Below are positions 1 to 32,000 of a DNA stretch of 32,000 nucleotides, in pieces. Made by a program: the position numbers and the translations under genes. Source of the DNA: Synechococcus sp. A15-24 (lineage in GTDB: Bacteria > Cyanobacteriota > Cyanobacteriia > PCC-6307 > Cyanobiaceae); contig NZ_CP047960.1 in NCBI RefSeq assembly GCF_014280195.1, forward strand, positions 720,001 through 752,000. The letters are read 5' to 3'. Each line of letters starts with the position of its first letter. Within the stretch, counting starts at the first letter, position 1. Below the pieces are notes generated by a model. The model did not search any database, was not told the DNA's origin, and saw nothing but the letters and a program-made list of their open reading frames with translations.

Positions 1-1
1 T

Positions 2-1756
2 GAGCTAGAGCGCATCGAGAGTGTCATTGCCCACGAATATTTTCATAACTGGAGTGGCAATCGGATCACCTGTCGCGACTGGTTTCAGCTCTCATTGAAA
101 GAAGGCCTGACGGTGTTCCGTGATCAGTCCTTCACCGCCGATCTTCATTCAGCGGCGGTGAAACGGATCGAGGATGTGGCGATGCTGCGCAACACCCAGT
201 TTCGAGAGGATGCTGGACCGACTGCTCACCCTGTGAAGCCTGCGGAATACCAGGCGATTGATAATTTCTATACAACAACGATTTATGAGAAAGGGTCGGA
301 ACTGATCCGGATGCTCCACACCCTGCTGGGAGCGGAGCGGTTCATGCGCGGGATGGCGCTCTATGTAAGCCGTTTCGATGGCACGGCGGCCACGACGGAA
401 GACTTCATTCAATCCATCGTCGATGGAGCGACGGAGGGGGGAGAGCCGCTGGGATTTGATCCAGAGCGTTTCCGTCGTTGGTATCACCAGGCCGGGACAC
501 CGGAGCTGACGGTTGAGCGCCAGTGGGACTCCAACACCGGACGCATGACCCTGCAGCTTCGGCAGGCCACGGCACCAACCCCCGGACAGGTGGACAAGCA
601 GCCGCTGGTGCTCCCGTTGGCGATGGCCCTAATCGGTCCAGAGGGGCGTCTGGGAGATGAGCAACTCGTGGTGATGGAGAACGAGACCAAAACCGTGATC
701 CTTCAGGGCGACCCTGGCCCGGTTGTTCCAGCCCTGTCACTGCTGCGCCGCTTTTCAGCGCCGTTGATCGTGCGGATGGAGGCCTCCCTGGAGGAGCGCT
801 TGCAACTGCTCGCCAATGATGACGATCCATTCATCCGCTGGGATTCCGCCCAGGGCCTGTTCCGCCAGGTGCTGATCGCCCGCGCCGAGGGGCGTGTCGA
901 TGAGCAGGTGGAAACGGCGGTGGTGGAAGCGTTGTCCCAACGCCTGGCGGCCTATGGAGGTAACCCTGATTCGGCTGCGGCGTCCGAGTTGGCAGCACTG
1001 CTGGCCTTGCCGGGGCTGCTGGAACTGGAGGCGTTGCAGACACCAGTGGATCCTCCAGCTCTGTTTGAGGCTGCTTCAGGCTGGTGCCGTGATCTCGGTC
1101 TGCGGCTGCGATCTGAGTTGATCGGGTTGCTGGAGCAGACCCGCCAGGACTGGGCGTTGACCTGGCCGGCTGGTCAGGGTGGACGTCAGCTCACGGCTGT
1201 GGCCTGGCGTTGGCTCGTGGCATCCAAGGATGCTCAGGCGTGCGCTGATGCGCTTGCCGCCGTGTCGAGTCCATCGATGACCTTGGCCCGATCGGCTCTG
1301 AGGGCTCTGCAGCCGGTGGCCGTGCCCGAACGGGACCAGGCCCTTGCTGCGTTTTATGAGCGCTGGCAAGAGAAACCGGTCATCCTCGATGCCTGGTTTG
1401 CGCTGGAGGCCTCGACGCCTCGGGCGGACGGCCTGCAGCGGGTCAATGCATTGCTGCAGCATCCCCGCTTCGATCCCCTGGCGCCCAACTCGCTGAGGGC
1501 GGTGCTGGGAGGACTCACCGCCAATGTGCCGGTATTCCATGCTCTCGATGGCTCCGGCTATCGCTTCATGGCCGAGCAGATCGCGGCTGTGGATGCCCGC
1601 AACCCCATCACAGCGTCCCGGCTGGCCAAGGTGTTTAGCCGCTGGAGGAGCTACGGGCCGGAGCGCCAGTCAGCCATGCGAGAGGCCATCGAGCAGCTGG
1701 CAGCCGGTGGCTTGTCCTCCAACACGGCTGAGGTGGTGGCGATGCTCAGGACGTAA
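2..1756 (+). CDS. pepN: Aminopeptidase N (M1 family), 5'-truncated by the window edge
   Basis: The frame from nt 2 reads ELERIESVIAHEYFHNWSGNRITCRDWFQLSLKEGLTVFRDQ. This is the HExxH plus downstream Glu gluzincin motif of M1 aminopeptidases. The frame stays open to TAA 1754-1756, and the long C-terminal helical region is typical of PepN. Confidence 0.93.
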   Translation, partial: ELERIESVIAHEYFHNWSGNRITCRDWFQLSLKEGLTVFRDQSFTADLHSAAVKRIEDVAMLRNTQFREDAGPTAHPVKPAEYQAIDNFYTTTIYEKGSELIRMLHTLLGAERFMRGMALYVSRFDGTAATTEDFIQSIVDGATEGGEPLGFDPERFRRWYHQAGTPELTVERQWDSNTGRMTLQLRQATAPTPGQVDKQPLVLPLAMALIGPEGRLGDEQLVVMENETKTVILQGDPGPVVPALSLLRRFSAPLIVRMEASLEERLQLLANDDDPFIRWDSAQGLFRQVLIARAEGRVDEQVETAVVEALSQRLAAYGGNPDSAAASELAALLALPGLLELEALQTPVDPPALFEAASGWCRDLGLRLRSELIGLLEQTRQDWALTWPAGQGGRQLTAVAWRWLVASKDAQACADALAAVSSPSMTLARSALRALQPVAVPERDQALAAFYERWQEKPVILDAWFALEASTPRADGLQRVNALLQHPRFDPLAPNSLRAVLGGLTANVPVFHALDGSGYRFMAEQIAAVDARNPITASRLAKVFSRWRSYGPERQSAMREAIEQLAAGGLSSNTAEVVAMLRT

Positions 1757-2006
1757 GCACCACCACGGCGATGGCAACGCCGATCAGCAGCGTCAACCAG
1801 AGCAATCTCTGGCGGCTGAGTGGTGGTGCACTGCGTCGTCGTTGTCGTTGGTTGGAGCGATTCCGGCTTGGGCGGCTCCCGGCAGCCAGTCCGCAGGATT
1901 GACAGATCAGCCGACCGGCCAGAGCTCGGTCAGCCCTGAAGCGGCGGCTGCCGCAGTTCTGACAGACACTGGTCACCACGCAACCAACGGCACAGGTCTT
2001 CAGCAT
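1746..2006 (-). CDS. Small zinc-ribbon, tail-anchored membrane protein (86 aa), hypothetical
   Basis: The gene is hidden inside track ORF 1746..2246. ATG (complement of 2004-2006) gives MLKTCAVGCVVTSVCQNCGSRRFRADRALAGRLICQSCG...RQRLLWLTLLIGVAIAVVVLTS. It has CxxC-x16-CxxC, an Arg-rich linker and one C-terminal TM helix. Third codon positions are mostly G/C. It fills the gap between pepN and the next gene. Confidence 0.5.
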   Translation of the reverse strand: MLKTCAVGCVVTSVCQNCGSRRFRADRALAGRLICQSCGLAAGSRPSRNRSNQRQRRRSAPPLSRQRLLWLTLLIGVAIAVVVLTS

Positions 2007-2760
2007 GACGCGGCAAAGCACTGAGAGCCAGCAACAAACGTTGCAACCCTTGTTGGAGCGCCTCACGCCGGCAGCTTCAGCCTGGAGACGTCTCGTCGTC
2101 GTGATGGGACAGCTGGGCGATTTCGATTCGATGGAGTACGCCCAAGCCTTGGTCCCCCGCCTGGCTGACCTTGAGGTCGCGCGGATTGATCTGCAGGCTT
2201 TTGCGATCGGGGATGAAGGAAGTGCTGAGCGCTTCTGTGCCTTCACCGGATTTCCGCGGCAATGCCTTGAGGTGGACAGCAGCTCAGAGCTCCATGAAGC
2301 CCTCGGCCTCTACGCCGGCTTACAGGTTCCCGGAGGACCTTGGCCCGGATTTTTGCTGATGTGTGCTGGTGTTGGCTCGCCTGGAACGCTGCAGGAGGTG
2401 CTGCGCGGTTACACCGGAGATCGTTCCGCCCCGCAAATTTTTGCGGATGAGGAGGTGGTGAAGGCCTGGCCCCTGCCGGATTTTCCTGCAGCCATGTTTG
2501 CTCGCGCCGGGGGACGTGGATTTCAGCGCCCGTTCGAACTAGCCACAAAGCGACTTCGCAACATGGGCGAGGTGCTCAGCAACTGGCGCACCTATGTGCC
2601 CTGCGACGACCACATCGCCCAGCGGGGCGGCACCTTTCTGCTGGATGAGGAGGGTGCTCTGCTGTATGAGCGATGGGAGACACATCTGCTGGGTTTCGCT
2701 GATGACATGGCAGCTCCGCTGGCCTTCCTTGAGCCGTATCTCAATGGTGATCCCAGCTAA
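2005..2760 (+). CDS. AhpC/TSA-like (peroxiredoxin-like, thioredoxin-fold) family protein
   Basis: 251-aa ORF. The motifs LVVVMGQLGDFDSMEYAQAL and GGTFLLDEEGALLYE resemble the AhpC/TSA-like family common in cyanobacteria. ATG 2005 overlaps the divergent ATG of the zinc-ribbon ORF, so in-frame TTG 2041 is an alternative start. Confidence 0.72.
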   Translation: MTRQSTESQQQTLQPLLERLTPAASAWRRLVVVMGQLGDFDSMEYAQALVPRLADLEVARIDLQAFAIGDEGSAERFCAFTGFPRQCLEVDSSSELHEALGLYAGLQVPGGPWPGFLLMCAGVGSPGTLQEVLRGYTGDRSAPQIFADEEVVKAWPLPDFPAAMFARAGGRGFQRPFELATKRLRNMGEVLSNWRTYVPCDDHIAQRGGTFLLDEEGALLYERWETHLLGFADDMAAPLAFLEPYLNGDPS

Positions 2761-2841
2761 AATCACATCCCTAGCTTGTGATGAAAGGCTTCCGGTTTCA
2801 ACGATCTTTCCCTGAGTCGTTCCGATGAGGCAATCTCGACG

Positions 2842-3459
2842 GTGGATGGCAGCATCGATGTTGACAGTTTTGATGTTGTGATCGGTGGTTCGCTAAAAGC
2901 TCGCGCAACAGAGCGTTCATTGCAAAAACGTCGGAAGAGCATTGACGTGTTCGTTGATGCTGGGTCACTGGATGATCCCTTTTATCGCTTTTTTGATTAG
3001 GGTGGTGATGAATTTGAAGACTTCAAAATCAATGTTAAAAAGAAGTATCGCTTCCACCGTCTTGATCAGGCTGAGAGTCACCCCTTTTATATCGGTGATT
3101 CGGGCTACAACAGGGCTTCAACCAGTGCTGTGAAAATCAAGGGTGATGGTGAGTTCTCGGATGACATTACTGGATCCGACGTGCTGAAATTTCAGGTGCG
3201 GAAATCGGATCGAAAAATGTTCAAAAAAGAAGGAGAGTTGTCCTTTTTCTGCACATCACATGATTCGATGATCGGGACCTTCTTGATTAATGGGCAAAAG
3301 GTTGTTCCAGCCCTTGAACCAGTTCAAGAGATGGTCGCAGAACCTGTCATTAATGAGCTAATCTCCAGCGAATTGGTGAATAACGATCCAACTGCGGTTT
3401 ATGCAGGTGGGTATTACAGGATCTCCACGGATTCACTGGATCAGCTTCCCTTGATCTGA
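2842..3459 (+). pseudogene. Cupredoxin-like ORF interrupted by an in-frame TAG (2998-3000), inside a low-GC islet
   Basis: One frame (GTG 2842 to TGA 3457-3459, 206 codons) reads ...IDVFVDAGSLDDPFYRFFD*GGDEFEDFKINVKKKYRFHRLDQAESHPFYIGDSG...ELSFFCTSHDSMIGTFLING... The stop falls inside what looks like a single domain. H-x57-C-x2-H-x2-M resembles a type-1 copper ligand set (amicyanin-like C-x2-H-x2-M). After the TAG, the first canonical start is GTG 3130 (track ORF 3130..3459). Confidence 0.45.
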
Positions 3460-3998
3460 TCCAATTCATCGGAATCTCTGCGTATGGCGAATGCTGCCAG
3501 AACGCCCCCCAGAAATCCGCCGGCGTGACCAACCCAGCTCACCCCGGCGGGTGAGACTCCGGGGATCAAGGCCAACAAGGCTGAGCCGTACAACCAGAAC
3601 GTGATTCCTCCCAGAAGAATCGGCACGATTCTGCGTTCCAGTAGACCGATCAACAGGAGATAGCCGAGCAATCCATACACCACTCCGGAGAGCCCATGGC
3701 CCGCAGCTGGCCAGAACAGGGCGATGGGGAGTTCAACCAGCACCACTCCGATCCATACGGCGATGTAGTCGCGGTTGCTCCGTGTGAGCACCAGCCAGCT
3801 CAGGGGCAGAAACACCAGAGAGTTGGACATGAGATGACCGAAGCCCGAGTGGCTGAACGGTGCGCTCAACACTCTCCACAACGGCAGGCCAGGTCCCATC
3901 GGCAGATTCCACTGGCCACCAAAAAGCAGTTGATCGATGAGTTCCTGACCCCAGGCCAGGCCGAGCAACAGCAACGGAATCAGCCAGCGGCCGCCCAT
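3441..3998 (-). CDS. Rhomboid-family intramembrane serine protease
   Basis: Internal ATG (complement of 3996-3998) gives 185 aa: MGGRWLIPLLLLGL... Rhomboid signatures are present: GHLMSNS (HxxxN), HGLSGVVYGL (GxSG catalytic Ser) and HAGGFLGG (catalytic His). There are multiple TM helices. The upstream part of track ORF 3441..4217 is non-protein-like and is ignored. Confidence 0.85.
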   Translation of the reverse strand: MGGRWLIPLLLLGLAWGQELIDQLLFGGQWNLPMGPGLPLWRVLSAPFSHSGFGHLMSNSLVFLPLSWLVLTRSNRDYIAVWIGVVLVELPIALFWPAAGHGLSGVVYGLLGYLLLIGLLERRIVPILLGGITFWLYGSALLALIPGVSPAGVSWVGHAGGFLGGVLAAFAIRRDSDELDQIKGS

Positions 3999-4045
3999 CT
4001 CCAGCAAGCAGGGATCACAATGATGGCTCCCATGGGCTGGGTTGG

Positions 4046-5578
4046 GTGAAGGACAGGGTCGATGTGGTGGTGATCGGCAGTGGTATCGGTGGTCTCTGCT
4101 GTGCGTCCCTTTGTGCGCGAGCCGGACGAGAAGTGCTGGTGCTCGAAGCCCATACCCAGCCTGGTGGTGCAGCCCATGGTTTTCAGCGTCAGGGCTATCA
4201 CTTCGAATCGGGACCATCGCTTTGGAGTGGCTTGGCCCGTTGGCCGAGCGGCAATCCTTTGGCTCAGATCCTGCGGGCCCTGGATCAGCCTCTCGAGGTG
4301 ATCCCTTACAGCAGCTGGGATGTGTTGCTGCCAGAGGGTGATTTAAGGATTCCCGTTGGAGCTGCTGGCTTTGAAGAGGTTGTTCGGGATCTGCGCGGGA
4401 CCGATGCTGTTGAGGAATGGCGACGCTTCGGTGAGGTGTTACGTCCGATCGCTGCTGCCGCCAACGCGTTGCCGTTGCTGGCGCTTCGCCCCGGAATTGA
4501 TGCCATGGCGCAGCTGCTTGAACGCGGCCCCCGCTTGCTGAAACATCTACCGTCGATGCGGCATCTTTCCGGTGCCTTTGGTCCCTTGGTGGATCGTCAT
4601 CTGAATGATGATTTTCTGCGGCACTGGGTGGATCTGCTCTGTTTCCTGATCAGCGGCATGCCGATGGGGGATACCAATGCAGCGGCTATGGCGACGCTGT
4701 TTGGGGAGTGGTTCGAACCGGAGGTCTGCCTGGACTACCCGGTGGGTGGCAGTATCGCGGTGGTCGATGCTCTGGTGCAGGGACTGCAGCGCCACGGCGG
4801 CGAGCTGCGAACGGCAGCCAGGGTCGAGCGAATCCTGATGGATGGCTCCAGAGCAGTTGGCGTTCAGCTCAGCAATGGCGAGTTGATCCACGCCGATCAG
4901 GTCGTCAGCAACGCTGACATCTGGAGCACCCTAAATCTGATGCCTGAGGACGTCGCTGTCGGTTGGCAACGGGATCGTGCTGAGACGCCAGCCTGCAATG
5001 GCTTCCTGCATCTACATCTCGGCTTTAACGCTAGTGGTTTGGACGACCTGCCGATCCACACCGTCTGGGTGGATGACTGGCAGCGGGGGATTGCAGCGGA
5101 ACGCAATGCCGTGGTGTTGTCGGTTCCATCGGTGTTGGACCCCGCGATGGCTCCGACGGGTCAGCATGTTCTGCATGGCTACACGCCAGCCAGTGAACCC
5201 TGGTCGCTGTGGGCGGACCTACCGCGGGGAAGCGAGGCCTACAAGGCGTTGAAAACGGAGCGCTGCTCTGTGTTTTGGCGTGTTCTGGAACGACGCATCC
5301 CGGACATTCGTGAGCGCTGCCACGTGGTGATGGAGGGGACGCCGCGGACCCATGGTCATTACCTCAATGTGCATCGCGGCAGCTATGGACCTGCCCTCTC
5401 TGCTGCTGAGGGGCTCTTCCCTGGCGTGACCACACCGCTTGATGGGCTCTGGCTTTGTGGTGCCAGCACCTTCCCGGGGATTGGTATTCCGCCGGTGGCC
5501 GCCAGTGGTGCCCTGGCGGCCCATGGGATTGTCGGTCGTCAGGCCCAGCGCCAGCTGCTGCAGGAGCTGGGCCTGTGA
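4046..5578 (+). CDS. NAD(P)/FAD-dependent oxidoreductase, phytoene desaturase/carotenoid isomerase (CrtI/CrtISO-like) family
   Basis: GTG start. The N-terminal Rossmann motif is DVVVIGSGIGGLCCASLCARAGREVLVLEAHTQPGGAAH. The 510-aa length and C-terminal GASTFPGIGIPPVAASG are typical of the amine-oxidase/CrtI superfamily. The exact substrate cannot be assigned. Confidence 0.85.
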   Translation: MKDRVDVVVIGSGIGGLCCASLCARAGREVLVLEAHTQPGGAAHGFQRQGYHFESGPSLWSGLARWPSGNPLAQILRALDQPLEVIPYSSWDVLLPEGDLRIPVGAAGFEEVVRDLRGTDAVEEWRRFGEVLRPIAAAANALPLLALRPGIDAMAQLLERGPRLLKHLPSMRHLSGAFGPLVDRHLNDDFLRHWVDLLCFLISGMPMGDTNAAAMATLFGEWFEPEVCLDYPVGGSIAVVDALVQGLQRHGGELRTAARVERILMDGSRAVGVQLSNGELIHADQVVSNADIWSTLNLMPEDVAVGWQRDRAETPACNGFLHLHLGFNASGLDDLPIHTVWVDDWQRGIAAERNAVVLSVPSVLDPAMAPTGQHVLHGYTPASEPWSLWADLPRGSEAYKALKTERCSVFWRVLERRIPDIRERCHVVMEGTPRTHGHYLNVHRGSYGPALSAAEGLFPGVTTPLDGLWLCGASTFPGIGIPPVAASGALAAHGIVGRQAQRQLLQELGL

Positions 5579-5584
5579 TCTCAA

Positions 5585-8326
5585 TCAGAGGCTGATCGCC
5601 GTCAGCAGGTTGTCGGGGCGGCCGTCCACCCTTGCGAAGTCGTTGTCGAAACCGATCACCAGGGTGCCGTCGGGCTTGAGGGCCAGACCTTCGGGCTTGT
5701 CGAAGCGGGGGTCAACACCGGGCAGGGAAGGCAGGTTGAGCAGTTCCACCTGATCCACCTCCACAACCTCGCCTTCGGCAAAGGCCTCAGCCACGGCAGC
5801 AGGGCTCTCCAGCAGTTCAGGGGCGTAGACCCCATCCCCAAGAAGGGATTCCCAGTCGTAGTCCAGGGTGTCCGTCGCCTCGCTCAGATCCATGCGCAGA
5901 ATCGACTTGTTGGCCGCCACAGTGTCGCCGTTGTCGCGATCGATCACCAGGAAGGCGTCGCGCTCCGGGTCGTAGACGGCATCGCCGATCTTGTCCTGGT
6001 TGCTGGGGCCGATCTGGCTGAACATGTATTCGTGCTGGGGCTCTCCGGTGACCGGATCCATGGCCAGGATCCTCCGCACTGTGGAGCTGCTGCGATCACC
6101 GCCGACGCTCATCGGGGTCTGGATGAAGGCATAGAGCAAGCCGTCGTCGCTGTTGTAGGCCAGGGCTTCAAAGCCGCGGCTGCCGCGACGCTCCAGGTAC
6201 ACCTCTGGCAGGGTGGCTTTGGTGAACTCGGCTACATCGCCCCGGCCGGGCTCGTAGCTGATTGCGCTGTAGTCGCTGCCTTCCGGCACGATTCGATGGA
6301 TCAGTTCACCACTCTCGGCGTCGAACAGAGCGACCTGGGGACGGTACTCATCGGAGACGGCGAAGATCGGGTTGCCATCGTTCAGCCCATCAATGCTGAT
6401 GCGCTGGATGGATTCGGGATCCAGACCGAACGCATCCGGTGCCACGGGGACGTATCCGCCGTTGCCATCGGTGGTGAAGGCGGCGTTGCTGGAATCGAGG
6501 CCGCTGATCTCACCGGTCTCTTCGTTGATGGTGTACATCTGAGCGATGCCGGTGGCATCACGGAAGCCGCCGTCGCCGTCGGGAACCCGCAAGGTGGTGG
6601 TGTCTTTGACTTTCGCCTTGCCGGGCTTGATCTTGTACGACAGCTCAGTGACCTGAAGCTTGAAATCAGGGTCGCTGAAGATCTTCTCTCCCTCGAAAGC
6701 GAAGCCCTGGCCCTCTGGAATATCAATGACCTGGGGGCCCACATCGGAGATGGTGAAGTAACGCTTCAGACCAGCGTCGTAGGTGAGGCCGGAGAGGCCG
6801 CCAGCGATGATCTGAACATCCGACTGATTGGGATCTTCCAATGCAGTGGGCAGTTCCGGCCTGCTGGTGCCGGGATAGTTGAGGACAAATTCGGCGGAGC
6901 TTGCTTTCAGGTCGCCGAAGCGGTCGGTAACCACAGACAGCATGTTGTCGGGGCGGCCATCGACCCGTTGGAAGTCGTTGTCGAAGCCGAACACCAAGCT
7001 GCCGTCTTGCTTGAGAGCCAATCCTTCGGGCTTGTCAAACAGGGTGTTGATGCCCTGCTCCGCCAGGTTGAACAGGGTGGTCTGGTGCACCTCGGAAATG
7101 ATGCCGTTCATCAGTGGTGAGCGCAGGGCTTCACCCACCTCTTCCGGGGTATCAAGCATCTCGGGGGCATAGACACCCTCTCCGAGGATCGATTCCCAGT
7201 TGAAGCCGAGCACGTCGCTGGCCCGGGTCAGGTCCATCTCGATCACCGCCTTGTTGGCGGTTTCATCCGCCACATTGTCGCGATCGATCACATAGAAGAC
7301 GTTACGGTCGGCGTCGTAGACCGCATCGCCGATCTTGTCCTGATTTGTGGGGCCGGATTGGCGATAGATGTATTCGTGCTTGGCCTCACCGGTAATCGGG
7401 TCCATGGCGATGATGCGTCGCACAGTGGAAGCCTTGCGCTCGCCATTCACATCCATCGGCGTCTGGATGAAGGCATAGAGCAGGCCGTTGTTGCTGTTGT
7501 AAGCCAGGGCTTCGAAGCCGCGGCTGCCGCGGCGTTCCAGGTAAACCTTGGGAAGAGTCTTTTTGGTGAATTCCTTCACATCGCCACGCCCTTCCTCGTA
7601 GCCGTAGCCCTTGTAGCTACTGCCCTTGGGCACGATGCGATGGATCAGGTTGCCCGTTTTGGCGTCATGGATGGACATCTGGGGGCGGTATTCGTCAGAG
7701 ATGGCGAACACGGCGTTGCCGTTGTTGAGTCCATCGATGCTCAGGCGAAGCACCGCCTCTGGATCCATGCCGAAAGCGTCGGCGGGTACGGGGGCATAAC
7801 CACCCTTGCCGTCTGGGGTGAACGCGGCTGAATCCAGGCCTGAGACCTCACCGGTGGCTTCATCAATCCGGTACATCTGACCGATGCCGGTGGCGGGACG
7901 GAAGCCACCCTGCTCATCGGGGACGTTGAGGGTTACTTCACCGCTGACCTTGACCTTGCCCTTTTTCCCTTGCTGAAGTTCGTAGACCTGAAGCTTGAAA
8001 TCAGGATCGTTGAACACCTTTTCGCCTTCAAAGGCGAAGCCCTGCTCTTCAGGGATGTCCTGAGCCTGAGGCCCCACATCCGAAACGGTGAAATAACGAT
8101 TCAGATCAGCCTGGTACCAGAGGCCAGACAGGCCGCCTGCGATCAGCTGATCGTCGGGGTAGTTCGGATCGCTGAAGCGATTGGGAACCTTGCTCTTGCT
8201 GGTGCCGGGGTAGCTGAGCTTGAACGGAAAACTCTCGGTGCTGATGTCGAGGTAGTTGGATTCCGCTTTACGGCTACCAGGGACCGGACTGAACGACATC
8301 GTCAGAGCTGTTGAAAACCAACTCAA
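5585..8326 (-). CDS. Tandem double phytase-like (esterase-like activity of phytase, PF13449-type) domain protein, 913 aa
   Basis: Each half carries IAGGLSGL-Y...YFT(V/I)SDVGPQ, DPE..(L/I)..SIDGLN.GN..FA(I/V)SDEYRPQ, ERRGSRGFEALAYNS..GLLYAFIQTPM and FDKPEGLALK.DG(S/T)LV.GFDNDF. These match the conserved blocks of phytase-like beta-propeller domains. The start is TTG 8326 or ATG 8299. Neither gives a signal peptide. Confidence 0.8.
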   Translation of the reverse strand: MSWFSTALTMSFSPVPGSRKAESNYLDISTESFPFKLSYPGTSKSKVPNRFSDPNYPDDQLIAGGLSGLWYQADLNRYFTVSDVGPQAQDIPEEQGFAFEGEKVFNDPDFKLQVYELQQGKKGKVKVSGEVTLNVPDEQGGFRPATGIGQMYRIDEATGEVSGLDSAAFTPDGKGGYAPVPADAFGMDPEAVLRLSIDGLNNGNAVFAISDEYRPQMSIHDAKTGNLIHRIVPKGSSYKGYGYEEGRGDVKEFTKKTLPKVYLERRGSRGFEALAYNSNNGLLYAFIQTPMDVNGERKASTVRRIIAMDPITGEAKHEYIYRQSGPTNQDKIGDAVYDADRNVFYVIDRDNVADETANKAVIEMDLTRASDVLGFNWESILGEGVYAPEMLDTPEEVGEALRSPLMNGIISEVHQTTLFNLAEQGINTLFDKPEGLALKQDGSLVFGFDNDFQRVDGRPDNMLSVVTDRFGDLKASSAEFVLNYPGTSRPELPTALEDPNQSDVQIIAGGLSGLTYDAGLKRYFTISDVGPQVIDIPEGQGFAFEGEKIFSDPDFKLQVTELSYKIKPGKAKVKDTTTLRVPDGDGGFRDATGIAQMYTINEETGEISGLDSSNAAFTTDGNGGYVPVAPDAFGLDPESIQRISIDGLNDGNPIFAVSDEYRPQVALFDAESGELIHRIVPEGSDYSAISYEPGRGDVAEFTKATLPEVYLERRGSRGFEALAYNSDDGLLYAFIQTPMSVGGDRSSSTVRRILAMDPVTGEPQHEYMFSQIGPSNQDKIGDAVYDPERDAFLVIDRDNGDTVAANKSILRMDLSEATDTLDYDWESLLGDGVYAPELLESPAAVAEAFAEGEVVEVDQVELLNLPSLPGVDPRFDKPEGLALKPDGTLVIGFDNDFARVDGRPDNLLTAISL
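5588..6931 (-). repeat. Intragenic repeat unit 2 (C-terminal phytase-like domain, about 448 codons)
   Basis: Matching nucleotide blocks such as CGTAGACGGCATCGCCGATCTTGTCCTG at 5971 and its counterpart at 7315 give a period of 1344 nt. The protein halves are collinear over their whole length. Confidence 0.8.
6932..8275 (-). repeat. Intragenic repeat unit 1 (N-terminal phytase-like domain, about 448 codons)
   Basis: This is the counterpart of 5588..6931. By eye, roughly two thirds of residues are identical. Long near-identical DNA stretches occur around GGTCTGGATGAAGGCATAGAGCA and GCCAGGGCTTC.AAGCCGCGGCTGCCGCG. Confidence 0.8.
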
Positions 8327-8447
8327 ATTGCAAAAGAAATCGCATCAGAGACGTCGCGCGGAACACTTCTGGAAGTATCAACGAAGACATGATTGGTGTT
8401 CAGCTGCTCGTGAGCCCTCGCGTCATAGTCTTCGTTCAAAGGCACGG

Positions 8448-8660
8448 ATGGCCATGAACAGCAGCGCCCGTATCGACTCCCTGCAACTGATGCTCACGGA
8501 TCTGCGCATGCGCAATGAGCCGATCCGCCACAAGGCTGCTTTCCGTGGCTGTCAACCCGAATTCCAGGCCCTGGTGAGTCGTCTGATCGATCAGCTGGAA
8601 CGGGAGCTGCTGGAGGAGAAGCAGCGCTCCCGCGAAGAATCCCGGTCCGCGGCGGTCTAA
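8448..8660 (+). CDS. Small hypothetical protein (70 aa), predicted helical/coiled-coil
   Basis: Internal ATG 8448 of track ORF 8256..8660 gives MAMNSSARIDSLQLMLTDLRMRNEPIRHKAAFRGCQPEFQALVSRLIDQLERELLEEKQRSREESRSAAV. The upstream part of the track ORF overlaps the phytase-like gene start and looks non-coding. I recognise no family. Confidence 0.4.
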   Translation: MAMNSSARIDSLQLMLTDLRMRNEPIRHKAAFRGCQPEFQALVSRLIDQLERELLEEKQRSREESRSAAV

Positions 8661-9160
8661 CCGAAGAGATCTCGCCAGAGCTGTTCCTGGGCGCTGGCCT
8701 CCGCACACCCTTCCGAGGGAAAGCCCTTGAGGAAATCCTTGTCGTCCGTGGGTTGATAGGGCCCTTGCTTGAGCTCGAACATCACCGTGTCGGGTTCTAG
8801 GGCCACCAGGGTGTGGAACTGGTTGTCCGCTAATTCGATGCCCCGCAGAGTCCCTGTGGCCTCCAGCCGTTCCTGCTGGAGGATTGTTCCGTCATGGTCC
8901 ATCACCAGCAGGCCGATCGCCCCCTGCAGCAACAGGAAGCATTCGAATCCAGTTCCGGGTTGATCGCGGACGTGCCGGTGGGGTCGCACGTAGGTGCCCG
9001 GTTGGAGCACGTTCAGAAACCGCTGCACCAGATCGCTTTCTTGGTGAAGGTTGTGGTTCTTGCGCAGTCGTGGGTGCTGCCGAGCCACCCCTGCCACCTG
9101 ATCGAACAGGGCTTGATCCACCCGCTTCAGCTGCACGTGGGTGTGAGCGTTGTTGGTCAC
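8657..9160 (-). CDS. Cupin-fold metalloprotein, WbuC-like
   Basis: GTG (complement of 9158-9160) is preceded by GGAG and overlaps the upstream stop as GTGA. The 167-aa product carries HPRLRKNHNLHQESDLVQRFLNVLQPGTYVRPHRH...FECFLLLQG...FHTLVALEPDTVMFELKQGPY. This His-rich cupin pattern looks like the WbuC family (recognised from memory). Confidence 0.6.
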   Translation of the reverse strand: MTNNAHTHVQLKRVDQALFDQVAGVARQHPRLRKNHNLHQESDLVQRFLNVLQPGTYVRPHRHVRDQPGTGFECFLLLQGAIGLLVMDHDGTILQQERLEATGTLRGIELADNQFHTLVALEPDTVMFELKQGPYQPTDDKDFLKGFPSEGCAEASAQEQLWRDLFG

Positions 9161-9393
9161 GGTTGGAGGTCTCCGGAGCGGTAGGCCGCTGGCACGATCA
9201 CCAGAAACAGCAGCCACCAGGCTGAAACGGCCACGCCGATGGGGATGCAGATCCACAGACGTCCTGGCCACCAAAAGGACAAGCCGATCACCGCACAGCC
9301 GGTGCTGATGATCGACCAGGGCTGGCACCACCAGGGCTTGAGCGACCAGAACGGCGGCTGGTCAGCGGAGGGTTTCGAGCTCACCGGAGGCAT
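9157..9393 (-). CDS. Trp-rich small membrane protein (78 aa), hypothetical
   Basis: MPPVSSKPSADQPPFWSLKPWWCQPWSIISTGCAVIGLSFWWPGRLWICIPIGVAVSAWWLLFLVIVPAAYRSGDLQP. It has two TM helices and 10 Trp. The ATG at 9393 overlaps the last 32 nt of the upstream gene, and its TGA overlaps the GTG of the cupin gene. Confidence 0.55.
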   Translation of the reverse strand: MPPVSSKPSADQPPFWSLKPWWCQPWSIISTGCAVIGLSFWWPGRLWICIPIGVAVSAWWLLFLVIVPAAYRSGDLQP

Positions 9394-9970
9394 GCAGGGC
9401 TGTGAGGTCGTCGTAGCCGCCGATCGCCGTTCCGTCGATGAACACTTGAGGGAAGGTGCGCATGCCGCTGCGGGTCTGGCAGGCCTCGAAGTCGGCGTCG
9501 TTGTTGACGGTGATCACGGTGTGGGGCAATGCCATGCCGCGCAGTAGTCGGAGTGCGCGGGCGCACCAGGGGCATCCCGGGAGCACTGCGATTTCAAGCC
9601 GTGGGGCAGGCGCGTTCGCGTTGGATTCGGCTGGGGCAGGGGTCTGATCCAGCACGCCCACCAACAGGTGAACGCCTTTCTGCACCAGCGTTCCGGGCTC
9701 GAGGTGGCCCCCCCACACCTGGCAAGCTCCATCGGAGAGGCTCAGATGGAGGTGCACTCCCTCCGGCCCGATCGTGCCATTCAGGGTGATCACCTCGAGG
9801 TCGCCCTCCAGGACGGTGGGCTCTGGCTGCCCGGGGCACTGGAAAGCAGCACGGCTGAGATTGCCGACCACACCGAGCACAAAACCGTGAATGCCCTGCG
9901 TCCGGCCGAGCTCCTCAAGGCTATTGCGCAGATCGCTGCCTGGAGCAAGCTTCAGCGGCAGAGGGCGCAT
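9362..9970 (-). CDS. PPC (DUF296) domain - glutaredoxin fusion protein
   Basis: ATG (complement of 9968-9970). The N-terminal half, MRPLPLKLAPGSDLRNSLEEL...GFVLGVVGNLSRAAF...LEVITLNGTI...HLHLSLSDGACQVWGGHLEPG, is a PPC/DUF296 pattern. The C-terminal half, IAVLPGCPWCARALRLL...FPQVFIDGTAIGGYDDLTAL, is a classical glutaredoxin with a CPWC active site. Confidence 0.8.
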   Translation of the reverse strand: MRPLPLKLAPGSDLRNSLEELGRTQGIHGFVLGVVGNLSRAAFQCPGQPEPTVLEGDLEVITLNGTIGPEGVHLHLSLSDGACQVWGGHLEPGTLVQKGVHLLVGVLDQTPAPAESNANAPAPRLEIAVLPGCPWCARALRLLRGMALPHTVITVNNDADFEACQTRSGMRTFPQVFIDGTAIGGYDDLTALHASGELETLR

Positions 9971-10030
9971 GGTTTCGGTGAAACGTGGGGTCACCTTACG
10001 TGGGATGGCTCGGACATCACAAAGATCATG

Positions 10031-10077
10031 CTTGGTGGAATATAGTTTTAATATGTTCACTATTTGGTGAATTTATC
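10031..10077. promoter_or_regulatory. AT-rich divergent promoter region with a short inverted repeat (ATAGT-N12-ACTAT, 10042-10063)
   Basis: This is the only strongly AT-rich intergenic stretch nearby: TGGAATATAGTTTTAATATGTTCACTATTTGGTGAATTTATC. It contains TATAGT and TAATAT -10-like hexamers. It lies between the PPC-Grx operon and the RHH gene, so it is a plausible RHH operator. Confidence 0.3.
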
Positions 10078-10314
10078 GTGCCACTTCTTCAGGATCTGGT
10101 TCAGGAGCTGCAACAACGGCTTGAAGGGCAGGCTCCGGCGCCCAGCAGTGCTGCCGTGGCTGATGCGTCCAGCTCCGAGCGCATCAACGTCACTCTGCCT
10201 CGCGGTGTCATGGATGAACTCAAACGCCATGCCCTGGAGGAAGGCCGTAGTTGCGGCAATCTGGCGGCCTACTTGGTGGAGGATGCTTTGCGCCGCCATC
10301 GCCCGCTGCATTAA
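10078..10314 (+). CDS. Ribbon-helix-helix (CopG/Arc/MetJ-like) DNA-binding protein
   Basis: GTG 10078 is the first canonical start outside the opposite-strand gene. The C-terminal RINVTLPRGVMDELKRHALEEGRSCGNLAAYLVEDALRR has the beta-strand/helix/helix pattern of RHH proteins. It is preceded by a roughly 35-aa low-complexity N-terminus. Confidence 0.65.
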   Translation: MPLLQDLVQELQQRLEGQAPAPSSAAVADASSSERINVTLPRGVMDELKRHALEEGRSCGNLAAYLVEDALRRHRPLH

Positions 10315-11380
10315 TCAAGCAGTCGTTTCGAGATGGTTTTTACCTCTCCACTGCTTTGCAGCCTGAGGATAGAGATGTTCAACGGTGTCCTCAATGGATC
10401 GCCAGTTCTGAAGGCAAAGCCGTAGGTCTGTTCCGCCAGGGTGAATGGAGCCAGTAGCACCGCCAGTTCCGGGTTGTTCTTGAGGTGAAAACGGATTGCC
10501 GGTCGATCGAAGATCACCGCTTCCGCTCTGTTCATCAATACATGGTCAATCGCTGCTGCGAGGGTCTGCGCTGGCACGATCCGCATGTTCCGCTGCTTCG
10601 CCAGTTCCGCTCCGCTCGTGCCCTCCAGCACTGCAGCTCGCTGGCCAAGGAGCTGGGCTGGATCCGTGATGCTGTTGTTCGTGTCGCCTGAAAGAAACAG
10701 GGTGAAGGCGGACGCCAGGCTGGCCGTTAAGGAGGACATCGCGATCAACGAGGTGACCATCCAGAAAGCAGTGAGGCCTCGCCCAATCCGGGTGATGGGG
10801 GCCTTGTCGCCATAGCCCACAGGGTCAGCGTCACGAGGGCGAACCACATCCCGCTTGCGATGCCGGGTAGAGGCTGCGCAGGAAACTGTTCGCTGTTGCC
10901 ACGCCGCTCCGCCAACCAGATCAGGCTGCCTACTACAAGCAGCACAGTGATCAGCACGAGCACCGACGACAGCACGGCCCATCCCAGAAACACCTGCAAT
11001 CGATTCAGCAGGGTCTTGGGCTTCAGGGGCAAAAGAATGCCTTCTTTGCCGATGAAATAGGGCTGGGTGAAATCGACCCCTGGAAGGTTGAGACGATCGG
11101 GTGTGACGCTGATCGGCCCCACCAGCAGATCAATCTCTCCGTCGTTCAAGGCAAGAATCCCCTTTTGAGGTGTTGCTTGTTGAATCAGCCGATAGGAGAG
11201 GTTGTTGTCTTCAGCAATCCTTCTCCACACCTGGAGGCTGATTCCGCTGCTGCCTCCCTCCTCCTGGATCACAAAAGGGGCGCTACCGCTGACGCCCACC
11301 TTGAGCGTCCGTGCCATCAGCGGTGGAAGCAGAAACTGCAGGCCCAGCAGCAGGCCGACTGCAACGGCAGACCGCTTCAC
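10311..11380 (-). pseudogene. GluR0-like glutamate-receptor-type K+ channel (SBP lobe 1 - TM - pore - TM - SBP lobe 2), frame-shifted at the selectivity filter
   Basis: Track ORFs 10745..11380 and 10311..10982 are two frames of one gene. The first frame gives a signal peptide (VKRSAVAVGLLLGLQFLLPPLMA), SBP-like lobe 1, a TM helix, and MWFALVTLT. The second frame gives VGYGDKAPITRIGRGLTAFWMVTSLIAM, a TM helix and SBP lobe 2. The frame change is at about 10820-10824, where only CT remains of the expected Thr codon. The span is 1070 nt (2 mod 3). Confidence 0.8.
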
Positions 11381-11457
11381 CGCTGTTCCAGTTGCTTCAC
11401 GATGACGGACATCGCGACCAGGGAACCAGCCAGAGCAATCAGGAGGGCAATGGTCAT
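11377..11457 (-). CDS. Candidate 26-aa hydrophobic micro-protein upstream of the channel gene
   Basis: ATGACCATTGCCCTCCTGATTGCTCTGGCTGGTTCCCTGGTCGCGATGTCCGTCATCGTGAAGCAACTGGAACAGCGGTGA encodes MTIALLIALAGSLVAMSVIVKQLEQR. Its TGA overlaps the GTG start of the channel gene (GTGA). Its ATG lies 7 nt after the stop of the preceding 66-aa ORF. Confidence 0.25.
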   Translation of the reverse strand: MTIALLIALAGSLVAMSVIVKQLEQR

Positions 11458-11464
11458 TGGTGGC

Positions 11465-11665
11465 TCAGGTCGCAGCAGGGACCGCCAGATTGGCATCGAT
11501 GGCCCCTAACAACCACTCAGCGACTTCCATTCTCAAGGCGTAGGCGCACTCGTAACGCCCTTGCTGTTCGAGTGACGCAAGCCTGCGCTCAAGCCAGCGC
11601 AGGGTCTCGACCGGAAGCTGGTTTGGACGCATCGAGCGCGCCACAATGCTGTGTCTAAGGATCAT
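11465..11665 (-). CDS. Candidate 66-aa hypothetical protein
   Basis: This is the 3' part of track ORF 11465..12124. ATG (complement of 11663-11665) gives MILRHSIVARSMRPNQLPVETLRWLERRLASLEQQGRYECAYALRMEVAEWLLGAIDANLAVPAAT. The rest of the long track ORF is antisense to pdeM. An alternative start is the Met of MRPNQ. Confidence 0.35.
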   Translation of the reverse strand: MILRHSIVARSMRPNQLPVETLRWLERRLASLEQQGRYECAYALRMEVAEWLLGAIDANLAVPAAT

Positions 11666-11731
11666 CACAGTGATGCACGGACAGGCACCTGCGATGCAGT
11701 CAGGGCTACAAAACCTCAGTGTGTCCTGCCG

Positions 11732-12406
11732 ATGAAGGGGCAGGAGTGGGTTTGGAGATGTGAGTCCCTGCGGTTTCTGGAGGAGCGTGCTCTCTGGCGG
11801 GAGCACGGTCGCCAGTTGATGGTGGCGGATCTGCACCTGGGCAAGGCCGAGGTGTTCCAGGCCCATGGCATCCCCTTGCCGACGGACGGCGACCGCGGAA
11901 CGTTGAATCCGTTGCTTCAGCTCTGTCATGCCTGGGCTCCTGAACAGCTCATCGTTCTCGGTGATCTGATTCATGCCCGTGAGGGGCTGACGCCCGAGCT
12001 CCGAGAGACCCTGCGTTCGCTGCCGGATCTCTGCGGTTGTGAGGTGCTGCTGATCGGCGGCAACCACGACCGCCACTGCTGGATCGAAGGCTTGCCGCAG
12101 CTCCCCTCCCAGTGCGTCGGCCAACTTTGGTTAAGCCATGCTCCAGAAACTCCCCCCGCTGCGGATCAGCTCAACGTGTGCGGGCATTTGCATCCCATGA
12201 CCCGCCTGCGCAGCCGGGCCGATCGCCTGCGTCTCCCCTGCTTTGCCTTTGATCCCGAAGGACCCCGCCTGGTGATTCCAGCCTTCGGGCAGTTGACGGG
12301 AGGCCATGACTGCGGCGAGCGTTACCAGCAATGGCTAGTGGCCGACGGAGCCATCCTTCCTTGGTTCGAACCACTCCGCAACAACCAGGGGCGACGGTCC
12401 GCATGA
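11732..12406 (+). CDS. pdeM: Ligase-associated DNA damage response endonuclease PdeM-like metallophosphoesterase
   Basis: Internal ATG 11732. LMVADLHLGKAEVFQAHGIPLP...LIVLGDLIHA...VLLIGGNHDR...VCGHLHP...RLPCFAFD...LVIPAFGQLTGG reproduces the conserved PdeM blocks (TIGR04123-type, from memory). The product is 224 aa. Confidence 0.8.
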   Translation: MKGQEWVWRCESLRFLEERALWREHGRQLMVADLHLGKAEVFQAHGIPLPTDGDRGTLNPLLQLCHAWAPEQLIVLGDLIHAREGLTPELRETLRSLPDLCGCEVLLIGGNHDRHCWIEGLPQLPSQCVGQLWLSHAPETPPAADQLNVCGHLHPMTRLRSRADRLRLPCFAFDPEGPRLVIPAFGQLTGGHDCGERYQQWLVADGAILPWFEPLRNNQGRRSA

Positions 12407-13884
12407 AGGACCAGACCAAGGCCGGCCAGGAACGGAAACGCATTCGTCTGCGCAAACGCTGGTTGGTTCTGGCCTCTCCTTTCGTTGTGTTGGGTGGATT
12501 GATTGCCTTGGCCCCCGATGCGCCGCAGCAGGAGCAGGTTGCTGAGACATCGCTGATCGAGCAGGAGTCCCGCAGGGATGGTGAACCGTTTCATTACATT
12601 CCCGACGATGAGGTGTATGCCCTGGATCTCGATCCAAGGCGTGTTCGCTTCGGACTGTTGGAGGGGTGGGACCGGGAGCAGGATGCTTTTGAGGACATCG
12701 CAGCTCTGGCTTACGTGTCCGGGCCGATGTACGAGCGCCATGTCGACAACGGTGGACGCGAGATCACTGTCCCGCTGGGGGACCTGAAGTTCGGTTCCCG
12801 CGTTTGGAAAGCGCGCAACCGCACGGCCTCACGCCAACGGGCTTTCATCGGCATCCGTCACAACGGCGGCGTTGATTTCAGTTACGGCGAGCTGACCGAC
12901 GCCCACATCCGCACCTACGACACCTTTATCGGTGGCTTGCACAGCCTCTACAACGACCTCGAGGACCCCCCGGAGAGCTACAAGGGGGCTTACAGCATCA
13001 GCATGGGGCAGCGGATCCGCTACTACCTGCCTCGGATTCGCATGGTGATGGGTCTGCGCGAGGACGGTCATCTGGAGGTGCTGATGAGCCGTGATGGCCT
13101 CACCCTCGAGCAGAGCAAGGACCTGGCCAGACGTCGCGGCTACCTGGCGGCCTACATGCCGGACCATGCCTCCAAGAGCCGCTTCATCATTCCCGGCGTC
13201 AAGGGGTTCACAGAAGAAGATGCCAACTGGATCAGCGGTGGTGCGACGAGTTTTGTTCATGTCCCTTACATGCTGCGGCTCAGTAACCGTCAGACTCCGC
13301 TGCGGGGTGATCTGATCGCGGACTTCAGCCCAAGGCTGACCGGGGATGAGTCCTGTGCTGGAGGGATGGATTGCCTGCAGGCCTTCGGTAACCACATGGC
13401 CGATCGAGCCCTGGCAGGACTGAATCGCGTGATAGAGCAGGGGGTGGAACCCATTGCACGAATGATCTGGGCACCCAGCAATCCGATAAAGCCGGATGTC
13501 GAACAGGTGCCTGATCCGGCATCGGATTTGGATCGCTCCCCCTTGCGTGAACCCCCGATCACCGCTGACCCCCTCGTGCTGTTGGAACCCCCTTCGCGTG
13601 TGGAGTTGGAGCGTGAACCACCGAGCCAGGATCTTGATGAAGACGAGGTTGAGGCCTTCGCACCGCAGGTGCCGCTGCCGCCGGATCTGCCTCCTCCGGT
13701 TCTGTTGGACATTCCCAGCCTGGATGCACCACTGCTGCCGGAGCTGGAGTCAGATATCGGAAGAGATGACGTGCTGGATAAGGAGATGGTGCTGGATCAG
13801 CGCGACGGTGTTGAAGGAGCGCCGCCTCCACCTGAACTCCCCCCCCTCGATCCACCAGCGTTGCCGGTCGACAGTTTCAATTAA
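12403..13884 (+). CDS. Membrane-anchored protein with a possible phosphodiester-glycosidase (DUF2233)-like domain and an acidic Pro-rich tail
   Basis: ATG 12403 overlaps the pdeM stop (ATGA). The N-terminus is basic with one TM helix (KRIRLRKRWLVLASPFVVLGGLIAL). The central region (RQRAFIGIRHNGGVDF, RIRMVMGLREDGHLEVLMSRDGLTLEQSKDLARRRGY) loosely resembles DUF2233. The last roughly 120 aa are Pro/Asp/Glu/Leu-rich (PPDLPPPVLLDIPSLDAPLLPELESD...PPPPELPPLDPPALP). Confidence 0.65.
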   Translation: MKDQTKAGQERKRIRLRKRWLVLASPFVVLGGLIALAPDAPQQEQVAETSLIEQESRRDGEPFHYIPDDEVYALDLDPRRVRFGLLEGWDREQDAFEDIAALAYVSGPMYERHVDNGGREITVPLGDLKFGSRVWKARNRTASRQRAFIGIRHNGGVDFSYGELTDAHIRTYDTFIGGLHSLYNDLEDPPESYKGAYSISMGQRIRYYLPRIRMVMGLREDGHLEVLMSRDGLTLEQSKDLARRRGYLAAYMPDHASKSRFIIPGVKGFTEEDANWISGGATSFVHVPYMLRLSNRQTPLRGDLIADFSPRLTGDESCAGGMDCLQAFGNHMADRALAGLNRVIEQGVEPIARMIWAPSNPIKPDVEQVPDPASDLDRSPLREPPITADPLVLLEPPSRVELEREPPSQDLDEDEVEAFAPQVPLPPDLPPPVLLDIPSLDAPLLPELESDIGRDDVLDKEMVLDQRDGVEGAPPPPELPPLDPPALPVDSFN

Positions 13885-14177
13885 CAGGGCAGTTCTGCGG
13901 ACAGGGTGTCAGCGCCGGAACACGCCGTTGCAGTTGCCGGGGCCGGTTTTACAAAGCAGTGACCCTCTGGAGACCAGTAGCCCAGAGCAGGCAACGCCAG
14001 GCCCTGTGCCCGGGCTTTGGCATTCACGTCGTCAACACCGCGCCCTTGCACCAGGACGTTGTTTTTGCCATCCACCAGGTCGAGGAAATCGTTCACTTTG
14101 GTTTCCTGGCCTGGGTTGGCCATGGCTTGAGCAGGCAGCAGGGCCGCCACGGTGGCGATCAGGAGGGAGCGAAACAC
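13881..14177 (-). CDS. Small secreted hypothetical protein (98 aa)
   Basis: GTG start lies 19 nt after the L,D-transpeptidase stop. The signal peptide is MFRSLLIATVAALLPAQA. The mature part has three Cys, ends in ...SAELPC, and has good G/C third-position bias. Confidence 0.6.
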   Translation of the reverse strand: MFRSLLIATVAALLPAQAMANPGQETKVNDFLDLVDGKNNVLVQGRGVDDVNAKARAQGLALPALGYWSPEGHCFVKPAPATATACSGADTLSAELPC

Positions 14178-14196
14178 GGGTGTGGTGATGGAGGAA

Positions 14197-14508
14197 TCAG
14201 TTTTTGGTGACGACGACCGGGGTACCCACCTTGATGCGGTTGTACACCTGGATCACATCGTTGTTGAGCATCCGGATGCAGCCGAGCCTGACGGCAGCAC
14301 GCAGTTTCACCCAGTTGGGCCATGCCGTGCCGTGGATGGCGTATTCACCGGTTCCAATCTGCACATAAGCCACATAGCGCACGCCAACGGGGTTGTTGGG
14401 GCCAGGGGCAATAACTTTCCCCTTCTTGTGATACACCGGCTGAGGGTCCATTTTGGTCACCGCATAGGTGCCCGCAGGCGTGAGAGATTCCGGTGCTCCG
14501 ATGGCCAC
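14197..14508 (-). CDS. L,D-transpeptidase (YkuD/ErfK) catalytic domain protein, N-terminally short or truncated
   Basis: PVAIGAPESLTPAGTYAV...PGPNNPVGVRYVAY...YAIHGT...RLGCIRMLNNDVIQVYNRIKVGTPVVV carries the HG(T) and S/x-GC-(I/V)-RM motifs of YkuD domains. The ORF opens only at GTG 14508, because its frame is closed by TGA at 14581-14583. It has no signal peptide. Confidence 0.78.
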   Translation of the reverse strand: MAIGAPESLTPAGTYAVTKMDPQPVYHKKGKVIAPGPNNPVGVRYVAYVQIGTGEYAIHGTAWPNWVKLRAAVRLGCIRMLNNDVIQVYNRIKVGTPVVVTKN

Positions 14509-14701
14509 CGGTACCGCAGAAGTAGTGAAGGTCTCCGAACAAGACCATGAGATCAGCCTCCGGGGTCCCTTCGGCGGTGTTCACAACCTCGATGTGCGTC
14601 ACAGCATCGACGGTGACCCGGTGGAACAGCTCAGCGTTGGCGATTTCGTGGAGTTCCTGATGATCAAGCCAGTCGCCATCGCCATCCGCAAGGCCAACTG
14701 A

Positions 14702-15175
14702 TCAGCTCTCCTGGTGGGAGGCGAGGGCCCGCACCACGTCTCCCCTGGTGATCACACCTGCCGGCTTCCCCTCACCATCGAGCACAAACAACCGTTGTGT
14801 GCCCCGTTCATGCAGCTGTGAGGCTGCCTTGGGCAAGCCAAGCTCCATGCTGCAGGTGTGGGTGTCCTTCCGCATCAGGTCCTTCACCGTGGTGCCGAGC
14901 ACCTGGTGCACCTGCTTGTCCCAGTTGAGCGGATTGCGCAGGTAGATCACGCTGTCCAGCAGCATCACGTAAGGGCCGGCATCCACCCCGCTCTCGCGCA
15001 CCATCAGATCCTGCTCACTCAGCTCTCCTATCAGGACACCGGTGTCATCCACGACCGGCAGTCCGCTGATGTGGTGATCACTGATCAGTTGTACGGCCTG
15101 CTGCAGAGGGGTGTCGGGGGTGACGCTCAACACGGGCTGGGTCATCACATCAGCCACCGTCAGCTGCAGGACCAT
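14702..15175 (-). CDS. CBS-pair domain protein
   Basis: The 157-aa product has two CBS motifs: VADVMTQPVLSVTPDTPLQQAVQLISDHHISGLPVVDDTGVLIGELSEQDL and VKDLMRKDTHTCSMELGLPKAASQLHERGTQRLFVLDGEGKPAGVITRGDVV. Confidence 0.9.
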   Translation of the reverse strand: MVLQLTVADVMTQPVLSVTPDTPLQQAVQLISDHHISGLPVVDDTGVLIGELSEQDLMVRESGVDAGPYVMLLDSVIYLRNPLNWDKQVHQVLGTTVKDLMRKDTHTCSMELGLPKAASQLHERGTQRLFVLDGEGKPAGVITRGDVVRALASHQES

Positions 15176-15206
15176 GATTTGAAGTCAGCTGATTGCATTC
15201 TGCGCG

Positions 15207-15743
15207 TTGTCGTTGCCCCTGCGCTCCCTGGCCAATGGCCTCACCATCGCCCGCGCGGTCGCCGGTTTACCGTTAATCATGGCGCTGCAGGCAGACGCGG
15301 CTGCCCTGGCCTGGTGGTTGCTGCTGATGGCAGGCCTCAGCGATGCCGCCGATGGCTGGCTGGCCCGTCGAGCCGGCGGCGGCAGCAGCTGGGGGGCACG
15401 GCTGGATCCACTCACGGACAAAGTGCTGATTGCAGCCCCTCTTCTCTGGCTAGCCGCCGCCGGAACCCTGCCGCTCTGGGCTGTCTGGCTGTTGCTGGCC
15501 CGGGAACTGCTGATTTCCGGCTGGCGCTCCCAGGCGGGAGATGGGGGGCCGGCATCGCTGGCGGGGAAAGCCAAGACCGTGCTGCAGTTCCTGGCGCTGC
15601 TGCTGATGCTCTGGCCCCCTTCCTGGAGCGGGCATCAGCAGCTGGTGGTTGCCGGTTGGTGGTTGTTCTGGCCGTCGCTGCTGCTGGCGGTCAGTTCAGC
15701 CGTCGCTTACATCAGGCCCCTATCAGGGCCGCATCAGCGCTGA
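15207..15743 (+). CDS. pgsA: CDP-diacylglycerol--glycerol-3-phosphate 3-phosphatidyltransferase
   Basis: The CDP-alcohol phosphatidyltransferase signature is DAADGWLARRAGGGSSWGARLDPLTDK (D-G-x2-A-R-x8-G-x3-D-x3-D). The product is 178 aa and polytopic. The start is TTG, so the exact start is uncertain. Confidence 0.85.
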   Translation: MSLPLRSLANGLTIARAVAGLPLIMALQADAAALAWWLLLMAGLSDAADGWLARRAGGGSSWGARLDPLTDKVLIAAPLLWLAAAGTLPLWAVWLLLARELLISGWRSQAGDGGPASLAGKAKTVLQFLALLLMLWPPSWSGHQQLVVAGWWLFWPSLLLAVSSAVAYIRPLSGPHQR

Positions 15744-16638
15744 AATCGGGCTCCGTTGTCGGAGTTTTGGCGTAGTCGTTCTGGAAGCTGTCCGCCAGAC
15801 CCTTGGCCAGATCAAACCGGGGTTGCCAGGCCAGTTCCCGCTCAACCCGCGTGATGTCGGTTAGGAAATGGTTGAGCCGCAGGGGGAAGGCCTGGCGGGC
15901 TTTGGGGTCCAGGCCGGATGGATCGAAGGGGCGCAGCTCCACCGCATCCGGATCTTTGCTGCAGGCAACCGCCGCTGCCCGGATCAAGCCGCGGAAGGTG
16001 ATGCCCTGTTTGCCGGAGCAGTTGTAGATGCGGTTTGCGGCAGCCTCAACATCGATGCAGCGCGCCATCGCTTCGGCCAGATCATTCACGTGGCCGAGCT
16101 GGGTGATCGTGCTGCCGTCGCCAGGCAGTGGCACCGGACGGTCGTGGGTGATCCGATCAAAGAACCAGCGTTCAACGGGGTTGTAGTTGCCGGGTCCGTA
16201 GATGTAAGTGGGGCGGAAGCTGGTGAAGGGAATGCCTTCGGAGCGCAACCAGGTCTCGGTGTCAGCCTTGCCGGCGTGGCGGCTGTTCGGGTCGGTGGCG
16301 GCGGTTTCGTCCAGGGGCCACAGCTCAGACCCGGCGTAGACCCCGGCGGAACTCACGTAAACGAACCGATGGCGTGGGGCTCCTGTGATCTCCACCACCC
16401 GCCGGCTGTCCTCCAGCTTGCGGCCGGAGCTATCGACGATCACATCGAACTGTCGTCCTTCCAGCGGGCTCAGTCCTTCGCTGCTGCTGCGGTCGCCGCT
16501 GAGGTGCTCAACGCCTTCAGGCACGGCGTTGCGGCCCCGTGTGAACAGGGTGAGGGCATGCCCCTGGGCTTGAAGCCTGGCCACCAAGGGCTTGCCGACG
16601 AAACGGGTCCCCCCCATCACCAGGATCTTCACGGCCAC
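15712..16638 (-). CDS. NAD-dependent epimerase/dehydratase family protein (CSP41-like SDR)
   Basis: The N-terminal Rossmann motif is KILVMGGTRFVGKPLVARL. The product is 308 aa with an extended-SDR layout. Its 3' end overlaps pgsA by 32 nt. Confidence 0.85.
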   Translation of the reverse strand: MAVKILVMGGTRFVGKPLVARLQAQGHALTLFTRGRNAVPEGVEHLSGDRSSSEGLSPLEGRQFDVIVDSSGRKLEDSRRVVEITGAPRHRFVYVSSAGVYAGSELWPLDETAATDPNSRHAGKADTETWLRSEGIPFTSFRPTYIYGPGNYNPVERWFFDRITHDRPVPLPGDGSTITQLGHVNDLAEAMARCIDVEAAANRIYNCSGKQGITFRGLIRAAAVACSKDPDAVELRPFDPSGLDPKARQAFPLRLNHFLTDITRVERELAWQPRFDLAKGLADSFQNDYAKTPTTEPDFSADAALIGA

Positions 16639-16699
16639 ACTGCAAAAGCGCAGCTATTGAAGCGCGGAGCTGCAGGATGGGCCCAGACGTCTCACCGGC

Positions 16700-17467
16700 A
16701 TGGAGATCCTTCCCGCTATTGATCTGCTGGACGGAGCCTGCGTGCGCCTGCACCAGGGGGATTACGAGCAGGTCACCCGTTTCAGCGATGACCCGGTCGC
16801 TCAGGCCCTCAGTTGGCAGCAGCAGGGCGCAACCCAGCTGCACCTGGTGGATCTCGATGGTGCCAAGCGGGGAGAACCGGTGAATGATGCCGCCGTCCAG
16901 GCGATCACATCAGCCCTGGACATCCCGGTGCAGCTCGGTGGCGGCGTCCGCTCCCTGGAACGGGCCGAGCAGTTGCTCGCCTGCGGTCTTGATCGCGTGA
17001 TCCTCGGCACCGTGGCGATCGAGCAGCCCGACCTGGTTCGATCCCTCGCCGAGCTGTATCCCGGTCGGATCGTGGTGGGAATCGATGCCAAGGACGGGCG
17101 GGTGGCCACCCGCGGCTGGATTGAGCAGAGCGATGTCCTGGCGACGGACCTGGCCAGAACCTTCAGCAGCGCCGGGATTGCCGCGATCATCACCACCGAT
17201 ATCGCCACCGATGGCACCCTGGCCGGGCCGAACCTCGAGGCTCTCAGGGCCATGGCGGCAAGCAGCAGCGTTCCGGTGATCGCCTCCGGTGGCATTGGCT
17301 GCATGGCGGATCTGCTGTCTCTCCTGCCCCTGGAACCACTCGGTGTGAGTGGTGTGATCGTCGGTCGTGCCCTGTACGACGGTCGTGTCGATCTGGCGGA
17401 AGCGGTGCGGGCGCTGGCGGAGCCGAGGCTGCAGGACATCACAGCGGTTGCAGCGGACCTGGCTTGA
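16700..17467 (+). CDS. hisA: 1-(5-phosphoribosyl)-5-[(5-phosphoribosylamino)methylideneamino]imidazole-4-carboxamide isomerase
   Basis: MEILPAIDLLDGACVRLHQGDY...LHLVDLDGAK...VQLGGGVRS...IASGGI...GVIVGRALY are canonical HisA blocks. The product is 255 aa. Confidence 0.95.
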   Translation: MEILPAIDLLDGACVRLHQGDYEQVTRFSDDPVAQALSWQQQGATQLHLVDLDGAKRGEPVNDAAVQAITSALDIPVQLGGGVRSLERAEQLLACGLDRVILGTVAIEQPDLVRSLAELYPGRIVVGIDAKDGRVATRGWIEQSDVLATDLARTFSSAGIAAIITTDIATDGTLAGPNLEALRAMAASSSVPVIASGGIGCMADLLSLLPLEPLGVSGVIVGRALYDGRVDLAEAVRALAEPRLQDITAVAADLA

Positions 17468-17504
17468 TCGGTCGTCTTAAGCTGGTGTTATCAATTGCCA
17501 TTGA

Positions 17505-17996
17505 GTGATCAGGCTCTCGACTCCTGGATCAGCTGCAGGCCTGCCCGGTGAGGGGCTGCAGGGGGTGTTCGAGCGCTGCCGAGAGCTGGGTATGCGGTTA
17601 AGCCGTCAGCGCCGGATGGTGCTTGATTTGCTCTGGAGCGAACAAAGTCACCTCAGTGCCAGAGACATCTTCGAAAAGCTCAATGCCCGAGGGCGGAGCA
17701 TTGGCCATACATCCGTCTATCAGAACCTGGAGGCCCTGCAGTCCGCTGGGGTGATCGAGTGTCTGGATCGTGCCAATGGTCGGCTCTACGGCTACCGCAG
17801 TGATCCCCACAGCCATCTCACCTGCCTCGATACCGGTGTGATCGAGGACATCGATGTGGAATTGCCGGATGATCTGCTCGACCAGATTCAACGGCGCACA
17901 GGCTTTCGGATCGAGTCCTACACCCTGCAGCTGAACGGGCGACGCCCACTGGAGCGATACGGCCAGGCTCGTTACCTTGACGACAACTCGTACTGA
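17505..17996 (+). CDS. Fur-family transcriptional regulator (metal/peroxide type not assignable)
   Basis: The winged-helix part is LSRQRRMVLDLLWSEQSHLSARDIFEKLNARGRSIGHTSVYQNLEALQSAGVI. The dimerisation part carries HSHLTCLDTG. The second Cys of the usual CxxC is Thr, and there is no C-terminal CxxC. The start is ambiguous between GTG 17505 and ATG 17592. Confidence 0.8.
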   Translation: MIRLSTPGSAAGLPGEGLQGVFERCRELGMRLSRQRRMVLDLLWSEQSHLSARDIFEKLNARGRSIGHTSVYQNLEALQSAGVIECLDRANGRLYGYRSDPHSHLTCLDTGVIEDIDVELPDDLLDQIQRRTGFRIESYTLQLNGRRPLERYGQARYLDDNSY

Positions 17997-18001
17997 ACCG
18001 C

Positions 18002-19612
18002 TTGGCTCCCTCAGCTCCGGTACGGATTCTGTTGTTGGCACAGGACCTGCTTGGGGAATCGCTGGCCCTGCAGCTCACCCGTCAACAGTCCGACTGGGAG
18101 GTGTCGCTGCGCCCGGATGCGTTGAACGGTCATCCCCAGATCGTGATCTGGTCCATCGACAAACTTCCATCCCTGAGCGCATTGCAACGGGAGGTGCTGC
18201 TGCTTCAGGAGCGCTGGCATCCGGCCCCATTGCTTCTGCTGTTGCCGGTGAATGTTGAGGCCAGCCGTGATCAGCTGCTTATCCTCAGCGCAGAAGGGCT
18301 GCTGCAGAACGGCGACTGCGCCCAGTTGCAGGAGGCCATCGATACCCTGCTGCAGGGTGGTCGGACCGTTCGGCTTCAAACCGTTGCGCCTCCGTCCGAG
18401 CCGCCTTCCCTAGGGCTGGCTCAGTCGCTGCTGCTCAGTGGACTGCAGCAGATCAGCAATGACCTGCAGGTGATCGAAGCCCTGCTCAATCCACCTCCGC
18501 AGTCTTGGTTGTTGTGCATGCTGCTGGAAGGCCGCTGCCGTGAGCTGCGCAGTGCTCGCGCGCTGCTGCTGTGGCTGTGGGGCCCTCTGCAGGTGGGTCT
18601 GGAGGATGCCGTTTCCCTGCGGGTGCCGATGCAGCCTTCCCCTTCAGCGGGGGAGTCGACGGCGATCACCCTGCGTCAACGCAATGCGCTGGCGGTGTGG
18701 AACTCCATCCGTGAGCGGTTGGACGGTTCTGTTCAGACCGGTCTCAGCAATGCCACCGGTCGCCTCCTGGCGATTGAGGGGCTGCACCCCGATCGTCGTC
18801 GCGAGCTGCTGCTGGCTCTGCTGCAGCAGCTGGATCGCGTGCTGGCACGGATGCGCCAGGAGGATCCAGCGCCGGCGCGCTGGTCGTCGCTTCAGCCCGA
18901 ATTACGCCGACAGGCCCTTACCGCGATGGCCGGTAGCTACGTGCAGATTCCGAGGGACGGTGCTCTGCAACCGGTGGCCTCCACGCTGCTGGCCTCCGCC
19001 GACCTTGAGGGAGTCGATGACGAGATGCCGGATCCTGCCTCGATGCTGCTGCCGCTGCTGGCGGATCAGCCGGTGCTGGTGAACGGACAGCTGCTGCCGG
19101 CTGATGATCCAAGGGCACTGCTGCAACTGGAAACACTGGTGAGCAACTGGCTGGTGCGCACCGCTGAGTTGATTGGAGCTGAGCTGCTGGAGGCCTGCGG
19201 CGAGTGGCCGGAACTGCGCCGCTATCTGTTGGGGGATCGCCTGCTGGCGACCCGGGAACTGGATCGACTGCGCAATCAGCTAAACAACCAGCTGCGCTGG
19301 TCCGAATGGATTGAGCGACCAATTCAGTTGTACGAAAGCCACCGCACGTTGTTTCAACTCCGCGGTGGACGGATTGAACCGCTGCAGCTGACGGAGCCCC
19401 GCGATCAGGAGCTCAACAGCCTGGGGTGGTGGCAGCGTCAGGTGGCGTTGCTGCTGGAGACCCGAGATGCTCTGGCGCCTCAGCTGCAGGCCTTGGTGCG
19501 CCGTCTTGGCGATCTGGCCGTGGTGCTGCTCACCCAGGTACTGGGGAGAGCGATCGGTCTGGTCGGTCGAGGGATCGCCCAGGGGATGGGTCGCAGTCTG
19601 GGGCGCGGCTGA
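18002..19612 (+). CDS. Ycf55-like/DUF3685 protein with degenerate N-terminal receiver-like domain
   Basis: The 536-aa product is Leu/Gln/Arg-rich. The N-terminus (VRILLLAQDLLGESLA...QIVIWSIDKLP...LLLLLP...EGLLQNG...AIDTLLQGG) follows the CheY-like strand/helix pattern but lacks the full acidic pocket. The family assignment is from memory of cyanobacterial/plastid Ycf55. Confidence 0.55.
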   Translation: MAPSAPVRILLLAQDLLGESLALQLTRQQSDWEVSLRPDALNGHPQIVIWSIDKLPSLSALQREVLLLQERWHPAPLLLLLPVNVEASRDQLLILSAEGLLQNGDCAQLQEAIDTLLQGGRTVRLQTVAPPSEPPSLGLAQSLLLSGLQQISNDLQVIEALLNPPPQSWLLCMLLEGRCRELRSARALLLWLWGPLQVGLEDAVSLRVPMQPSPSAGESTAITLRQRNALAVWNSIRERLDGSVQTGLSNATGRLLAIEGLHPDRRRELLLALLQQLDRVLARMRQEDPAPARWSSLQPELRRQALTAMAGSYVQIPRDGALQPVASTLLASADLEGVDDEMPDPASMLLPLLADQPVLVNGQLLPADDPRALLQLETLVSNWLVRTAELIGAELLEACGEWPELRRYLLGDRLLATRELDRLRNQLNNQLRWSEWIERPIQLYESHRTLFQLRGGRIEPLQLTEPRDQELNSLGWWQRQVALLLETRDALAPQLQALVRRLGDLAVVLLTQVLGRAIGLVGRGIAQGMGRSLGRG

Positions 19613-19642
19613 GTCCACAATGGGCCTCCCTGCACCGGCCTG

Positions 19643-20185
19643 ATGGGACGTCTGCTGCCTCGCGTTCTCTGTTGTGTTGTGGCGCTGTTGCTGCTGGTGT
19701 CTCCGGCTCAGGCCGTTCTCAACGACGACAACTACGACGGCAATATCTACGCCCTCTACGCCGGTAACGGCTCCCTAGTGCCCCCGGCCAACACCCTGGA
19801 AGACACCCTGGCTGACCAGCGCACGGCCGTGATCGTCTATTACCTCGATGACAGTGCCGTCAGCAAACGCTTTGCGCCTGTGGTTTCTGAACTGCAGCGT
19901 CTCTGGGGTCGGAGCATCGATCTGTTGCCCCTCACCATTGACCCGCTGCAGGGTCGTCAGCCGACCGGTGCTGCTGATCCCGCCAGTTACTGGCGGGGGC
20001 AGATTCCGCAAGTGGTTGTGATCGATCCCAAAGGCGAGGTGGTGTTTGATCAGGAGGGACAGGTCTCCCTCGGTTCGATCAATGACGCCATCAGCCGTGC
20101 CACCGGTCTGCCGGCCCCTGAGTTGCCGGCGATCAACCAGGAAGGCAGCTTCAACGAGGTGAACATCGAGGTCACCACCCGCTGA
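19643..20185 (+). CDS. Signal-peptide-bearing thioredoxin-fold-like protein (resembles 'thylakoid membrane photosystem I accumulation factor' family)
   Basis: The signal peptide is MGRLLPRVLCCVVALLLLVSPAQA. The body (VIVYYLDDSAVSKRFAPVVSEL...QVVVIDPKGEVVFDQEG) resembles a thioredoxin fold without CxxC. The family name is recalled, not verified. Confidence 0.55.
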   Translation: MGRLLPRVLCCVVALLLLVSPAQAVLNDDNYDGNIYALYAGNGSLVPPANTLEDTLADQRTAVIVYYLDDSAVSKRFAPVVSELQRLWGRSIDLLPLTIDPLQGRQPTGAADPASYWRGQIPQVVVIDPKGEVVFDQEGQVSLGSINDAISRATGLPAPELPAINQEGSFNEVNIEVTTR

Positions 20186-20219
20186 TCGGCTTACGCTGCC
20201 GCGCAGCTGGTTCACCGTT

Positions 20220-21380
20220 GTGTCGCTGCTGATCGCCCCCCTGGCCCTCGGAGCGGGGGTGGCCTGGTTGGAAGCCCGCCACCGGTTGAGGCCTGCTTCT
20301 CCCCTGCGGCTGATGGCCAGGGACTGGACGATCACCTCCCTTGCGGGTGTGTTGCGTGTCGACGGTGTGCTGGAGATCAGCAACCCCCATTCACGCATGG
20401 AGGTGTTCGTGCCGGAGCTGCGGGTGGACCCCACCCTGCTGGGCAAGGCTGATCTCTCCGGTCTCACCGTCACCACAAGAATCCAGGCCGATCATCCCGA
20501 TGAGGAGACCCGTGCTGATGGCTACTGGGCCGCATATATCGTCAAGGGCCGGAAGACCACCCGAGCCCGGGTGACGATTGAGATCCGTGGTGGCGCGGCG
20601 TTGGAGCTGGTCGACACGCTCTGGGTCGATGTGCAATGGATCAATTACGGCCCCTTCGGACGTCTCTCCCGCCGTCAGGGGGTTCCTGTGCCGCTGCGCT
20701 GTCCAGACCCGCTGCCTGCTGATCAGGCTCCCTGGCAGTCGGGAGAGGGCTGCAGCGTTCTGCCCTTGAAAACCCACCTGCTGGGCCCACTCGATGATCC
20801 GATCGAGGTGTTGCGGCGGTATGCAGCCCCTCTCCTTCAACCCGGCGATGTGCTCACGATCGGCGAGACACCGCTGGCCGTGATTCAAGGCCGCTACCAG
20901 CACCCAAGCGAGGTGGAACCAGGCATGGTGGCCAGGTTGGCCTGCCGGGTGTTTCACCCCACCAGCAGCCTGGCGACAGCGTGCGGAATGCAGACCCTGA
21001 TCGATGTGGTGGGCCCCACCCGGGTGATCGCGGCCTGGATCGGCGGTCTGCTGATGAAACTGGTGTCGATTCCGGGTGGCTTCTATCGCCTGGCGGGGGA
21101 TCAGGCCCGCCTAATTGATGACATCACAGGAACCACTCCGCCGTACGACCAGACCATCGTTCTGGGACCAGAACGGTCAGCGTCGTTCTGTGCCGAGGCC
21201 TCGGCGGCTCTTGGCGTTGATGTCGCCATCGTCGACGTCAACGATCTCGGTCGGGTCAAGGTGCTGGCCTCCAGTTCCGGCTGCGATGAACCACTGCTGC
21301 AGCGCGCCTTGAAGCCGAACCCGGCTGGCAATGCCAACCAGCGCACACCACTGGTTTTGGTGCGTCCAGGTCGCGGTTGA
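20220..21380 (+). CDS. CofE-like (F420-0:gamma-glutamyl ligase fold) domain protein with N-terminal TM helix and unknown domain
   Basis: GTG start. The N-terminal helix is SLLIAPLALGAGVAWL. The C-terminal half (PGDVLTIGETPLAVIQGR...TPPYDQTIVLGP...VDVAIVDVNDLG) matches the CofE-type fold pattern. Confidence 0.55.
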   Translation: MSLLIAPLALGAGVAWLEARHRLRPASPLRLMARDWTITSLAGVLRVDGVLEISNPHSRMEVFVPELRVDPTLLGKADLSGLTVTTRIQADHPDEETRADGYWAAYIVKGRKTTRARVTIEIRGGAALELVDTLWVDVQWINYGPFGRLSRRQGVPVPLRCPDPLPADQAPWQSGEGCSVLPLKTHLLGPLDDPIEVLRRYAAPLLQPGDVLTIGETPLAVIQGRYQHPSEVEPGMVARLACRVFHPTSSLATACGMQTLIDVVGPTRVIAAWIGGLLMKLVSIPGGFYRLAGDQARLIDDITGTTPPYDQTIVLGPERSASFCAEASAALGVDVAIVDVNDLGRVKVLASSSGCDEPLLQRALKPNPAGNANQRTPLVLVRPGRG

Positions 21381-21417
21381 GCACTACATTGAGCGTGGTT
21401 GCGTCCGGGGGGGAGAA

Positions 21418-22413
21418 ATGACAGCACAACCCCCGCAGCCCCTGAGGGTTGAACCCCTCAACCCAATACATCTAGCCTGGTTTCCGCAGCTTCAGACCGT
21501 GCTGCTGGGCGACTGGCTGGCTCGGGTTGAGCAACGCTTTCCGGATCTGCTGCCGTGTCGCTCACCCCGCTGCTTCATCGCGCTGGATGCGGACGGCCCT
21601 CTGGCCGCTGTTGTGGTGCAACCGATCAACCGCCGCGGTAGCTGCTGGACCTTGCAGCGGCCCCAGCAGTTGGTGCGCGAGAGCGGCCATGGGTTCAGAA
21701 CAGTGCAGCGCACCCTTCTGCAGACCGTGCTTCAGCAGGGTGATCGTCAGGTCGGCAGCTGGGTGATCCGCTGCCCTGCCGGCGATGCCGATGCCATTGC
21801 CCTGTTGCGAGAACTCGGTTTCCAACCGCTTCGACCGTTTCAGGTGTGGCATCCCCCAGCCAACTCATCAGCGCCGCTGCAGCCGCTGCCCCAGGGGCTG
21901 ACCTGGCAGCCGATCAACCGCCGCAATGCCCAGCGCCTCTGGCCGATTGAACAGGGAGGCTGTTTCAGCCATCTGCGCCAGATAACCGATCGCCATTGGT
22001 TGGATCTGCTCGATCGTCGCGGTCCGGGCTGTGGTGTCTTGATGGCTGGTGATGCCGTGCTGGCGGGATGTTTGCGCCTGGGGGAAGGCGAGGATCAGCA
22101 CACGTTGGAACTGATCCGCGATGTGGCCTGGGATCCCCGTCTCGATCAGGCCCTTCCGCAGCTGTTGCGTCGGCTTCAACGGCAGGGCTGCGTCGCCGGG
22201 CTGAGCACGGCTCTGGATGATGCGCCGATGGCCGAATTGCTCAACCGTGAAGGCTGGCGTCGTGGTGAAGAGCAGTTGTTGATGGGTCGCAGCATGTGGC
22301 GACGTCAGACAGCCCCCCGCAACCTGCAGCTCAGCCGTTCCTTCGATCAGGTCCTGGGTCGCCTGCGTCCCCAGGGGCAACCCATGCCATCCCCGAGTCT
22401 GGGTCGCCGCTGA
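21418..22413 (+). CDS. Hypothetical protein, possibly tandem GNAT-like acetyltransferase fold
   Basis: Internal ATG 21418 is preceded by GGGGGGAGAA. The segments ...AAVVVQPINRRGSCWTLQ...DAIALLRELGFQPLRPF and ...AELLNREGWRRGEEQLLM resemble GNAT beta4-alpha3 and C-terminal motifs. Support is weak. Confidence 0.4.
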   Translation: MTAQPPQPLRVEPLNPIHLAWFPQLQTVLLGDWLARVEQRFPDLLPCRSPRCFIALDADGPLAAVVVQPINRRGSCWTLQRPQQLVRESGHGFRTVQRTLLQTVLQQGDRQVGSWVIRCPAGDADAIALLRELGFQPLRPFQVWHPPANSSAPLQPLPQGLTWQPINRRNAQRLWPIEQGGCFSHLRQITDRHWLDLLDRRGPGCGVLMAGDAVLAGCLRLGEGEDQHTLELIRDVAWDPRLDQALPQLLRRLQRQGCVAGLSTALDDAPMAELLNREGWRRGEEQLLMGRSMWRRQTAPRNLQLSRSFDQVLGRLRPQGQPMPSPSLGRR

Positions 22414-22414
22414 G

Positions 22415-22888
22415 GTGACCCGACCCTGCTCGGTGCTGAGCTTGGATGTGGGTCGCAAGCGGATTGGCCTGGCCGGCTGCGATCCCCTCGGCATCACTGT
22501 GACGCCGCTGAAGGCGCTGCATCGAGGGCGCTTTGATGCAGATCTCCCCGTGCTGCAACAGCTCTGCCAGGACCGCCGGGTGCAGGGGCTGGTGGTGGGG
22601 CTGCCGCTGGATGCCGCCGGTCAGCCCACAGCCCAGGCGGACCATTGCCGGCGCTACGGCAGGCGTCTCGCCCAGGCCCTGCAGTTGCCCCTGGCTTGGG
22701 TGAACGAGCACAGCAGCACCTGGGCAGCAGGAGAGCGCCATGGGCTGACGGGAGATCGCTCTGGTCGGCTTGACAGTGCGGCTGCGGCGCTGCTGCTGGA
22801 CCAATGGCTCCGAGAGGGGCCGGATCTCAAACCGGTCCAGGGCCTCCAGCACGCCGCGGGCGCAGAGGGGATCGATGATGGATCCTGA
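22415..22888 (+). CDS. ruvX: Holliday junction resolvase-like protein RuvX (YqgF)
   Basis: VLSLDVGRKRIGLAGCD...GLVVGLPLDAAGQPTAQA...WVNEHSSTWAA are YqgF family blocks. GTG lies 1 nt after the upstream stop. Confidence 0.88.
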   Translation: MTRPCSVLSLDVGRKRIGLAGCDPLGITVTPLKALHRGRFDADLPVLQQLCQDRRVQGLVVGLPLDAAGQPTAQADHCRRYGRRLAQALQLPLAWVNEHSSTWAAGERHGLTGDRSGRLDSAAAALLLDQWLREGPDLKPVQGLQHAAGAEGIDDGS

Positions 22889-22893
22889 GCGCA

Positions 22894-23457
22894 GTGAATT
22901 CAGCGTCCATGCGTGACTCGGCCTCTGGCAGCGGTGACGTTCCCACCGTTCTGGTGCGTGACGGTGATGGTCGTGATCTGCTCTGCTTCCTGGAGCAGTT
23001 GATTCCCCTCGACGGCACTGATTACGTCCTGCTGACGCCGGTCGACACGCCGGTGTCTCTGTTTCGACTCCAGGACGATGCTGACCCTGAGCCGATCATC
23101 ACCCTCAACAGCAGTGAATCGATTCTTTCGGTTGCTGATGTGGTGTTGCAGGAGCATGACCTCACCCTCGTGCGGTCTGCAGTCACGCTCACGGTGAGCG
23201 GTGAACTGGATGAACCCGATCCGGATGAGCTGGAGGACGAGGACGACGATGACGGTGACGAGGATTCCGAGACGTTTGAATTGTTGGTGAGCTTCATGGT
23301 CGAGGAGCAGGAGTACGGCCTCTACATTCCGCTCGACCCGTTCTTCGTGGTGGCCCGCATGGTTGATGGCCAGGCGGAATTGGTGGAGGGTGAGGATTTC
23401 GATCGGATTCAGCCGCGCCTTGAAGCGGAGCTTGAGGAGAGGGAATGGCCGGAGTGA
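22894..23457 (+). CDS. DUF3727/DUF1292-like acidic protein
   Basis: Two related modules are present: DGRDLLCFLEQLIPLDGTDYVLLTPVD and FELLVSFMVEEQEYGLYIPLDPFFVVARM. They are separated by an Asp/Glu run (DEPDPDELEDEDDDDGDEDSE). An alternative start is ATG 22909. Confidence 0.6.
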   Translation: MNSASMRDSASGSGDVPTVLVRDGDGRDLLCFLEQLIPLDGTDYVLLTPVDTPVSLFRLQDDADPEPIITLNSSESILSVADVVLQEHDLTLVRSAVTLTVSGELDEPDPDELEDEDDDDGDEDSETFELLVSFMVEEQEYGLYIPLDPFFVVARMVDGQAELVEGEDFDRIQPRLEAELEEREWPE

Positions 23458-23966
23458 GCGCTCAACATCGACTGCAGCCCAGCTGGGATCCGGGATTGAC
23501 CATTGCCCATCTCTCCCTCCCCCATCTGCTGTCTCGAGGGCTGTCCGCCGCTGTGCTGGACGTGGATCGGACCCTGTTGCCCGGTCGCGATGTGACCCTG
23601 CCTGATCCGGTTCTGGTCTGGCTGACGGATGCCAAACGTCGCCTGAAATTGCACCTGTTCAGCAACAACCCGTCCCACGCGCGGATTGCTGCCGTCGCTG
23701 ATCAACTCGGTGTGAGCTTCACCTGCGGTGCCCGCAAACCCAGGCGGGGTGCTCTGCGTCGCGTCATCGATGAGCTTGATCTGCCCCCCGAACGCATCGC
23801 CATGATCGGTGATCGCTTGTTCACCGACGTGTGGTGCGGCAATCGCCTCGGTCTCTACACGGTGCTGGTGCGACCCATCTCTCAGACCGGGCAGCCCTGT
23901 CGCCATGACCGGGTCCAACAGTTGGAGCGTCGTCTCGCCGCTTGGATGGGGGCCCCCACGGCATGA
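23445..23966 (+). CDS. YqeG-family HAD-IIIA phosphatase
   Basis: VLDVDRTLLP (the DxD/T motif region), HLFSNNPS, KPRRGAL and IAMIGDRLFTDVWCGNRLGLYTVLVRPI match the YqeG subfamily. The gene overlaps its upstream neighbour by 13 nt. Confidence 0.8.
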   Translation: MAGVSAQHRLQPSWDPGLTIAHLSLPHLLSRGLSAAVLDVDRTLLPGRDVTLPDPVLVWLTDAKRRLKLHLFSNNPSHARIAAVADQLGVSFTCGARKPRRGALRRVIDELDLPPERIAMIGDRLFTDVWCGNRLGLYTVLVRPISQTGQPCRHDRVQQLERRLAAWMGAPTA

Positions 23967-25036
23967 CGCTGTGGGTGGTGAAGCTGGGCACGAGTCTGTT
24001 GCGGGGGGATACCGCCGCAACGATCGATGGTTTCGCCGCAGGTATCGCTGCTGCCTTTGCACGGGGCGATCGCGTTGTGCTGGTTTCCAGTGGTGCTGTC
24101 GGTCTCGGTTGCCAGCGGCTTCAGCTTCCCCAGAGGCCCGAGACCGTGGTCGCCCTGCAGGCGGCGGCTGCCACTGGTCAGGGTCAGCTGATGGCTTTGT
24201 ACGAACGGGCCTTGGCAAACCACGGCATCGCTGTGGCCCAGATCCTCGTCACCCGCTCGGATCTGGCTGATCGTCGCCGCTATCAGAACGCCTCTGGAAC
24301 CCTGCAGCAGCTGTTGCAGTGGGGGGTGTTGCCGGTGGTCAATGAAAACGACGCCATCTCCCCGGCGGAGCTCCGCTTCGGAGACAACGACACCTTGTCC
24401 GCCCTCGTGGCGGCGGCCGTTGGTGCCGACCAGCTGATCCTGCTCACCGACGTGGACCGTCTCTACTCAGCGGATCCGCGGCTTGTCGCCGATGCTCGCC
24501 CGATTTCCGATGTGCATCACCCACGGGAGCTGGACGCCCTTGAAGCCGTCGCCGGTGATGGCGGCCGTTGGGGCCGCGGCGGCATGACCACCAAGCTGGC
24601 GGCGGCCAGGATTGCCACCGCCAGCGGAATCACCGTGCACCTGGCGGATGGTCGGGATCCCACGCGCCTTGATGCCTTGCTTCAGGGGGAACGCGGTGGC
24701 ACGGTGTTTCATCCCCACCCGGAACCGCTGGGCAACCGTCGTAGCTGGCTGGCTCATGCCTTGCAACCCCAGGGCTCGCTGACGCTGGATGCCGGTGCCT
24801 GCGATGCCTTGCATCAGCGGGGGGCCTCCCTGTTGATGGTTGGGATTACTGCGGTGCAGGGAGCCTTCGCCGCCAATCAACCGGTCCGGTTGCAAGGTCC
24901 GGATGGTCGCGACCTGGGGCGCGGCCTTTGCCAGCTGTCCAGCGCAGCTGTTCAGCGCGCTCTTGAGGCTGCGCCTGCCGTCGGTCCATCGCCTGTGGTG
25001 GTGCATCGGGACGCCCTGGTGCTTCACAGCCGCTGA
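23963..25036 (+). CDS. proB: Glutamate 5-kinase (with PUA domain)
   Basis: ATG 23963 overlaps the yqeG stop (ATGA). [48 protein letters not shown] and [10 protein letters not shown] are ProB blocks. The C-terminal region is PUA-like. Confidence 0.93.
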
Positions 25037-25071
25037 GCGCGCCTACGATCCGGCCGCCGCACCGCGACGCC

Positions 25072-26115
25072 ATGCGATTCAGCAGCTTGATCAAGGCCCT
25101 ACAAGCGGGTGAGTCGGGATTGCGCTGGAGTCAGCCCGGCCAGGACCCAGACCTGTCCGGTGCCGCCGCTCTGGATCAGGCGGTGGGGGATCAGCTGAGT
25201 TTTCTGGAGGCGGGCAATGTGCTGTCGGCAGCCCTCAGTGACAGTGCTGTCGGGGCGTTGCTGCTGCCCGACCAGCAGGATCTGATCGACCTCGCCAGCC
25301 AGCGGGGCATCGCTTTCGCGGTGGTGTCGGATCCACGCCTGGCCTTCGCTGAAGCGCTCGACTGCCTGCATCCGCGGCAGCGCCCGCAGGCTGACATTCA
25401 TCCCACGGCCGTGATCGACGAGCGGGCCGTGGTGGGCCCCGGCACCGCCGTTGCCGCTCGTGTGTGCATCGGTGCCGGCAGCCGCGTCGGTGCCGACTGC
25501 ATCGTTCATCCCGGTGTTGTGATTTACGACGACGTGGTGATCGCTGACGGCTGTGAACTGCATGCCAACGCCGTACTGCACCCCGGCAGTCGGCTGGGGA
25601 GACGTTGCGTGGTGAATTCCAACGCCGTGGTGGGCTCCGAGGGATTCGGCTTTGTTCCCACCGCCAAGGGGTGGCGCAAGATGCCTCAGACGGGGCAGGT
25701 GGTGCTGGAGGACGGGGTGGAGGTCGGCTGCGGCAGCACCATTGACCGCCCATCCGTGGGGGAGACCCGGATCGGGGCTGGAACCAAGATCGACAACCTG
25801 GTGCAGATCGGGCATGGAGTGATCACAGGCCGTGGCTGTGCCTTCGCCGCTCAGGTGGGCATCGCCGGCGGTGCCCGCATCGGTCACGGCGTGATCCTGG
25901 CTGGCCAGGTGGGTGTCGCGAACCGTGCCGTTGTCGGGGACCGGGCCATTGCCAGTTCCAAGTCCGGGATCCATGGCGAGGTGGCGGCCGGTGAGGTGGT
26001 GAGTGGCTACCCAGCCATTCCCAACCGCCTCTGGCTGCGATGTTCCGCCGCCTTCAGCAAGCTTCCCGAGCTGGCCCGGACGGTGCGGGAGCTCAAACGC
26101 AACACCCCTCAGTAA
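25072..26115 (+). CDS. lpxD: UDP-3-O-acylglucosamine N-acyltransferase
   Basis: The N-terminal LpxD domain is followed by long left-handed beta-helix hexapeptide repeats ([47 protein letters not shown]...) and [19 protein letters not shown]. The product is 347 aa. Confidence 0.93.
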
Positions 26116-26147
26116 CCTCAGCGGTCGATCTGCCGACCCGCATCGAC

Positions 26148-27221
26148 ATGGCCCAGCACCGCGTCGTCCTGCTTCCTGGAGATGGCATTGGCCCGGAGAT
26201 CACGGCCGTGGCGCGTCAGTTGCTCGAGGCGGTGAGCCAGCGGCATGGTTTTGAACTGTGTTTTGACGAACAATTGATCGGTGGCAGTGCCATTGATGCC
26301 TGCGGTGAGCCCCTGCCCGCCAGCACACTGGAAGCCTGCAAGGCTGCAGATGCGGTTCTGCTGGCCGCCATCGGCAGCCCCCGCTTCGACAACCTTCCCC
26401 GCGACAAACGACCGGAAACCGGTTTGCTTGGGCTGAGGTCAGGCATGGCCCTGTTCGCCAACCTGCGCCCTGTGAAGATCGTTCCGGCGCTCATCGGTGC
26501 CAGCAGCCTGCGTCCGGAGGTAATCGAGGGTGTGGACCTGATGGTGGTGCGAGAACTCACCGGCGGGATCTACTTCGGGCAGCCCAAGGGACGGATTCAG
26601 GCCGACGGAGAGGAGCGTGGCTTCAACACGATGACCTACTCCTCCAGCGAGGTGGATCGCATTGCCAAGGTGGCCTTCGACCTGGCCCGGGAACGTCGCT
26701 GCAACCTCTGCTCCGTGGACAAGGCCAACGTGCTGGATGTGAGCCAGCTGTGGCGGGACAGGGTGGATGCGATGGCTCCCGCCTACAGCGATGTGGAGGT
26801 CAGCCACATGTATGTGGATAACGCCGCGATGCAGCTGGTGCGCAGTCCGCGCCAATTCGACGTGCTGCTCACGGGGAACCTGTTCGGAGACATCCTCAGC
26901 GATGAGGCCGCCATGCTCACCGGCTCGATCGGCATGCTTCCATCGGCCTCCCTTGGCAGCGACGGTCCTGGCCTATTCGAGCCGGTGCATGGCTCTGCGC
27001 CGGACATCGCCGGCCAGGACAAGGCCAATCCAATGGCGATGGTGCTCTCGGCCGCGATGGTGCTGCGGACCGGTCTCAAGCAGACCGAAGCTGCCGCTGA
27101 TCTCGAGGCGGCTGTGGACAAGGTGCTGGCGGCTGGCTTCCGCACCGGAGATCTGATGGCAGAGGGCTGCACCGCGCTGGGATGCCGCGCCATGGGCGAC
27201 GCCCTGTTGAAGGCTCTCTGA
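26148..27221 (+). CDS. leuB: 3-isopropylmalate dehydrogenase
   Basis: Internal ATG 26148. The blocks [59 protein letters not shown] and [15 protein letters not shown] are present. Confidence 0.95.
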
Positions 27222-27284
27222 GGCTGTATTGGTGAAATGGGGCCTTGATCTGGCAAACTCGCCGGGCCTGTTGTCCCTGCGCTG

Positions 27285-28187
27285 ATGTCGAAGCGTCACC
27301 CGGTCGTCGCTGTCACCGGTTCCTCCGGAGCTGGAACCAGCACCGTCAAGCGCGCCTTCGAGCACATCTTTGCGCGTGAAGGCATCACACCTGCTGTGGT
27401 GGAGGGCGATAGCTACCACCGCTACGAGCGGATGCCGATGAAACAGGCCATGGCGGACGCCTTGGCCCGTGGCGAGAACTTCTCCCACTTCGGTCCCGAA
27501 GCCAACCTGTTCGACAAGCTCGAGGATCTGTTCCGTAGCTACGGCGAGACCGGTGCTGGGCAGAAGCGTTACTACCTCCACAGCGCCGAAGAGGCCGCTG
27601 AGCATAATGCTCGTCTCGGCGTTGACCTCGGCCCCGGCCAGTTCACGCCCTGGGAGGACATTCCAGCGGGAACAGACCTGCTCTTCTATGAAGGCCTGCA
27701 CGGTGGTGTGAAGGGTGACGGCTACGACGTGGCTTCCCTTGCCGATCTCCTCGTTGGTGTCGTGCCCATCACCAACCTCGAGTGGATCCAGAAGATCCAC
27801 CGCGACAACGCTGAACGCGGCTACTCAGCTGAGGCGATCGTGGACACGATCCTGCGCCGCATGCCGGATTACATCAATCACATTTGCCCGCAGTTCGGCG
27901 AAACCGACATCAACTTCCAGCGGGTTCCCACGGTGGACACCTCCAACCCGTTCATCTGCCGCAACATCCCCACGCCGGATGAAAGCTTCGTGATCATCCA
28001 CTTCCGTAAGGGAGCCCGTGAGAAGTGGGGAATCGACTTCAACTATCTGTTGAACATGATCCACGACTCCTTCATGTCTAGCCCCACCAGCATTGTGGTG
28101 AACGGCGGCAAGATGGGCTTTGCGATGGAATTGATCCTCACCCCGATCATTCACCGCATGATCGAAGAAAAGAAGAACCTGGGCTGA
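27285..28187 (+). CDS. prk: Phosphoribulokinase, proteobacterial class I (CbbP/PrkA-like) type
   Basis: MSKRHPVVAVTGSSGAGTSTVKRAFEHIF, VEGDSYHRY, LLFYEGLHGG, VVPITNLEWIQKIHRDNAERGYS and DINFQRVPTVDTSNPF match the roughly 290-aa class I PRKs (e.g. Rhodobacter PrkA). They do not match the roughly 330-aa cyanobacterial/plant class II PRK (VLIGVAGDSGCGKST...). Confidence 0.92.
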   Translation: MSKRHPVVAVTGSSGAGTSTVKRAFEHIFAREGITPAVVEGDSYHRYERMPMKQAMADALARGENFSHFGPEANLFDKLEDLFRSYGETGAGQKRYYLHSAEEAAEHNARLGVDLGPGQFTPWEDIPAGTDLLFYEGLHGGVKGDGYDVASLADLLVGVVPITNLEWIQKIHRDNAERGYSAEAIVDTILRRMPDYINHICPQFGETDINFQRVPTVDTSNPFICRNIPTPDESFVIIHFRKGAREKWGIDFNYLLNMIHDSFMSSPTSIVVNGGKMGFAMELILTPIIHRMIEEKKNLG

Positions 28188-28259
28188 TTTTGATCAGTTG
28201 ACAATCAGATCCCTAAAGTGGGTACATCTGAGCGATCAGGTGGGCCCATTTCCTCTTCA

Positions 28260-28538
28260 ATGCCCTCCTTCGAGATTCGCGGTGCCGCGGGAGTTCCTGC
28301 GTCTCCCCGTTGGGATCGGGTTGATAGCCGTGCCTTGATTCATGCGGCGCGAGGGGTGTACTTCTCTCATCTGTCTGATTGGAGCGGCATCAGGGATCCT
28401 CTCGGGGTGGTTCTGGCGCCCGGTCAACCAGGAGGCAGGGTTGTCTTTGAATTGCCTGTACTGCTTCCCGAGGAGGAATTCATCGAGCTGGAGCTGATCC
28501 GGGGCCGCAGCGCCCGGGGGAGACGACGGTGGAAGTGA
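28260..28538 (+). CDS. Hypothetical protein (92 aa)
   Basis: Internal ATG 28260 gives MPSFEIRGAAGVPASPRWDRVDSRALIHAARGVYFSHLSDW... with a basic C-terminus. Its TGA overlaps a candidate pilD ATG (TGATG). I recognise no family. Confidence 0.4.
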   Translation: MPSFEIRGAAGVPASPRWDRVDSRALIHAARGVYFSHLSDWSGIRDPLGVVLAPGQPGGRVVFELPVLLPEEEFIELELIRGRSARGRRRWK

Positions 28539-29326
28539 TGATCCTGCTCATAGTTGCCCTGTTCGGGGCCTGCGTTGGCAGCTTCACCAACGTGGTGGTG
28601 TGGCGCCTGCCCCGGCAGGAATCGGTGGTGGTTCCCGGCAGCCATTGCCCTCACTGCGGTCATGCCATCCGCTGGCACGACAATCTGCCAGTGATCGGCT
28701 GGTTGCTCCTGGGGGGGCGGTGCCGTGATTGCGGCGCCGGCATCAGCTGGCGCTACCCAGCAGTCGAGTTGGCAAGTGCCCTGCTCTGGCTCAGCGCTCT
28801 CTCGGTTCAAGCCGGTGGTGGTTTGCTGGAACTCTGGCGCCCTTGGGCCGGCCTGGTACTGGTGGCTCTGTTGCTGCCTCTGGTTTTGATCGACATCGAT
28901 CACCTCTGGCTGCCGGAACCGCTGTGCCGATGGGGGGTGGTGCTGGGCCTTCTGTTCAGTGCAGGCGCTGGATGGATTGTTCTGGGTAATCACCTTGTTG
29001 CGGCAGCGCTGGCGTTGGTGCTGCTCGAGGGGCTGAGCGGGATGGCCGAGCGGATTCTTGGGCAGCCGGCTCTCGGTTTGGGAGACGCCAAGCTGGCGGC
29101 CCTGGGTGGTGCCTGGCTGGGAGCTGCAGGAATCGCCGTCGCGTTCGCTTTGGCTCTGGCCACCTTGGCGGGAGCCGTCGTCGGCAGCGTGGGTAGGGTC
29201 TCTGGGCGGTTGCAGCCTCGTCAGGCCTTTGCCTTTGGTCCGTTCATCGCCTTGGGGATCTGGCTGGTCTGGCTCAGGGGTGCTGATTGGTGGTGGGAGC
29301 AATGGCAGCAGCTGCTGGGTTTTTAA
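28529..29326 (+). CDS. pilD: Prepilin peptidase (A24 family, type IV leader peptidase/N-methyltransferase)
   Basis: The CxxC...CxxC zinc motif is SHCPHCGHAIRWHDNLPVIGWLLLGGRCRDCG. The catalytic Asp contexts are LIDIDHLWLP and GLGDAKLAALGGAWLG. There are multiple TM helices. The start is GTG 28529 or ATG 28538. Confidence 0.9.
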   Translation: MEVMILLIVALFGACVGSFTNVVVWRLPRQESVVVPGSHCPHCGHAIRWHDNLPVIGWLLLGGRCRDCGAGISWRYPAVELASALLWLSALSVQAGGGLLELWRPWAGLVLVALLLPLVLIDIDHLWLPEPLCRWGVVLGLLFSAGAGWIVLGNHLVAAALALVLLEGLSGMAERILGQPALGLGDAKLAALGGAWLGAAGIAVAFALALATLAGAVVGSVGRVSGRLQPRQAFAFGPFIALGIWLVWLRGADWWWEQWQQLLGF

Positions 29327-29347
29327 TGGTGGAAACGGGCGGCTCGT

Positions 29348-30229
29348 GTGTCTCTGTTCGACTGGTTCGCTGATCGCCGCAAGGGTCAGTCCACCGGAAA
29401 GATCACCCAGGAACCCGAGGAGGGGGATGGGCTCTGGAGCAAATGCCCGGAGTGCGGCCTGGTGGTTTACGTCAAGGATCTGAAGGCCAATGCCAGTGTC
29501 TGCGCAGGCTGTGGACATCACCACCGCATCGACAGCCACGAACGCATCGCGTTGATTGCGGATCCGGGCAGCTTTGAAGCTCTGAACGAGGCACTGGAAC
29601 CAACCGATCCCTTGACCTTCAAGGATCGGCGGGCCTACGCCGATCGACTGCGGGAGAGTCAGGCGGCCACCGGTCTTCGGGATGGTGTCGTGACAGGCCT
29701 CTGTCGTGTGGATGGTCTGGCCCTGGCCCTGGCCGTGATGGACTTCCGCTTCATGGGCGGATCAATGGGATCCGTTGTGGGGGAGAAGATCACCCGTCTG
29801 GTGGAGGAAGCAACCGCCCGTCGGCTGCCGCTGTTGATCGTGTGTGCATCAGGCGGTGCCCGCATGCAGGAGGGAATGCTCAGCCTCATGCAGATGGCCA
29901 AGATTTCCGGCGCTCTGGAGCGCCACCGCGAAGCGGAGCTGCTCTACATGCCGCTGCTCACGCACCCCACCACAGGTGGCGTCACAGCCAGCTTTGCCAT
30001 GCTCGGGGATCTGATCCTGGCGGAACCCAAGGCTCTGATCGGCTTCGCTGGACGGCGGGTGATCGAGCAGACGCTGCGCGAAAAGCTGCCGGACAATTTC
30101 CAGACCGCGGAGTATTTGCAGGACCACGGCTTCGTGGACACGATCGTTCCGCGGACCCAGTTGCGCAGCAGCCTTGCCAGCCTGCTGCGGTTGCATGGCT
30201 GCAGACCCATGGAGATCACCAGCGCATGA
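29348..30229 (+). CDS. accD: Acetyl-CoA carboxylase carboxyltransferase beta subunit
   Basis: The zinc ribbon is [53 protein letters not shown] and the remaining canonical AccD blocks are present. The start is GTG. Confidence 0.95.
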
Positions 30230-30597
30230 CAGGGTTTCTCACGGCCGTCTTGCTGAGCTTGCTTCTCTGGACTTCTCCAGCCTGGGCTGGCCCCGTGGAC
30301 TGGGTTGAAGTGCCATCAAGCGAGGCTGGTCAGCAGTGGTGGGATCGCGGCAGCATCCGCGTGGATCGCTACGGCCTCCGCACGGTGCTCAGCCGGTTCA
30401 CCCCGGCAGCAACGGAAGATGTTCAGCAGCCTAATGGCGAGCTCTACGTCATGCAGTTGGACTGCGCTCAGAAGCTCTATCGCGACAAGCAGGTGAACGG
30501 CATTCCACGCTTCAAGGCGGATTGGCAGGCTGCTGGCGGTGATGGCTTGATTGCATCTGTCATTGATGCTGTCTGCCGCGAACCTCTCAACAGCTGA
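30226..30597 (+). CDS. Secreted hypothetical protein (123 aa)
   Basis: ATG 30226 overlaps the accD stop (ATGA). The signal peptide is [21 protein letters not shown]. The mature part has two Cys (LDCAQ...AVCRE). Confidence 0.6.
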
Positions 30598-30598
30598 T

Positions 30599-31681
30599 AT
30601 GAGCCTTCAACCGATCGGCGTTGCTTTAGCAGGCCTGGGTTTTGGCGAGAAAGTGCACCTGCCGGCTCTTCAGGCCAACGCCGATCTGTGCCCAGTGGCG
30701 TTGTGGCACCCGCGCCAGGAGCGCCTGGATGCCGCCACGGCTGCCCATGGCTTGAAGGGATTCAGCGACTGGGACGCTCTGCTGGCCGATCCAGCGGTCG
30801 AGGCCGTGATCATTGCCACCCCGCCGGAACCGCGTTTTGCGCTGGCCCACCAAGCACTGAAGGCCGGCAAGCATCTATTGCTGGAGAAGCCGATTGCCCT
30901 GCACGCCGATCAGGCCAGGGAGTTGCAGCGACTGGCGACCGCTAGGGGGGTGTCGGTCGCAGTCGATTACGAATATCGGGCGGTGCCGCTGTTCATGCAG
31001 GCCGAACGCCTGCTTCGGGCTGGGCTGATCGGGACTCCCTGGCTGGTGAAGCTGGACTGGCTGATGAGCAGCCGAGCTGACCCCAGTCGCGGCTGGAACT
31101 GGTATTCCCAGGCGTCCAAGGGGGGCGGAGTGATCGGTGCCCTGGGGACCCATGCCTTCGACATGTTGGCCTGGCTGGTGGGTCCGGTGGCTTCGGTGAC
31201 GGCCCTCAATGGCGTCTCCATCCGCGAGCGTCCCGACCCCCAGGGAGGAATGGCACCCGTGGATGCTGAGGACGTTGCGTTGATCCAAACCCGATTGCAG
31301 TGGCAGGGGAGCGCGGAGACATTGGTGCCAGCGCAGATCAACCTTGCGTCGGTGGCCCGGAACGGACGCGGCTGCTGGTTGGAGATCTATGGCTCGGAAG
31401 GAAGTCTTGTGCTCGGCAGTGCGAATCAGAAGGACTACGTGCATGGATTTGAACTGTGTTGTTCACGGGCTGGTGAGCAACCACAGCTGATCGAGCCGGA
31501 TCCCGATCTCGCATTTGCAACCTCCTGGAGCGATGGCCGTATCGCTCCGGTGGCGAGGATTCAGAGCTTGTGGGCCGAGAGCATTCGTTCTGGCACGCCG
31601 ATGATTCCAGGCCTGACGGAGGGAGTGGCCAGTCGTTTGGCCTGCGATCAAGCAGCCCAGACGGCAGCTGGTCTCGCGTAA
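30599..31681 (+). CDS. Gfo/Idh/MocA family oxidoreductase
   Basis: ATG 30599 lies 1 nt after the upstream TGA. The N-terminal Rossmann motif is IGVALAGLGFGEKVHLPAL. The EKP motif is in GKHLLLEKPIAL. The product is 360 aa. Confidence 0.85.
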   Translation: MSLQPIGVALAGLGFGEKVHLPALQANADLCPVALWHPRQERLDAATAAHGLKGFSDWDALLADPAVEAVIIATPPEPRFALAHQALKAGKHLLLEKPIALHADQARELQRLATARGVSVAVDYEYRAVPLFMQAERLLRAGLIGTPWLVKLDWLMSSRADPSRGWNWYSQASKGGGVIGALGTHAFDMLAWLVGPVASVTALNGVSIRERPDPQGGMAPVDAEDVALIQTRLQWQGSAETLVPAQINLASVARNGRGCWLEIYGSEGSLVLGSANQKDYVHGFELCCSRAGEQPQLIEPDPDLAFATSWSDGRIAPVARIQSLWAESIRSGTPMIPGLTEGVASRLACDQAAQTAAGLA

Positions 31682-31739
31682 CGCGGGGTAATATCGCCGC
31701 GACTCGTCCCTGACGACCTACCCCCTCGAGGATTTCACC

Positions 31740-32000
31740 ATGGCGCTCGTTCCGCTTCGGCTTCTGCTCGACCACGCCGCCGAGAACCGCTACGGCATCC
31801 CTGCGTTCAACGTGAACAACCTGGAGCAGGTGCAGGCGATCATGGAAGCGGCTGATGAGACCGACAGCCCCGTGATCCTGCAGGCCTCCCGCGGCGCCCG
31901 TAACTACGCCGGTGAGATCTTCCTGCGTCACCTGATCCTGGCCGCCACCGAGACCTATCCCCACATCCCCGTGGTGATGCACCAGGACCACGGCAACGCC
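31740..32000 (+). CDS. fba: Fructose-bisphosphate aldolase class II, 3'-truncated by the window edge
   Basis: This gene is not in the ORF track because it has no stop in the window. ATG 31740 gives [87 protein letters not shown]. This is near-identical in pattern to the cyanobacterial class II FBA N-terminus. Confidence 0.92.

Follow-up and report, generated by a model that had tools for sequence, protein, structure and literature searches.

A pair of overlapping open reading frames (ORFs) on the minus strand of the Synechococcus sp. A15-24 genome raises the question of whether they are halves of a single ligand-gated channel gene and, if so, whether the frame shift that separates them is a real mutation, an error in the assembled sequence or a site of recoding. 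We analysed this locus within a 32,000-nt stretch of the genome (the window, to which all positions refer). The two ORFs lie at 10745..11380 (211 aa, GTG start) and 10311..10982 (223 aa), in different frames, and are confirmed as two halves of one gene, as the original prediction had claimed. The whole disrupted gene occupies 10311..11380, from a GTG start at 11380..11378 to a TAA stop at 10313..10311. Its span of 1070 nt is 2 mod 3, one short of a multiple of three, and its intact orthologues are 1071 nt long. On the coding strand, the codons ATG TGG TTC GCC CTC GTG ACG CTG ACC are followed by an orphan CT (window 10822..10821), and then by GTG GGC TAT GGC GAC AAG GCC; hence MWFALVTLT is encoded in the first frame and (P)VGYGDKAP in the second, with two nucleotides left where the Thr codon should be. 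Both the length and this frame switch had been read correctly at the outset.

Insertion of one base at the junction gives a repaired protein of 356 aa. The original prediction had assigned the gene to the GluR0 type of glutamate-gated channel and had proposed three Pfam models as a check; all three match the repaired protein above their Pfam gathering cut-offs: SBP_bac_3 (residues 26-353, 7e-15), Ion_trans_2 (residues 173-226, 1e-11) and Lig_chan (residues 142-245, 2e-10). The SBP_bac_3 region is broken up by the Ion_trans_2/Lig_chan matches at 142-245. When sequences of solved structures were searched (phmmer), the best match was the ligand-binding core of Slr1257/GluR0 (1ii5/1iit, E = 1.7e-34), which aligns in two stretches, S1 (residues 23-120) and S2 (residues 244-353). 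Conserved with GluR0 are the S1 motif GPISVTP(D/E)R, with TPDR here and TPER in GluR0, and the S2 motif FDRPA. Weaker matches of the repaired protein to sequences of solved structures were Nostoc GluR0, plant GLR3.4, GluD2 and GluN1. An AlphaFold2 model of an intact orthologue, P0001 (97% identical), is of moderate confidence (mean pLDDT 69.6) and places helices at 124-158 (M1), 177-187 (the pore helix) and 198-230 (M2) between two alpha/beta halves. Its best fold match is again the GluR0 core (1ii5, E = 1.3e-22), followed by chains comprising the ligand-binding and transmembrane domains (LBD-TMD) of AMPA receptors, with matches to GluA1-4 at E about 1e-19.

Pfam, hydropathy and the model agree on the order of elements that had been proposed: signal peptide, S1, M1, pore helix, filter, M2 and S2. 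All lie on the minus strand. The in-frame 5′ part of the gene (10823..11380, codons 1-186) holds the signal peptide (11312..11380), S1 (10997..11311), M1 (10910..10996) and the pore helix (10823..10858). The 3′ part (10311..10822), in the shifted frame, holds the filter remnant (T)VGYGD (10806..10822), M2 (10689..10781) and S2 (10314..10688), and ends with the channel stop codon (10311..10313). For each part, the assignment is based on the ORF, Pfam, the match to a solved structure, hydropathy and the model.

These data allow the A15-24 gene to be compared with the features of its family. The order S1-M1-pore loop-M2-S2 is present in the DNA but is split at codon 187, such that no single ORF encodes all of it; one polypeptide with this order is obtained after the one-base insertion. 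Likewise, the K+ signature TVGYGD does not follow the pore helix as encoded: the pore helix and VGYGD are in separate frames, and the Thr codon is reduced to CT. The GluR0-like S1S2 ligand-binding core is retained, including its S1 arginine and S2 acidic residue; R96 (in TPDR) aligns with TPER and D292 (in FDRPA) with FDRPA, and both columns are invariant in 30 homologues. In ionotropic glutamate receptor (iGluR) structures, the conserved S1 arginine and S2 acidic residue are ligand-binding residues. Hydropathy detects no hydrophobic segments other than the signal peptide, M1 and M2, and the chain stops immediately after S2; together with the secondary structure of the model, this indicates that there is neither an amino-terminal domain nor a transmembrane helix after S2. 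We conclude from these sequence comparisons that the gene is, by descent, a GluR0-type or 'Group 1' prokaryotic iGluR of the GIC family. Given that a single polypeptide and an intact filter are missing as encoded, the A15-24 copy is best filed as a frameshifted, probably pseudogenised member of that family rather than as a channel.

GluR0 (Slr1257) of Synechocystis sp. PCC 6803 is the founding prokaryotic glutamate-gated K+ channel, with core structures 1ii5, 1iit and 1iiw. The gene studied here resembles it in the S1-M1-P-M2-S2 order, in the TVGYGD signature of the intact orthologues, and in the absence from the repaired protein of an amino-terminal domain and of a transmembrane helix after S2; it differs in that the A15-24 copy is frameshifted inside the filter. 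The A15-24 gene belongs to the marine picocyanobacterial lineage and is diverged from its orthologue GluR0, and relatives from other cyanobacteria are 45-47% identical. Eukaryotic iGluRs (AMPA, kainate, NMDA, delta and plant GLR) share homologous ligand-binding and pore modules. However, unlike these receptors, the channel described here has no amino-terminal domain and no extra transmembrane helix after S2, and the filter of the intact family is the K+-selective TVGYGD, whereas the pore loop of eukaryotic iGluRs is of the non-selective cation type. Judging from its homologues, the intact protein would act as a K+ channel gated by amino acids. Its periplasmic, two-lobed binding domain (S1 and S2) would be split by a KcsA-like pore (M1, pore helix, TVGYGD and M2), four subunits would form the tetrameric K+ channel, and an amino-acid ligand is predicted from the family to shut the S1/S2 clamshell and thereby pull the pore open. 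The domain pattern of the repaired gene exactly matches that of the Group 1 prokaryotic iGluRs, which were defined by an Ion_trans_2 signature by Ger et al. (2010; PMC2950845), although the A15-24 copy is disrupted; the main text of that study names no Synechococcus, and its 100 sequences are in a supplementary list.

Intact orthologues allowed the lesion to be placed exactly. We aligned the gene with five intact 1071-nt orthologues, from BOUM118, RS9915 and three environmental sequences (L015, L016 and L028). Exactly one indel, of 1 nt, distinguishes A15-24 from these five, all of which read ACC ACT GTG. The alignment with sister Synechococcus that had been suggested as a check therefore identifies a single missing A in codon 187: it is the A of ACC-ACT-GTG, at gene nt 559, and the codon affected (ACT) encodes Thr187, the first T of TVGYGD. 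In the window, the lesion site is 10821..10823 on the minus strand, the A being absent between the last C of ACC (10823) and the C of the leftover CT (10822). The junction in the A15-24 record is GACCCTGTGG, and the A-containing intact form is ACCACTGTG / GACCACTGTGG. All of the intact 356-aa orthologues that we read have LVTLTTVGYGDKAP; LTTVGYGD is present in every intact orthologue, and columns T184-P195 are invariant in 30 homologues. Among the intact orthologues are those of BOUM118 and RS9915 (P0003 and P0017), annotated as 'putative ligand gated channel (GIC family)', with 95-96% identity at the protein level and 92.5% at the DNA level; there, the channel gene is 1071 nt, in frame, with ACC ACT GTG, and A15-24 differs in lacking the A. 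Loss of this base means that the frame is left after MWFALVTLT and that a stop is reached 25 codons on, the out-of-frame tail of the upstream ORF (LWAMATRPPSPGLGEASLLSGWSPR, followed by a stop; 10745..10822, minus strand) being a by-product of the frameshift. The truncated product comprises the signal peptide, S1, M1 and pore helix, and lacks the filter, M2 and S2; hence, no functional channel could form from it. Rfam and tRNA scans across the window gave no matches.

A frame shift at a conserved motif might instead be programmed, with a -1 ribosomal slip or transcriptional slippage generating a full-length channel containing TLTPVGYGD. The case for such recoding is arithmetical, in that one C re-read after ACC restores the downstream frame. 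However, GACCCTGTG contains neither an X XXY YYZ slippery heptamer nor an A/T homopolymer, the site being G ACC CTG TGG, and the 106 nt downstream are no more stably folded than shuffled sequences (-32 kcal/mol, as compared to a shuffle mean of -35.2; z = +0.92). Programmed sites are conserved, yet the shift is seen in no orthologue: ACC ACT is in frame at each of the 18 other loci in which the site is covered, and the deleted junction is found in none of 33 loci, which counts against recoding. Moreover, the recoded product would have Pro in place of the first Thr of TVGYG, a residue that in K+ channels helps to form the innermost ion-binding site (as in KcsA). With the slippery motif, the downstream structure and the conservation of the shift all negative, we regard recoding as effectively excluded and extremely improbable, in agreement with the original prediction, which had ranked it last.

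We also considered whether the two halves could be made separately and co-assemble as a working split channel. This would fit the public record, in which GenBank and RefSeq list one CDS of 211 aa and a second of 149/178 aa. The upstream ORF (211 aa) and a downstream one of 149 aa are identical to the A15-24 proteins QNJ28540.1 and QNJ28539.1, and RefSeq has an additional 178-aa version of the downstream half; the halves are kept as two CDSs and not as one pseudogene, with one of them named "putative ligand gated channel (GIC family)". However, neither fragment has an intact pore helix plus filter: the N-terminal fragment ends in TLT, and the C-terminal fragment would have to start at M208 or at the out-of-frame GVRPRDADPVGYGD. 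In wild relatives, the breaks fall at many positions (nonsense mutations at codons 155 and 179, and large deletions), which fits decay and not a conserved split, and single-chain intact orthologues predominate; among the matches listed in the protein search, 28 cluster representatives at 94-97% identity are 356 aa long. We consider the chance of a split channel to be negligible, smaller even than that of recoding. The lesion is an ordinary recent knockout or a sequencing error.

The genome of A15-24 was determined from Illumina paired-end and mate-pair data, with CLC assembly, WiseScaffolder scaffolding and manual finishing, and the sequenced cultures had been cloned on agarose (PMC7522525). 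If the A had been dropped in error during assembly or finishing, the strain itself would carry an intact 1071-nt gene and a functional 356-aa channel. Several observations are consistent with this. Both halves are otherwise flawless, as originally reported, with no second lesion in 1070 nt. The exact deletion occurs in no other sequence: the deleted junction of A15-24 is absent from the 33 fetched loci and from 90% clusters, and the exact A15-24 proteins are present on one contig only. In addition, the BOUM118 genome, produced by the same CLC/WiseScaffolder/manual pipeline, has a deleted C in FUR and an inserted T in CBS within the shared 13 kb, and in RS9915, also from this pipeline, the phytase-like gene in the shared 13 kb is split, with no indel at that point. 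Disruptions of this kind in sister genomes could reflect a non-trivial rate of assembly error. Against an error, the data are from Illumina and the deleted A lies outside any homopolymer; Illumina consensus errors at non-homopolymer positions are rare. A search near the junction for repeats or low-complexity sequence, as a possible cause of a mis-join, found none, and no disruption was seen in the other genes checked across the 32 kb, each being a single ORF of the expected length.

We looked for a signature of decay using pairwise dN/dS for each half, polarised private substitutions, and deviations at invariant columns. Intact alleles have pairwise omega values of 0.05-0.14, the background for this gene, and are thus, by this sequence measure, under strong purifying selection. 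Over the whole gene, A15-24 has 13 synonymous and 5 nonsynonymous private substitutions, giving an omega of ~0.1, which is at the background level. Private changes 5′ of the break are 7 synonymous and 0 nonsynonymous, as compared to 6 synonymous and 5 nonsynonymous on the 3′ side (Fisher two-sided p = 0.10); the downstream nonsynonymous changes listed are I206F, V215M, S245L and Q309L. V215M falls at an otherwise invariant column, and 9 of 30 intact homologues deviate comparably. The 5′/3′ contrast, which had initially seemed suggestive (one-sided p = 0.054), was dropped as proof of a pseudogene: in a dead gene, decay is expected on either side of the lesion, the pooled omega equals the background, and intact pairs also have a higher omega in the 3′ part. 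None of the three approaches gave a clear signal of relaxed selection on the A15-24 lineage. This fits a lesion that arose very recently or that is an artefact, and the absence of detectable relaxation is a further point in favour of an assembly error.

Broken alleles in wild relatives bear on the same choice. Environmental gene halves that share 90% clusters with the A15-24 halves were traced to their contigs, which were fetched and aligned to the intact gene, and at least six further independent broken alleles were found in environmental contigs. Two contigs from two ENA samples and two assemblers (L013 and L014; 97.3% mutual identity) have C5→C4 in GCC CCC at codons 193/194, 22 nt downstream of the A15-24 site. 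Two other ENA contigs carry nonsense mutations, at W155 (TGG→TGA; L029) and W179 (TGG→TAG; L030), and a third has 1-nt deletions at nt 84 and nt 593 (L031). A JGI contig (L032) combines a 44-nt frameshifting deletion (nt 125-168) with a 51-nt deletion (nt 696-746), and a metagenome-assembled genome that is 85% identical (L033) has a +1 insertion near nt 785. These contigs are not simply of poor quality, since their flanking genes are intact in 17 of 17 instances. Five of the seven contigs, representing four of the six alleles, came via half-gene clusters, and the sample is accordingly biased to mid-gene lesions.

Two readings of the positions of these lesions were rejected. The first five extra lesions fell at codons 155-198, which suggested a mutational hot spot in the pore; these came from half-gene clusters, with the mid-gene bias that this entails, and the idea was dropped with two alleles from full-length searches, whose lesions are at codons 42-56, 232-248 and ~262. 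The C5 tract was considered as a phase-variation switch, but it has a length of only 5 nt and specifies a conserved Ala-Pro.

Most alleles are intact: 53 representatives at ≥81% identity are apparently full-length (329-364 aa), and in a scan of JGI data all four full-length relatives (82-95% identity) were intact. Counting A15-24, there are thus at least seven independent knockouts alongside intact alleles with the strong constraint described above. On sequence evidence, the channel gene seems to have been lost repeatedly in this lineage. It is evidently dispensable there, because wild relatives are broken in at least six other independent ways, and the pattern matches that of an accessory gene, which is either retained under constraint or lost.

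Given that several independent wild alleles of the same gene are also broken, a real lesion in A15-24 has a high prior, which weighs against an assembly error. We judge it somewhat probable that the deletion is a real mutation, and we regard an error in assembly or finishing as possible but distinctly less likely. The account that we favour overall, with a fair degree of assurance, is that the A15-24 GluR0-type gene has recently suffered a real, one-base loss of function. The deletion would most likely be a very recent event that arose in the wild or during clonal culture. The original ranking, with recent inactivation above an assembly indel and recoding below both, agrees with the present evidence.

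Public records already contained the channel family, its occurrence in marine Synechococcus and the split; for the channel gene in marine Synechococcus, a literature search found no paper other than the genome paper and a review in which the GluR0 structures are cited. The present analysis adds the precise position of the lesion, effectively excludes recoding, finds no signal of decay and documents repeated inactivation in wild relatives; knowledge of the channel family itself is unchanged. For annotation, QNJ28540.1 and QNJ28539.1, together with the corresponding RefSeq entries, ought to be joined and marked as a single gene with a frameshift, given that the split CDSs now contribute spurious "substrate-binding protein" and "ion channel" families to protein databases. 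Should the deletion be real, A15-24 would be a naturally occurring null for the GluR0-type channel, and BOUM118 and RS9915, which keep the gene intact, would form natural knockout/wild-type pairs with it. Marine Synechococcus are hard to manipulate genetically, and such strain pairs therefore offer a cheap test of the role of this channel in cyanobacteria. The combination of recurrent broken alleles with strong constraint on intact ones suggests that the channel is useful only in some niches. Directly upstream, the TGA stop of a conserved micro-ORF (11377..11457, minus strand), which encodes 26 aa with a single transmembrane segment (MTIALLIALAGSLVAMSVIVKQLEQR), overlaps the GTG start of the channel gene. 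The encoded micro-protein may be an auxiliary subunit of bacterial GluR0-type channels that has so far gone unnoticed, and is put forward as a candidate. That loss of the channel is ongoing, and possibly adaptive, in oligotrophic marine Synechococcus, and that the micro-protein is an auxiliary subunit, is a two-part reading that we consider unlikely.

The surroundings of the gene are well conserved. The locus is syntenic with BOUM118 and RS9915 from the amine oxidase-like and phytase-like genes through to the hisA-like and FUR genes, and the order metallophosphoesterase, 55-aa ORF, micro-ORF, channel, RHH_5 and PCC-glutaredoxin is identical in these strains. In gene calls for the sister locus, the micro-ORF is 39 aa long, with its start at 11496; it is kept, with mostly synonymous changes, as far as an orthologous locus at 62% identity. 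Further upstream, on the same strand as the channel, is a conserved ORF of ~55 aa that has no Pfam family (11465..11632, minus strand). On the other side, the 3′ end of a convergent RHH_5 (CopG-like) gene (10078..10314, plus strand) overlaps the channel stop codon, and this gene is intact in A15-24 and in all related loci.

Environmental contigs hold six more independent inactivating alleles of the GluR0-type channel gene, distributed over seven contigs. A contraction of C5 to C4 was found in two samples (L013:135-1204 and L014:245-882), and single codons were converted to stops in two other alleles, W155 to TGA (L029:372-1442) and W179 to TAG (L030:1746-2816). The remaining alleles carry a double 1-nt deletion (L031:1291-2361), deletions of 44 nt and 51 nt (L032:2287-3262) and a +1 insertion (L033:1155-2226). 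On these contigs, every gene flanking the broken channel allele is intact.

Judged by synonymous divergence, the A15-24 channel allele (window 10311..11380) looks mosaic relative to L013 and the intact orthologue locus L028. Its 5′ half is nearest to L013, with a dS of 0.097 as compared with 0.24-0.26 to L028 and to the locus of the sister isolate BOUM118, whereas its 3′ half is nearest to L028, with a dS of 0.207 as compared with 0.33 to L013. Given that the two halves are closest to different alleles, the pattern suggests intragenic recombination among clade alleles.

Within the shared 13 kb, the sister isolates BOUM118 and RS9915 each have disrupted genes of their own. In BOUM118 (L012, ~317 and ~3061), a FUR-family gene is cut by a 1-nt deletion and a CBS gene by a 1-nt insertion. 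The phytase-like gene of RS9915 (L027, 9082-11796) is in two pieces of 239 and 664 aa without an indel, presumably owing to a stop codon. The three genes are each intact in the remaining strains, and the disrupted copies may be real pseudogenes or pipeline errors.

Immediately 5′ of the channel gene we identified a conserved micro-ORF of 26 aa with a single TM segment (window 11377..11457, minus strand), whose stop codon overlaps the channel start codon (GTGA/ATGA). Counterparts lie upstream of the channel gene at L012:5924-6004 and in L017, L018, L033 and L001, with the consensus MT[IV]ALLIALAGSLVAMS.IVK.L.QR. Gene callers give a length of 39 aa; the N-terminal extension contains a stop in L014 and L032. 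The micro-ORF is retained as far as an orthologue locus of 62% identity, with mostly synonymous changes, and was not seen 5′ of the channel gene in the orthologues of 46-47% identity. No Pfam family matches the micro-ORF. The channel and the micro-ORF product could be translationally coupled partners. Further upstream on the same strand, an ORF of ~55 aa (window 11465..11632), including ...QLPVETLRWLERRLASLEQQGRYECAYALRMEVAEWLLGAIDANLAVPAAT, is almost unchanged among related loci and likewise has no Pfam family.

On the plus strand, a gene for an RHH_5 (CopG-like ribbon-helix-helix) protein (window 10078..10314) converges on the channel gene, with a 4-nt overlap of their 3′ ends, and this layout is kept in all related loci.

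A15-24 carries ~680 nt (window ~13881..14700) missing from BOUM118 and RS9915, in the interval that separates the gene for a 517-aa hypothetical protein from the CBS gene. In this insert, an ORF of 98 aa (13881..14177) has an N-terminus resembling a signal peptide and no Pfam family, and another ORF, on the minus strand (14197..14508), encodes an L,D-transpeptidase YkuD domain (E = 7.6e-16).
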